In this document: piece by piece, positions 1-40,119 of the stretch
How the letters are laid out: every line of letters starts with the position of its first letter
How positions within the stretch are numbered: position 1 is the stretch's first letter
Virus record (IMG/VR): IMGVR_UViG_3300019132_000007
Span: 1 to 40,119 of that record
Strand: one strand, 5' to 3'
DNA: 40,119 nucleotides
Origin: a virus
Notes under the pieces: generated by a model
Database searches by the model: none
What the model saw: only the letters and a program-made list of their open reading frames with translations
Told to the model about the DNA's origin: nothing
Program-made: the position numbers and the translations under genes

Positions 1-99
1 ACGCGGGTTGGTCAACGGCGCTTGGCATCACGCCGACAGCCATAGCCAGCGCCACCATGCCGTCAATTCGTCCGGTCGCCTTGCCCTTCACAAACTTAC
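1..99. repeat. Terminal direct repeat copy A (identical to 40021-40119); circular-contig overlap
   Basis: Bases 1-99 match 40021-40119 base for base. The repeat lies inside the terL frame, which is continuous across the junction. Confidence 0.95.
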
Positions 100-1471
100 G
101 GTTCTCCGCCGGGTCCGTGACAACAGTTGCGTTTGCCGCGCACATCGTTAATACCGGATGATTCCCATGCCGAAGCTTTCTCGCTAGTAGCTTCGATTCC
201 AGTTCGCGGATCGCCGGCGACATGCTCACAAACCCCTGTCCGAACTCGACGAAACGTTCCAACTCTTCCTCGGTGAAGCCGACACGCTCTAACCAAGGCT
301 TCAGAAACTTCATGTTGTACCGGTCGAACGCGAGCGCTCGCACGTTATAGCGATCAAATACGTCCCGCAGATAGTGCGCGATGAACTCGTATTCGATCGA
401 TGCGCCTGGCGTCGTCTGCAAAAGCCCTTGCTGCGCCCATAGGTCGTACGGCACCCGGTCATTCCGCGCCTTTTCCGCCAGCCCTTCGGAGGGCAGCCAG
501 AAAGTCGGCAGGATGTCACCGGCCTCCTTCGCCAGCACCAGCGACGTCAAGTCCGACACGCTGGAAAGATCCAGCCCACCGAATACTTCGTCGCCGTCCT
601 CGATTTCAGGGTCGCTGCCGTTTTCCTGCCAGATCGTCCGCGTCACGAACGGATTTCGCGCTTCGACACGCTGATTCAGGATCAGGTTTCGGTAGCTAGC
701 TTCCCGGCTCGGCATCCGCTTGGCGTCGGACGCCTGGCGAAAGACCTCTTCCTTGTTCATGAAGTCGTCAAAGTGCGGGTTTGCCGCCCTGATCGCCTCT
801 TCGCTGAACGGGTCCAACTCCATCGGTGCCGTGCAGAGCTCCACCTTGATACGCGGGTCCGCGCCGGTCAGTCCGTCGTCAATCAACAGGCTGAGCAGAT
901 CGGCATCCGTTGGAGCCTGCGTAGAAATCACGATCGACAGCGGCGACTCCTGCGCAGCGGACGCTGTTTCCAGCGCTTCGTACAGCTCCGACCGCGGCCC
1001 TTTTACCTGCCCGAGTTCGTCATGCACCACAAACACTGGGCTCAGACCGTATGCAGTTGCCGCATCAGCGCTCAGCGCGCGGTACAAAGTCCCGAGTTCA
1101 GGGCAAAAAAGCTGCTTTGCCGTGTCCCGGATCGTCACGTATGCGGACAAATCGGGCGACATCCGCACCACTTTTGCGGCCAGAGCGAACAGAATCGATG
1201 CCTGCTCCCTCGATTGCGCTGCGCTATACAGCTGCGAATTCGGCTTTGCCTCCGGTCCGCACAGATGCAGCAGCAGAAGGAAGGACGAAAGCGCCGTCTT
1301 CGCGTTCTTCCGAGCCATCGACAGGATGAAAATCCGCGTCGGGCTGTCGTAAATGCGCCGGATCCATTCCTTTTGCTTCTTCGTCAGCTTGACCGGCTTG
1401 CCAACTAATCGACCTTCAGGAATCCGGCAGTTCGCCTCAATCCAGGCGATATTGCGCTCGCCGCGCGTCAT
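1..1471 (-). CDS. terL: Terminase large subunit (Terminase_1/HK97-type); runs off the window edge and finishes at 39986-40020 on the circle (501 aa total)
   Basis: My manual reverse translation from ATG 1471-1469 (TAATG overlap with the terS stop) met no stop codon down to base 1. It begins MTRGERNIAWIEANCRIPEGRLVGKPVKLTKKQKEWIRRIYD. It contains a VVHDELGQ Walker-B-like motif and a C-terminal nuclease-like GRIDGMVALAMA. It sits between terS and portal. Confidence 0.9.
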   Translation of the reverse strand, partial: MTRGERNIAWIEANCRIPEGRLVGKPVKLTKKQKEWIRRIYDSPTRIFILSMARKNAKTALSSFLLLLHLCGPEAKPNSQLYSAAQSREQASILFALAAKVVRMSPDLSAYVTIRDTAKQLFCPELGTLYRALSADAATAYGLSPVFVVHDELGQVKGPRSELYEALETASAAQESPLSIVISTQAPTDADLLSLLIDDGLTGADPRIKVELCTAPMELDPFSEEAIRAANPHFDDFMNKEEVFRQASDAKRMPSREASYRNLILNQRVEARNPFVTRTIWQENGSDPEIEDGDEVFGGLDLSSVSDLTSLVLAKEAGDILPTFWLPSEGLAEKARNDRVPYDLWAQQGLLQTTPGASIEYEFIAHYLRDVFDRYNVRALAFDRYNMKFLKPWLERVGFTEEELERFVEFGQGFVSMSPAIRELESKLLARKLRHGNHPVLTMCAANATVVTDPAENRKFVKGKATGRIDGMVALAMAVGVMPSAVDQPA

Positions 1472-1923
1472 TACTCGGCGTCGAGCGGGAGTTCCCACGG
1501 TTTCCTTGTCTTCGGCTGATTCTTCAGCGCCCGCCCCACAGTGGTCGGATGCTCAACTGCCTGCCTGGTGATGCGCAGCCGGGTCGCCAGCGACGATGCC
1601 GCACGGCTTTCCCGTTCCGCCATGGCCGTCAGTCGCTCCATGCGCTTCAGCCCCTCGGAGTCGCGCATCCAATTCGGATCGGATGCCTCAATCTCATCGT
1701 CGAGGATCCGCGCCTTGACTACGTGCTTGCAGTACAGCTCAAGCAAAGAAGCATGCGTTGCGGTGAACGCGCCGGCCGGTTGGTCATTGACCACTCTCAG
1801 CCATTCCTCCCGCACTGCGTCGTTCAGATATACGGGCGGTTGCAGCCTGTTTTCGGTAGAAATGGGCGCAACTAGGGCCGCGACCTCCATTGATGCGGTC
1901 GATTTTCTGCCCCTACTGCCCAT
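1471..1923 (-). CDS. terS: Terminase small subunit (P27 family-like)
   Basis: 150-aa ORF immediately upstream of terL and overlapping it. The sequence pattern (LNDAVREEWLRVVN...LLELYCKHVVKARIL) is typical of phage P27-family small terminases. Confidence 0.8.
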   Translation of the reverse strand: MGSRGRKSTASMEVAALVAPISTENRLQPPVYLNDAVREEWLRVVNDQPAGAFTATHASLLELYCKHVVKARILDDEIEASDPNWMRDSEGLKRMERLTAMAERESRAASSLATRLRITRQAVEHPTTVGRALKNQPKTRKPWELPLDAE

Positions 1924-2077
1924 TTTGTTGCTACCTATCTACTTTTTTTGTCCACGTTTATGAAAGAAAGGGGAACCGGTCGGTTTCCGGGGTAAAAGGC
2001 TCAGACTTTCGCCCCGCCCCTCCCGTTATCGATGCCTCTGCGGCCTACTAGAACGCGATAGGAGCGACGATTTCCGC
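1924..2077. other. Candidate cos/packaging-recognition region
   Basis: A 154-nt non-coding gap between the HNH and terS genes. HK97-like HNH-dependent cos phages place cos in this position. It contains a GGGGAACCGGTCGGTTTCCGGGG dyad-like element. No ends can be determined from sequence alone. Confidence 0.25.
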
Positions 2078-2368
2078 TCACCGAACATCACCCTCAACGG
2101 GCCACCCATCAGCCCCAATCGTCACCCTTGCTCGATGTCCCAAGTCCTGCCGTGTCTTCTCGTCGTGGCAGTCATCACACAGACCTTGTCTGTTCCGCCC
2201 TTCGTCCTCGTCGAAGTCCTTACCGCCATTGACCAATGCAACCTTGTGGTCTAGCTGCGTCGCCGCCCGGACGCGCCCCTTCTCCTGGCACTTGACGCAG
2301 AGCGGGTGAAGCCTGAAATGCTGTTCACGGATGCGTTGCAGCTTCCGACCTCTGATGCGCTCAGTCAT
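2078..2368 (-). CDS. HNH endonuclease (terminase-associated)
   Basis: Motifs HPLCVKCQEKGRV...LDHKVALVNGG...CDDCH. I prefer the internal ATG at 2368 (MTERIRGRKL) because the longer ORF would run through a terminator hairpin. The position upstream of terS/terL is typical. Confidence 0.85.
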   Translation of the reverse strand: MTERIRGRKLQRIREQHFRLHPLCVKCQEKGRVRAATQLDHKVALVNGGKDFDEDEGRNRQGLCDDCHDEKTRQDLGHRARVTIGADGWPVEGDVR

Positions 2369-2378
2369 CACTTCACCA

Positions 2379-2413
2379 ATAAAAAAGCCCGCTACCTGTT
2401 TTCGGTCGCGGGC
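2379..2413 (-). terminator. Intrinsic terminator (minus strand) just upstream of HNH
   Basis: Minus strand reads GCCCGC-GACCGAAAACAGGTA-GCGGGC followed by TTTTTTATT. Confidence 0.7.
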
Positions 2414-2484
2414 TAAGTCCAATCTTGCAAGGATAGAGACAAGTAAAGCCAACAAGTATTCATAAGCCACAATGCTTATATTAC

Positions 2485-2513
2485 TTGACAAACCTTATAT
2501 TTAGTCTTATAAT
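2485..2513 (+). promoter_or_regulatory. Perfect consensus sigma70 promoter of the toxin-antitoxin cassette
   Basis: TTGACA (2485-2490), 17-nt spacer, TATAAT (2508-2513). The toxin ATG at 2521 lies 7-8 nt after the -10, which implies a leaderless mRNA. Confidence 0.75.
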
Positions 2514-2520
2514 TCTCTAC

Positions 2521-2775
2521 ATGAACTCGATCAAATGGACACCGAAAGCAACCAAGCAAGTGCGCAAGCTCGACGCACAGTATGCTAAACAGATCGTTAC
2601 CGCCGTCCGCGAACTTGCTCAGATGCCGAACTGCCAGAACATCAAAGCCCTCACGAACCATGAATATGGATACAGGCTGCGAGTTGGTAACTACCGTGTC
2701 TTGTTTGACTGGGCCAGCGAAATCAAGATTGTCGAAATTCAAGAAGTGAGGAAGCGCGATGAACGCACCTACTAA
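2521..2775 (+). CDS. RelE/ParE-superfamily (HigB-like) toxin
   Basis: MNSIKWTPKATKQVRKLDAQYAKQIVTAVRELAQ...GYRLRVGNYRVLFDWASEIKIVEIQEVRKRDE. This is the classic RelE/ParE pattern. The region is low in GC. Confidence 0.8.
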   Translation: MNSIKWTPKATKQVRKLDAQYAKQIVTAVRELAQMPNCQNIKALTNHEYGYRLRVGNYRVLFDWASEIKIVEIQEVRKRDERTY

Positions 2776-3088
2776 CATCCAAGTAATCAACGGGCCGGAC
2801 GGGAAACCGGCCTTTGTCGTTATCCCTTATGCTGACTATGTGAAGCAGCATGAAGCGGAGAACGATCTAATCCCCCATGAGGTGGTGGAACGCATGGTCA
2901 TGGAGAACATGACGCCCGTTCGAGCCTGGCGCGAGCACCTGGGCATCACCCAAGAGGAAATGGCAAAACGCCTTGGCATTTCGCAGTCTGCCTACTCTCA
3001 GCAAGAAGCCGCGCCCAAGAATCGCAAGAGCACTCGCGAGAAGATCGCGGCAGCACTGGGCATCATGCCGGAACAGCTAGACGTCTGA
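2759..3088 (+). CDS. HTH (XRE-type) antitoxin, HigA-like
   Basis: Overlaps the toxin 3' end by 17 nt. HTH motif ITQEEMAKRLGISQSAYSQQE. The toxin-first gene order matches HigBA. Confidence 0.75.
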   Translation: MNAPTNIQVINGPDGKPAFVVIPYADYVKQHEAENDLIPHEVVERMVMENMTPVRAWREHLGITQEEMAKRLGISQSAYSQQEAAPKNRKSTREKIAAALGIMPEQLDV

Positions 3089-3221
3089 TTCCTTCAAGTA
3101 ACGTTTCTTGCACATTCCTCGGCTTTACGCTTCAGAATGCGCAACTTTCTGCACAGCAAATGTCAGCGCTGCCTCAGCTTCCAGCCGAGCCATTCGCGTA
3201 CTTGCTCGTTTGAGGGCGCGT

Positions 3222-3434
3222 TCATGCTGCCTCCCGAAAGGCCTTTTGGCGCTCGTTGTCGTGCTTCTCAAGCAGGTGCTGCTGAACTGGCGATAGCTCA
3301 AAGCCGAATAGCCGTTTGGCCTCCAGCCACTCCGGCGCGTCTCGCGAGTCTCGCACCTTGTAGCAGTTCTGCGGAAACGTGGTGTCGATCAACCACCGCC
3401 CGCCTTTTGTATGCTGCTGTAGGTAGAAGATCAT
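3222..3434 (-). CDS. Hypothetical protein (70 aa), first late-operon genes
   Basis: MIFYLQQHTKGGRWLIDTTF... The start overlaps the upstream stop (ATGA). Confidence 0.5.
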   Translation of the reverse strand: MIFYLQQHTKGGRWLIDTTFPQNCYKVRDSRDAPEWLEAKRLFGFELSPVQQHLLEKHDNERQKAFREAA

Positions 3435-3559
3435 CGCGCCACCTGCCGCCAGAAGTGATACAGCCACTCGGGGCTGTGATGCTCGGGGGTCTTGCGCTCC
3501 CGCTTTTCCAACAGCTTGAGCATTTCTTTGCGCTCGTGGCGCTTGGTCAGCTTCCGCAT
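3431..3559 (-). CDS. Hypothetical small basic protein (42 aa)
   Basis: MRKLTKRHERKEMLKLLEKRERKTPEHHSPEWLYHFWRQVAR. GGAGG lies 5 nt upstream of the ATG. Too short to appear in the ORF track. Confidence 0.45.
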   Translation of the reverse strand: MRKLTKRHERKEMLKLLEKRERKTPEHHSPEWLYHFWRQVAR

Positions 3560-3576
3560 ACAGCCTCCAGAAACGC

Positions 3577-3600
3577 AAAAACCCGCACAAGGCGGGTTTG
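3577..3600 (-). terminator. Intrinsic terminator in the late-promoter leader (tR'-like)
   Basis: Minus strand reads ACCCGC-CTTGT-GCGGGT followed by TTTTTGCGTTT, about 35-40 nt downstream of the predicted late transcription start. Confidence 0.7.
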
Positions 3601-3633
3601 GTGACAGTTATTGAAACTATCAAATTAGCGATG

Positions 3634-3663
3634 ATTTTAGGCGAAAGTGTAAGGGCATGTCCG
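3634..3663 (-). promoter_or_regulatory. Candidate Q-dependent late promoter (PR'-like)
   Basis: Minus strand reads CGGACA (3663-3658), 18 nt, TAAAAT (3639-3634). One arm of the 9-bp inverted repeat AGTGTAAGG/CCTTACACT (3646-3654 / 3686-3694) sits in the spacer, where the lambda Q-binding element lies. Confidence 0.45.
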
Positions 3664-3695
3664 CAAGTATTTTGTACGGTCACAGCCTTACACTC

Positions 3696-4103
3696 TCAGT
3701 CGATAATTTCGGCAGGCTCATCCGGCATCGCAGCAGGCGCGAGGTGTGCGCGCTTGAGGCTCTGCGACATCGAGTAGGCACGCTCGGCAAAGCGGCGCTT
3801 ACGCTCGTAGAACGTGACCCGGCTAATGCTCATCTCAGCCGCTACCTTCTTGATGTTGCGCGCGCGGTTCCAGTAATACTCGATGAAGCACGCGCCGTCT
3901 GCGTCATTCATGTCGACCAGGGCGTGGACTGCCATATTGAAAAAGCTCATCTCGTCCGACAGTATGGCATCCGGCCCCGGTCCCACTCTTGCGGGCTGCA
4001 TGCGAGCGAGTAAGTTTTTCGTCCCGGGCGCGAGGAAGTAGCGCCTAGTGATGCACCATTCGCGCCAAGCCTCGCAGTGCGCGTGAAGTTCTTGTCCGGT
4101 CAT
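3696..4103 (-). CDS. Late-gene antiterminator, Q family (Phage_antitermQ-like)
   Basis: 135 aa. The pattern W..W...Y..P...N.L plus a C-terminal sigma-region-4-like FIEYYWNRARNIKKVAAEMSISRVTFYERKRRFAERA. It is followed directly by a promoter and terminator. Confidence 0.65.
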   Translation of the reverse strand: MTGQELHAHCEAWREWCITRRYFLAPGTKNLLARMQPARVGPGPDAILSDEMSFFNMAVHALVDMNDADGACFIEYYWNRARNIKKVAAEMSISRVTFYERKRRFAERAYSMSQSLKRAHLAPAAMPDEPAEIID

Positions 4104-4288
4104 TTACCCTCCTTGGTTTCGTAATGCCTGCACCGCCGATCCGCCTTGCCGTTGCTGCGCTTCGGGCTGTTGCAGAAGTCGCGTCCGAGCACCTTGGTCT
4201 TATGAATGCAGCCGCGGCAAGTAAACCTTTCCTCGTACTCCATTACCTCGGCCGGATCCTTGTATCGGTATTGGCGCTGGATCGTCAT
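4100..4288 (-). CDS. Hypothetical Cys-rich protein (62 aa)
   Basis: MTIQRQYRYKDP...CRGCIHKTKVLGRDFCNSP...RRCRHYE. ATGA overlaps at both ends. Confidence 0.5.
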   Translation of the reverse strand: MTIQRQYRYKDPAEVMEYEERFTCRGCIHKTKVLGRDFCNSPKRSNGKADRRCRHYETKEGK

Positions 4289-4473
4289 AGCGCCTTGCAC
4301 AGTTCAAGTGCTTCGGCGGGCGTGAAGCCCTCCTTGATGAGCGCCAGATACTTTGCCCGGAGGAGCTTCGCCAGGATTGCGAAACGTTCCAGCTCAGCCG
4401 GCCATTCCTCAGCAATGATCTCGCGCAGGTTTTTGAGCGCTTGCGCCTTCTTTACGCGTTCTTGGTCGTTCAC
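4285..4473 (-). CDS. Hypothetical protein (62 aa)
   Basis: ORF in the operon chain with overlapping start and stop. Confidence 0.5.
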   Translation of the reverse strand: MNDQERVKKAQALKNLREIIAEEWPAELERFAILAKLLRAKYLALIKEGFTPAEALELCKAL

Positions 4474-4673
4474 AGTTCCACCTCAGCCCGAACGGCGCCG
4501 ACAATGTACTGTCGGCTTTTGCTGCCAAGAGCAATCTTCTCGTGCATGTCGATCCCGATGGAATGCGGGGTGTAACCCGTCTCGCCCCAAAACTTGAGAG
4601 TGGCCAAGAGAACAGCCTTCTGGATCTCCTCTTCCATCTCGCGCTTTGCCTTCTTGAAGTCCTTAATGTTCAC
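4470..4673 (-). CDS. Hypothetical protein (67 aa, GTG start)
   Basis: GGAGG lies upstream of a GTG start. Part of the operon chain. Confidence 0.5.
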   Translation of the reverse strand: MNIKDFKKAKREMEEEIQKAVLLATLKFWGETGYTPHSIGIDMHEKIALGSKSRQYIVGAVRAEVEL

Positions 4674-4681
4674 GCAGCCTC

Positions 4682-4798
4682 CTATCCCCTGTACTCATCA
4701 TCCCGCAGCGCGTCCCATAGTGCGTAAGCGACAAGCCCCGATCCAACCAACATGAGGATTCCGACTATCACGGCCAGAATGCATAGGTAAGCAGTCAT
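4682..4798 (-). CDS. Small single-pass membrane protein (38 aa)
   Basis: MTAYLCILAVIVGILMLVGSGLVAYALWDALRDDEYRG. ATGA overlap with the upstream stop. Too short for the ORF track. Confidence 0.45.
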   Translation of the reverse strand: MTAYLCILAVIVGILMLVGSGLVAYALWDALRDDEYRG

Positions 4799-5100
4799 GA
4801 GCAGTCAACCTCCCTCAACTTCTTGCCATCCCAGCCGTGAACCAGAATCCGGACGCCGGCCTTCCGCACAGCGCCGACGTTCTCATGCTCGGCAATCTTC
4901 TTTACCCTGGCGCTAACGTTGCCCATGCTGGTCGTCTGCACCGCGATTACCTCGTTCTCACCAAGACAGAGCACGTCAGCGAATCCCCACAAATCCCGGC
5001 GCGTCCTACTGAAGCTGTGCCAGTACTCGACAATCCAGCAGAAATAGCCTCGATTGCGCATCTCTTCTAGCGTCCGCTGTGTGGGAGATTTGCTGCTCAT
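4795..5100 (-). CDS. PD-(D/E)XK-like nuclease, possible Holliday-junction resolvase
   Basis: The RGYFCWIVEYW...RRDLWGFADVLCLGENEVIAVQTTS pattern resembles small phage restriction-endonuclease-fold resolvases. Assignment is tentative. Confidence 0.4.
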   Translation of the reverse strand: MSSKSPTQRTLEEMRNRGYFCWIVEYWHSFSRTRRDLWGFADVLCLGENEVIAVQTTSMGNVSARVKKIAEHENVGAVRKAGVRILVHGWDGKKLREVDCS

Positions 5101-5357
5101 ACGAATTTTGCGAGACTGTCTTCAGAAATCATCCAGTTCATACGCCGCAGTTCATGTGCATCCTCTTCCGTCAGACCTGCCGCCAGAAGTTCCTCCACAC
5201 CGCATGCGTAGATGATGTCGTGAGAGGCCGCTTCAATCCCGCTTTCCGGCAGGTACTTCGCAATCAGGTTCAACCCAGCCAAAGCGGTGCATTTCCCTCT
5301 GTACTTGGACAGTTCTGAGTCACCTTCCATGATTTCTGAAAAACGCTCGATTTCCAT
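5097..5357 (-). CDS. Hypothetical protein (86 aa)
   Basis: GGAGGG lies 5 nt upstream of ATG 5357. Confidence 0.5.
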   Translation of the reverse strand: MEIERFSEIMEGDSELSKYRGKCTALAGLNLIAKYLPESGIEAASHDIIYACGVEELLAAGLTEEDAHELRRMNWMISEDSLAKFV

Positions 5358-5493
5358 TTCCACCCTCCGTTAAGTTGAACTACTGGACTGCTTCCAATTC
5401 CTGTAAGCCTCTGCCGGCGTCTTACCCACGTGCCAGACAATCCCTCCTGCCCCGCAAAGCCAAAATCCCCCGCTGCGCTTTAACCTGGGCTTC

Positions 5494-5718
5494 TCACGCT
5501 GCCAGCGGAACGTGTGTGCGTAGATCGTCTTCATACCATTCGCCCCATTTGCCTCGATTTCCTCTTGCCCATTGCTCTGCTGCTGCCACCTTCAACCGAT
5601 CCGCTTCCGGCTTTCCCCGGCGCTTCTCGACGATTTCCAGGTACTGCGCAACGCGCTCCCTGCTTTCGGCCCGGATCTTGAGTAAGTGCCGGACCTCGCA
5701 TTGAAATCTGTCCTTCAT
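5494..5718 (-). CDS. Hypothetical protein (74 aa)
   Basis: MKDRFQCEVRHLLKIRAESRERVAQYLEIVEKRRGK... ATGA coupling to the upstream small ORF. Confidence 0.5.
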   Translation of the reverse strand: MKDRFQCEVRHLLKIRAESRERVAQYLEIVEKRRGKPEADRLKVAAAEQWARGNRGKWGEWYEDDLRTHVPLAA

Positions 5719-5807
5719 CCGTTCCACGCCGTCACAAGCGATGTCACCGCCCCGGCGACTCCGATAATGATCAGCGCCCATGCGACTCCAAGACCTCCAT
5801 CGTTCAT
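5715..5807 (-). CDS. Small membrane peptide (30 aa)
   Basis: MNDGGLGVAWALIIIGVAGAVTSLVTAWNG. ATGA overlaps at both ends. Confidence 0.4.
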   Translation of the reverse strand: MNDGGLGVAWALIIIGVAGAVTSLVTAWNG

Positions 5808-5953
5808 TTCCGTCTCCACTCCAATATGGGTTGGATCTTCTTCAGCGCGTAGTGCGCCTTTGCGGCGTTGCTCAGCTCCTTGCGTACCTTCTCGGATTGC
5901 TTGAGAAGCAAAGAGCCGTGCTTCAAGTGGCCCTTTGCAGCGGTCTGCTTCAT
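5804..5953 (-). CDS. Hypothetical small basic protein (49 aa)
   Basis: MKQTAAKGHLKHGSLLLKQSEKVRKELSNAAKAHYALKKIQPILEWRRK. The start lies 2 nt after the stop of the SPFH gene. Confidence 0.4.
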   Translation of the reverse strand: MKQTAAKGHLKHGSLLLKQSEKVRKELSNAAKAHYALKKIQPILEWRRK

Positions 5954-5955
5954 GA

Positions 5956-6756
5956 TTACTTGACGTTGATGAACGGGATTGCACCGGCACTGGTCGTGGG
6001 CAGTTTGCCGTCCCACTTTTGAATGGCCTGCAGTTCGACGTACTCTTTGCCGCCCTGCTTTGCTACGGCCTCGGCCTTGATGCGAATCGCATCAGCCTCG
6101 CCCTGCGCCTCGGCGCGCTTGCGGTCAGCCTCCACCTTTGCCACCTCAAGGCGATTCTTTTCTTCCTGCAGCTTGAATTGCGCCTGAGCGGCCGCCTTGA
6201 TATTGGCCTCCAGCGCCGGATCAGTTACTAGGTTGCGGACGTTTGCGGAACGCACGAAGAACATGCCCTTACCGGCTTCAGCGTCGAGGTTCGCTTGCAA
6301 CTGCTTCACCGTGTCGGCCGCAATCTTGGTGCGCTCAGTGTGGACAGTGGCCGAGCCAAACTTGGAAGCGACGTCATAGACGACTTCGCGGGCCTGCCTG
6401 GTCACGTAGTTCATGCCGATGCGGGAGCAACCTTCCTTGTCCAGTTCGACAGCATCGCCCGGCCATTTGGTCAGGATGGTGGCGGCTTTCCCGGCATCGA
6501 TCTGCACATAAAGATCGATGTCCAAGTCCGAAAGCGTGATCTTGTCGCTTGTCTGCGGGCGGAGGTCGTTAATGGAGAGAGGAAGCTCCTTTGCGCACAC
6601 CTCGGTTACACGTTTGAACATCGTGAAGTACACGCCCGGCTGCATCGTTTCCGCCTTCACCTGGCCTAGCGTCGACTCAACACCGATGTTTCCAGTGTCA
6701 ATCTGCGTACAAGCAGACATCAAAACAACCATCACTCCCAAGAATATTTTTTTCAT
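5956..6756 (-). CDS. SPFH/band-7 (prohibitin/HflK-C-like) domain lipoprotein
   Basis: Signal peptide plus lipobox MKKIFLGVMVVLMSAC. The SPFH-like core is followed by an Ala/Glu/Lys-rich coiled coil (AAAQAQFKLQEEKNRLEVAKVEADRKRAEAQGEADAIRIKAEA). Confidence 0.7.
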   Translation of the reverse strand: MKKIFLGVMVVLMSACTQIDTGNIGVESTLGQVKAETMQPGVYFTMFKRVTEVCAKELPLSINDLRPQTSDKITLSDLDIDLYVQIDAGKAATILTKWPGDAVELDKEGCSRIGMNYVTRQAREVVYDVASKFGSATVHTERTKIAADTVKQLQANLDAEAGKGMFFVRSANVRNLVTDPALEANIKAAAQAQFKLQEEKNRLEVAKVEADRKRAEAQGEADAIRIKAEAVAKQGGKEYVELQAIQKWDGKLPTTSAGAIPFINVK

Positions 6757-6947
6757 ACGATCCTCATAGTGTTATTGAACAGCGCGAAAAACAGGCCAGC
6801 GGCCCCAAACGTTGAAACTGCCAGCGCGATTGCCAGCTCCTTGATGCCGAACCGGATCAGCTTCCGATCCTTTTTCTTCACGAACACCGTTCGCCACGAG
6901 ACGGTCACAGCAAACAGAATCACGAAAATCACAACAAACGCTTTCAT
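6753..6947 (-). CDS. Small two-TM membrane protein, partner of the SPFH gene
   Basis: MKAFVVIFVILFAVTVSW...LAIALAVSTFGAAGLFFALF. The stop overlaps the SPFH start (ATGA). Confidence 0.55.
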   Translation of the reverse strand: MKAFVVIFVILFAVTVSWRTVFVKKKDRKLIRFGIKELAIALAVSTFGAAGLFFALFNNTMRIV

Positions 6948-7954
6948 GCCGCCTCCTTCTTCAATGCCGCCTTAAGTGCCTCCGACCGCTTGGCCTTCGC
7001 CTCCGGCGAGTTGTCTACCTCTACCCGTTGAAGCTCACCCTGAATGGTCACGACAGGACTGGCGCGAGCTGCGGGAGGCTTGCCGCCGTTGTCGACTGCG
7101 GCGATCACTCGGGCCTTGAACTGAATCCCGGTTTCGCCAGGAAGCGGAGCCATGCCAAGCTCAGCGCCCTTAGCGATCACGCCGGCTTCAGTGGCATGCC
7201 ACGGGATCAAGGATTTCCCGCCCTCTCCCTTACGGGCCATGCATGCGGCCTTCAGGAACGAGGCAGGATCTGCGGGGCGCTCCATGACTGCGGCCACCAC
7301 CGACGCGTGCACGATCTCGGGGCCGTACTGCTTGACCAGCCCGCCAACGAACGTTCCACACTGCTTGTCCGGCATGCCGGCAGCTTGCAAAAGCGATTTG
7401 CCTGCAGCCCAAAGCTCGTCCTTGGTCATGTCTTCCGGCGATTTCGGCGGCTCGCCGCCCGTACCGTTAGGTACGGAACCTGTTCCTGCTTCTGTTCTTG
7501 CTTCTGTTCCTGTTCTTGGCTTCGAAGGGGCTTTGGAGGGGCTTGCCTCAACCAAATGGAAGGCTTCCTTGTACCGGTCGAAAAAGCGCTCGCGGATCAA
7601 GCCTTTCATAGCGGAAAACGCCTTTTTCACGCTCTTTACTTGGTTGTCGTTGACCTTCAATTCTTCGCCAATCTGGTACTTCGCCATTTCATGGACGAAC
7701 ACCGTGTCGGAAGCCTCGTCGTAGGTGCAGAAATCGATCTCGACAAGCCTTTGAAGGCCCTTCGAAGCCCCTTCCATGCCCAATCCAGTCTCATGGGCGA
7801 TATAGAGAATCGGGCAGGTATACACGCCGGTCATTTCGGAATGCGGAGAGGACATCAGGTACATGGCAACAATCTGCGCCTCGGCATGGCCGCGCATTGC
7901 CTTCCCTGTTTCCCCTGTCCAAATCTTCGGACTGACCTTTGCGTAATCGCGCAT
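6944..7954 (-). CDS. Replication initiator / replisome-organizer-like protein
   Basis: The start MRDYAKVSPKIWTGETGKAMRGHAEAQIVAMYLMSSPHSEMTGVY is typical of prophage replication proteins. A two-domain layout with a Pro/Thr/Gly linker. It sits in the lambda O position. Confidence 0.55.
   Translation of the reverse strand: MRDYAKVSPKIWTGETGKAMRGHAEAQIVAMYLMSSPHSEMTGVYTCPILYIAHETGLGMEGASKGLQRLVEIDFCTYDEASDTVFVHEMAKYQIGEELKVNDNQVKSVKKAFSAMKGLIRERFFDRYKEAFHLVEASPSKAPSKPRTGTEARTEAGTGSVPNGTGGEPPKSPEDMTKDELWAAGKSLLQAAGMPDKQCGTFVGGLVKQYGPEIVHASVVAAVMERPADPASFLKAACMARKGEGGKSLIPWHATEAGVIAKGAELGMAPLPGETGIQFKARVIAAVDNGGKPPAARASPVVTIQGELQRVEVDNSPEAKAKRSEALKAALKKEAA
7459..7543. repeat. Repeat cluster inside the replication gene linker (candidate ori)
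   Basis: A 7-bp perfect hairpin CCGTACC-gtta-GGTACGG (7459-7476). Tandem 12-mers TGTTCCTGCTTC / TGTTCTTGCTTC / TGTTCCTGTTCTTGGCTTC (7481-7523). GGGGCTT occurs twice (7527-7543). Confidence 0.3.
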
Positions 7955-7956
7955 CC

Positions 7957-8232
7957 CTACACTCCCACCATCAGCCGCTGAATCGTCACCGCCAGGGCGT
8001 CGATCTCGTCCATCTTTTTGATAATCCACATGCGCCGCTGACCGTGTAGGCCAAGGATCGGCCCACGGTGACAGTCAGTGCACAGCGCAATAGAAGTCCA
8101 CCATTGCCCCTGTTTCACCTCGTGGCACTCACAGGGGGCGGCAGCGTCACAAACGGAGCAAGGCAAGCTCTTGACGTTCTCGATGTGTTGCTTCTCATCC
8201 TTGGTCGGCGCTTTCTTGTTCTTGCTCCACAT
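7957..8232 (-). CDS. Ref-like (RecA-dependent) HNH-type nuclease
   Basis: KDEKQHIENVKSLPCSVCDAAAPCECHEVKQG...IALCTDCHRGPILGLHG matches the Ref-family recombination enhancement nuclease pattern as I recall it. Confidence 0.5.
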   Translation of the reverse strand: MWSKNKKAPTKDEKQHIENVKSLPCSVCDAAAPCECHEVKQGQWWTSIALCTDCHRGPILGLHGQRRMWIIKKMDEIDALAVTIQRLMVGV

Positions 8233-8235
8233 GGT

Positions 8236-8514
8236 TCAAGCCCCGTCCACTTCCGGCCGGCGCACAGTCTTTGCCGTGTGCTTGGTGATGCGGCACTGGC
8301 GCGGTGAGCCGTCTTCCAGACGTCCAGCCTTCACCAGTTCGTTATTGCGGCCGCAAACTGCGTTGATGGGCAATCCGGTAATGTCGGCCAGTTCTGAGCG
8401 CGTGTAGCGCGTGCCGGGCATGATCGCTGCCAGGATCAGGCTTTGCTGCCGCCCGAGATTGCCGCTGTCTTTCAGGTCGGCATAGGCTTGGATGCTCGTG
8501 TCTGCAACGGTCAT
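8236..8514 (-). CDS. Winged-helix DNA-binding protein (92 aa)
   Basis: ILAAIMPGTRYTRSELADITGLPINAVCGRNNELVKAGRL is a MarR-like wHTH pattern. Confidence 0.45.
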   Translation of the reverse strand: MTVADTSIQAYADLKDSGNLGRQQSLILAAIMPGTRYTRSELADITGLPINAVCGRNNELVKAGRLEDGSPRQCRITKHTAKTVRRPEVDGA

Positions 8515-8945
8515 GCTGCCTCCGGAAATTCCAGTTGAACGCCACGTTTCGCAAAATCCGTCTGCACAGCCTCGGCGTACTTGCTCAACTGCTCTTTGGT
8601 CATGATTGAGGTCACCGGCCAGCAGCGCATTGCCATCAGCTTCTGTTCGTAGGTCAACGGCTTGATTACGCTGTCGTAGGTACTGCGGAACTCGTCGTCC
8701 TCAGCGCGGAGGATCGGAACACCGTGATGCAGCTTGCAGTAGCACTTCCAGCCGAGTTCGTCGTCTTCGCGTAGTTCGCGAGCAATCTGCGCATACCAAA
8801 CGTGCGTGATCGCGTTCTGTGGAATGCTGCGGTCCTTGCCGGCCTTGACGCTCACGCGCAGGAACTTGTGGCGGTTCCACATATCCCGCAGGTCGCCAAT
8901 GGCGCGCTGCAGGGAATCCGCACTATTGATGACCAGGGCGCCCAT
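8511..8945 (-). CDS. NinB/Orf-like recombination mediator (tentative)
   Basis: The KDRSIPQNAITHVWYAQIAREL motif resembles lambda NinB RSLDQNRKLWACL. Its size (144 aa) and nin-region position agree. Confidence 0.4.
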   Translation of the reverse strand: MGALVINSADSLQRAIGDLRDMWNRHKFLRVSVKAGKDRSIPQNAITHVWYAQIARELREDDELGWKCYCKLHHGVPILRAEDDEFRSTYDSVIKPLTYEQKLMAMRCWPVTSIMTKEQLSKYAEAVQTDFAKRGVQLEFPEAA

Positions 8946-8947
8946 GA

Positions 8948-9325
8948 CTACGCCACCCCGCTACCAGCCAAGCCAATAAAGGAGATGTCGCGAAGTTTGT
9001 CCAAGTGCTGCGCCCACGGCACAGCCTTAAGCGGGCGATTAATGACCAGCGTGCGCGGCGCAGCAGCTTGCCCAATAAAGACCGGATTGCCGCCCTGCTC
9101 AAGCTCGAAGAACTCGGCAACGTGCGGCATCAGCGTGTAGACATGGCCGGCGATAGTCACGTAACCGGTTTGCGCCGAGCCTTTCAGCGCGTGAGAAATG
9201 CTCTCGCCAGTGAGATTCGGCAGCACTTGGCGGACTTGAGCCGCCGTCATCGGGCCATGCGCGAACAGCGCGAAGCACACAGTGCGGCGAACGGAATTGG
9301 CGGGAGGGACGCGGGCGGTTTTCAT
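8948..9325 (-). CDS. Hypothetical protein (125 aa), possible wHTH
   Basis: ORF in the operon chain. Confidence 0.45.
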   Translation of the reverse strand: MKTARVPPANSVRRTVCFALFAHGPMTAAQVRQVLPNLTGESISHALKGSAQTGYVTIAGHVYTLMPHVAEFFELEQGGNPVFIGQAAAPRTLVINRPLKAVPWAQHLDKLRDISFIGLAGSGVA

Positions 9326-9336
9326 GGATCTTCCCC

Positions 9337-9507
9337 TTATGCGATACGTTTGATAACAACCTGGTCGCCATTGCGGCGGCTCATAAACACCATGCCGTGG
9401 CGCTTGCCGTAGTTGCAGGCGGCTTGACGGACTTTCTGCGCGTCTTGCAGAGAAACGGGCAACGTTTCGTTGACCTGAATCGTGTTGAGCGGGTACTTGA
9501 GCTTCAT
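9337..9507 (-). CDS. Hypothetical protein (56 aa)
   Basis: MKLKYPLNTIQVNETLPVSLQDAQKVRQAACNYGKRHGMVFMSRRNGDQVVIKRIA. ATGA overlap with the upstream stop. Too short for the ORF track. Confidence 0.45.
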   Translation of the reverse strand: MKLKYPLNTIQVNETLPVSLQDAQKVRQAACNYGKRHGMVFMSRRNGDQVVIKRIA

Positions 9508-10073
9508 TGCGTCACCTTACCGACGAGGTGTTTGCGTACATCAGCGCGCGTAGCCCGAATTGCCTCTTCCGCCTCAGCCAACTCTCGTTCTGCCTTCGTC
9601 AGTTCGGTGTACGTAGCCCCATCGATTAGGTTTGCCACCGCACCTTGAGCCTCGGACGTTTCACGGGCGATGCGAACAAGCCCATTGGTAAAGTTAGGCG
9701 CATTGCCTTCAACATCCTCTACTCCATGGGCGACAAGGTCGAAGCGTGAAAGTATCTCGTTCAGATAGGCTAGGCGGATGTGCGCAGGCAAGGCCGCCAG
9801 AATCGAGTCTTCAAAATTCGCGCAAAGCAGGTTCCGGTCCTTTGATTTGTCGTCCAGCCAGCGATAGATTCGGTCAGCATTGTTCTTCTGGATCGTCACA
9901 AGGTCGCCAGTGCGATCGAATTTCACCTGAGTAAGCCTGTCGGCACCGATGCGGTAATGAGCCTCAACGATCTGTTCGCATACAGTTTCGCGGCTCCAGT
10001 CCATCGACTTGCGCCACTGATCTACGTATTCAAGAAGGATTGCGATCCGGGACTTGTGCGAAACGTTGCGCAT
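9504..10073 (-). CDS. YdaT-like / CII-analog regulatory protein
   Basis: AGGAGAGG RBS before ATG 10073. NNADRIYRWLDDKSKDRNLL...ILAALPAHIRLAYL resembles Rac YdaT (IYHRWLKGETKTQREKIQKLIPAILAILP). It lies immediately downstream of the cro-like gene. Confidence 0.5.
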   Translation of the reverse strand: MRNVSHKSRIAILLEYVDQWRKSMDWSRETVCEQIVEAHYRIGADRLTQVKFDRTGDLVTIQKNNADRIYRWLDDKSKDRNLLCANFEDSILAALPAHIRLAYLNEILSRFDLVAHGVEDVEGNAPNFTNGLVRIARETSEAQGAVANLIDGATYTELTKAERELAEAEEAIRATRADVRKHLVGKVTQ

Positions 10074-10222
10074 GCTTTTTCCTCTCCTATTGCTTATTCT
10101 TCTTTCCATCAACACAAGAACAACAGGGAGTGCTGTATGGAACTTCGTTTGACTTTTCTCAAAAACTCAATTTCGGCCGCAAAAAAGGGCGGCAGGCTTT
10201 CACCCACCGCCCACGCCCTACC

Positions 10223-10486
10223 TCAAGGAGACTTGTTTCCTTTGTCTGTGGAGCGCCGGCCATCACTCTTTCGGCGCTCAGCAACAACTTGAGCGCACGA
10301 TGCCTGGTCACTCACGCCGTAAATCCCCGCGTAAGTCACAGGAGAAGTCCGGACAATCACATCCGCCTGCTCCGGACGAGGCTTCCGTTCACGGCGACGC
10401 CATGAAGCAACTGTTCGAAGCTTTACCTTCCACAGAGCAGCAGCTTCTGCATCTCCAATCTGTTTTATGTACTCAACCAGAGTCAT
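10223..10486 (-). CDS. Cro/YdaS-family HTH regulator
   Basis: MTLVEYIKQIGDAEAAALWKVKLRTVASWRRRERKPRPEQADVIVRTS. Divergent from the cI-like gene. I chose the start with the GAAAGG RBS. Confidence 0.65.
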   Translation of the reverse strand: MTLVEYIKQIGDAEAAALWKVKLRTVASWRRRERKPRPEQADVIVRTSPVTYAGIYGVSDQASCAQVVAERRKSDGRRSTDKGNKSP

Positions 10487-10512
10487 CGGGCGACCTTTCT
10501 TTAAATCCATTT

Positions 10513-10527
10513 TACACGTTTCGTGCA
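10513..10527. promoter_or_regulatory. Operator OR-1 (TACACGTTTCGTGCA)
   Basis: Imperfect palindrome TACACG-N3-CGTGcA. It overlaps the -10 (TCTAAT, 10532-10527) and start region of the minus-strand cro promoter. Confidence 0.55.
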
Positions 10528-10545
10528 TTAGAGCAAGGTGGATTT

Positions 10546-10560
10546 TACGCGCAACGTGTC
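10546..10560. promoter_or_regulatory. Operator OR-2 (TACGCGCAACGTGTC)
   Basis: Same motif 33 bp from OR-1. It overlaps the -35 (TTGCGC, 10554-10549) of the cro promoter, which has a 16-nt spacer. Confidence 0.5.
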
Positions 10561-10584
10561 ATTAATGCGCGATACAGTCCGCGC

Positions 10585-11145
10585 ATGACCGAGGATGAGT
10601 ACAAAATTGAAATTGGGAAACGAATTGCCGAGGCCCGCAAAAGTGTTGGGCTAAAGTTGCGCGAATTGGCAGACCGTGCGGGAATTAAGGTCTCGACACT
10701 CGGGATGTATGAACAGGGCCGGCGCAAGCCAGGGAATGTCGAAATTATTGCGATCGCTAAAGAGACTGGCCAAGACCCGGCCTATCTAATGTGCCTCAGC
10801 GAATCAAATGTCAGAAGTGCCCCGCAATGGCTAGACCCCAGGGTTGAAAAGCTACCGGACATGTTCAAGGAGGCGATTCGACTCAAGGCTGAGCGCTATC
10901 TTGAAATGGCTGACAAGTTCCCCGTTAGCATATTCTTCATTCTCTCTACGCCGACATCAAAGAACTATGATGATTGGGAGCGTGGGGTCGAAGCTCATTA
11001 TAGGAGCATCGTGGAAGGGAAAAAACAGGAATGGCCCGAACACGAGCGTAGACAGGCGCCAGACAGACGGCAGCACAACATCCCCGGCGCTATCGGAACA
11101 ATGACCCAATCACCAGACAAAAAGACAAGCAAAAAAACCGGGTGA
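10585..11145 (+). CDS. CI-like repressor (XRE HTH) without a recognisable S24 peptidase domain
   Basis: MTEDEYKIEIGKRIAEARKSVGLKLRELADRAGIKVSTLGMYEQGRRKP. Divergent from cro. I saw no G-S-M or Ser-Lys dyad pattern in the C-terminal 110 aa. Confidence 0.7.
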   Translation: MTEDEYKIEIGKRIAEARKSVGLKLRELADRAGIKVSTLGMYEQGRRKPGNVEIIAIAKETGQDPAYLMCLSESNVRSAPQWLDPRVEKLPDMFKEAIRLKAERYLEMADKFPVSIFFILSTPTSKNYDDWERGVEAHYRSIVEGKKQEWPEHERRQAPDRRQHNIPGAIGTMTQSPDKKTSKKTG

Positions 11146-11151
11146 TCAATC

Positions 11152-11167
11152 TCCCATATTTATGGGA
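11152..11167. promoter_or_regulatory. Palindrome A TCCCATATTTATGGGA
   Basis: Perfect 16-bp dyad 7 nt after the cI stop. Confidence 0.4.
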
Positions 11168-11197
11168 TATGCGGCGACGTATCGCGGCTGCACAATC

Positions 11198-11211
11198 CCC
11201 ATATATATGGG
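11198..11211. promoter_or_regulatory. Palindrome B CCCATATATATGGG
   Basis: Perfect 14-bp dyad with the same half-site as palindrome A, 12 nt before the ATG at 11223. Confidence 0.4.
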
Positions 11212-11222
11212 AGAAGCATTTG

Positions 11223-11480
11223 ATGCCTGAGAACAAGCCGGCGAACGTCACACGTATCGCAGAGTGGAAACACAAAGACACCATCGAGGCGCTGGAATAC
11301 CTTCTGGCAATGGCCAAACGAGGCGAAATCACCGGCTTTATCTACGGTGTTCGCGTTGGCGACTGGCATCACGGGATCGGCGTGACCGGGCACTATCGAG
11401 ACGACCCAATCGCCGGTCTTGGTGCTACGGGGCGCATTTTCTCAGCTCTTAATCGCCTTGCAGAGCAAGCGTCAGAGTGA
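11223..11480 (+). CDS. Hypothetical protein (85 aa)
   Basis: MPENKPANVTRIAEWKHKDTIEALEYLLAMAKRGEITGFIYGVRVGDWHHG... GGGAGAAG RBS. Confidence 0.5.
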   Translation: MPENKPANVTRIAEWKHKDTIEALEYLLAMAKRGEITGFIYGVRVGDWHHGIGVTGHYRDDPIAGLGATGRIFSALNRLAEQASE

Positions 11481-11668
11481 TTCCAATGAGTCGGCGCGAT
11501 ATGATGGACTCTGGAACAAAGTCCATCGGTGAGCCACACATCAAAAACTATTGACGATTGTTGGCGTCCAAGAGACAGTGTGTGTGACCAGCATCACAGC
11601 ATTTTCCGCAAGTATTGCTATACTGAATTACCGATTAGAAATAGTTTCAAAAACCGCACGAGGCGCAT

Positions 11669-11869
11669 ATGCAAAAGGACATCATTTATAAGTTTCGCGG
11701 ATCGGATGAGTCTTTCCGGTCAAGTGATGCCCTCCCTGTTGGCGAGTCGGCAGGACGGTTTGTCCTTGAACGCATGAAAAACGCTCTTTCGTCCGACGCT
11801 ATCCAGGCTCCGAGTGGGATGTCTATCGAAGAGATGCGGAAATTCATTCTCGCGCACGCGGGGAAGTAA
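11669..11869 (+). CDS. Hypothetical protein (66 aa), putative antitoxin/partner in the low-GC moron
   Basis: The first gene of a low-GC two-gene unit, ending 3 nt before the next start. An upstream TGcTATACT extended -10-like element sits at about 11618-11626. Confidence 0.45.
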   Translation: MQKDIIYKFRGSDESFRSSDALPVGESAGRFVLERMKNALSSDAIQAPSGMSIEEMRKFILAHAGK

Positions 11870-11872
11870 TGC

Positions 11873-12262
11873 ATGACCTATACATGGGGCTTTAAGAAGG
11901 CCTTTGCTACCGAATTCGCAAACTTCCCACAAGACCAACAGGATAAAATTCTGGCGTTTGTCGCCACATTCGAAACCTTTGGCCTCACAGATTTTACCAA
12001 TTACCCAGGCAAAATAACGTATTCATGGAAGGGTCTCGCGGCCACGGACCCAAACTATGTGTATGCGCGCCAAAACCACTTGTGGCACTACCATATAGGC
12101 ATCCCGCATTACAGCCAAGTGCACGCTCGCTATAAGACGTCAGACTGGGTCCTGCATTTCCAATGGATCAACCAAGGAACACACATAGACCTAGTTGACA
12201 TCTATTCGCACTATCGCAGTGATAGAACATTCTATCTCCCGCCGTCGAACACATTAATCTGA
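11873..12262 (+). CDS. RelE/YafQ-fold-like protein (129 aa), putative toxin or exclusion factor
   Basis: The FKKAF..EF..F...QQDKI..F...F...GL, WKG......H...DWVLHF and GTHIDLVDIYSH spacing resembles YafQ/RelE (KGYRDAHVEPDWILIY...GTHAALF). Assignment is tentative. Confidence 0.35.
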   Translation: MTYTWGFKKAFATEFANFPQDQQDKILAFVATFETFGLTDFTNYPGKITYSWKGLAATDPNYVYARQNHLWHYHIGIPHYSQVHARYKTSDWVLHFQWINQGTHIDLVDIYSHYRSDRTFYLPPSNTLI

Positions 12263-12337
12263 GCTCCTTCGCGGGCGCTTTGCTTTTCTTGGCGCGATAA
12301 TGTTCCATTATCCCTCCACATAATTCCCCTCCCAATC

Positions 12338-12363
12338 AATCCCGCTTCGGCGGGATTTTTTTT
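12338..12363 (+). terminator. Strong intrinsic terminator ending the moron
   Basis: AATCCCGC-TTCG-GCGGGATT followed by T-run TTTTTTT. Confidence 0.85.
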
Positions 12364-12409
12364 CGCCCTCATTTTCCGCAATCCACTTTACGCAAACTTT
12401 TTCACCGTT

Positions 12410-12452
12410 TACACATTTCGCACTTGCACCTTTCCACATTTCGTGTAAACTT
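12410..12452 (+). promoter_or_regulatory. PL-like early-left promoter with two CI-type operators
   Basis: TTGCAC (12424-12429), 16 nt, TAAACT (12446-12451). Operator-like sites are TACACATTTCGCAC (12410-12423) and CACATTTCGTGTA (12435-12447, reverse complement TACACGAAATGTG). Both share the TACACG-N3-CGTG motif of OR. Confidence 0.5.
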
Positions 12453-12497
12453 ACTTCCATCAAGCAATCGTTCCAGCAACGCAAGGGGGATTGGGAA

Positions 12498-12647
12498 ATG
12501 ACTGCCACAAAAGAGCAATACCGCGCCTACCTTCAAAGCCCTGCAGTGTGGGTAATGAGCTATCAGCAGTGGCTTGCAGCGAAGGCGTTCATTGAAGGCG
12601 CAATGACGATTGAGCAAGCGTTTGAACTCCACCGGAGGATGAAGTAA
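12498..12647 (+). CDS. Hypothetical protein (49 aa), first ORF of the early-left operon
   Basis: MTATKEQYRAYLQSPAVWVMSYQQWLAAKAFIEGAMTIEQAFELHRRMK. GGGGGA RBS. Too short for the ORF track. Confidence 0.45.
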   Translation: MTATKEQYRAYLQSPAVWVMSYQQWLAAKAFIEGAMTIEQAFELHRRMK

Positions 12648-12649
12648 CG

Positions 12650-13300
12650 ATTTCAAAAACGCGCGTCAATGCGACTGCAGGCGCAAAGACAAGATGGCCG
12701 AGTTTCAGCGGGTTCTCGGCGAGTTTTACCTGTTTTGCGGCGTGTCCCTTAAGTGCGACCGGGACAAAACAGGCGATCCGGTGGGAAGCCGGAGCTAACA
12801 GGCGAGGCGGTTCGAGGTTCTGGATTCGATGGTCTGCACGTGAACGTATGCACGAACAGATGGCATTGCCCAGCTCCAGCACAGCCGCCTCACCTGTTGG
12901 CGAATGCGCAGGCTGATGCGCAGCAGAGGGACGCGGCGGGGGCGATGCGCACGGACTCCCGATAACGCCCGCCAAGCCGGAGATCAGCACCGGCCGTCAA
13001 CACACAGAGCCCTTCGGTGCAAAGGAGGGGCGACAAGTCAGGGGCGGCGTGGAAAGCGACACGCAAAGAGGGATCAGCCGGACCTCAGAAATCCAACCGG
13101 AGATGGCTAGGAATGTGAGCCAGCCCACGACGGGCAAAACACATCGCAGGAGTAGCGCCCTGCCCCCTGACTTGTTGGCGAGCCGCATGACTGGAATCCC
13201 TTGCCGTGAGGACGGTAAGGCGTTGGACGAGCCCCGATGACGCCGACTTACTTGGCCGAGAAAAGCGCATGCGAAAAATGAGGAAGGTAGCCCGGTGCGC
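12650..13300 (+). ncRNA. Candidate large structured non-coding RNA / structured operon leader (unclassified)
   Basis: About 650 nt with no credible ORF in an otherwise tightly packed genome. Many predicted helices, including long-range ones: 12797-12810/12885-12898 (13 bp with 1 mismatch), 13033-13044/13164-13175 (12 bp), 12729-12737/12765-12773 (9 bp) and 13199-13207/13212-13220 (9 bp with a GAGG loop). G-T wobble positions pair only on the plus strand. Confidence 0.4.
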
Positions 13301-13327
13301 CAACACCAAACAACAAGGAGGAATGAC

Positions 13328-13498
13328 ATGAACAAGCAGCTTATCCGACGCGCCGTAGTTCTGTTTCCACGCACGGACTACACCGACCCCGAAGCGGTAC
13401 GCCACGCTCGCCGCAACTTGCTGCGCTCTGTCGTGATGCTGCGTTGCTCTCCTGGTGGCAGCAAGTGGATTTTGGATCAGAAGGTGGCTAGGCAGTGA
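13328..13498 (+). CDS. Hypothetical protein (56 aa)
   Basis: AAGGAGG RBS 7 nt upstream. MNKQLIRRAVVLFPRTDYTDPEAVRHARRNLLRSVVMLR. Confidence 0.5.
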   Translation: MNKQLIRRAVVLFPRTDYTDPEAVRHARRNLLRSVVMLRCSPGGSKWILDQKVARQ

Positions 13499-13526
13499 CA
13501 AGGATTCCCACTAGCCGCATGGGGCG

Positions 13527-13790
13527 ATGGCTCCGGTTCTTGCGGCGGATCTGGAGGCGCAAATGAGCGGGGCGAAACGCAGTTTTATCGAATTCTGTGA
13601 GCAACAGGATAAACAAGAGCGACAAGAGCAATACGAGCGAAACCTTAAACAGAGCGAGAGAATAAATGAGCATAAGCACAGTGATATTGGGCGAATCGGG
13701 AACTGGAAAATCTGCCTCGATGCGCAACCTCGACCCGGCAAACACGTTACTGATTCAGGTCGTCAAGAAGCCACTCCCCTTCCGTTCTAA
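13527..13790 (+). CDS. Questionable ORF (87 aa) overlapping the ATPase gene by 125 nt
   Basis: The N-terminal part looks like a coiled coil (KRSFIEFCEQQDKQERQEQYERNLKQSERINE). The frame continues out of frame into the next gene, so the true extent is unclear. Confidence 0.25.
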   Translation: MAPVLAADLEAQMSGAKRSFIEFCEQQDKQERQEQYERNLKQSERINEHKHSDIGRIGNWKICLDAQPRPGKHVTDSGRQEATPLPF

Positions 13791-14325
13791 GGGATGGTCT
13801 TACTTCAACCCGGAGACCAACAAGACCGGAAACATTTTTGTTTCCGATGACTGGCAAGTAATCGGCACTCTGATGCGTAAGACAAAGCGCAGGGTGATCG
13901 TAATCGACGACTTCCAGTACGTGCTGGCTAACGAATTCATGCGCCGTTCCGAAGAACGCGGCTACGACAAGTTCACCGAGATTGCCAAACATGCGTGGGA
14001 AGTGTTCAACGCTGCCAACTCACTGCCCGACGATGTCCGCGTGTACCTCATGAGCCACACGGCGACGGACGAGCAAGGCAATACCAAGATCAAGACGATT
14101 GGAAAGATGCTGGACGAGAAGATTACCCCGGAAGGTCTTTTCACAATCGTCCTGCGGACTGTAGTCACCGACAAAGACTACTTCTTCAGCACCAAGAATA
14201 ACGGCCATGACACGGTAAAAGCCCCGATTGGCCTGTTTGATTCGGATCGCATTCCGAATGACCTCGCTGCCGTCGATGCGGCAATTTCATCCTACTACGA
14301 ACTGACAGGAGCAACAGAGCAATGA
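13666..14325 (+). CDS. Sak4-like RecA-core ATPase (AAA_24-type phage recombination protein)
   Basis: N-terminal Walker A VILGESGTGKS and Walker B-like VIVIDDFQ. The size and pairing with a downstream SSB-like gene are typical of Sak4 modules. Confidence 0.65.
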   Translation: MSISTVILGESGTGKSASMRNLDPANTLLIQVVKKPLPFRSKGWSYFNPETNKTGNIFVSDDWQVIGTLMRKTKRRVIVIDDFQYVLANEFMRRSEERGYDKFTEIAKHAWEVFNAANSLPDDVRVYLMSHTATDEQGNTKIKTIGKMLDEKITPEGLFTIVLRTVVTDKDYFFSTKNNGHDTVKAPIGLFDSDRIPNDLAAVDAAISSYYELTGATEQ

Positions 14326-14951
14326 GCGCATACACCCTTGACACTGAAGCAGCAAAGCAGGCAGACAACGGCAGCGGACGCATTCAGGAGACCGGCAAGT
14401 ATATCGGCCAGTTCACCAAGGCGAAGAAAGTCGTCAGCAACCAGGGCACGGAAGGCATCGAATTCAGCTTCGAATCGAACCACGGACAAAGTGCAGATTA
14501 CCTCTCCGTCTGGACGATCAACAAAGACGGCAAGCAAATCTACGGGTTCAAGCAGCTTATGGCGCTGATGACCTGTCTGCGCGTCAAGACCATCGACAGC
14601 AAGGCCGGCGAGGTCGAAGAGTACGACACTGTTGCAAAGCAGGTCGTCAAGCGCAAAGCAGAAATCTACCCTGCCCTGATGAACAAGCCCATCGGCGTTC
14701 TGCTGCAAATGGAAGAGTACGAGAAGAAAGACGGCTCTACTGGCGAGCGCCCCGTATTTGCCGGATTCTTCGATCCGCAGACCGAACAGACGGCAGCAGA
14801 AATCTTGGAAAAACGCGAGCCGGAAGCGCTGACAAAGATGGTTGCAAGCCTGGTGCCGATCAAGAAGCTGAAAGGTTCACGCCCCGCCCCGGCTGGCGAT
14901 CAGCAATATTCGACGCCGGATAACTTCGTTTCGGACGATATTTCCTTCTAA
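14322..14951 (+). CDS. DUF669-like single-stranded-DNA-binding protein with an SSB-type acidic tip
   Basis: ETGKYIGQFTKAKKVVSNQGTEGIEFSFES is a DUF669-like N-terminus. The C-terminus ...DNFVSDDISF mimics the bacterial SSB tail DDDIPF. ATGA coupling to the Sak4-like gene. Confidence 0.55.
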   Translation: MSAYTLDTEAAKQADNGSGRIQETGKYIGQFTKAKKVVSNQGTEGIEFSFESNHGQSADYLSVWTINKDGKQIYGFKQLMALMTCLRVKTIDSKAGEVEEYDTVAKQVVKRKAEIYPALMNKPIGVLLQMEEYEKKDGSTGERPVFAGFFDPQTEQTAAEILEKREPEALTKMVASLVPIKKLKGSRPAPAGDQQYSTPDNFVSDDISF

Positions 14952-14953
14952 TC

Positions 14954-15253
14954 ATGCTCGACCTTTCCACCATTCCGGAGGAAGTGCGCCTAGCCCGTGG
15001 GGAGTACGCCACGGTGCGGGCTGCGCACGAAGACGCCAAGAAGTCACTGCAGATGCTTTGCGGCTCCCTGTCGTCTACCGCCTCTCAGATTCTGCGCCGC
15101 ATGCAACCTGATAACGATGATGTACCGGATAGCGTCGAATCACTGATTGCCGGCGCTCGCAACACACTGGTTCTGATGGAGGCATGCGCAAATGAGATTG
15201 AGGCGCTTGCCAAGCAGCGGTCAGAGCTTAAGCCGAAAGCCTGGAGCAAATAG
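14954..15253 (+). CDS. Hypothetical protein (99 aa)
   Basis: ORF in the early-left operon chain. Confidence 0.5.
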   Translation: MLDLSTIPEEVRLARGEYATVRAAHEDAKKSLQMLCGSLSSTASQILRRMQPDNDDVPDSVESLIAGARNTLVLMEACANEIEALAKQRSELKPKAWSK

Positions 15254-15285
15254 CCATGGGCTGCGAATCCCGACAAGGAGCAAGC

Positions 15286-15765
15286 ATGAACGAAGCACTG
15301 AGCAATGCAAAGGAAGCGTTGGAAGGACTGCTTTCAGTAATCGACGCCGCAGGACTGATTAACCTGTCGAATGGAGTGCAGCTTGGCCAGACTGTCTGGT
15401 ATGTGAAGGCATCGGAAGCAGTTGAGTACGCCCGCGAAGCCCTATCCGCCCTCTCTAATCTCCCCAAGCTGGAGCATGAGCCAGAAGGAGTCGATTACGC
15501 GATCAAGCTACAGCGGATCATCGAGGCCATTTGCAACGGGGCGAAGCTGCCAGAGAGCGCATCTGATCTACACCACTACAAGATGGCTGAAACCTATCTC
15601 GCCTCTCCCTGCGCGAACGGGAAGGATGCGGAGCAGATCATCGAGCACATCGCCCGGTCATGGGACAAGTGTGTCTTCCACGGTGTCGGTGAGGACATCG
15701 ACATCGGCGCAAGCATCCGCGAACAGTACGCCGCCCTCGCGCAGAAAGGAGGCGGGAATGACTGA
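15286..15765 (+). CDS. Hypothetical protein (159 aa)
   Basis: AAGGAG RBS before ATG 15286. Confidence 0.5.
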   Translation: MNEALSNAKEALEGLLSVIDAAGLINLSNGVQLGQTVWYVKASEAVEYAREALSALSNLPKLEHEPEGVDYAIKLQRIIEAICNGAKLPESASDLHHYKMAETYLASPCANGKDAEQIIEHIARSWDKCVFHGVGEDIDIGASIREQYAALAQKGGGND

Positions 15766-16132
15766 CACACTGAAATCGGAGCTGCTGCACATTCTCCAGC
15801 ACTCGCTCGGACTCGACCAGTACGGGCAAGGTCGCCAATACCGAAATCATTTTGTTGCCGGGGGCGAGAACATCGCCCGGTGCCGGGAACTTGTCAGCCT
15901 CGGGCATATGGTCGAGCACGAACCGAGCTTTCTGACGGGCGGCTCGCTGTGGTTTTCCGTGACTCCGAAAGGCATTAACGCCGTAGCGCTCGAAAGCCCG
16001 AAGCCGCCGAAATTGACACGCGGCCAGCAGCGCTACCGGGAATATCTCGATGCTGATGGTGCATTCGCCAGCTTCGGCGATTTCCTGAAGCATCTGAGCG
16101 CCAAGACTAGGGAGTCTCACCATGACCGCTAA
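15758..16132 (+). CDS. Hypothetical protein (124 aa)
   Basis: AAGGAGG RBS. MTDTLKSELLHILQHSLGLDQYGQGRQYRNHF. Confidence 0.5.
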   Translation: MTDTLKSELLHILQHSLGLDQYGQGRQYRNHFVAGGENIARCRELVSLGHMVEHEPSFLTGGSLWFSVTPKGINAVALESPKPPKLTRGQQRYREYLDADGAFASFGDFLKHLSAKTRESHHDR

Positions 16133-16457
16133 CACCAATACCGACAAACTGGCACAAAAGGACACGAGCATGAAAGTGATCGAGATTCACGAAGTGCGCG
16201 AGCAGGTGCGCGCAAAACTGAAGGCCGAAGGCTATTCCGGCCTGTACTGCGATGGCGAATGCGGATGCACGATTGACGATCTAATGCCGTGCGATGTGGC
16301 CGAGAAGGACGGGGACGAAGAGTACGTCAATGGCTGCGAGAGCGGCTATAAGCATGTCGATCCAAAAAACCCTGAACTGTGGGTCGTAAGCCCAAACAAG
16401 GAGCCGCCCTCCGAAGAGAGGTGGGAGATATGGCGCGCACAGTGGCTGGAGCTGTAA
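16122..16457 (+). CDS. Hypothetical Cys-rich acidic protein (111 aa; alternative start 16170)
   Basis: GLYCDGECGCTIDDLMPCD...NGCESGYKH. Confidence 0.45.
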   Translation: MTANTNTDKLAQKDTSMKVIEIHEVREQVRAKLKAEGYSGLYCDGECGCTIDDLMPCDVAEKDGDEEYVNGCESGYKHVDPKNPELWVVSPNKEPPSEERWEIWRAQWLEL

Positions 16458-16966
16458 TGAATACCGACCAACTGGCACAGCGCATCTCGGAGCTGCCGAA
16501 GCCTGATATTCGCATTGACGCGTTTGGCGACATCCTGCCAACAGATGGCCGCACGTTCGTCATGGGCGACTACTACTCAACCGAGCAAATGCGCGCCGCA
16601 CAGGCTCCACTAATCGAGCGGATCAATGAACTGGAAGAAAAGAACCGAAAGCTTGAAGAGCGCTGTAGTCCAAACAAAGTCGTGATGATAGGTGATGCAG
16701 GACATTATGTGTCTGAGGGAGTCGGTTCGTATATAGAAGAACTGGAACGGCAGAACGCGGGGTTGCGGGAGGACGCCGAAATCGGGCAGTTCTTTATGTC
16801 GCTTGCCAAGCAAAACAGCGCAACTAGCTGGCCGCGCCTTTGGAAAATTGAGTGGTGCGGATATGCGCAAACACGGGAAGCCGACAACAAGCTGTATGAC
16901 TGGGCATTGCGAGATGCTATTTGTGTCGCCCTCGCATCCTCTCAACAACAGGGAGAACAGGCATGA
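16457..16966 (+). CDS. Hypothetical protein (169 aa)
   Basis: TAATG overlap with the upstream stop. Coiled-coil segment INELEEKNRKLEER. Confidence 0.5.
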   Translation: MNTDQLAQRISELPKPDIRIDAFGDILPTDGRTFVMGDYYSTEQMRAAQAPLIERINELEEKNRKLEERCSPNKVVMIGDAGHYVSEGVGSYIEELERQNAGLREDAEIGQFFMSLAKQNSATSWPRLWKIEWCGYAQTREADNKLYDWALRDAICVALASSQQQGEQA

Positions 16967-17148
16967 AAGCGCAATTCATTGTGACCATCGAAGGCACTTG
17001 GATGGAAGGCGACAAGAAAGCGACCAAGGCAATGATCCAGCAGGAACTTCGCAAAGTCGTTAAGGATGGGTTCGAGTTCCTTGCTGATCGCGTTACGGTC
17101 AAGAGGCACAAGCCGGACGCCGCAACCAATCAGGGAGGACAGCAATGA
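16963..17148 (+). CDS. Hypothetical protein (61 aa)
   Basis: ATGA overlap. MKAQFIVTIEGTWMEGDKKATKAMIQQELRK. Confidence 0.45.
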   Translation: MKAQFIVTIEGTWMEGDKKATKAMIQQELRKVVKDGFEFLADRVTVKRHKPDAATNQGGQQ

Positions 17149-17309
17149 CGATCCAGATTATCAAGCAGCCGCCGCTGCGCATGACGCAAACCGACCTTGA
17201 CCGTTATCGAGCTGAGTACCAGCAAACATACATGTGCTATAGCGGCACGCCGCCAGCATTCGAGGATTGGGTTCGGGAGAAGGTAACTGAAAAGGATTGC
17301 AAGAAATGA
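17145..17309 (+). CDS. Hypothetical protein (54 aa)
   Basis: AGGGAGG RBS with ATGA overlaps at both ends. Too short for the ORF track. Confidence 0.45.
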   Translation: MTIQIIKQPPLRMTQTDLDRYRAEYQQTYMCYSGTPPAFEDWVREKVTEKDCKK

Positions 17310-18625
17310 ACATCGACATCAAGAAAATGGTTGACCGTTTCCTTGGCTGGAAGCTGCCCGAGGACTTTGCGCCGGACTGCGGCATCTCGTTCAAGCGCGA
17401 AAGCGACTATGAGCATCCGGTGTACGGACGCACCAAATTCGAACCGATTGGTACGAACCTGTTTAGCGCAGACCAAGCCCGTGCGATGTTTGAATATGTG
17501 CTGCATGACGCTATCTCCGCCGCACCAGCAGCGACAGCGCAGCCTGACAGTGAGCGGGAGGAACTTGAAGCCGAGCTTGCATGGCACAAAGAAGCACTGA
17601 AGCGGCATGTCGCCAAGCTGGAAGCTGTATGGGAAGAGGTTAATCGGCTGCGCGCCCTCACCGCCCCGCAGGATGCGCAGGAGCGGGATGCAATTATCGA
17701 GGAATGCGCTGCCCTTGCGGATAAAGAGTATGACGCAGCACGCGCACGCTTCAATCTCGGACAAGAGTGGTCAGCATGGACTATTGCGAGTGCCATTCGT
17801 GCATTGAAGTCAGCACAGCCAGCAGACAAGCCACAGCGCAAGTGGACTGGCGTAGGCGAATTGGAGCGCACCGGGTACATCCCTGCCGGGAGCGCGGCAG
17901 AGCGTGAAGCGGAAAATAAGCCGGAAGGCAAGGCCGAGCATCCGTGTGCAAATCGGTGTCAGTTCGCACAAGACGTAGCGATGCCTGAGTATAGCTGCGG
18001 TGGAGAATGCCAGTACGACAAGTGCAACAAGGCCGAGCAGCAGCAGCCGGAGCCGGACTATTGCCCGAATTGCCGTGGCACTGGTGAAACCACCGTGATG
18101 AGCGACAACGGTCCGGACGCCTATGAAGTGCCTGTCGTTTGCCCATTCTGCGAAGGCCATCAGACATTGGAGGCTGCATTTCGTGGGGCGTGCAAATTGC
18201 TGGATGCGGAGCAGAAGAAATACCTGAAAGCGTGCGGCGAAATCTGGCGGATGAGTCCTTCCCGCCCACCCGCGCAGCCGCAGGGACTGAGCGAGCAAGA
18301 AATCGCCGGGCTGGCCGTCTTGCACGGCAACCTGCGGACGGAACAGCACGGTAAAAAGCTGGTCGAGTTCGCGGCTGACAAGCTGATGGATTTCGCAAAT
18401 GCACTTCTCTCCCACCAGAGCGGGGAGGATAAGAGGGATGCAGAAAGGTGGCGTGAAGCCCTGCGGCACATTGGCGGCACACACACGGATACTGGCGCAC
18501 AGCGATTCACACTCCGGTACTTGTCGCCAGTTGAAGGCGCAAACATCATGCAAGGTAGCGTTGCCGGTCACTTCACAGACGCCATTGACGCAGCGCTGGC
18601 AGCGCAGGGAAAGGATGGGGAATGA
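17306..18625 (+). CDS. Large multidomain hypothetical protein (439 aa) with a DnaJ-type CxxCxGxG zinc-finger segment
   Basis: CPNCRGTGETTV...VVCPFCEGHQ, plus a coiled-coil segment and Cys-rich CANRCQ...CGGECQYDKC. Confidence 0.55.
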   Translation: MNIDIKKMVDRFLGWKLPEDFAPDCGISFKRESDYEHPVYGRTKFEPIGTNLFSADQARAMFEYVLHDAISAAPAATAQPDSEREELEAELAWHKEALKRHVAKLEAVWEEVNRLRALTAPQDAQERDAIIEECAALADKEYDAARARFNLGQEWSAWTIASAIRALKSAQPADKPQRKWTGVGELERTGYIPAGSAAEREAENKPEGKAEHPCANRCQFAQDVAMPEYSCGGECQYDKCNKAEQQQPEPDYCPNCRGTGETTVMSDNGPDAYEVPVVCPFCEGHQTLEAAFRGACKLLDAEQKKYLKACGEIWRMSPSRPPAQPQGLSEQEIAGLAVLHGNLRTEQHGKKLVEFAADKLMDFANALLSHQSGEDKRDAERWREALRHIGGTHTDTGAQRFTLRYLSPVEGANIMQGSVAGHFTDAIDAALAAQGKDGE

Positions 18626-18828
18626 TCTGGTGCCGACTGTTCCATAAGGTTGGGAAGTGGGCGTCGCCCAAGTGGGCCAGCGACGGCAAATTGTTTCAGG
18701 TCAGGATGTGCGAAACCTGCGGGAAATTCCAGGTTCGTTTTGTCGACGGGGTGGAGCGCAAAGCTACTGCCCAGGGGGCAGCAGATCACGACGCCGCGCC
18801 GACAGCGCGGGGAAAGGTCCAACAATGA
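18622..18828 (+). CDS. Hypothetical protein (68 aa)
   Basis: ATGA overlaps at both ends. Contains a CETCGKF motif. Confidence 0.4.
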   Translation: MIWCRLFHKVGKWASPKWASDGKLFQVRMCETCGKFQVRFVDGVERKATAQGAADHDAAPTARGKVQQ

Positions 18829-19217
18829 CAGACATACTGGAAGAGAAAGAGCGGGCGGATTTCGAGAAAGCGTATGCAGAGCGCTTCCCGTTCGGTTCTG
18901 CTCGATTCAAGTTCAAGCGCGACGAGCTGGGCGACTATGAGGATGGCCGCACCTTCGCAGCATGGGAGATGTGGAAGATCGCTCGCCGCTCGCAGCCTGA
19001 AGGGTGGATAAGCGTGGAGGATCGGTTGCCACCAGCGTGTGCAAATGTGTTTGCTTGGAAGGCCCAATGGAATGGGAGGCGTCGCGAATACGGGGCCGTC
19101 GTATGTTACATCTCTTGCTTCCCGCGTGAATGCGTTGAAGAGGATGAGATTACCCACTGGATGCCACTACCAGCTCCGCCAATCGCCGCCGCACCTGGGA
19201 ATGGGAGGGAGGGGTGA
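18825..19217 (+). CDS. DUF551-domain protein (130 aa)
   Basis: The C-terminal WISVEDRLPP...ITHWMPLPAPP pattern is characteristic of DUF551. Confidence 0.55.
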   Translation: MTDILEEKERADFEKAYAERFPFGSARFKFKRDELGDYEDGRTFAAWEMWKIARRSQPEGWISVEDRLPPACANVFAWKAQWNGRRREYGAVVCYISCFPRECVEEDEITHWMPLPAPPIAAAPGNGREG

Positions 19218-20548
19218 AGTATCTCTCAGTGTGCAGCGGTATAGAAGCGGCCACCGTCGCCTGGCATCCGCTCGGCTGGCAGCCGGCCGCGTTTAGCGAG
19301 ATCGAGCCGTTCCCCTGCTCCGTCCTCGCTCACCATTACCCGACCGTCCCGAACCTGGGCGACATGACGAAATTCAAGGAGTGGAATCTTGACCCAATTG
19401 ACCTTCTTGTCGGAGGAACCCCTTGCCAGTCCTTCAGCGTCGCAGGACTTCGAAAGGGACTGGATGACCCGCGTGGCAACCTCATGCTCACCTATCTTGC
19501 CATTGCTGACAAATATCGCCCCCGTTGGCTGGTTTGGGAAAACGTCCCCGGTGTCCTGTCATCTAACGGCGGAAAAGATTTTGGCACCCTCCTCGGAGGG
19601 ATGGCAGAACTCGGGTATGGGTTCGCCTACCGCGTTCTTGACGCTCAATACGTCCGAGTGGAATCACACTCTCGCGCCGTCCCTCAGCGACGTCGGCGTG
19701 TGTTCGTTGTCGGATATTTTGGAGACTGGCGCCGTGCCGCAGCGGTACTTTTTGAGCGCGAAAGCCTGTGCGGAAATCCTCCGCCGAGCAGAAAAGCGTG
19801 GAAAGACGTTGCCCCTACCCTTAGCTCGCGCACTAAAGGCGGTGGCGGACTCGGAACAGACTTTGACCTCGATGGCGGACTGATCCATGCCCCTGAGGTC
19901 GCGCGTTGCGTCGCAACGCGCGAGGGAACTTCTCAGGACTGGGAAACGACAACGATGGTTGCCCATACCCTTCTAGGTAAAGCGAATTGCAGCCACGACA
20001 CTACGCTTGAAACGTATGTTGCTCATTCACTGCGCGGCGAAGGCTTTGACGCGAGCGAGGATGGAACCGGGCGCGGAACGCCGCTGGTGCCGGTGGCGAT
20101 TCAGGCCGGGGCAATAAAGGAAAACCCGAACATAGGCCCCGACGGCGCCGGGATTCGGACCGATGGCGTTACCTACACGCTGGAGGCGCGAGCAGAGGTT
20201 CAAGCGGTTGCCTTCGACTGCAAAGCATCCGGCCAAGCTGGGTTCGGACTCGGCGATGTCGCCTCGACGATGCGCAGCATGGGGCACGCCAACTCGCACC
20301 AGAACGGCGGCGGGCACCAGGCTGTAATGGTCGATATGCAGGTCCGGCGCCTCACGCCGATGGAATGTGAGCGCCTTCAGGGCTTCCCCGATCAGCACAC
20401 CTTGGTCCCCGTCGGTCGCAGCATGGCAAAGGACGGGCCGCGCTATAAGGCGTTGGGGAACTCGATGGCCGTAAATGTGATGTCCTGGATCGGCCGCCGG
20501 ATTCAATCAGTAGACGACCTCACCAGGTCAGTGAAGCAAGCCGCATAG
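19214..20548 (+). CDS. DNA (cytosine-5)-methyltransferase, orphan
   Basis: Motif I SVCSGIE, motif IV GGTPCQSFS, ENVPG, QRRRRVFVVG, then a roughly 200-aa variable region, then RRLTPMECERLQGFP and GNSMAVNV. No restriction endonuclease gene lies adjacent. Confidence 0.9.
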   Translation: MKYLSVCSGIEAATVAWHPLGWQPAAFSEIEPFPCSVLAHHYPTVPNLGDMTKFKEWNLDPIDLLVGGTPCQSFSVAGLRKGLDDPRGNLMLTYLAIADKYRPRWLVWENVPGVLSSNGGKDFGTLLGGMAELGYGFAYRVLDAQYVRVESHSRAVPQRRRRVFVVGYFGDWRRAAAVLFERESLCGNPPPSRKAWKDVAPTLSSRTKGGGGLGTDFDLDGGLIHAPEVARCVATREGTSQDWETTTMVAHTLLGKANCSHDTTLETYVAHSLRGEGFDASEDGTGRGTPLVPVAIQAGAIKENPNIGPDGAGIRTDGVTYTLEARAEVQAVAFDCKASGQAGFGLGDVASTMRSMGHANSHQNGGGHQAVMVDMQVRRLTPMECERLQGFPDQHTLVPVGRSMAKDGPRYKALGNSMAVNVMSWIGRRIQSVDDLTRSVKQAA

Positions 20549-20563
20549 GCAACGGAGGGAAGA

Positions 20564-20752
20564 ATGAGCGCTATCGCACCAGGAAAACTGATACCGGTCA
20601 TTGAGTGGGCAAAGCAGAAGTTCGACTTGCGGATTCCGCATCCGAACACTCTGCGCCGCTGGATTCACGAAGGCCGGATCTACCCCAAAGCGACGAAAGT
20701 TGGTAAAAACTGGTTTGTGCCGGCCAATGCCGAATATCAGGGTGATGAATGA
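20564..20752 (+). CDS. xis: Excisionase (lambda Xis-like)
   Basis: 62 aa. LIPVIEWAKQKFDLRIPHPNTLRRWIHEGRIYPKATKVGKNWFV. The stop overlaps the int start. Confidence 0.7.
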   Translation: MSAIAPGKLIPVIEWAKQKFDLRIPHPNTLRRWIHEGRIYPKATKVGKNWFVPANAEYQGDE

Positions 20753-21849
20753 ACGCACGCAGACGCGATTCGAAGCGTAAGGGCTTCCCGCCGAACCTGT
20801 ACTGCAAGCCGGACGGCTATTTCTGGTACAGGAACCCGGAGAACGGGAAAACCAAGGGGCTTGGCCGCGACAGGCAGGACGCCTTCCGGCAGGCCCGCTT
20901 GGCAAATGCCGCCCTCGCCGCAGCTGGCGAACTGAATCTCGCGGATTGGGTAATGGGCAAGGACGGCAAGACCATGTCAGATTGGGCATTGGAGTACCAG
21001 GGCATTTACATTGACACGCGCGGCGCCGCCGCAAACACCATCGCAACGCTCAAGACCTGCATTCGAGCGATTCGCGCAGCAGAGTTTGCCAAGAAGCCGC
21101 TTGATCGCGTCACGACCAAGGATGTGTCCGAATTCCTTGATCACGCCACCGAGAACCGAGGCCCGAGGATGAGCGTGCAAATTCGCAGCTACCTTGAGGA
21201 TATGTTCCGGGAGGCAGCGACAAAGGGACTTGTGGATAGCAGCTTCAATCCTGTTACCGTCACACGCAAGGCTCAAGTCGAGGTTATGCGCGATCGACTA
21301 TCGCTAGAGCAGTTCCTGGCGATCCGGGCGCACGCAAAGGGCTGGCTGGCGAACGCAATGAACCTCGCACTTGTGTCTGCACAGCGCCGGGAAGACCTCG
21401 CCCTCGCTCGATTTTCCGACGTCAAAGACGGCTGCTGGTATGTTGAACAGGGCAAGACCGGGATGAAGATTCGAATTCACCTTACCCTGCGCCTCGCCGC
21501 GATTGGGCTGACCGTTGGCGATGTCATCAAGCAGTGCCGGGATAACGTGGTGAGCCAATACTTGATCCACCACCCGAAAAACACAACGCTGAGCAAGGCA
21601 GGCGATCCCGTCTGGAAAGACACCATCTCCAAGGGATTCGCCAAGGCCCGTACAAAGGCTGGCATCACCTGGCAGGAAGGAAAGGAGCCGCCGACCTTCC
21701 ATGAAATCCGCTCGCTGGCGGAACGCCTATACGAGAAGGAATATGGCCGGCCGTTCGCTCAGAAACTGCTCGGCCACAAGTCCGAAAAGATGACGTCGAT
21801 GTATGCGGATTCGCGCGGTTCCGACTGGCTAGATGTCGGGGTAGGTTGA
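20749..21849 (+). CDS. int: Tyrosine integrase (lambda Int-like, with an N-terminal arm-binding domain)
   Basis: N-terminus LYCKPDGYFWYRNPENGKTKGLG. Catalytic region RREDL...HEIRSLAERLY...LLGHKSEKMTSMY. Confidence 0.9.
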   Translation: MNARRRDSKRKGFPPNLYCKPDGYFWYRNPENGKTKGLGRDRQDAFRQARLANAALAAAGELNLADWVMGKDGKTMSDWALEYQGIYIDTRGAAANTIATLKTCIRAIRAAEFAKKPLDRVTTKDVSEFLDHATENRGPRMSVQIRSYLEDMFREAATKGLVDSSFNPVTVTRKAQVEVMRDRLSLEQFLAIRAHAKGWLANAMNLALVSAQRREDLALARFSDVKDGCWYVEQGKTGMKIRIHLTLRLAAIGLTVGDVIKQCRDNVVSQYLIHHPKNTTLSKAGDPVWKDTISKGFAKARTKAGITWQEGKEPPTFHEIRSLAERLYEKEYGRPFAQKLLGHKSEKMTSMYADSRGSDWLDVGVG

Positions 21850-22060
21850 AATTATTTTGGACGAATATTGGACGACTTTTGTACGATGGGCGGGAACCCG
21901 CATGAAATCTAGCTCGGCAGCCAAATCCTTATACTGCCCATGCAGACGAAGAGTATTGATGTTTTTTCCTTTGTATTCATGGGGTTACGTCGCTTTCGTT
22001 GGTGTTTATACAGTACCCCATACAGCACTGTATGTAACTATAGAAATCAATGAGTTACAA
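21850..22060. other. Candidate attP region
   Basis: AT-rich non-coding DNA directly after int. Tandem TTGGACGA repeats at 21858-21865 and 21869-21876. ATACAGT...ACTGTAT dyad at about 22007-22033. Confidence 0.4.
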
Positions 22061-22166
22061 CTGGATTTTTGACGCGCGGTTTGCCTTTTATCGCACGAAG
22101 GTGGAGTTAGCACCTAGACAAAGCTCAATGTTGGTTTGCAATTTTTCGCCGCGAGGCAAGGGAGGG

Positions 22167-22604
22167 ATGATGAAGGTGTCGGAACTGTCCGGCGCAATGC
22201 TGGATTACTGGGTGGCGAAGGCGGAAGGCATCCCTGTCTATATCTGCGGGGAAAACTGGCCCGGGAATGGCGCAGTGTTTGCCGAATCGTTTGAGCGCGC
22301 TGTTGCGACTGTCGGCCTGCAAGGGATTCAGGCTGGCGTCTTCATCGAGCGCCACGGGAAGGCCAGCGAATGGTCCCCGTCTCAAGCATGGGGGCACGGC
22401 GGCCCGATCATCGAACGCGAGTTAATTCGGTTGCAACCAACCCACGAAGGTTGGTCTGCGCAAATCTTCGTTGACGCCGGCGGCCTTTTTCCGGTCTATG
22501 GCTACGGCTCCACCCCGCTCATCGCCACCATGCGCGCCTACGTTGCGAGCAAGTTTGGCGAAGAGGTCCCCGCCCACCCCGCAGCACAACAGGAGGAAGG
22601 ATGA
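22167..22604 (+). CDS. DUF2591 (NinX-like) protein
   Basis: MMKVSELSGAMLDYWVAKAEGIP... is typical of DUF2591. The start is ambiguous (22167 or 22170). Confidence 0.5.
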   Translation: MMKVSELSGAMLDYWVAKAEGIPVYICGENWPGNGAVFAESFERAVATVGLQGIQAGVFIERHGKASEWSPSQAWGHGGPIIERELIRLQPTHEGWSAQIFVDAGGLFPVYGYGSTPLIATMRAYVASKFGEEVPAHPAAQQEEG

Positions 22605-22891
22605 GGATATACCAAAGTTCAATGCAGCTACGAGAGAAGTGGGAATCATGGTTTGCGTGGCACCCTGTGCAGGTTGAAATGGCAGACGGTAGACACGCAT
22701 GGGTGATCGCCGAAACCGTCGAGCGCAAGGAAATTATTGGCTACGGCGGCGCACAATGGAGGTACAGGGAGAGGCTTGTCGCACGTCAGCAGGTTGACGA
22801 TTTGCCGAATTTGCACAAAAACTCGGTTGACGAAATCGAAATTTTGCACAAAGACTCCCGCAAACAGGCCGCCCCACACCCTGAAGGATGA
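22601..22891 (+). CDS. Hypothetical protein (96 aa)
   Basis: ATGA overlap with the upstream gene. Confidence 0.45.
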   Translation: MRIYQSSMQLREKWESWFAWHPVQVEMADGRHAWVIAETVERKEIIGYGGAQWRYRERLVARQQVDDLPNLHKNSVDEIEILHKDSRKQAAPHPEG

Positions 22892-22894
22892 GAG

Positions 22895-23050
22895 ATGACC
22901 TTATTCTGGATTTGCATTGCGGGCTACACCGGCTACCAAATTGGCTGGATCATTGCGCACAAGACGATTGCTTCCGAATGCAAGCGGCTCGGCGGCTTCT
23001 TCGTGGACAAAGAAACATTCAAGTGCGTGGCTGTTGAAAGAGAGGACTGA
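22895..23050 (+). CDS. Small membrane protein (51 aa)
   Basis: MTLFWICIAGYTGYQIGWIIAHKTIASECKRLGGFFVDKETFKCVAVERED. Too short for the ORF track. Confidence 0.4.
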   Translation: MTLFWICIAGYTGYQIGWIIAHKTIASECKRLGGFFVDKETFKCVAVERED

Positions 23051-23053
23051 GGC

Positions 23054-23437
23054 ATGGACATTGACGACTTGATAAACCGCCTGCGCTACGGCGTTGCCTG
23101 TCCTGTGAGCGGCGTAACCGGCGATCTTGCGAAGGATATGACCGAAGCGGCCAACGCCCTCGAAACCCTCCGCCAGCAGCTAAACGGCATGATGACGGAA
23201 CACGGTAAAAGGCTGGATGAGTGTGCGAGGTTGCGGGCAGAGCTGGAGGAGGCGCGGAAGGATGCGGAGCGCTTGAACTGGCTTGATGAAGTGAACCGAA
23301 GGACGAACGAACGCAATGGCACAGTGTACGGCTGGAAGTTCGACATGAACCACAACCGCGCCGCGCTGATGGACCACAACTTCCCTGCGTTGTCCATCCG
23401 CGCCGCCATCGACGCCGCCCGCCAGCAGCAAGCCTAA
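23054..23437 (+). CDS. Hypothetical coiled-coil protein (127 aa)
   Basis: ORF with a coiled-coil segment ECARLRAELEEARKDAERLNWLDE. Confidence 0.5.
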   Translation: MDIDDLINRLRYGVACPVSGVTGDLAKDMTEAANALETLRQQLNGMMTEHGKRLDECARLRAELEEARKDAERLNWLDEVNRRTNERNGTVYGWKFDMNHNRAALMDHNFPALSIRAAIDAARQQQA

Positions 23438-23446
23438 AATACCCGC

Positions 23447-23653
23447 ATGAACTGGAAGAAAGGCGACAGGGTAATGTGGCGATTCGAGAACGCGCCGGGA
23501 AGCTCGGTACTTGTGCCGGCGGTCGTTCGCAGCGCAACGGAAAAGCGGGTTACGATACTGGCGCTGCTTGGCGAGACCGTTTCCGTTCGACACGTCAAGC
23601 CGGAGCGCCTTTCAGCTAGGACGCAGCATTTCAAGGAATTGGACGATGTTTGA
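23447..23653 (+). CDS. Hypothetical protein (68 aa)
   Basis: ORF in the chain. Confidence 0.45.
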   Translation: MNWKKGDRVMWRFENAPGSSVLVPAVVRSATEKRVTILALLGETVSVRHVKPERLSARTQHFKELDDV

Positions 23654-23849
23654 CCGCCCGCCACCCGAAAGCGCCCTCTGGCGCCTGAAGCACGACGAAC
23701 TGTGCATCATCAGCATTGATGGTAAGGAATACGAGGCCACTTGGAGCGCACACACATTCCGGTTCTGCTTCAAGGACGAGAACAACGAAGTTCGGCAGCC
23801 TATTTATCACGCGGTCGATGAGTGGCGGCCGGCGGGGGTGAGGTTTTAG
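23646..23849 (+). CDS. Hypothetical protein (67 aa)
   Basis: 8-nt overlap with the upstream ORF. MFDRPPPESALWRLKHDELCIISIDGKEYEATW. Confidence 0.45.
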   Translation: MFDRPPPESALWRLKHDELCIISIDGKEYEATWSAHTFRFCFKDENNEVRQPIYHAVDEWRPAGVRF

Positions 23850-23879
23850 AGGCTGGCAAACTTTTGTTGCTAGATGCCA

Positions 23880-24362
23880 TCATTCCTCCACATCGAAACA
23901 GCCGGAAGCCTTCACGATCGCTTGCAGCTCTTCTAAAGTTGCCTGATCTCTTCGGGCGATGGTGTAATTTCGTGCGGAGGTAATGGCAAGATGAGAAGCG
24001 GGGACGGGGACTGCAGAAGCCGTGCGGGAATCGTCAATTTTTTGGCCTGTGGCTGCGGCGTCGTGGAACACGCGGACAGAACCAGGCAACAGAGGCAAAG
24101 TTGAAGGCGCATATTGATCTCCCTTCGCAAGAGTGGATTGGTCGACATCGGCCTGCTTCTTGGCCCGGGCGGCGCCAGCGCGGTCGATCTTGTTGATGCG
24201 GGACTGTGCAAGTAGGCGGTTGTTCTCGGCCTGTTGCTCCAGCTGGAGCTTTTCGGCCTGCCACTCGGCGCGGATCTTGGTCTTGCCGAGGTCGTAGGCT
24301 TTCCAATGGGTGCCGGCCAGAGCAACCAGGACGACCGCAGCGGCTGCGAGTTTGAGATTCAT
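23880..24362 (-). CDS. i-spanin (Rz-like)
   Basis: N-terminal TM MNLKLAAAAVVLVALAG followed by a coiled coil. ATGA overlap with the endolysin stop. Confidence 0.75.
   Translation of the reverse strand: MNLKLAAAAVVLVALAGTHWKAYDLGKTKIRAEWQAEKLQLEQQAENNRLLAQSRINKIDRAGAARAKKQADVDQSTLAKGDQYAPSTLPLLPGSVRVFHDAAATGQKIDDSRTASAVPVPASHLAITSARNYTIARRDQATLEELQAIVKASGCFDVEE
23933..24112 (-). CDS. o-spanin (Rz1-like) lipoprotein embedded in Rz in a different frame
   Basis: MRLQLCLCCLVLSAC has a lipobox and is followed by a proline-rich mature part. It lies entirely inside the Rz ORF. Confidence 0.7.
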   Translation of the reverse strand: MRLQLCLCCLVLSACSTTPQPQAKKLTIPARLLQSPSPLLILPLPPHEITPSPEEIRQL

Positions 24363-24841
24363 TGCGACCTCCCGAGACATTGATCCCGCTCCCGCAAGCG
24401 GCGCGCGTGCAGGCCGGAGATGAACTTGCCCTGAAAGTGAGACCACGCCGGCCGTCCATCCGAGTGATAAGCCAGTCCATTGCAGGCCCCCTCGTAATCC
24501 CCGGCATTCAGCTTTTTCACGAACCCGGCATTGCAGAACGCATCCACACCCAAGTTATAGGCGAACGACACATAGGCGTCGAACTCATGCTGATAGAGCG
24601 GGACTTTGACACACCGTTGAACGCCCTTTTCGTACTTGCTCGAGTCGTTCAGCAGTCGGACCAGGGCGCGAACCGGCGTCGTCGTCTCCCCTGCCCTGAC
24701 GTTCTCGGTAGCACCGAATCCGAGCGTAGGCTTATCACCAGGGAGAGGCGGTCGGGCCACAGGCTCATACCCTTCGCTCACCGCAAGCCCGACCAGCGCT
24801 GCCGCTGACAGCGACAGTGCCGCTACTTTCACCCTGCTCAT
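24359..24841 (-). CDS. SAR endolysin (GH24 lysozyme)
   Basis: N-terminal weakly hydrophobic SAR VAALSLSAAALVGLAV. E-8aa-D-5aa-T-like EGYEPVARPPLPGDKPTLGFGAT. FDAYVSFAYNLG. Confidence 0.8.
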   Translation of the reverse strand: MSRVKVAALSLSAAALVGLAVSEGYEPVARPPLPGDKPTLGFGATENVRAGETTTPVRALVRLLNDSSKYEKGVQRCVKVPLYQHEFDAYVSFAYNLGVDAFCNAGFVKKLNAGDYEGACNGLAYHSDGRPAWSHFQGKFISGLHARRLRERDQCLGRSQ

Positions 24842-25023
24842 TTCTTCCCACGCTTTTTCAGCTCATTACGAATCAAGAAGAACGCCTGAAGAGCCAGATA
24901 GGCTAATGTCGCAATGGCCACCCAATCGTTCAGCGTCAAATCAAGAAAGACGCTCGACCCCGTGACGGCAACAGGAGGCGCAGCCTTCGCCGCCGCAGTG
25001 GACAATTCTTCTTTCATCTTCAT
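24838..25023 (-). CDS. Holin (probable pinholin) with a dual-start MKM motif
   Basis: 61 aa. An MKMKEE dual start, a weak TMD1 AAPPVAVTGSSVFL and a strong TMD2 WVAIATLAYLALQAFFLI. Basic C-terminus KKRGKK. The stop overlaps the endolysin start. Confidence 0.7.
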   Translation of the reverse strand: MKMKEELSTAAAKAAPPVAVTGSSVFLDLTLNDWVAIATLAYLALQAFFLIRNELKKRGKK

Positions 25024-25043
25024 GGCCTTCTTTTTGTTGAGGT

Positions 25044-25071
25044 CAATAAAAAACCCGCACGAGGCGGGTTT
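25044..25071 (-). terminator. Intrinsic terminator upstream of the lysis cassette
   Basis: Minus strand reads ACCCGC-CTCGT-GCGGGT followed by TTTTTTATT. It is nearly identical to the hairpin at 3577-3600. Confidence 0.7.
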
Positions 25072-25078
25072 GGAGTGG

Positions 25079-25327
25079 TTACTTGCGCATCTCAGGCGCG
25101 AAGTGGTATCGCGTTAGCTCTTTCTTGTACGCGTTCACGCAGTGGTTCGGCCCTTGGAACGGATAGAACAAGGCGTCGATCAGAACCTTCCAGAATTTGT
25201 ACGGGTAGCGGTGGCCGAGCCGGCCGCAGCGTGACGAAAGCGTTTCGTCGGGCCATCCTCCCGTTGCTGCGTTCGCAAGTTGGTCGATGCCAATCAGGAC
25301 ATTCCTAAAGTATCCACGCGCCGCCAT
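25079..25327 (-). CDS. Hypothetical protein (82 aa)
   Basis: GGGGG RBS. MAARGYFRNVLIGIDQLANAATGGWPDETLSSRCG. Confidence 0.5.
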   Translation of the reverse strand: MAARGYFRNVLIGIDQLANAATGGWPDETLSSRCGRLGHRYPYKFWKVLIDALFYPFQGPNHCVNAYKKELTRYHFAPEMRK

Positions 25328-25335
25328 GTCACCCC

Positions 25336-25677
25336 CTACAAAGTTGCTGCCTTGATGAATAATTGGTCGATCTGCGCATCGGTAAGTCCGAGCATGGGCG
25401 CCAGAACGCCGACCAGCTCCTTGTTCCGATGCACTTCCTGTGAATACTCCCATTCGATCTGGGCGGCTTCCTTCTGTGGGCTGGGAAGCGCGGCAATCTT
25501 CGTCGCCACCTGATCCAGCAAACCCACCTCGAGCAATGCAAGGCGAGCCTGCCGCATGGTGACAATCTGTGGGACGGCAATCCGTGCGGCGTTCGCTTCT
25601 TGCTCCGCCAAAAACGCTGCCTCTTCCTCCGGCGTCATCTCAACCGGCCTGCCGTTTACAAGTTTCGTCAAAGCCAT
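25336..25677 (-). CDS. Hypothetical protein (113 aa), possible tail-fibre assembly/chaperone
   Basis: Immediately downstream of the fibre gene. Function is inferred from position only. Confidence 0.35.
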   Translation of the reverse strand: MALTKLVNGRPVEMTPEEEAAFLAEQEANAARIAVPQIVTMRQARLALLEVGLLDQVATKIAALPSPQKEAAQIEWEYSQEVHRNKELVGVLAPMLGLTDAQIDQLFIKAATL

Positions 25678-25678
25678 A

Positions 25679-26806
25679 TCACACCGTCTTTCTTATGCCA
25701 TAGAGTTTGAACACACCGCTTTCGATTGTGCTTCCAGACATCTGGAATCGAATCGCGTCCACATCGTTGGCCGATAGTCGCATCGCCGCCCCCTGCACTG
25801 TGTACAGCTCAGCAGATCCGTCATGGATGCATCCACTCCAGTGAATCTGGCAGTACTGGGAGACACTCGGACGGATCAGATGAATGGATAGACTTGCGCC
25901 AACGTCGTTGGCATTAGTACCAATGCCCAACGCTGCAAGATTGATCTCCGTCGCGCTAGAAGCCGCGCCGTTTGCGGCCGTATTAGCGGCGGAATGCCCC
26001 TGGTACACCCACTTGTAGTTTGCCGTGCCGTTATCGTAGGACGACCCGCCATTGGTCGAAGTGCGCATATATAGAGCATTACCATTCGTTGTTGGAATGG
26101 CATTAAGCACCTCGATCAAATACTCGTCATACGTGCTATTAATGCCGGTGAAATCAATCGTTGCCGAATTCGCGGCTGTTGCGGTGGCTATGAGAGTCAA
26201 TCCAGCCGGACTAGCGGCAGGGATGTCGTCAAGCATGGCCATCGTGCCGCTTTTGTTCGGAATCGAGACAGTCCGCGTGGTCCCGGTTGCGACTGCGGAA
26301 ACTTGGAATTGCACCTTCTTTGTGGCGTCAGAATCATCGACTATGAATGTCGTTGAGTCTTGAAGAGACTTGTTTGCGAGCGTCACTGCCCCTGTCGCCG
26401 TCACACCTCCAAGTGCCTCCCAGTTCGTCGAATCCGACGCTGGATCGGTGGGCGATGTGCCACCAGGCGCCTTCCTGCGGTAGGTCTGCAGATTAGACGG
26501 GGAAATAGCAGCTTGTCCTGTCGTGTAGCTGCCAGATACCCACATGGCCGCGCCGGCCGTGGCTGCGGCAGCATTAGCCGATGCTGATGCCTCTGCGGCC
26601 CTGGTGGTGGCTGTGGCGGCACTCGCTTCCGCTTCTGTCGCGTTGTTCAGGACATTGTTCGCCACCGCAAGAAGCTCAGTATTGAACGTGCCCGCCATGT
26701 GAGTGCCGAACGTGTATGCCTTGATGTTGTACGTCCCAGCAGCACGGTCCGCCAAGGAAGGAAATGGCGGGACAGTAGTCATGCTTGGTACCGGCTGGAT
26801 GGCCAT
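25679..26806 (-). CDS. Tail fibre / receptor-binding protein
   Basis: 375 aa. A conserved-looking N-terminus FPSLADRAAGTYNIKAYTFGTHMAGTFNTEL, an Ala-rich coiled segment and a Ser/Thr/Asn/Gly-rich C-terminal domain. Confidence 0.6.
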   Translation of the reverse strand: MAIQPVPSMTTVPPFPSLADRAAGTYNIKAYTFGTHMAGTFNTELLAVANNVLNNATEAEASAATATTRAAEASASANAAAATAGAAMWVSGSYTTGQAAISPSNLQTYRRKAPGGTSPTDPASDSTNWEALGGVTATGAVTLANKSLQDSTTFIVDDSDATKKVQFQVSAVATGTTRTVSIPNKSGTMAMLDDIPAASPAGLTLIATATAANSATIDFTGINSTYDEYLIEVLNAIPTTNGNALYMRTSTNGGSSYDNGTANYKWVYQGHSAANTAANGAASSATEINLAALGIGTNANDVGASLSIHLIRPSVSQYCQIHWSGCIHDGSAELYTVQGAAMRLSANDVDAIRFQMSGSTIESGVFKLYGIRKTV

Positions 26807-27741
26807 CAGATGTTCCCTTCAATTTTCAGGTTGATAGATGTCACACCGAAGCTGTCGGCGCGGATGCTTCCGGAGACAAAGCCCAGAGTGTTGAGGTACC
26901 CATAGCGCGGAAGGCCGCTGGCCTCGAACGGAACCGCCGTATCGATGATTTCGCCCAGGATCGCGTCTGCATACATTGCTTGCTCGGCGTCGATCAACAC
27001 GCTGCAACTGACGTTGCGGCTGCTTGCACGCTTGATGAGCTTGTAGGTGCCGTCCGCGTTGTACTGGCGGAACGTATAGCTCTTGCGATCGGACGACGCA
27101 CCATACTCAGTACCGCCAATCGTCCCATCGCCGAGGAAGCGCCTCCAGTCACCCAACTTGATGGAGCCGATCGCGACCCGCCCCCCAGGATTTGAAGAAA
27201 TGGTGATGGTCACCTCAGCATTCGGCGCAAGCGGGATGTCATCAAACGAAAGTTGCGTCAATTGCAGCAGCGGTGCGAACAGCAGTTCGTACAGGCCGGA
27301 GGCCTGGTCGTACAGATCACCACTCCAGGACGCAATCACAGTGCCGCCGGGAGCGTCTTTGACTGTGATGCTGTAGGCAGCGCCTTCCATGCCATAGATG
27401 GCCAAACCGTTCAAGAACCCAGGCTGGATAACGTACGTGAGCGATCCAGTGGCGACGGCTTTCGTGTTGGCATAGTCATCAAATGCCGCCATTCGGTTAG
27501 TCGGCCCAAGGCGAGACCAGTATTGCGTATCGAGGTCTGGCGTCGTAGTGCGCCCGGAGTGATTCGTGGAACATGCCCAGATAGAGCCACCATACGTTCG
27601 CTCTTGGCCGGCAGTGTACGTTCCACCTGACACCCATGCGACTTCGCCAGTTCCGGTGTCCGGTTCCGCAATCGTGGTGCCGGACTTGATCATGCTTGTC
27701 GTGATCGCAATCGGGACCATCACCCGCGCGCTTGCCGTCAT
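26806..27741 (-). CDS. Tail tip / distal tail protein with an N-terminal CBM5/12-like motif
   Basis: 311 aa directly after the tape measure gene. WVSGGTYTAGQERTYGGSIWACSTNHSGRTTTPDLDTQYW resembles chitin-binding type-3 repeats. Confidence 0.5.
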   Translation of the reverse strand: MTASARVMVPIAITTSMIKSGTTIAEPDTGTGEVAWVSGGTYTAGQERTYGGSIWACSTNHSGRTTTPDLDTQYWSRLGPTNRMAAFDDYANTKAVATGSLTYVIQPGFLNGLAIYGMEGAAYSITVKDAPGGTVIASWSGDLYDQASGLYELLFAPLLQLTQLSFDDIPLAPNAEVTITISSNPGGRVAIGSIKLGDWRRFLGDGTIGGTEYGASSDRKSYTFRQYNADGTYKLIKRASSRNVSCSVLIDAEQAMYADAILGEIIDTAVPFEASGLPRYGYLNTLGFVSGSIRADSFGVTSINLKIEGNI

Positions 27742-30700
27742 GCCAATACCTCCGAACGCATGGCGTTACCGCCTTCTGTCACGTTGTCGAACTGATCAGC
27801 CATCTGTTTGATGCTGTCCTTTGCCTGCTCCAGTTCGACGCGCAGTTTTTTGTTCTCGTCGACCAATTGTTCGAGCAAAGCGTTCGTCCGCTCGCGGTCC
27901 GCACGCTGCATGTCGACATATGGTCGAGGTGTAATCTCTTCACCCTTGTGAACAATCGCCGGCATGTCGTAGGGGACGTAGCTGGTGCCAACTGCAAATC
28001 CAGGTAGCTTATTGGCTTTCGCATACGCCAATGCCTTGATCTTGTCTTCGGTCGTTCCTCCAGAGAGCGCCCCGTTGATGAAGTCCTTGACCACTCCATC
28101 CCAACCCTTCGGGTTAGTGGCCAGCGCGTTTTGCCAGAATGCAGCGCCGGCCGCATCCGGCGCGCGCCCGAGGATGTTGGAGTACAGGCCGGTGACCGAG
28201 TCAGGGAGCGTCCCCGTCTGTCCGGAAATCACGGATTGCGCCGTCGCGGCCTTGCCTATCGCTGTACTCAGGGCAGCCAGTGCGGCCGGAAGTGGCATGA
28301 GATCGGTGCGAATCCCGCGCAGCGTGTCCACCTGCTGTTGCGCATAGGCCAGTTCCTGATCCAAGCGGGACATCTGGTCTTTGTAGGCCGACTCCGTCGA
28401 CTTCAGCTGGTCTTCCAGGGTCTTCAGAGTCTTTTCTTCAACGGTGAGCTGGTTGCCGGTCAGTTTCGCCAGTTCCTCAACTTTCGCCCGCTGAATCAGC
28501 TGGTCGCGCTGGTAATCGATGAAACTGGAGTACAGGTCTTCGGCTGGCTGTGAAATGATGTTCAGTGCGTTCGACAGTTGGTCCGCATCGGGGAACACGC
28601 CACCAGCGCGTGCAATTGCCAGGGCCGTTTCAATCTCGGCCGACGCCGTCGCACGATCGGATGCACGTTCGCTTGGCAGGCGCATCCGGTCAAGCGTCGA
28701 TTTCAGTGAGGTCGACAGACCGAATAGCTTTCCTACCGACCCTGTGACGTCCTTAATACGGTCGTTGACCAGCTTCACGGCGTCGTTGTAGCTGGCTGTA
28801 ATGCTCTTGCGATCCGCGTCGATCGAGCGTTGCACGGCCGCAAAGGCAGAATCTACGCCGAGCATGGCGTTATCCAAGATAGATCGTGCTGCGTCCCTTT
28901 TTGCGTCCGCCTCGCGCTTGGCGTTCTCGATCACCTCGTCCGCCATCCTTTTGCTGTAGTCGGCCACTTGGGCAAACGCAGGCGCAACCGCCAGCAATTG
29001 CCCATAAAGTTTTGCCCCGGCTTCGGAGCCAAGGTCGAGACCCCTCACCAGCTCCTTGAACTCGTCTTTCGTGTCGACGCTGGCGAAGCCAAGTTCCGCC
29101 ATCCGATCTTGGACTGCCTTGATCGTGGGGGCAATCTGCTCTGCTTCGGTCAGGAAGTTCTGTGCAAAGAAGGTCGTTCCGGATGCAAGCGCATCGATGC
29201 CACCGGCAAGATCAATCACACGCTGGCGCGCATCTGTCGAAGCCAACCCGAGAGAACCGAATGCCGAATCCATGTTCTGACCAAGCGTTACCGCGACAGC
29301 GTTGGTCGCGGCAAACACAGTGTTGAGACGAGCAAAGGCATCGATTACCGTTTCGCCAGACTTCGCCGCTACCTCCAGCTTCTTGAAGTCCAGGGCCTCG
29401 CCAAAGACCTTCAGGTATCCAGCGTTCTCGACCAATCCATCGCCCAAGCCGAACAATGCCTGCGTAAATGCCGCCAGCTTGCCTTCGCTTTCCGATACGC
29501 CGGCCAGCTGCGCGCGCTGGGCATCGAAAATCCGGATCATGTCGTCGATGAATGGATCCAGTGGCGATGAAATGCGCGTTTGGTCGACGACGACGCCCGC
29601 AAAGGACCGCTCGCCATCTTTCGTGTTCGTGTAGTACCGGCTGGCCTGTTGCTGTGCCGTGTCGATCGACGTCCGGAAGGTATCGACAAAGGCTTGTGCC
29701 ATGCTGTCGGACACGCGCGCAAGTGCGGCTTGAATCGCCTTCTCCTTGCCGGCCGCATCCAGGTCGGCAAGTGCCAGTCGGAATTCGTAGCTGAAGCCCT
29801 TCAACAGTTCGCCGCCGGCACCGACCGCCTCCCCGAGATTCGAGAAGTTTTGGTACATGCCCTTGATGGCGTTGGTGAAAACCGAGTTCACTTCGGCATC
29901 AAGGGCGGACGGGACAGTTTTGTCCCCCTTGAACCAGCCCCCCTTCTTGAACTGGTAGGCGTTGCCCGCAAACTGATCTTCAGTGATCGTCCCCATTACA
30001 CCGGAGCCGACTACCTTCGAGCCGAATGCCCGGTTGACCGCGGCTCCGACCACACCAGCAAGCGGCCCCGCAAATGCGCTCGCAATTGCGGCAACCTCGT
30101 TCACCCCCTTGACGTTATAGCCGCCGCTGAGGCCCTTCGACAAACCGTACCCGAGGAATGCATTCCCAGCCATGCTCGCGAGGCCACTGAGGGAGAGGCC
30201 ATCTGTAGCCATTCCACCAGCGAACCCAGTCCCGCCTTCTGCTGACACCCAGCCTGACGGAGTGCCATTTCCCATGCCTGAGATGCCCGTGTTTTGCCAG
30301 GCGCGGCTCAACATTCCCGAGAATCCACCCTCGAAGCCCGTGGAAAAACCATTCCAGAGCGTTTTCCCCATCGAATAGAGATCCCCGCTTTGCATCAGGT
30401 TGCTTGTGTCGCCGGTTCTCCCTGTCAAAGCATTCGCGACAGCCGGTCCAGAAAACACTCCAGCAACACTTGCCACAATCTGGATTACGTACTTTTTTAG
30501 GAAGGTCTGGTAAAGAGCATCGGCAAGCGCCGTTTTGAGTGTGTTTCCGATGGATTTGCTGAACGACTTCCAAGCATTCTCGCCATGCGTAAGCATGTCC
30601 CGGAAACCTTCCCGGAAATCGTTGTCGAGATTCGAGATGATGGTCTTCCACCGGCTGAGGACCGGCTCCATCTGCCGGTTCGCATACCACTGGTCGAACT

Positions 30701-32867
30701 GCGTCTGGAGCAGCTTCTGCGCTTCCGTCCCCTCGCCTGCCAGTCGGATACGTTCGCGCCACAGTTCGGCGTCGATGTCGAGCAATGCGGCCGCGCGCGC
30801 TTCCTCGTCGGCTAGTGCGTTTGCGGTAAAACGCTTGTTTTCTTGACGCAGTTGCTCTGCGCCGGCGATCGCCTGCTGCTCACCTTGAATGGCGGCAATG
30901 TTCTTCTTCCGCGCCTCGGCTTCAAGCAGAATAAGTGCGATTTCGTCCGGCAGGGCCCCGTTCTTGCGAATCGAATCGATCCGCTCCCGAGCCTCTGCAT
31001 CCACCTTTAGTTGGGCGACAAGGACCTTGCGAGCCTCGGCTGACTTGCCGAACATCGCAATTTCCTCTTCCAAGGACGCCTGGTCGAACAGCGTCGCGTT
31101 GTTCCACTTCGCGATTTCTGCCGAAAGCTCCGCCTGGACCTTGAGCGCCTTTTTCTTCGCCTCGTTGTTTTTCTCGGTGGCGATCAAATCCTCGAGCAAT
31201 CCGCTGACGCGAATCTTCTCTTTTTCTGTGAGCTCGATCGTTTTGTCACGAAGGCTGACCATGACTTGCGATGCCAACTTCTGACCCGCAGACAGTTCTG
31301 TCGAGCTTTCAAGCTCAAGCCTCTCCGCAGCGATCTTTTCGTTGATCGTCTGGATCAGCTTTTGGTATTCGGAAAGCTGCTGCGTGCCAGCAGTGCCGGT
31401 GGTATAACCAAGGGTCTTCTTTTGGCCGCCGCCGAGCATTAGCTTACCGAGCGCGTCTATTGCATCCTCGCCTCGTGTGTTCCTTCCTGCAATACGACCA
31501 AGCATTGCTTGTTCCATGCTGTTAGCAGGGTTGTTCCACAGCCGGTCGTATGCCGCGTTAGCCTCAGCAAGAACCTTGTCGCGCTCCTGGCGCGCTTTGG
31601 CCAAATCAGCTAGGGGATTCTCTCCACGCGCGACCTGCTGCGCGAAGGCAAGCGGGTTCATCGTGATCAGCTTCTTTGCGGCGACGTTGATGTCCGCGCC
31701 GACGACCTCGAAACTCCCGCCGATTGCCTTGAACACAGAGGGAAGCAGCTTGGCAACGTCGACAACACGCGCAAGTCCGACCGCGAGGTCATCGGCCCAA
31801 GACGTTAGAGAGCTTCCGGTCGTAAGCTGATCGCTTTCCCTCTTCGCGTCACCAAGCGCATCAACGAAATCGATCATCGTCGGCAGCAGGTCGCTTGCAA
31901 TGGCCGTGTAGAGATCGTCCGACTTGACGCGCATGATTCCAAGCTTGTCTTGGAACTCAGATGCTCGCTTTGCAGCGTTTTCAGACGCACCGCTGAACTT
32001 GTCTACGTTTTCCGCCAGATCGTTCAGATACGGAATAAGATCAGCACCTGCTTTGCCGAACAGATCCGTTGCAAGAGCGGCCTTGCTTGCATCGTCCTGA
32101 TAGTCCTGAAGCCGTTTGGCCACTTCGACCATCAGTTCAGACGGGTCACGCAACGCGCCGGCGGCGTCCCTAGACTTTACGCCGAGAGCAGCAAGAGCCT
32201 TATTGGTCTTGTTCGTTTCGCTGTCGACCGTTGCCATGCCCTTGGCAAGTTTCGATAGTGCGGAATCTACGTTATTGAAGTCTTGGCCAAAGGCACTTGA
32301 TACTTTTTGCAGCCGACTCAGGTTCTCGATACTAGAGCCTGTTTTTTGCGAGACGTCATCAAGTTTTGCAAGCGTATCGAGCGCCTCATTGACCCTGCCG
32401 ATGATTGCGCCGACGCTGAACGCAGCCGCAAGGCCCGCTGCAGCGGCCTTCGCGTAATCTGCAATGGAACCAAGGGCGCGGCCAAATCCGTTAGCCGATT
32501 CCTCGGCGTGCTTCTGCTTTGCGTTGACGGCGTCTAGTTGATCAAGGTAGGGCCGCAATGCATTCAGGTCAGCACCGCGGAGTCGAGCCAAAGACTCCTG
32601 ATACTGCCGACTGGACTTGTCTCCCGCCTCCGTTGCGGCAATCAAGCGCTGAATCGAGTTGATTTGGTTACGTGTCGCCGCGTCGACCTTCGCGGCCGAT
32701 CCAGCCGCATTCTCCCCGATCTTCGCAAAGCCAGCCGCTGCAGACTTGCCAGAAGCCGCAGCAGACGCTCCAAGGTCGTTCAAAGACCTCTTCGCACGGC
32801 CGACACCGGCTTCAACGCCCGACGCGTCAGCAGAAATCTCAATCTGCGCTTTCAAATCACCTGACAT
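27738..32867 (-). CDS. Tail tape measure protein (about 1709 aa)
   Basis: A TP901-type TMP core (KLDDVSQKTGSSIENLSRLQKV...LFGKAGADLIPYLNDLAE) and very long helical repeats. A C-terminal DUF4214-like segment LYSNILGRAPDAAGAAFWQNAL. I chose the start ATG at 32867. Confidence 0.85.
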   Translation of the reverse strand: MSGDLKAQIEISADASGVEAGVGRAKRSLNDLGASAAASGKSAAAGFAKIGENAAGSAAKVDAATRNQINSIQRLIAATEAGDKSSRQYQESLARLRGADLNALRPYLDQLDAVNAKQKHAEESANGFGRALGSIADYAKAAAAGLAAAFSVGAIIGRVNEALDTLAKLDDVSQKTGSSIENLSRLQKVSSAFGQDFNNVDSALSKLAKGMATVDSETNKTNKALAALGVKSRDAAGALRDPSELMVEVAKRLQDYQDDASKAALATDLFGKAGADLIPYLNDLAENVDKFSGASENAAKRASEFQDKLGIMRVKSDDLYTAIASDLLPTMIDFVDALGDAKRESDQLTTGSSLTSWADDLAVGLARVVDVAKLLPSVFKAIGGSFEVVGADINVAAKKLITMNPLAFAQQVARGENPLADLAKARQERDKVLAEANAAYDRLWNNPANSMEQAMLGRIAGRNTRGEDAIDALGKLMLGGGQKKTLGYTTGTAGTQQLSEYQKLIQTINEKIAAERLELESSTELSAGQKLASQVMVSLRDKTIELTEKEKIRVSGLLEDLIATEKNNEAKKKALKVQAELSAEIAKWNNATLFDQASLEEEIAMFGKSAEARKVLVAQLKVDAEARERIDSIRKNGALPDEIALILLEAEARKKNIAAIQGEQQAIAGAEQLRQENKRFTANALADEEARAAALLDIDAELWRERIRLAGEGTEAQKLLQTQFDQWYANRQMEPVLSRWKTIISNLDNDFREGFRDMLTHGENAWKSFSKSIGNTLKTALADALYQTFLKKYVIQIVASVAGVFSGPAVANALTGRTGDTSNLMQSGDLYSMGKTLWNGFSTGFEGGFSGMLSRAWQNTGISGMGNGTPSGWVSAEGGTGFAGGMATDGLSLSGLASMAGNAFLGYGLSKGLSGGYNVKGVNEVAAIASAFAGPLAGVVGAAVNRAFGSKVVGSGVMGTITEDQFAGNAYQFKKGGWFKGDKTVPSALDAEVNSVFTNAIKGMYQNFSNLGEAVGAGGELLKGFSYEFRLALADLDAAGKEKAIQAALARVSDSMAQAFVDTFRTSIDTAQQQASRYYTNTKDGERSFAGVVVDQTRISSPLDPFIDDMIRIFDAQRAQLAGVSESEGKLAAFTQALFGLGDGLVENAGYLKVFGEALDFKKLEVAAKSGETVIDAFARLNTVFAATNAVAVTLGQNMDSAFGSLGLASTDARQRVIDLAGGIDALASGTTFFAQNFLTEAEQIAPTIKAVQDRMAELGFASVDTKDEFKELVRGLDLGSEAGAKLYGQLLAVAPAFAQVADYSKRMADEVIENAKREADAKRDAARSILDNAMLGVDSAFAAVQRSIDADRKSITASYNDAVKLVNDRIKDVTGSVGKLFGLSTSLKSTLDRMRLPSERASDRATASAEIETALAIARAGGVFPDADQLSNALNIISQPAEDLYSSFIDYQRDQLIQRAKVEELAKLTGNQLTVEEKTLKTLEDQLKSTESAYKDQMSRLDQELAYAQQQVDTLRGIRTDLMPLPAALAALSTAIGKAATAQSVISGQTGTLPDSVTGLYSNILGRAPDAAGAAFWQNALATNPKGWDGVVKDFINGALSGGTTEDKIKALAYAKANKLPGFAVGTSYVPYDMPAIVHKGEEITPRPYVDMQRADRERTNALLEQLVDENKKLRVELEQAKDSIKQMADQFDNVTEGGNAMRSEVLA

Positions 32868-32880
32868 TTCGTCTGCCCAT

Positions 32881-32937
32881 AAAAAAAGCCCGCCGAAGCG
32901 AGCTACCAAATAAAAAACCCGCTGAATCAGCGGGTTT
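32881..32937 (-). terminator. Two tandem intrinsic terminators between the moron and the tape measure gene
   Basis: Minus strand reads ACCCGCTG-ATT-CAGCGGGT followed by TTTTTTATTT (32908-32937), then GCTCGC-TTCG-GCGGGC followed by TTTTTTT (32881-32903). Confidence 0.7.
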
Positions 32938-32957
32938 CTTTGATGTTCGTCCTACAG

Positions 32958-33227
32958 TTATTGCGGAATCAATTTGCAACCACAGTGTTTACACACCCGG
33001 GCATCCTTCAACACAAATTCGCGGCAGTCTGGACATTTCACATGGGTTGCCGGCCTTGGCTCTCCAACCGAACCGGTTTTCTTCGGCAGAAGAGCAAGAG
33101 CAATCAACGCGATCGGACCAAACGCTAAGCCAAGAAGAAACCAAACGCCTGCAAACCGGGCTTGGCTGTTCGCAACAATCCAGCAAAATATCGCAGAGCC
33201 AAACCAAACCAGCGCTAAGAACTCCAT
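32958..33227 (-). CDS. Moron: two-TM membrane protein with a C-terminal zinc ribbon (89 aa)
   Basis: GGAGGG RBS. MEFLALVWFGSAIFCWIVA...VWFLLGLAFGPIALIALALL, then CPDCREFVLKDARVCKHCGC. Inserted between the tail chaperone genes and the tape measure gene. Confidence 0.6.
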   Translation of the reverse strand: MEFLALVWFGSAIFCWIVANSQARFAGVWFLLGLAFGPIALIALALLPKKTGSVGEPRPATHVKCPDCREFVLKDARVCKHCGCKLIPQ

Positions 33228-33300
33228 ACCCCCTCCTTTCGAAAGAGGTATGTTACTACAATGCAACAAACTCAATTCGGCTGGCAAATGCTCAGCGCCC

Positions 33301-33932
33301 TCAGGTTTGCTTGTGCATTACCGCCAAGGCCGCACGCTCCATAATTCCGACTTCCTCTTCCAGCTCGTCGTACCGGTCCGTTGTTAGGTTCATCCGGTCC
33401 ATCATCCGGTACAAAACGACGTAATCTAATCCTGTCGCGCCTCCAGCGCCGACGCGCCACTGTGTCGACATACGGCGGAAAAGTTCAAGGGCCTCTGCAT
33501 GCTCAGGCCAGATTTCCACAGTCTCGATTACATCATCCGGGGTGAGCCCGAACATCTCGAGTTCTTTGGCGTCTGGCTCCGGCTCGTAGAGCGCCCTTGC
33601 CGCCGCTTCTAGTTTTTTACGCGGCGCCCCGCTCCGGTCGACTCACTGAGGTAGGTTTCGAAGATTGCTTGTGCAGAACCGACGTAGACCTGCACCAACT
33701 TTTCAACGTTTTCCTCATCGAACGGCTCCGCCAGGTCCCAGCCGGAGCACATGTCCGTGATCACTTCGACGTCGCTCCTGCCATCATTCGAATCCATGAA
33801 TTCCTTGAGCTGATCTTTCGTACGGTGCTTGAAGATGAACTCAACGTCCGTCGTGCCGGCGCCAGGGACAGGAATTGCGACCTTCGCCTTAAAAGTCGGG
33901 TTTGCGGTGAGTACCAGTTTTGCTTTTGCCAT
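33301..33932 (-). CDS. Tail assembly chaperone GT fusion (via a -1 frameshift)
   Basis: A -1 slip at A_AAA_AAC joins the G frame to ...KKLEAAARALYEPEPDAKELEMFGLTPDDVIETVEIWPEHAEAL (DUF1799/gpT-like), in frame with ORF 33301-33555. Confidence 0.65.
33609..33932 (-). CDS. Tail assembly chaperone G-like
   Basis: 107 aa between the major tail and tape measure genes. It ends in the slippery site. Confidence 0.65.
   Translation of the reverse strand: MAKAKLVLTANPTFKAKVAIPVPGAGTTDVEFIFKHRTKDQLKEFMDSNDGRSDVEVITDMCSGWDLAEPFDEENVEKLVQVYVGSAQAIFETYLSESTGAGRRVKN
33612..33618 (-). promoter_or_regulatory. Programmed -1 ribosomal frameshift slippery heptamer A_AAA_AAC
   Basis: Minus strand reads GTA AAA AAC TAG. 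The heptamer lies immediately before the G stop codon. Confidence 0.65.
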
Positions 33933-34035
33933 GATTTCTAACCTTTCGCGGGATTGACTTGCCCGTGCCGAGCCGCCGCTTCCCGCGAAGGAAGACAGCA
34001 GCCCGGTCGGTGCTCAGTGATGGGCGCGTGCCCGA

Positions 34036-34683
34036 TTAAGCGGAGTAGCGGACCGGACGGGACAGCAGCGAGAACGTTGCCTGCACACCCATCACCTGGT
34101 TCTTGGTCATGGACGGGGTTTCGTTGAAGCTGACGTAACCGTTGTAGTAAGCCGTCGCGTTGTTCGGGAAAGTGACCTTGAGCGCGCGGATGTCGCGTGC
34201 CTCTGCCGCGTTCTTGAGCGCGGTATAGCCGGCGAGTGCCGGGTCGTCGGCGATGGTCAGCGACAGCGTCATCGGGCTCGCTTGCGTCGGGAGCTGGGTC
34301 TCGAAGTCGTTTTCCAGGAACGAATACGTCGTGAACTGCATTTCGCCGCCGCTGGTCGAGCATTCCAGAATCTGCGCAACCTGCGTGAAGGTCGTGACCT
34401 TCTTTGCACTACCGGTGCCGCTGCCGGCCGGGTAGTTGGCAGTGCTGGAGGTGTCGATGCCTTCGAGGTTGAAGGTGTTCGCAGTGACGCCAGACACGCG
34501 GACAACGCGGTCGTTCAGCTTAGACCAGCCGCTGGTGATGACGACAATGTCGCCATTGCTCAGGCCGTGTGCCGTCGAGGTTGCGACCGCCGGATTGGCA
34601 TTGGTCAGAGCGGAGATAGTCAGCGACGAGCCGACCGCCGTTTGCAGCGCAATCGTTACGCCGTTCGGGAGAGATACAGCCAT
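34036..34683 (-). CDS. Major tail (tube) protein
   Basis: 215 aa upstream of the G/GT genes. Its Ser/Thr/Ala-rich composition and position are typical. Confidence 0.7.
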   Translation of the reverse strand: MAVSLPNGVTIALQTAVGSSLTISALTNANPAVATSTAHGLSNGDIVVITSGWSKLNDRVVRVSGVTANTFNLEGIDTSSTANYPAGSGTGSAKKVTTFTQVAQILECSTSGGEMQFTTYSFLENDFETQLPTQASPMTLSLTIADDPALAGYTALKNAAEARDIRALKVTFPNNATAYYNGYVSFNETPSMTKNQVMGVQATFSLLSRPVRYSA

Positions 34684-34712
34684 GGTTCATACCTTTCTTG
34701 CCCGCATGGGCA

Positions 34713-34801
34713 TAAAAAAAGCCCCGCGAAGGGGGCAAGAAAACGCCACTCGAATAAGTAGCGGAAACAAAAAAGCCGCCGAGGATTGCTCCTGAGCGGC
34801 T
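34713..34801 (-). terminator. Two intrinsic terminators upstream of the major tail gene
   Basis: Minus strand reads AGCCGC...AGGA-GCAA-TCCT...GCGGCT followed by TTTTTTG (34769-34801), and GCCCC-CTTCGC-GGGGC followed by TTTTTTT (34713-34736). Confidence 0.65.
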
Positions 34802-34829
34802 CTACTGAGAGGCCTTTCGGCCTAAGTCT

Positions 34830-35186
34830 TTATCGATCGGACCAGATGCTGTAGTCCTGCTGGGCGCCATACACCGGACCATCCGCCTCATATCGTGCGA
34901 TCGGTGCGCCGAGGGGCCTTGCCTGGAATGCTGTTGCTGCGGTCATGCTGTTTTCGATCTGCAGCGCCATTGCCGCGGCTGCCGCGCGCGTGTCTGCCCA
35001 CACTGAAATCTGGAAGCGGCCGTTCTGCTTGCTGGGTACTGCGTTGTCTATGAAGACGACAGCCTCGCCGCCAACCTGCTGATAAACGATGTACGGCTTA
35101 GCCGCATCGGCAGGCGCCACGTCCGGATATACCCGGTTGCTTGTCAACCCCTTGAGCAGGTTGAAAATGTCTGCTTCGACTGTCAT
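34830..35186 (-). CDS. Tail completion/terminator protein (DUF3168-like)
   Basis: MTVEADIFNLLKGLTSNRVYPDVAPADAAKPYIVYQQVGG...RFQISVWA pattern and position. Confidence 0.6.
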   Translation of the reverse strand: MTVEADIFNLLKGLTSNRVYPDVAPADAAKPYIVYQQVGGEAVVFIDNAVPSKQNGRFQISVWADTRAAAAAMALQIENSMTAATAFQARPLGAPIARYEADGPVYGAQQDYSIWSDR

Positions 35187-35638
35187 TTCCTAATCCCCGG
35201 CAGTGCGCGTTCCATCAGCTCTGCAAACTTGTCATTCGCGACCGTCAAGGACAAGTCCTTTGCTGCATCGTAAGCCGGCCGCAAGAACGGATGCGCCGGC
35301 GCCCGACTCGTTCCGAACTCGACCATAAATCCGTACGGTGCTTTTCGGTGATTCCATGCGACGTGGTACGTCGCCCGCCCGTTGCCAGAGTTATCCTTCG
35401 AGAACACCTGGTAGATGCTGTCTCGAAGCGCCCCTGCCTCGAAGCGGTACCTCTGGTGCGTGCCGTAGAAAATGTGCGGCTTTTCGCCGACTGGCACTCG
35501 CAGTTTCACCTCTCCGTAAAGGACCGCTGCACCGGCCTGTGCCGCCGGTCGGACGAACTCTTCGGCCTTTGCCGTGATGTTGTCCAACTCAGCTTCCAAT
35601 GCCTTTGTATCGAAGCTAATACGCAGTCCATCAGCCAC
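35183..35638 (-). CDS. HK97 gp10-family head-tail joining protein
   Basis: GFMVEFGTSRAPAHPFLRPAYD motif and position. Confidence 0.65.
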   Translation of the reverse strand: MADGLRISFDTKALEAELDNITAKAEEFVRPAAQAGAAVLYGEVKLRVPVGEKPHIFYGTHQRYRFEAGALRDSIYQVFSKDNSGNGRATYHVAWNHRKAPYGFMVEFGTSRAPAHPFLRPAYDAAKDLSLTVANDKFAELMERALPGIRK

Positions 35639-35951
35639 TTACAACCTCGCAGACCAGGTCGAGGTACTGCTTCTTCGATACATCAGGCAAGACGGCATTA
35701 ATGTTGTAGGCAGTCGTTCCGTGTAACACGCGCATTCCCGCATCGACGCCTGTCCGGTAGCGAATCCGGATGCTTGCCTTGACCACCGATACCGGCGAGT
35801 CGGCCTTGATCGTCTCTATGCCGCTTTGGTGACGGATGTCGGCCCAAACTGTGGCAATGTCGGTCCATGTATTAAGCGGCTGGCCCCAATCGTCTTGTGT
35901 GCTGGCCTGCTGCTGGATCGTGACCTTGTTGTTCAACGTCCCTGCGCGCAT
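35631..35951 (-). CDS. Head-tail adaptor (head closure, Phage_H_T_join-like)
   Basis: MRAGTLNNKVTIQQQASTQDDWGQPLNTWTDIATVWADI is the typical pattern. Confidence 0.65.
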   Translation of the reverse strand: MRAGTLNNKVTIQQQASTQDDWGQPLNTWTDIATVWADIRHQSGIETIKADSPVSVVKASIRIRYRTGVDAGMRVLHGTTAYNINAVLPDVSKKQYLDLVCEVVSG

Positions 35952-35952
35952 G

Positions 35953-36432
35953 TCACACCCCGGGAATAACGCGGAGCGGGCGCAGCAGGTTCTTTGCTCC
36001 CAAAGGCATTTCGGTCACCGTGACACCAGTTACGACGTCTTCCCGGTTCGCGTACAGATGGCCCAAGGTCAATAGGACGGCAGCTTTGATCTGGTCGTTG
36101 ATGACGATGCCGCGGTACGTGCGCTTTGCCTGGGATTGGGCCTTTACGTACTCCTCGCAGGCTGCCAGCGTGGCAACGTCCCGCTCGACACAGTTTTCCA
36201 TTGCCTCGGCCGCATCCATCGCCGCCTCATAAGCCGTGGTTGCCGCGCTCAGTGCAGCCGGCGCCGCAGCTTTCGCCGCATCCAGCGTTGCCTGGTCGGC
36301 GTAAACGTGACGATTCAGATACTCGATCGCATGGCCCTCGGCCGCTTCCAGCTTGAGGGAAATGTCGGCGTCCTCGTCGGATTCCGTCACCCGCAAATGG
36401 TCTTTTGCCTGATCGAGCGTCACGAATGTCAT
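35953..36432 (-). CDS. Head-tail connector (gp6-like)
   Basis: MTFVTLDQAKDHLRVTESDEDADISLKLEAAEGHAIEYL is the typical gp6-like N-terminus. Confidence 0.65.
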   Translation of the reverse strand: MTFVTLDQAKDHLRVTESDEDADISLKLEAAEGHAIEYLNRHVYADQATLDAAKAAAPAALSAATTAYEAAMDAAEAMENCVERDVATLAACEEYVKAQSQAKRTYRGIVINDQIKAAVLLTLGHLYANREDVVTGVTVTEMPLGAKNLLRPLRVIPGV

Positions 36433-36602
36433 TTTGCTTTCGCCTTGTTCGGTGTCTTTGTGCCTTCTTCTTTGGCGGTCTCAACGGCCCCAAAGTGGAT
36501 AGCTGCATCCAGTAGTTCTACCGGGCATTCGTCGCCAGGCTTGTAATCGACGGGGTAAATCTCGCCGTTCGGCACGCCTCGGAATGGTTTGATGAGTTTC
36601 AT
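36429..36602 (-). CDS. Hypothetical small protein (57 aa)
   Basis: GGAG RBS before ATG 36602. Lies between the capsid and connector genes. Confidence 0.4.
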   Translation of the reverse strand: MKLIKPFRGVPNGEIYPVDYKPGDECPVELLDAAIHFGAVETAKEEGTKTPNKAKAK

Positions 36603-36610
36603 CGGCTGCT

Positions 36611-36644
36611 CCAAAAGAAAAGGCCCGGGGTTAGCCGGGCCTTT
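36611..36644 (-). terminator. Intrinsic terminator after the major capsid gene
   Basis: Minus strand reads GGCCCGG-CTAACC-CCGGGCC followed by TTTTCTTTT. Confidence 0.7.
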
Positions 36645-36659
36645 CGTGTCACGCTGCTA

Positions 36660-37892
36660 TTACGAAGCCGCGATCTTCATAAACTTCATCGGCTCCGGAG
36701 TCAGGAGGCCGCCGCCTACACGCTTGGTGGTGTAGAACTGCACGAACGGCTTGTTACTGAACGGATCGCGCAGCACGCGAACACCGACGCGGTCGACGAT
36801 CAGGTAAGTGCGAGCGAAGTTACCGAACGCAATCGACAGTGCATTTGCAGCAACGTCGGGCATGTCGGGCATTTCCGTGATTGGATAGCCGTTCAGTGTC
36901 GCCGGCGAACCTGCTTGGGTGGACGGCTGCCACAGGTAGTTGCCCTGACCATCCTTCAGCTTGCGGATCCGGCCTTCGGTGGAACGGTTCATCGCGAAGC
37001 GAGCGCCCAGAGTGTAGGCGGTCGGCAGTGCGAAGATCAGATCCAGGATGGCATCGGAGGTAATCGCGCCAACGCTGCCAGAGCCGACCACACCAATCGC
37101 GCCGAGCGGATGAGCGGAAGCTGCACTGCCGCCAGTGGCGTAATTCAGCAGGCCCTGGGGCTTGTTTGTACCGTTGCCACTGATAAAGGCAGCGCCTTCC
37201 TGCTTGGCAAATTCCTGCTCGACTTCGCCAGCCAGCCAAGCTTCCAGATTTATCGCGGAGTCATCCAGCATGCCCTGTGTGGCGGCCGGATTCGCGTAGA
37301 TTTCGCCTGTGGTGTAGCTGACTGAGCCGAATTCCGGAGTGGCAGTCTCGCTGCGGGCACCAGTCTCGCCAACCCAGCCGGAAGCAGTGCCCTTCAGGTT
37401 CACCAGCTTCGTGAAGCCATTTGTGCTGATCTGTTGCACCGTAGCGAGCTGGCGCATCGGGGATACGAGCACCAGTTTATCGATGATCGTGCGGTCCCAT
37501 TCGGTCGGGGCCAAATAGCCGCCTTCGTCGGCAGCGCCCTTGTTCAGGGAAGCTTGCACCTCGCCCTTGCGCATGTGGGCGTGGAATGCTGTGGTGTATT
37601 CCTTGTCCTTCACGCGGCTATCAGCACCGCCCATTTGGGCAGCAGCCTGCGCGACATTGATCTGGTCAATCGCGCTCTGCAGTTTGGAGATGTCGGCGTT
37701 GATGTTTTCGACTTTCAGCGCCTGGAGGGCGTCGTTGTTGCCCTTCTTCACTTCCTCGAGCTGCTTGGTATGCTCGGCCTTGAAGTCGTGGAAAGCCTTT
37801 TGCAGGTTCTCCACTAGTGCCTTGACTTCTGGAGTGTTGGATGCGTCAGCACGAACGGAGAGAATGCCGCGCTGGATGGCTTGCTTTTTCAT
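36660..37892 (-). CDS. Major capsid protein, HK97 family
   Basis: 410 aa with an N-terminal delta-domain-like coiled coil followed by the capsid core. Preceded by protease and portal genes. Confidence 0.85.
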   Translation of the reverse strand: MKKQAIQRGILSVRADASNTPEVKALVENLQKAFHDFKAEHTKQLEEVKKGNNDALQALKVENINADISKLQSAIDQINVAQAAAQMGGADSRVKDKEYTTAFHAHMRKGEVQASLNKGAADEGGYLAPTEWDRTIIDKLVLVSPMRQLATVQQISTNGFTKLVNLKGTASGWVGETGARSETATPEFGSVSYTTGEIYANPAATQGMLDDSAINLEAWLAGEVEQEFAKQEGAAFISGNGTNKPQGLLNYATGGSAASAHPLGAIGVVGSGSVGAITSDAILDLIFALPTAYTLGARFAMNRSTEGRIRKLKDGQGNYLWQPSTQAGSPATLNGYPITEMPDMPDVAANALSIAFGNFARTYLIVDRVGVRVLRDPFSNKPFVQFYTTKRVGGGLLTPEPMKFMKIAAS

Positions 37893-37894
37893 GG

Positions 37895-38746
37895 TTAATT
37901 GCCTTTCAAAGTATTGAACAGAGATTGCAGCGATGCTGCGATGTCTTCGCCAGCGCTCGGCTTGGCATCATCATGGACAGCGCCCGGCTTGTCCGTGAAT
38001 AGGGCTTGGAGTGCGTCACGGCGGGCAGAACGGCTGTAGCCGGCCTTCGCCATTGCAGACTCGACCAATGCGAGCGCGCGTTTGTTGCCTTGCGCCGATG
38101 CTTCGGTCTTGATAGAACCGCGGTCAAGCAATCCGGTAGCAAAGCCGTCCTTGATCGCCTGCGTGGCTCCAATATAGGTTTCGTTGTCCATCAGTTCGGC
38201 GATCTTCTTCGCCGACAAACCGGTACGGGCTGCGTACAGGTCGCGCATTGCCTCGTCAAACGGTTCCAGGTAGTCCGCAGCCTCGCGCATGTCGTGGCGG
38301 TTGCCCATGGCGACGACCCAGGCGTTATGGATCATCAGGAAAGCGCCGTCGCCCATGTGAATCTCGTCGCCAGCCATCGCAATGACGGACGCCGCGGAGG
38401 CAGCCAGGCCCATGATGTTGACAGTTACTTTGGCGGGGTGGGCGCGCAGCAGGTTATAAATCGCTACGCCTTCAAAGAAGTCGCCACCCGGGGAATTGAC
38501 ATTGACCGTCACATCCTTTTCGCCGATAGACCGCAGTGCGGCGCCAATGCGCTTGGCAGTAACGCCTTCGCCATCCCATGTCTGGCCAATCGGAGCGTAC
38601 ATGCTGATCGATGCATCGTTACCGTCTGCCGCTGCACGGATCTCGGGCGCCCACTTGTCCAGCGCATCCTGGCGCATGTCGAATTGCAGGCAGGACGCCA
38701 GCCGGTTATCAGCCCGAATCTCAGGCAGGGTTTTTAGCAGGCTCAT
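37895..38746 (-). CDS. Prohead maturation protease (ClpP/S49-like)
   Basis: VNVNSPGGDFFEGVAIYNLL...GLAASAASVIAMAGDE...MIHNAW. Confidence 0.8.
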   Translation of the reverse strand: MSLLKTLPEIRADNRLASCLQFDMRQDALDKWAPEIRAAADGNDASISMYAPIGQTWDGEGVTAKRIGAALRSIGEKDVTVNVNSPGGDFFEGVAIYNLLRAHPAKVTVNIMGLAASAASVIAMAGDEIHMGDGAFLMIHNAWVVAMGNRHDMREAADYLEPFDEAMRDLYAARTGLSAKKIAELMDNETYIGATQAIKDGFATGLLDRGSIKTEASAQGNKRALALVESAMAKAGYSRSARRDALQALFTDKPGAVHDDAKPSAGEDIAASLQSLFNTLKGN

Positions 38747-39977
38747 TGCTGTTTTTCCTCATAAGTGGGCTTTCGAGCTTGTCCGCAGAAGGATCCGAAG
38801 CTTTCGGCAGCTCCTGAAGCTCGCGCACCTCGTTGGGGTACATCCATGGGTGATGGCCGCCGGCGCCCAGCGCTTTGGTAAAGAATTCGGCCTGATCTTT
38901 CAGCGTCCCGCGCAGCAGCGCTCGCTCGTTGAACTTCACGTAAAACTTTTCGATCTCGTCATCGGTAAGCAGAGTCCGCACAACTGCCTGCTCCCATGCT
39001 GTGAACCATTGATCCAGTCCGTATTGCACGAAGAAGATGCCGAGCTGCTCGATACCACTGCCCCATGATGTGTCATCCATCATCAGGAGCGGACGCGGAA
39101 CGCCCATGGCTCGGGCGATTTCCTCGATCTGGTGATTGCGGTTCTCGATGTGCTGCGAATCTGCGGCGGTGTCGGCAAACTTCGCTGCCGTCAATCCCTC
39201 TTCAAGGATCATCCACTTGTGCGCCTGGTCGGCGCCGCTCTTGTTTTCCAGCGATTCCTGCAGGCGAGTGAACGCTGTATCGCTCAGCGCATTGGGTGCC
39301 GATAGGGCACCGCCAGCCATAACGCCATTTTTGAACAGCTTTGCAGCGGCCTTTTCAGCCTGCAGCGCAATGCCGATCGCCTCTTTTGCCAGCTTTACCC
39401 GGGAAAGCCCCTTGATTCCGTCTTCTGACAAGTCGCAAAGGTGGAAAACCTCATTCGCCGGCAGGTCGATAGTGCCGCCATCCTTGCGCGTGAAGCGGTA
39501 GATCACGCTCCAGTCATCGTTTTGAATGGGCTCAACCTTCCCCGGCTCGATCGGCACCAATCGGATGATCTGGCCGCGGGAGCGAATCACCCGGGCGTAT
39601 GCGTTTCCGTGCAAAAGCACCCGCATTTGCATCAGCCGCTTGAACTCGTAGGCGGTCTGCCAGTTGTTCGGGCGTTGCTTGAGAACGCGGTAAAGCGGGT
39701 GCTCGACGGCATGCCGTTTTTCGTCACCGCGCTCTATCAGATTCAAAGGCAACTTACCAATCGACTCTGAAATCAGCGTCACGCATCGCAAGAGCGCCAT
39801 GTTTTGCAGCGCTTTACTTGCCGTGACGTATGCGCCGGCCGCCGATTCGCTACCGCCACGCATGTACTCAAGCAAGCCAGGATCATCGAGCCCGGTGAAT
39901 AGCGTTCCGGCGGCGGCCAATGGGCGTGACTGTGCCTCCGGCGCTTCCTTTCGCCGGAAAAAATCAAACATGCCCAT
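38721..39977 (-). CDS. Portal protein, HK97 family
   Basis: 418 aa directly downstream of terL (AAGGAG RBS). Typical portal motifs LHGNAYA and PLLMMDD. Confidence 0.85.
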   Translation of the reverse strand: MGMFDFFRRKEAPEAQSRPLAAAGTLFTGLDDPGLLEYMRGGSESAAGAYVTASKALQNMALLRCVTLISESIGKLPLNLIERGDEKRHAVEHPLYRVLKQRPNNWQTAYEFKRLMQMRVLLHGNAYARVIRSRGQIIRLVPIEPGKVEPIQNDDWSVIYRFTRKDGGTIDLPANEVFHLCDLSEDGIKGLSRVKLAKEAIGIALQAEKAAAKLFKNGVMAGGALSAPNALSDTAFTRLQESLENKSGADQAHKWMILEEGLTAAKFADTAADSQHIENRNHQIEEIARAMGVPRPLLMMDDTSWGSGIEQLGIFFVQYGLDQWFTAWEQAVVRTLLTDDEIEKFYVKFNERALLRGTLKDQAEFFTKALGAGGHHPWMYPNEVRELQELPKASDPSADKLESPLMRKNSNEPAKNPA

Positions 39978-39985
39978 GTGGCTCC

Positions 39986-40119
39986 TTAAATCATTCTGAT
40001 GCCGCGCGTCTCGTAGACGGACGCGGGTTGGTCAACGGCGCTTGGCATCACGCCGACAGCCATAGCCAGCGCCACCATGCCGTCAATTCGTCCGGTCGCC
40101 TTGCCCTTCACAAACTTAC
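39986..40119 (-). CDS. terL: 3' end of terL (39986-40020 is unique sequence; 40021-40119 duplicates 1-99)
   Basis: The frame from base 1 continues as ...VMPSAVDQPASVYETRGIRMI-TAA, with the stop at 39988-39986. Total length is 1506 nt, or 502 codons. Confidence 0.85.
   Translation of the reverse strand, partial: KFVKGKATGRIDGMVALAMAVGVMPSAVDQPASVYETRGIRMI
40021..40119. repeat. Terminal direct repeat copy B (identical to 1-99)
   Basis: Identical to bases 1-99. Confidence 0.95.

Follow-up and report, generated by a model that had tools for sequence, protein, structure and literature searches.

A RelE/XRE toxin-antitoxin cassette, probably an autonomous moron, in antisense orientation within the late transcription unit of a phage genome

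The closest described relatives of the cassette treated here are found in two phages. Burkholderia phage AP3 (gp1/gp2, KP966108) carries the same cassette with 72% DNA identity over promoter, toxin and antitoxin (toxin 73%), and Pseudomonas phage LESphi2 (P21_29/P21_30, OQ594955) carries it with 69% DNA identity (toxin 63%). The AP3 paper names the cassette gene only (PMC5247547), no experimental study of the AP3 and LESphi2 cassettes was found in the papers searched, and the same holds for transcript, protein or toxicity data on any member of the cassette family. In AP3, the annotated promoter ends 7 nt before the ATG, like that of the cassette in the window, by which we mean the whole analysed stretch of 40,119 nt (IMG/VR record IMGVR_UViG_3300019132_000007), but AP3 is a P2-like phage whose cassette, situated close to cosL, comes downstream of the terminase and portal genes, points in the same direction as these, and has an annotated bidirectional terminator behind it. 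The LESphi2 pair is placed antisense in the interval that separates the gene of the antiterminator Q from the tRNA/holin late genes and is flanked on both sides by late-strand terminators, which resembles the situation in the window, but there a second start with a Shine-Dalgarno motif has been added 18 nt downstream, and the Q protein is unrelated to the Q-like protein of the window.

Among the more distant systems, HigBA modules share with the window the toxin-first order, a toxin of the RelE superfamily and an XRE/Cro-type HTH antitoxin that would autoregulate. The window antitoxin differs by the C-terminal position of its HTH, a search of the cassette revealed no further promoter for the antitoxin alone, and the toxin start abuts the promoter. 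The term HigBA-like, which had been used in a sequence-only reading of this DNA, thus fits the gene order with the toxin upstream but not the family, as the toxin matched no HigB Pfam family at E <= 0.1, only PF05016 and, below threshold, PF15781. RelBE of E. coli belongs to the same superfamily, but the window toxin is very distant from RelE (E 0.2-0.9 by sequence), the gene order is reversed, and the antitoxin is of the XRE-HTH type and not a ribbon-helix-helix protein like RelB. With respect to the placement, the nearest precedent is phage lambda, in which the interval from Rz to cos contains bor and lambdap78 in antisense orientation, in the Q-dependent late unit and directly upstream of the packaging genes. 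Like the window cassette, bor has its own promoter, and it is expressed in the lysogen, but it encodes an outer-membrane lipoprotein and has neither a toxin-antitoxin pair nor a leaderless start. Toxin-antitoxin operons whose first gene is transcribed from its own start codon are also on record: in M. tuberculosis, 32 of the 37 modules whose primary start site has been mapped are leaderless (PMC3898074), and paaR2 of the paaR2-paaA2-parE2 operon on the cryptic prophage CP-933P of E. coli O157:H7 is leaderless according to 5'-RACE and N-terminal sequencing (PMC8630535). In the case of paaR2, however, the leaderless first gene is a regulator, whereas in the window the toxin comes first, and this in a proteobacterial family.

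A 99-nt terminal repeat indicates that the window represents a circular genome of 40,020 bp. The cassette, consisting of a promoter, an 84-aa toxin gene and an overlapping 109-aa antitoxin gene, extends over 2485-3088 on the + strand, and its GC content of 50.8% (toxin 49.4%, promoter region 31.8%) contrasts with the 56.8% of the genome. All sequence features described in the sequence-only reading could be located where it had placed them (Table 1). The cassette probably represents a type II toxin-antitoxin moron, an autonomous unit of about 620 bp that was inserted, against late transcription, into the late-operon leader of this temperate phage, a leader that is untranslated or contains small ORFs.

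Table 1. Positions of the cassette and of the surrounding late-strand features in the window
Feature	Position	Strand	Details
terL	1470..1, runs on across the circular junction	-	packaging gene
terS	1923..1471	-	PHROG 12559, 1e-47
HNH endonuclease	2371..2078	-	Pfam HNH 2e-6; PHROG 2323
T2, intrinsic terminator directly upstream of HNH	2379..2413	-	fold, U6 tail
Cassette promoter/operator region	2462..2520	+	12/12 promoter, repeats, homology border
Toxin gene, 84 aa, RelE/ParE superfamily	2521..2775	+	Pfam, PHROG
Antitoxin gene, 109 aa	2759..3088	+	HTH_3 2e-9; PHROG 7241 1e-33
orf70, small late-leader ORF	3222..3434	-	ATGA overlap with orf42
orf42, first ORF past T1	3431..3559	-	GGAGG 5 nt upstream
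T1, intrinsic terminator in the late leader, promoter-proximal	3579..3599	-	8-bp stem
Late promoter region	3600..3700	-	-10 TAAAAT 3639..3634, weak -35 3663..3658; 9/12
135-aa candidate late-gene regulator	3696..4103	-	Q21-like fold

The borders of the unit are defined by comparison. In more than 60 other loci, DNA homology detected by blastn is restricted to about 2462-3091 or 3096, with a left border that falls within 2462-2522 and a right end at the antitoxin stop codon, and in more than 60 loci the toxin-antitoxin pair is conserved as a unit. The related phage L092, whose Q homologue is 84% identical and whose late leader is 82% identical, has the Q gene, promoter, T1, orf46, T2 and HNH but no cassette, and because of this empty site the cassette can be regarded as an insertion into the late unit. 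Both observations bear out the earlier proposal of a low-GC insertion in antisense orientation. Of the features expected of a phage moron in the sense of Hendrix and Juhala, absence from a close relative, an intergenic site, an own promoter as judged from the sequence, and a deviant base composition are found, but an own terminator is not. The family is common in chromosomes, plasmids and prophages of Burkholderiales. By its sequence, the cassette is an ordinary kind of prophage cargo, and its odd-looking features are common to dozens of relatives. Going by such modules elsewhere, it would be expressed in the lysogen and would serve addiction and prophage stabilisation and/or an abortive-infection-type defence. 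As toxin-antitoxin pairs are common on prophages, the cassette itself adds little, but what emerges from the comparison is a large RelE/XRE family, uncharacterised and without a solved structure, with 942 clusters of antitoxin homologues.

The profile searches suggested in the sequence-only reading assigned both proteins. The toxin matches PF05016 (ParE_toxin, E 3.8e-9, 37.4 bits at a cut-off of 23) over residues 4-81 of 84 and PHROG 1213, 'RelE-like toxin', with 2e-21, and PF15781 (ParE-like_toxin) gave 14.5 bits, which is below its cut-off of 28. Weak matches to PDB entries by sequence or profile were obtained with E. coli RelE on the ribosome, M. jannaschii RelE3 and P. horikoshii aRelE, and no ParE chain was among them. 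The toxin residues R52, R54, R59 and K78-R79 align with RelE K54, R56, R61 and K80-R81 and are conserved in at least 97% of 66 members, and the invariant C-terminal Y84 pairs with RelE Y87 only after a shift by one residue. The window toxin differs from RelE in that the position of K52 is a glycine and in that it has a His47, which is invariant in the family. The residues at most of the RelE catalytic positions speak for a toxin that cleaves mRNA rather than for a gyrase poison of the ParE type, and the protein would then act as a RelE-like, ribosome-dependent mRNA endonuclease. The antitoxin matches HTH_3 with its residues 54-107, as well as HTH_19 and HTH_31, and it is covered in full length by PHROG 7241. 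Its AF2 model (pLDDT 82) has an N-terminal beta-hairpin and two helices (about 50 residues), which together are the probable toxin-binding part, followed by a Cro/cI-type HTH at the C-terminus, and Foldseek matches in the PDB were 434/P22-type HTH domains only, the best being of the 434 repressor/Cro type. With a toxin of the RelE superfamily in first position and an XRE-HTH antitoxin, the assignment as a type II system is supported.

The cassette promoter matches the consensus in 12 of 12 positions, with TTGACA at 2485-2490, a 17-nt spacer and TATAAT at 2508-2513, and it is the only site within one mismatch of the full consensus on both strands of the 40-kb window, where shuffled sequences lead one to expect 0.05 such sites. 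The textbook promoter abutting the toxin start that had been noted before is therefore real and unique in the window. Copies of CTTATA(T/A)T are present at 2475-2482, 2494-2501 and 2506-2513, an inverted ATAAGC is found at 2462-2467, and the discriminator TCTCTAC ends with a C directly 5' of the toxin ATG. In 53 of 63 loci, the 7-mer that overlaps the -10 recurs 11-12 nt upstream, which is one helical turn, and a third copy is found about 31-34 nt upstream; the repeat variants CTTATA, GCTATA and GTTATA covary between the loci. The covarying repeats over -10 and spacer are a probable operator. The C-terminal Cro/cI-type HTH of the antitoxin would bind these CTTATA-type repeats at the -10, in the spacer and at the -35 flank and thereby repress the promoter, which would result in a low and not a high steady-state transcription of the cassette in the lysogen. 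It had been assumed that the unit is strongly transcribed, and this is doubtful because the repeats overlap -10 and spacer, as is expected of an autorepressed operator.

The toxin ATG follows the -10 after only 7 nt and is not preceded by a Shine-Dalgarno motif. This layout is shared by the family: the spacing from -10 to start is 6-8 nt in 62 of 76 distinct homologous loci (protein identity 48-100%), a Shine-Dalgarno motif is absent 5' of the toxin start in 73 of the 76, and a pyrimidine directly precedes the purine of the start codon in 60 of 63 loci, which corresponds to the preferred transcription-start dinucleotide. The consensus sigma-70 promoter would start transcription at the toxin AUG or 1-2 nt 5' of it, and the toxin is thus predicted to be translated from a leaderless mRNA with a leader of 0-2 nt. 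A leaderless toxin-first arrangement with a consensus promoter had been considered unusual, but it is the rule among the relatives and unusual only in comparison with textbook operons. Proteobacterial ribosomes are in general poor at translating leaderless mRNA, and GTG and TTG are inefficient for leaderless initiation in E. coli. At least nine family members carry GTG or TTG at the leaderless start position, and toxin translation must therefore be very low, unless the rule differs in these hosts. Leaderless mRNAs do occur in Burkholderia (PMC4603805). A few members (L003, L072 and L081) have acquired leaders that bear a Shine-Dalgarno motif, which means that the translational handicap on the toxin is not obligatory. 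The antitoxin gene overlaps the toxin gene by 17 nt and has AGGA/GAGG 6-11 nt 5' of its ATG, a Shine-Dalgarno-like purine run that varies among family members. Starting inside the 3' end of the toxin gene with such a run of its own, the antitoxin would be made in excess, a way out of the stoichiometry problem that arises when the toxin gene comes first. With its consensus promoter, an operator within the -10 and a start codon that coincides with the transcription start, the regulatory architecture of the family is unusually legible, and if this picture is true, a leaderless toxin followed by a Shine-Dalgarno-led antitoxin would be a design rule for toxin-first operons.

The late unit that surrounds the cassette begins with a candidate promoter at 3663..3634 that matches the consensus in just 9 of 12 positions. 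The region has a covarying inverted repeat around CAAAATA and shares 80-82% DNA identity with L091-L093 and L001, whereas the flanking coding DNA diverges. Promoter and leader are conserved in four other phages with a homologue of the adjacent 135-aa gene, and in the resulting alignment of five phages the -10-like GATAGTyT, of which TAGTyT fits TAnnnT, is invariant together with TAATTT 10-25 nt past the late -10, where they are candidates for the pause-inducing element of Q-dependent late operons; a small hairpin lies 3' of GATAGTyT in the initial transcribed region. The stem of T1 is followed by UUUUUGCGUUU, and T1 is conserved in L092, L001, L094 and L095. The late promoter with leader terminator that had been predicted for this region is found as a promoter-like site followed by T1, conserved in five phages. 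The 135-aa protein matches no Pfam, PHROG or NCBIfam family and has no similarity to the Q protein of LESphi2. It has 17 homologues, none with a named function, and their gene is always the last before the packaging or late genes. The top three PDB matches of its AF2 model (pLDDT 78) in Foldseek are all Q21, and they are weak (prob 0.84-0.97, TM 0.50-0.55, E 0.3-1.2). As judged from this model, the protein plausibly is an antiterminator of the Q21 type, and with its homologues it would probably form a new Q21-like family in which the late promoter leader is conserved. Neither orf42 nor orf70 matches a Pfam, PHROG or NCBIfam family, and orf70 has homologues of 37-39% identity in five further phage contigs that carry the cassette, in which they are situated on its terminase side.

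In the window, the cassette is flanked by the late promoter with T1 on one side and by T2 with HNH-terS-terL on the other, and it is antisense to them. T2 folds with -18.5 kcal/mol (z = -3.1) and is followed by UUUUUUAUU, which provides the U6 tail; a simple terminator scan missed it because of an internal mismatch in the stem. Equivalents of T2 precede HNH in L092, which has no cassette, and orf67/terS in L001, and no T2-like terminator adjoins the cassette in L027, L033, L045 and L072. T2 is, by this comparison, a feature of the phage backbone and not a part of the cassette, and the earlier view of T2 as a hurdle that late transcription owes to the cassette was wrong. On the + strand, no terminator was found in or after the cassette, and 3089-3221 folds no better than shuffled sequences (z = +0.29), from which it follows that the two units converge over orf70/orf42. 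Holin and endolysin are encoded at the far end of the late strand, and late transcription therefore very probably has to cross the cassette. In lytic growth, an RNA polymerase modified by the Q21-like protein would start at the late promoter and read through T1, and it would then cross orf42-orf70, the antisense cassette and T2 to reach HNH-terS-terL, the head and tail genes and finally the lysis genes.

Some alternatives to this picture concern the cassette itself. It could be an idle passenger, an addiction module in decay that no longer has a function, and it is true that the toxin is just 60-79% identical to its nearest relatives, but both reading frames are intact and of full length, toxin and antitoxin have kept every residue that is invariant in the family, the perfect promoter and its repeats are intact, and the 17-nt dual-coding overlap is conserved, so that such a decay is extremely improbable. 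A ParE-type gyrase poison instead of a RelE-type mRNA endonuclease is suggested by the name of the best Pfam model, PF05016, which includes RelE and ParE proteins alike, and by the sub-threshold match to PF15781. The conserved basic residues that align with RelE, however, the C-terminal Tyr as a plausible counterpart of Y87, the PDB matches that all are RelE, and the annotation as RelE-like by PHROG and by depositors make a gyrase poison improbable. It is likewise quite unlikely that the toxin mRNA has a leader, either because the hexamers are mainly operator DNA or because transcription starts further upstream, in which cases translation would use an internal route that needs no Shine-Dalgarno motif, or because the start codon is elsewhere. 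The -10 does belong to the repeated operator motif, some relatives have longer leaders, and the ORF would reach 96 aa if it began at the in-frame TTG at 2485, but this TTG is part of the -35 itself and the additional residues are not conserved, whereas the N-terminus M-N-x-I-x-W is near-invariant in the family. Although the sequences farther 5' are unrelated, the relatives share the 6-8 nt spacing, a matching -35 at 16-18 nt, the absence of a Shine-Dalgarno motif and the Y/R dinucleotide, and LESphi2 has kept an in-frame ATG at the exact leaderless position despite its added ATG with a Shine-Dalgarno motif.

The other alternative concerns the head-on placement, which may be adaptive. Cassette transcription in the lysogen would then, together with T2, keep the packaging genes off, or the toxin-antitoxin pair would throttle late expression; upon induction, Q-modified polymerases would occlude the cassette promoter and produce antisense RNA, antitoxin synthesis would stop, and the RelE-like toxin, freed late, would shut down host translation or influence the timing of lysis. 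This would agree with the position of terL, which in 19 of 19 loci with at least three terL PHROG families is found 0.5-2.6 kb upstream of the cassette and on the strand opposite to it, although these loci are partly non-independent as some are near-duplicates. LESphi2 has the same Q-side geometry, the cassette is embedded in an array of opposite-strand genes in about half of the phage loci, and the convergence over orf70/orf42 fits as well. In the other half, roughly, the genes beyond the antitoxin run co-directional with it, however, and the same cassette with the same promoter is present in chromosomes, on a plasmid and, co-directional, in P2-like phages such as AP3, which is why its design is not seen as tailored to a head-on context. 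The promoter with its operator repeats is probably autorepressed to a low activity, and a freed toxin would strike the late mRNAs of the phage itself, too. Counter-selection of a lysogen-active promoter that faces HNH and terminase genes would predict such an orientation bias just as well, and lambda bor is an antisense moron that needs no regulatory role. An adaptive switch is thus rather unlikely, and the proposal that the cassette gates the expression of the packaging genes finds no support; the antisense siting by the terminase recurs and has its classical precedent in bor. Insertion of a moron without such a role is preferred here: the antisense orientation would best be explained by purifying selection, since in this orientation the lysogen-active promoter cannot drive HNH and terminase, and a silencing of the cassette by late transcription would be a by-product.

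A family-wide leaderless toxin throttle combined with an orientation-locked lytic-phase switch has to be regarded as a doubtful idea. For the throttle, the 'promoter-fused' design, in which transcription begins at the AUG or GUG itself and the operator lies within the -10, may cap the toxin output because leaderless initiation is inefficient, and together with an antitoxin that is translated via a Shine-Dalgarno motif it would be a general answer to the toxin-first stoichiometry. For the switch, lambdoid and HK97-like phages may retain one orientation of the cassette directly upstream of the terminase genes, and Q-antiterminated transcription would run into the cassette, silence it and turn a module for lysogen maintenance into one for lytic-phase toxin release. 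Irrespective of this, the repeated occurrence of the cassette in antisense orientation just upstream of unrelated terminase genes is a natural experiment on transcriptional collisions in late operons, and the natural series already includes variants with an empty site, with a leader and in co-directional orientation.

The toxin-antitoxin cassette is a real and well-formed feature, and all the elements that the sequence-only reading had named were located where it had placed them. The promoter matches the consensus TTGACA-17-TATAAT at 12 of 12 positions and is the sole site in the window with at most one mismatch from it (0.05 expected), and the toxin ATG lies 7 nt from the -10 box without a Shine-Dalgarno motif. 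Also the assignment of the two proteins is borne out by profile searches: the 84-aa toxin matches Pfam PF05016 above threshold as well as PHROG 1213 ('RelE-like toxin'), and the 109-aa antitoxin, the ORF of which shares 17 nt with the toxin gene, has an HTH_3 domain at its C-terminus and matches PHROG 7241 over its full length. The two predicted intrinsic terminators of the late unit, T1 and T2, both fold significantly better than shuffled sequences. A search with PADLOC models for known defence systems matched nothing meaningful. Two further candidates were set aside: a 104-aa antisense ORF (2476..2790) is taken as a shadow ORF of the toxin gene, and a GGCCGG/CCGGCC hairpin with a T-rich run (2792-2813, plus strand), 35 nt inside the antitoxin ORF, is probably a coding coincidence, as it overlies the GC-rich codons that encode the conserved GPDGxPAF motif, and close relatives keep it but distant members do not.

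Features of the cassette and of the phage genome around it, in window coordinates
Feature	Position	Strand	Remark
Cassette promoter	2485-2513	+
Toxin	2521-2775	+	84 aa
Antitoxin	2759-3088	+	109 aa
Q-like protein	4103..3696	-	135 aa
T1	3599..3579	-	terminator
orf42	3431..3559	-	small late-leader ORF
orf70	3222..3434	-	small late-leader ORF
T2	2413..2379	-	terminator
HNH	2371..2078	-	first of long late array
terS	1923..1471	-	late array, after HNH
terL	1470..1, continuing over junction	-	followed by head and tail genes
Integrase	20749-21849	+	CII-like regulator and DnaD-like loader nearby
Holin	25023..24838	-	near end of late array
Endolysin	24841..24359	-	end of late array

The cassette recurs as a discrete unit. 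Megablast of window positions 1400-4200 against phages gave no match, and it was the 'distant' mode of blastn alone that recovered Burkholderia phage AP3 and Pseudomonas phage LESphi2, which have 72% and 69% DNA identity, respectively, to positions 2484-3088, the only part of the window that was matched among annotated phages. A broader collection comprises 40 loci from viral contigs and 47 from a one-genome-per-species scan, together mostly from Burkholderiales (Paraburkholderia, Caballeronia, Cupriavidus, Collimonas, Ralstonia, Achromobacter, Bordetella); cassettes were found also on one Burkholderia plasmid and in some Desulfobacterales MAGs. In more than 60 loci the DNA similarity begins at 2462-2522 and ends at 3063-3096, and the conserved unit thus consists of promoter/operator, toxin and antitoxin, some 620 bp, without a conserved terminator. 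Antitoxin homologues form 942 clusters at 90% identity that are labelled generically ('XRE family regulator', for example), not one of the 942 being named an antitoxin. A signature of transposition or site-specific insertion was rejected, as flanking direct repeats are not general among 75 loci: the CAAGTAA repeat that flanks the window cassette (2440-2446 and 3095-3101) is no more than expected by chance (p about 0.22), and repeats of 10-12 nt occur only in the four comparison loci L004 (where the repeat is GGCGGGCGCGCA), L067, L031 and L074, where they may be traces of illegitimate recombination.

The leaderless layout predicted for the toxin gene of the window recurs in most members of this family. 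When the 100 nt upstream of the Met1-aligned codon were collected from every locus, giving 76 distinct sequences with 48-100% protein identity, the best sigma-70-like promoter ended ahead of the start codon by 6 nt in 23 of them, by 7 nt in 36 and by 8 nt in 3, about 5 being expected by chance for this spacing with a scan range of 42 positions, and a Shine-Dalgarno motif preceded the toxin in only three of the 76. A pyrimidine directly precedes the start codon in 60 of 63 loci (in 56 of them C), and with the first base of the codon it forms the pyrimidine/purine pair favoured by RNA polymerase at -1/+1. ATG serves as start codon in 53 of these 63, GTG or TTG in 9. Among distant members, ten (L069, L071, L075-L080, L082 and L089) have GTG or TTG at the leaderless position, and there the -10 boxes are TATCAT or TATGAT and the spacer holds the palindrome ATACGTAT; in E. 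coli, leaderless initiation at codons other than AUG is considered very inefficient. The exceptions to the leaderless spacing have gained a short leader, with a Shine-Dalgarno motif in LESphi2, L072 and L081. LESphi2 has kept an in-frame ATG at the exact leaderless position, 7 nt past TATAAT, and looks as if a short duplication had given a leader to a formerly leaderless start; at 2878-2907 of this phage, CCATGAAC is duplicated and a GAGG has been added 18 nt downstream. No account of a leaderless, toxin-first RelE/XRE family was found in a literature search, and the dRNA-seq supplement of B. cenocepacia J2315, searched for the start site of a family member, contains no recognisable homologue. 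Leaderless toxin-antitoxin operons as such are established, as 32 of 37 such operons of M. tuberculosis are leaderless (PMC3898074) and paaR2-paaA2-parE2 is another example (PMC8630535).

The sequence-only reading had also held that the unit is strongly transcribed, and this part is doubtful. In 53 of 63 loci the 7-mer that covers the -10 (TCTTATA in the window) has a second copy 11-12 nt upstream. The variable bases of the copies covary (CTTATA, GCTATA, GTTATA), and a third copy is found at 30-34 nt upstream, which CTTATA-type loci have in direct and GCTATA-type loci in inverted orientation. The window itself has copies at 2475, 2494 and 2506 and, inverted, ATAAGC at 2462. The covarying repeats have the look of an autoregulatory operator that co-evolves with its HTH protein, and they argue that the perfect promoter is normally repressed. 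Judged by these alignments, the predicted leaderless layout and the putative operator are traits of the family.

As to the functions that we infer for the cassette and, further below, for the late regulator, the toxin is probably a ribosome-dependent mRNA endonuclease, which is favoured over a ParE-type gyrase poison because PDB sequence and profile searches with the toxin returned only RelE-type chains, albeit as weak matches; no close relative of either toxin or antitoxin was found among solved structures. In an alignment of 66 members together with E. coli RelE, toxin residues R52, R54, R59 and K78-R79 show conservation of at least 97% and align with RelE K54, R56, R61 and K80-R81, and H47 and the C-terminal Y84 are invariant in the 66 members. 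The AF2 model of the antitoxin (pLDDT 82) combines an N-terminal beta-hairpin and two helices, modelled with moderate confidence, with a C-terminal five-helix domain of the Cro/cI type; the N-terminal part is likely the toxin-binding region, and Foldseek gave no convincing structural match outside the HTH of the protein. The antitoxin start is preceded by an AGGA/GAGG run within conserved C-terminal codons of the toxin, and the 17-nt dual-coding overlap is almost invariant. Toxin translation would then depend on inefficient leaderless initiation and antitoxin translation on Shine-Dalgarno-assisted or coupled initiation, and this inequality could provide an excess of antitoxin despite the reversed gene order.

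The window phage is of a temperate siphovirus type. The two ends of the window carry an exact direct repeat of 99 nt (1-99 and 40021-40119), so that the assembly is circular, with a genome of 40,020 bp and terL running across the junction. The GC content of 56.8% falls to 41-51% over 2300-2900. For the 135-aa protein encoded ahead of the late leader, no family was found in Pfam, PHROG or NCBIfam, BLASTP revealed no similarity to the Q protein of LESphi2, and its 17 homologues are all unnamed. The three best PDB matches of its AF2 model (pLDDT 78) are all the Q21 antiterminator (probability 0.84-0.97, TM about 0.5, E 0.3-1.2), and its homologue is always the last gene ahead of the late/packaging genes. 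Going by the model, it is a probable new Q21-like late regulator and may represent an undescribed Q family of Burkholderiales-type phages.

The non-coding DNA past this gene is conserved above the neighbouring genes, with 80-82% identity to L091-L093 and L001, and a five-phage alignment shows conservation of the TAAAAT -10 of the late promoter and of T1. The initial transcribed region (3600-3633, minus strand) has invariant -10-like hexamers (TAATTT, GATAGTyT) and, ahead of T1, a small conserved hairpin GATAGTTTCAATAACTGTC, which together resemble sigma-dependent pause elements; in lambdoid phages such elements serve Q loading. Just past the stop of the Q-like gene, an inverted repeat surrounds an invariant CAAAATA (window 3640-3700, minus strand; L092 2655-2715; L001 6392-6450; also L094 and L095) and extends over the -35 region of the late promoter. 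All the phages share the outer bases AGTGT...ACACT of this repeat, and the inner 4-5 bases vary but stay complementary (TAAGG/CCTTA, CGGAG/CTCCG, ACGGA/TCCGT, CCCAT/ATGGG). The repeat could be a binding element of the Q-like protein or, in RNA, a stem that closes the 3' end of the early transcript.

Cassette-less relatives show what belongs to the backbone. At the empty site, T1 is followed by a small ORF (46 aa in L092, the Q homologue of which is 84% identical) and then by a second terminator in both L092 and L001; next comes HNH in L092, and orf67, terS and terL in L001. No comparable late-strand terminator lies beside the cassette in L027, L033, L045 and L072, and T2 is therefore assigned to the backbone and not to the cassette, which sits between the small late ORFs and T2. 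The lysis genes stand last on the same strand, and between cassette and HNH the minus strand has no further promoter-like site, which makes it very probable that late transcription crosses the cassette antisense, as had been proposed.

The placement is recurrent. In all 19 loci with a detectable terL, which cover at least three PHROG terL families (38, 9 and 2) and include some near-duplicates, terL is encoded on the opposite strand, at a distance of 0.5-2.6 kb upstream from where the toxin gene starts. The cassette borders on an HNH gene in L027, L033, L045 and L072, and orf70 homologues (37-39% identity) are on its terminase side in L026, L028, L031, L034 and L039, so that the insertion slot within the late leader varies. 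The genes beyond the antitoxin are on the opposite strand in about half of the phage loci, where the cassette is thus embedded, and co-directional in the rest. The cassette of LESphi2, which has a late-strand terminator to either side, lies antisense between the Q gene and tRNA-Met/holin, much as lambda carries bor and lambdap78 antisense between Rz and cos, whereas in AP3 and similar P2-like phages it is co-directional and downstream of terminase/portal genes.

The simplest account is that the cassette is a toxin-antitoxin moron, selfish or beneficial. Such a moron would land in the permissive late-leader or cos-proximal region and would be retained only if oriented so that its promoter, active in the lysogen, does not read into HNH and terminase. 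The cassette and the late units do truly converge, and no plus-strand terminator follows the antitoxin, as would suit the proposal that head-on transcription gates the packaging genes, but a dedicated interference switch of this kind is improbable, since the cassette design is unchanged in chromosomes, plasmids and co-directional phage contexts, its promoter is probably autorepressed, and release of the toxin would burden the phage's own late translation. With the moron as the preferred reading, the interest of the cassette is less local than comparative and lies in the apparently family-wide combination of a promoter-fused, leaderless, toxin-first architecture with a covarying operator, and also in the orientation-locked hot spot adjoining the terminase genes and in the probable new late regulator with its conserved leader. 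A second moron may be present in the early/replication region, where a hydrophobic ORF of 64 aa stands ahead of the gene for a 266-aa lipoprotein (PHROG 200; 5956-6947, minus strand), within a stretch of lower GC content (48-49%).

Follow-up and report, generated by a model that had tools for sequence, protein, structure and literature searches.

A tandem array of recurrent phage RNA modules, two of them with a tRNA-like plan, in an early-left operon

What occupies the roughly 650 nt behind the PL-like promoter of the virus IMGVR_UViG_3300019132_000007, where no credible reading frame is recognised? A sequence-only reading of the window (the whole analysed stretch of 40,119 nt) had proposed a single large phage RNA or a nut- or put-like element enlarged about ten-fold. 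As described here, the gap is made up of four modules in tandem, and a long-range stem, P1, closes each of them. Three of these, namely type-1, type-2 and type-3 (module B), belong to recurrent phage RNA families; the remaining one is module A (Table 1).

Table 1. Features of the gap and its surroundings, in window coordinates.
Feature	Position	Strand	Details
PL-like promoter/operator region	12406..12452	+	direct operator-like repeats
Operator-like repeats	12408-12420; 12431-12443		direct repeat, TTTACACATTTCG and TTTCCACATTTCG
First operon gene, 49-aa orphan ORF	12498..12647	+	SD AGGGGG 8 nt upstream; codon score 16.1 (positive)
Two small hairpins	12694..12775 (12697-12702/12715-12720; 12729-12737/12765-12773)	+	minimum-energy fold; unclassified
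Module A	12794..12901	+	108-nt rod-like imperfect hairpin; outer stem 12794-12810/12885-12901
Type-1 motif	12895..13002	+	family profile matches window 12895-13004, E = 4.5e-12
Type-1 P1	12895-12902/12995-13002		8 pairs, one of them G-U, as in the ~8-bp closing stem of the family
Type-1 linker	12903-12904		AA
Type-1 first hairpin (D-like)	12905-12922		UGCGCA[GGCUGA]UGCGCA, 6-bp stem
Type-1 variable domain	12923-12973		followed by AA 12974-12975
Type-1 second hairpin (T-like)	12976-12994		GCCGG[AGAUCAGCA]CCGGC, 5-bp stem
Type-1 loop-loop pseudoknot	12912-16 with 12984-88		GCUGA complementary to UCAGC
Type-3 motif, divergent member	13031..13177	+	z = -4.87
Type-3 P1	13031-13044/13164-13177		contains perfect 12-bp inverted repeat
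Type-3 D-like hairpin	13047-13051/13060-13064		followed by multi-branched variable domain
Type-3 T-like hairpin	13146-13150/13159-13163		
Type-2 motif	13173..13305	+	inverted repeat and conserved blocks
Type-2 P1	13173-13180/13298-13305		extension 13183-85/13293-95
Type-2 blocks	13183-13198; 13287-13295		CCGCAUGACUGGAAUC; GUAGCCCGG
Type-2 hairpin	13199-13220		
Helices of the sequence-only reading that are conserved	12905-10/12917-22, 12976-80/12990-94, 13033-44/13164-75, 13047-51/13060-64, 13199-13220		
Conserved 56-aa gene after array	13314..13498	+	SD AAGGAGG (match 6/6); ATG 13328
Sak4; SSB	13666-14325; 14322-14951		downstream of 56-aa gene; identified by PHROGs

The surroundings place the gap in an early-left, PL-like operon that follows an operator region of the repressor type. 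Repressor, terminator, operator repeats, array and the Sak4/SSB genes, through to the integrase, follow each other on the plus strand. The repressor operon upstream has a strong terminator at 12338-12363, and a third operator-like copy, TTTACACGTTTCG, is located at 10511-10523 in the divergent repressor/Cro-like region. A candidate -35 (TTGCAC) and -10 (TAAACT) can be read by eye in the promoter region, which a consensus scan did not flag. The first ORF of the operon has no PHROG or Pfam match and no homolog in the databases, and no N-like protein was recognised, this ORF included. Database searches likewise gave no relatives of the 56-aa protein behind the array, a homolog of which is encoded in locus L003, and exact-protein look-ups for four window proteins found none on record. 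No convincing plus-strand intrinsic terminator was seen within the gap or the operon.

Within the gap (12648-13327) the power of the 3-base periodicity is 1.44, versus 17-22 in the Sak4 and SSB genes, GC content is flat across the codon positions, and a codon log-odds model trained on the window's own genes finds no coding frame. None of the ORFs of at least 20 aa within 12648-13294 has a good Shine-Dalgarno (SD) sequence; the flanking genes at 12498, 13328 and 13563 have one. A Pfam search of the gap ORFs returned 0 matches, and comparing all six translated frames with 5.8 billion proteins gave no relative. The claim that some 650 nt lack a credible ORF is thus borne out, every frame being non-coding by periodicity and codon log-odds. 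The overlapping plus-strand ORFs in all three frames, one of which has only two stops, might suggest that a gene has decayed here or was frameshifted in the assembly, the helices having formed by chance. However, so few stops are nothing unusual at this base composition (P = 0.34 and 0.25 for the two low-stop frames), and three modules have non-coding homologs and covariation in many phages. The lack of protein relatives and of periodicity together with the covariation of type-1 refutes this reading, which we regard as extremely improbable.

All eight helices listed by the sequence-only reading are present where it had placed them, and five are conserved elements of recurrent RNA families. The repeat ATGCGCA, which occurs three times, is commoner than chance. 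Compared with shuffled controls (150 shuffles), the folding energy of the whole gap yields z = -2.99 on the plus strand and -2.22 on the minus strand. Locally, only 12790-12905 (z = -5.65) and 13030-13178 (z = -4.87) are exceptional; the 5′ hairpins at 12692-12780 fold at chance level on the plus strand (z = -0.32). The argument that wobble pairs identify the plus strand as the RNA holds in part: T12796-G12899 and G13032-T13176 can pair on the plus strand alone, but the mismatch C12803/A12892 would pair only on the minus strand. GGA is not enriched in the gap, and a CsrA sponge was rejected on these grounds.

Homologs of the gap were found by short conserved blocks and profiles. Blastn with 12300-13700 against GenBank phages and PLSDB plasmids returned nothing because the conserved blocks are too short for such a search. 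Blastn against 80 IMG/VR and 53 GTDB loci, selected via the Sak4 gene, likewise gave no gap homolog; the first weak matches came from nhmmer on these same loci.

The 5′ block of type-1, AAUGCGCAGGCUGAUGCGC, a 6-bp hairpin with the loop GGCUGA, is identical to the family consensus at 12903-12921, and the 3′ block GCCGGAGAUCAGYACCGGCC matches exactly at 12976-12995. By nhmmer, 90 loci align to 12890-13005, and the 20-nt block is found exactly in at least 120 IMG/VR contigs. With a 53-nt consensus query the motif was detected in 276 phage records of GenBank and, among 5426 complete E. coli genomes, in 1313; none of the matches listed carries an RNA annotation. In the alignment 92% of the cells are paired, as opposed to 29-43% with slid partners, and double changes are seen at 9 of 10 P1 pairs and all five pairs of hairpin 1; none of 500 shuffles reached the observed values. 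The loop GGCUGA, complementary to the other loop, did not enter the search pattern; it is near-invariant, each position being the same in 100-102 of 102 sequences. In hairpin 1 and the pseudoknot, 27 G-U stand against a single A-C, which together with the covariation supports selected RNA structure on the plus strand. P1 shows no strand preference (15 G-U, 23 A-C). The middle domain ranges from 12 to ~170 nt; it and P1 vary freely, while stems and loops of the hairpins are near-invariant across phages of distant hosts. The single-sequence fold agrees with the consensus structure. The folding-energy z of the module is -0.68 although covariation supports its structure.

The type-3 copy in the window is a divergent member. 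A 20-nt type-3 block, GGCGGCGTKGAAGGAMACGC, is found exactly in at least 120 IMG/VR contigs, and a syntenic homolog (L031/L004/L005) aligns by nhmmer to 13033-13201, with the perfect 12-bp stem retained via five double changes. In place of the family's 5′ block GGCGGCGUKGAAGGAMACGC, a 5-bp D-like hairpin with the loop GAAGGA, the window has GGCGGCGUGGAAAGCGACACGC, in which the stem is kept and the loop comprises 8 instead of 6 nt. After the T-like hairpin of the family, GCCGG[UAUCAAGC]CCGGC, come CC and then the 3′ strand of P1; the counterpart of this hairpin in the window, GCAGG[AGUAGCGC]CCUGC, again with CC behind it, retains the position and, by a compensated change, the stem, while the loop sequence differs. 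The T-like stem, which was not used to select copies, is paired in 87% versus 25-52% with slid partners. Covariation, for which the sequence-only reading had asked, is accordingly present in both families, strongly so in P1 and in one further stem each that played no part in choosing the copies, the pairing percentage of the type-3 P1 being inflated by construction as this stem was found by searching for complementarity. Scanning viral and genome contigs with the 12-bp stem of module B gave no match; the metagenome matches to this stem (L081-L084) turned out to be an unrelated low-GC inverted-repeat element.

In type-2, CCGCAUGACUGRAAUC and GUAGCCCGG lie 65-95 nt apart within a closing stem, an arrangement also present in the window. 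About 23 IMG/VR loci have both blocks and complementary flanks (listing read by eye), and a sub-family block, GGACGAGCCCCGAUGAC, is common to the window, L390, L393 and L426. Module A folds at -54.8 kcal/mol (z = -5.65; 0 of 200 shuffles equally stable), and its outer stem is an inverted repeat of 17 nt with 88% complementarity. The 3′ arms of modules A and B are alike (80% identity over 25 nt), with three compensated differences between the stems as read by eye. A scan with the pattern common to these arms gave chance matches only, and one weak homolog of module A was seen (locus L202). Upstream, a 34-aa ORF (12694-12798) without a good SD overlaps the two 5′ hairpins, whose sole homology is one weak alignment extension (locus L182).

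Elsewhere the modules are mostly single, and the array of the window is the largest among the loci examined. They are found in PL leaders, in tRNA operons and antisense within structural operons, their carriers ranging from plasmids of the P1 type to E. coli phages related to lambda; the PL-leader position recurs in mEp460 and Acidovorax phage AP1. Each module is conserved as a unit, with cores 90-98% identical and flanks at ~55%. Of 123 type-1 copies, 12 have a tRNA less than 1 kb away, in each case on the same strand; in locus L246 a tRNA-Pro is even nested within the variable domain, and in a P1-like plasmid the motif comes after tRNA-Asn and tRNA-Thr. The downstream gene is co-oriented in 72 of 95 cases, the genes in this position being unrelated to one another, whereas about 10% of the copies are antisense to both neighbours, as in Klebsiella phage ZC2. 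Many copies are distant from promoters, reside in lytic phages or are antisense. What had been taken for one large RNA therefore consists of separate modules of ~100-150 nt and is not peculiar to this phage, and a ten-fold enlarged nut- or put-like element is at odds with separate modules that are usually single and occur in many contexts.

Two side observations concern the type-1 copies. Some directly precede, or sit between, terminator-like hairpins (sequences read by eye). The putative ‘plp’ CDS of phage P1 and two hypothetical CDS of mEp460 overlie the motif, and Stx phages carry it too.

Types 1 and 3 are laid out like a tRNA, with the elements in the same order. P1 resembles the acceptor stem; a 2-nt linker leads to a D-like hairpin, and beyond the variable domain a T-like hairpin directly adjoins the 3′ strand of P1. 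The two loops face each other, by five Watson-Crick pairs in type-1, where tRNA has its D/T-loop contact, and with a GG-containing loop opposite a UCRA-containing loop in type-3. The stacked acceptor-like and T-like helix comprises 13-14 bp, versus 12 bp in tRNA. Unlike tRNA, types 1 and 3 have no anticodon arm, their loops deviate from the tRNA consensus, and ARAGORN detects no tRNA or tmRNA in the window, RF00005 giving no match either. RNase P substrates and the t-elements of plant mitochondrial mRNAs are tRNA or tRNA-like processing signals in longer transcripts. Types 1 and 3 resemble them in the ~8-bp acceptor-like stem, the 2-nt linker, the D- and T-like hairpins with a 5-bp T-like stem abutting P1, and the loop-loop contact, as well as in their position in predicted polycistronic transcripts and in tRNA arrays.

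With the covariance models of Rfam 15 the window has no match at the gathering score and the modules have none at E up to 10; a canonical type-3 copy has no match, and six motif-bearing loci yield only tRNAs and isrK. Group I and II introns were rejected, there being no Rfam match. A retron ncRNA was rejected as no RT domain occurs among the window proteins scanned, an integron attC as its core pattern is not matched (sequence read by eye), and a MITE for lack of a target-site duplication. Phage phi80, which has a small RNase P-substrate RNA, carries none of the conserved blocks in its PL region, and a link to it was rejected. A literature search retrieved no paper containing the conserved block strings and, by keyword, no description of the motifs.

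Put RNA suppresses termination by binding the zinc-binding domain of the RNA polymerase β′ subunit. In lambda, nutL and the N-leader RNase III site are located in the early-left leader, as is the array, and module A, with ~19 bp of near-continuous duplex, is a possible RNase III substrate. Unlike the lambda leader with its simple hairpins and N protein, the conserved modules are multi-helix junctions, and nothing N-like was recognised. GOLLD and ROOL often adjoin or enclose tRNAs and are like the array in being long multi-domain phage ncRNAs; they differ in that Rfam finds no match here and the domains are autonomous and mostly single. GOLLD and ROOL are large ornate RNAs of prophages (10.1101/2024.12.08.627333). 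HK022 is lambda-like, has no antiterminator protein dedicated to the task, and carries putL just downstream of PL (PMC9378689). The type-1 copies of the window, mEp460 and AP1 are structured RNAs in this same place; put, however, consists of two stem-loops of ~70 nt without a closing stem (PMC9378689), while type-1 has a closing helix and also occurs away from promoters. The type-1 profile has no match in the two stretches spanning the HK022 early region (L269, L270; 21000-33000), and membership in the put RNAs was rejected.

The YrlA Y RNAs are non-coding RNAs of bacteria and some phages with near-invariant D- and T-like hairpins mimicking tRNA (PMC4201824). That of M. smegmatis is cut by RNase P, a precedent for a bacterial tRNA-like ncRNA as substrate, and YrlA binds Ro60, a precedent for a protein-binding tRNA mimic (PMC4201824). 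In YrlA the T and D arms are permuted around the acceptor-like stem-loop and the RNA lies beside the Ro60 (rsr) gene (PMC4201824), whereas types 1 and 3 have the arm order of tRNA. As Ro60 has no match among the window proteins scanned, a YrlA-type Y RNA was rejected. The DNAVirus_N catalogue of candidate structured RNAs from IMG/VR, which shares the data source and the kind of evidence with types 1-3, contains 8495 candidates, many of them tRNA-like; its main text describes no candidate with the features of types 1-3 (PMC10690425).

Building on the observed non-coding nature, conservation, covariation, strand and tRNA association, we infer transcription, cleavage and an effect on expression as follows. 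Our leading reading, held tentatively and short of an even chance, is that the modules are co-transcribed processing or stability elements that act in cis and also yield stable tRNA-like RNAs. Transcription would start at the early-left promoter under repressor control, and the array would be a spacer that is not translated and separates the first small gene from the recombination genes. RNase P would cut at the 5′ side of P1 and other nucleases at the 3′ side; alternatively, structure-specific RNases may cut the early transcript at the module borders. Such cuts would make the cistrons on either side independent of each other in stability and translation, and would set free tRNA-like RNAs that are compact and stable, while the dense folding may keep Rho sites hidden along the long untranslated stretch. 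Several points argue against such punctuation: stems and loops that hardly vary hint at a partner that reads their sequence, which recognition by RNase P does not need; the stacked helix of 13-14 bp and the missing ARAGORN call depart from tRNA; the G-U and A-C counts of P1 favour neither strand; the antisense type-1 copies fit a free-standing RNA gene better than a punctuation mark in cis; type-2 and module A have no obvious tRNA-likeness; and the first 145 nt of the gap fall outside the explanation.

The same invariance of the hairpins next to a freely varying P1 and middle domain, pointing to a sequence-specific partner, would also suit tRNA mimics that, processed or not, act in trans as decoys or sponges for a host or phage factor recognising the tRNA elbow or acceptor arm. 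Such a factor might be a defence nuclease directed against tRNA, an enzyme of tRNA modification or a factor of translation. This possibility, compatible with the processing model, is in keeping with the layout of types 1 and 3, the copies inside phage tRNA arrays, the free-standing antisense copies, some copies directly before terminator-like hairpins, the unrelated downstream genes and the precedent of YrlA with Ro60 (PMC4201824). It is nonetheless rather unlikely in our estimation, as no gene co-occurs with the motif and most copies are located in operons in sense orientation. Put-like cis elements that modify RNA polymerase or block Rho, permitting read-through of the leader and the ~9-kb early-left operon, would fit the location of the copies in the window, mEp460 and AP1, which is that of putL (putL: PMC9378689), the first ORF without N-like features and a 680-nt untranslated stretch otherwise open to Rho, tRNA operons being likewise untranslated. 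They leave the tRNA-like layout unexplained, though, and the operon offers no convincing plus-strand intrinsic terminator to override; given also the missing profile match in the two HK022 stretches, the put architecture of two stem-loops without closing stem (PMC9378689) and the many copies far from promoters, in lytic phages or in antisense, antitermination is an unlikely function.

Compact multi-helix junctions closed by P1, with near-invariant unpaired bases and a pseudoknot, are also reminiscent of self-cleaving ribozymes, here of an undescribed class that would cut phage transcripts including tRNA precursors. A scattered, gene-independent distribution in phages near tRNAs, as found for the modules, is typical of hammerhead, twister and HDV-like ribozymes. 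Yet no Rfam ribozyme matches even at E up to 10, a candidate cleavage site is not evident, and the conserved bases reside mostly in hairpin stems and mutually pairing loops, suggesting a structural role; we consider self-cleavage improbable. Nor is it probable, to a slightly lesser degree still, that the elements act as DNA, be it as ssDNA hairpins, protein-binding inverted repeats or small non-autonomous mobile elements, with the RNA structure incidental. The unbiased G-U and A-C counts of P1, the near-identical cores amid unrelated flanks, the copies between terminator-like hairpins (read by eye) and the neighbouring single-strand DNA annealing and binding proteins would fit such a role. Closing stems that vary around fixed inner blocks are, however, the reverse of transposase-recognised terminal inverted repeats, no target-site duplication is visible at the window modules, the G-U excess in hairpin 1 and the pseudoknot favours RNA of one strand, and the orientation of the motif tracks genes and tRNAs.

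Returning to the tRNA-like plan, types 1-3 may, as a possibility held at somewhat less than even confidence, constitute undescribed families of one superfamily of anticodon-less tRNA-like RNAs in temperate and lytic phages of Proteobacteria. If true, some specific factor of the host or the phage would recognise the near-invariant hairpins that form the elbow, and the modules would represent a portable generic phage RNA device, for transcript punctuation or against tRNA-directed host functions. Type-1 alone occurs in roughly one in four complete E. coli genomes, and both P1-like phage-plasmids and Stx phages have it; if truly undescribed, these would be among the more widespread unannotated RNA structures of well-studied phages. 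The z of -0.68 for type-1 despite its covariation means that folding-energy screens would miss such elements. Their recognition would correct probably spurious ORF annotations. As the families can be studied in E. coli model systems, their function is open to experiment, and they would add a bacterial-virus case of tRNA-like punctuation or mimicry.

The RNA of the gap is encoded on the plus strand and is non-coding, conserved, covarying, modular and linked to tRNA genes. A sequence-only reading had called the gap ORF-poor, and this was borne out: the 3-base periodicity is 1.44 versus 17–22 in the neighbouring genes, G+C is flat over the codon positions, no frame scores as coding, none of the internal ORFs carries a good ribosome-binding site or a Pfam domain, and among 5.8 billion proteins none is related to the gap's six-frame translation. 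Low-stop frames are at chance expectation for this composition. A decayed gene as the origin of the gap is excluded. A 34-aa ORF (MAEFQRVLGEFYLFCGVSLKCDRDKTGDPVGSRS, 12694–12798), which overlaps the two 5′ hairpins, has a protein-like composition and only a weak ribosome-binding site; no relatives of it were found. Thymine on the plus strand amounts to 5–10% in 12918–13150, 14% across the gap and 22% in the window overall.

The window (G+C about 57%) is a temperate phage or prophage. The nearest relatives of its Sak4 protein are found in phages in Burkholderiales-type genomes, and its leftward operon encodes a CII-like regulator and a DnaD-like replication protein. The operator-like 13-mer TTTMCACRTTTCG is present in both early control regions. 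Because a terminator, operator-like repeats and then a plus-strand operon precede or contain the gap, its proposed placement behind a PL-like promoter is reasonable; the putative promoter hexamers are our own reading of the sequence. The 281-aa ORF 10300–11145 is probably listed too long at its 5′ end, since the HTH match begins near residue 87 and one operator copy lies within it.

Features of the early regions and of the gap
Feature	Position	Strand	Remarks
Cro-like ORF	10223–10528	−	
Repressor-type HTH protein	inside ORF 10300–11145	+	
Operator-like 13-mer, third copy	10511–10523		divergent repressor/Cro-like region
Three small genes	between HTH protein and terminator	+	
Strong terminator	12338–12363	+	
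Operator-like 13-mer, two copies	12408–12420, 12431–12443		behind terminator
49-aa ORF	12498–12647	+	good ribosome-binding site
Gap	12648–13327		in plus-strand order after 49-aa ORF, before 56-aa gene
Type-1 motif	12895–13002	+	family profile, covariation
Type-3 (module B)	13031–13177	+	divergent family member
Type-2	13173–13305	+	two blocks inside closing stem
Conserved 56-aa gene	starts 13328	+	
Sak4, SSB; further on DNA methyltransferase, integrase	3′ of 56-aa gene	+	

All eight helices listed in the sequence-only reading are present. Compared with shuffled controls the entire gap folds moderately better (z = −2.99 on the plus and −2.22 on the minus strand); the two 5′ hairpins do no better than chance. 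The blocks 12790–12905 (z = −5.65) and 13030–13178 (z = −4.87) are strongly better and are also outliers among 200-nt windows across the whole 40 kb. Other plus-strand windows of very low z are 29801–30000 (−5.96, within a 1723-aa ORF), 24901–25100 (−4.19) and 11101–11300 (−4.02). Module A (12794–12901) is a very stable rod, of which only a weak relative was seen and whose 3′ arm is similar to that of module B.

Ordinary searches found no relatives of the gap; nhmmer against loci fetched through Sak4 gave weak matches. In L031, L004 and L005 a syntenic stretch aligned to window 13033–13201, with the window stem ACAAGTCAGGGG/CCCCTGACTTGT appearing as ACACAGAAGCGG/CCGCTTCTGTGT, i.e. with five double changes and pairing still perfect. 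Two further loci (L063 and L111) have two blocks in common with window 12899–13006. One of these blocks, GCCGGAGATCAGYACCGGCC, has exact matches in at least 120 IMG/VR contigs, against a roughly estimated chance expectation of about 0.3. Four low-GC metagenome contigs (L081–L084), otherwise unrelated to the window, contain an inverted-repeat element, about 135 nt long, that ends in the same 12-mer pair as the module B stem (roughly estimated chance expectation <0.1).

The second type-1 block AAUGCGCAGGCUGAUGCGC lay outside the search pattern, yet it is near-invariant in 102 distinct sequences; the flanks vary freely, as does a middle domain 12 to about 170 nt long. The flanks form the closing stem (P1), the sequence of which changes from copy to copy. 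In a 64-sequence alignment 92% of cells are paired versus 29–43% with the partners slid, and two-sided changes occur in 9 of 10 closing-stem and 5 of 5 first-hairpin pairs; no shuffle reached the observed covariation values. Five pairs are possible between the loops GGCUGA and AGAUCAGCA. Counted over this pseudoknot and the first hairpin, G-U exceeds A-C by 27 to 1, and therefore the RNA strand is the plus strand of the window; the closing stem gives no such strand signal. The window copy matches the family profile with E = 4.5e-12, and its single-sequence fold equals the consensus structure at an energy z of only −0.68.

Type-1 is found in 276 GenBank records of temperate and lytic phages (hosts Klebsiella, Pseudomonas, Escherichia, Salmonella, Burkholderia, Erwinia, Aeromonas and others), in 1313 of 5426 complete E. 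coli genomes, with no RNA annotation among the places listed, and in 724 plasmids, the majority being non-mobilizable, about 92–115 kb in size and from E. coli. The one plasmid inspected has the gene layout of phage P1, and in a P1-like plasmid the motif follows tRNA-Asn and tRNA-Thr. Phage P1 itself (NC_005856) carries it at 69820–69844 under the CDS plp ("putative lipoprotein"). The plp CDS likewise covers it in P1-like RCS47, and two minus-strand "hypothetical protein" CDS do so in mEp460 (L267, 2203–2756); plp and the mEp460 CDS may have been annotated in error where an RNA element lies. As in the window, type-1 of mEp460 lies just behind the repressor gene; this phage also harbors isrK RNA (RF01394, 67 bits; L267 78–154, minus strand) near a Rha-type gene. 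Acidovorax phage AP1 (L436) shares the layout of the window: behind two small genes and an Xre-type regulator, about 965 nt (1696–2661) are unannotated, and this gap holds type-1 at 2001–2134 as well as other GC-rich sequence that appears structured.

A tRNA lies within 1 kb of 12 of 123 IMG/VR type-1 copies, on the same strand in all 12, and in L246 a complete tRNA-Pro (581–666) is nested in the variable middle domain of a motif ending at 736. Of 95 cases, 72 have the motif in the orientation of the long ORF that comes next, and 10 have it antisense to both of its neighbours. In Klebsiella phage ZC2 (L438, 2001–2088) it sits in a 534-nt intergenic gap, antisense to the structural genes on either side; some lytic phages may carry type-1 as a free-standing RNA gene. 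Downstream genes are unrelated, and cores can be 90–98% identical where the flanks show background similarity.

The type-3 block GGCGGCGTKGAAGGAMACGC matches in at least 120 IMG/VR contigs. Members combine a closing stem and an inner GG/CC with a linker of 2 nt, a 5-bp hairpin whose loop is GAAGGA, and a variable domain; a conserved, covarying hairpin GCCGG[UAUCAAGC]CCGGC, unascertained by the search, abuts the 3′ strand. Module B is a divergent member: its D-like loop is longer, its T-like loop differs, and its T-like stem carries a compensated change. Type-2 is defined by CCGCAUGACUGRAAUC and GUAGCCCGG; by our reading of the listing, the 47 stretches returned by its scan comprise about 23 true members and about 19 instances of one coding-sequence false positive. 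A further inner block is common to the window, L390, L393 and L426. Among the fetched loci modules are mostly single, pairs occur in several orders, and the window, with the only triple (types 1, 3, 2), is the densest array of the three families. Neighbouring modules share a few bases (window 12895–12901 and 13173–13177; likewise L157 and L194), the 3′ arm of one closing stem overlapping the 5′ arm of the next, which could reflect alternative pairing or coaxial stacking.

The Rfam scan suggested by the sequence-only reading recovered no known family in the gap, and no Rfam 15 family matches types 1 and 3. No paper was found that prints the conserved blocks or describes the motifs. Types 1, 2 and 3 are recurrent phage RNA families with no match in Rfam or among the annotations checkable, the uncurated IMG/VR catalogue (PMC10690425) lying outside the comparison. 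YrlA Y RNAs differ from types 1 and 3 in arm order and in having a Ro60 neighbour (PMC4201824). Types 1 and 3 are built like tRNA but have no anticodon arm, and they are not tRNAs: an acceptor-like stem is joined through a linker of two bases to a D-like hairpin, then come a variable region and a 5-bp T-like hairpin that stacks on the 3′ strand, and there is a loop-loop contact. In type-3 we interpret this contact as tRNA-like, one loop containing GG and the loop opposite it UCRA.

Tentatively, we prefer to regard the modules as tRNA-like punctuation. In this view tRNA-processing or structure-specific RNases would excise them from the early transcript, so that the flanking messages would be uncoupled and stable small RNAs left over; being densely structured, the modules would also restrict the access of Rho to the 680-nt untranslated stretch. 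Near-invariant stems and loops and free-standing copies favour a trans-acting tRNA mimic or decoy, a rather unlikely role that is compatible with punctuation. That the modules modify transcription like HK022 put RNA (described in PMC9378689) fits the PL position but neither the distribution nor the architecture, and no plus-strand terminator in the operon calls for it; the type-1 profile matches nothing in the two stretches spanning the HK022 early region. We consider a put-like role improbable. Less likely still are a new ribozyme class and an action at the DNA level.

The sequence-only reading had named a large phage ncRNA or a structured leader as candidates; structured non-coding RNA it is, in an array of three recurrent families. 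The finding is real and of more interest than a one-off structured leader, and the function of the type-1, type-2 and type-3 families is directly testable in E. coli phages.
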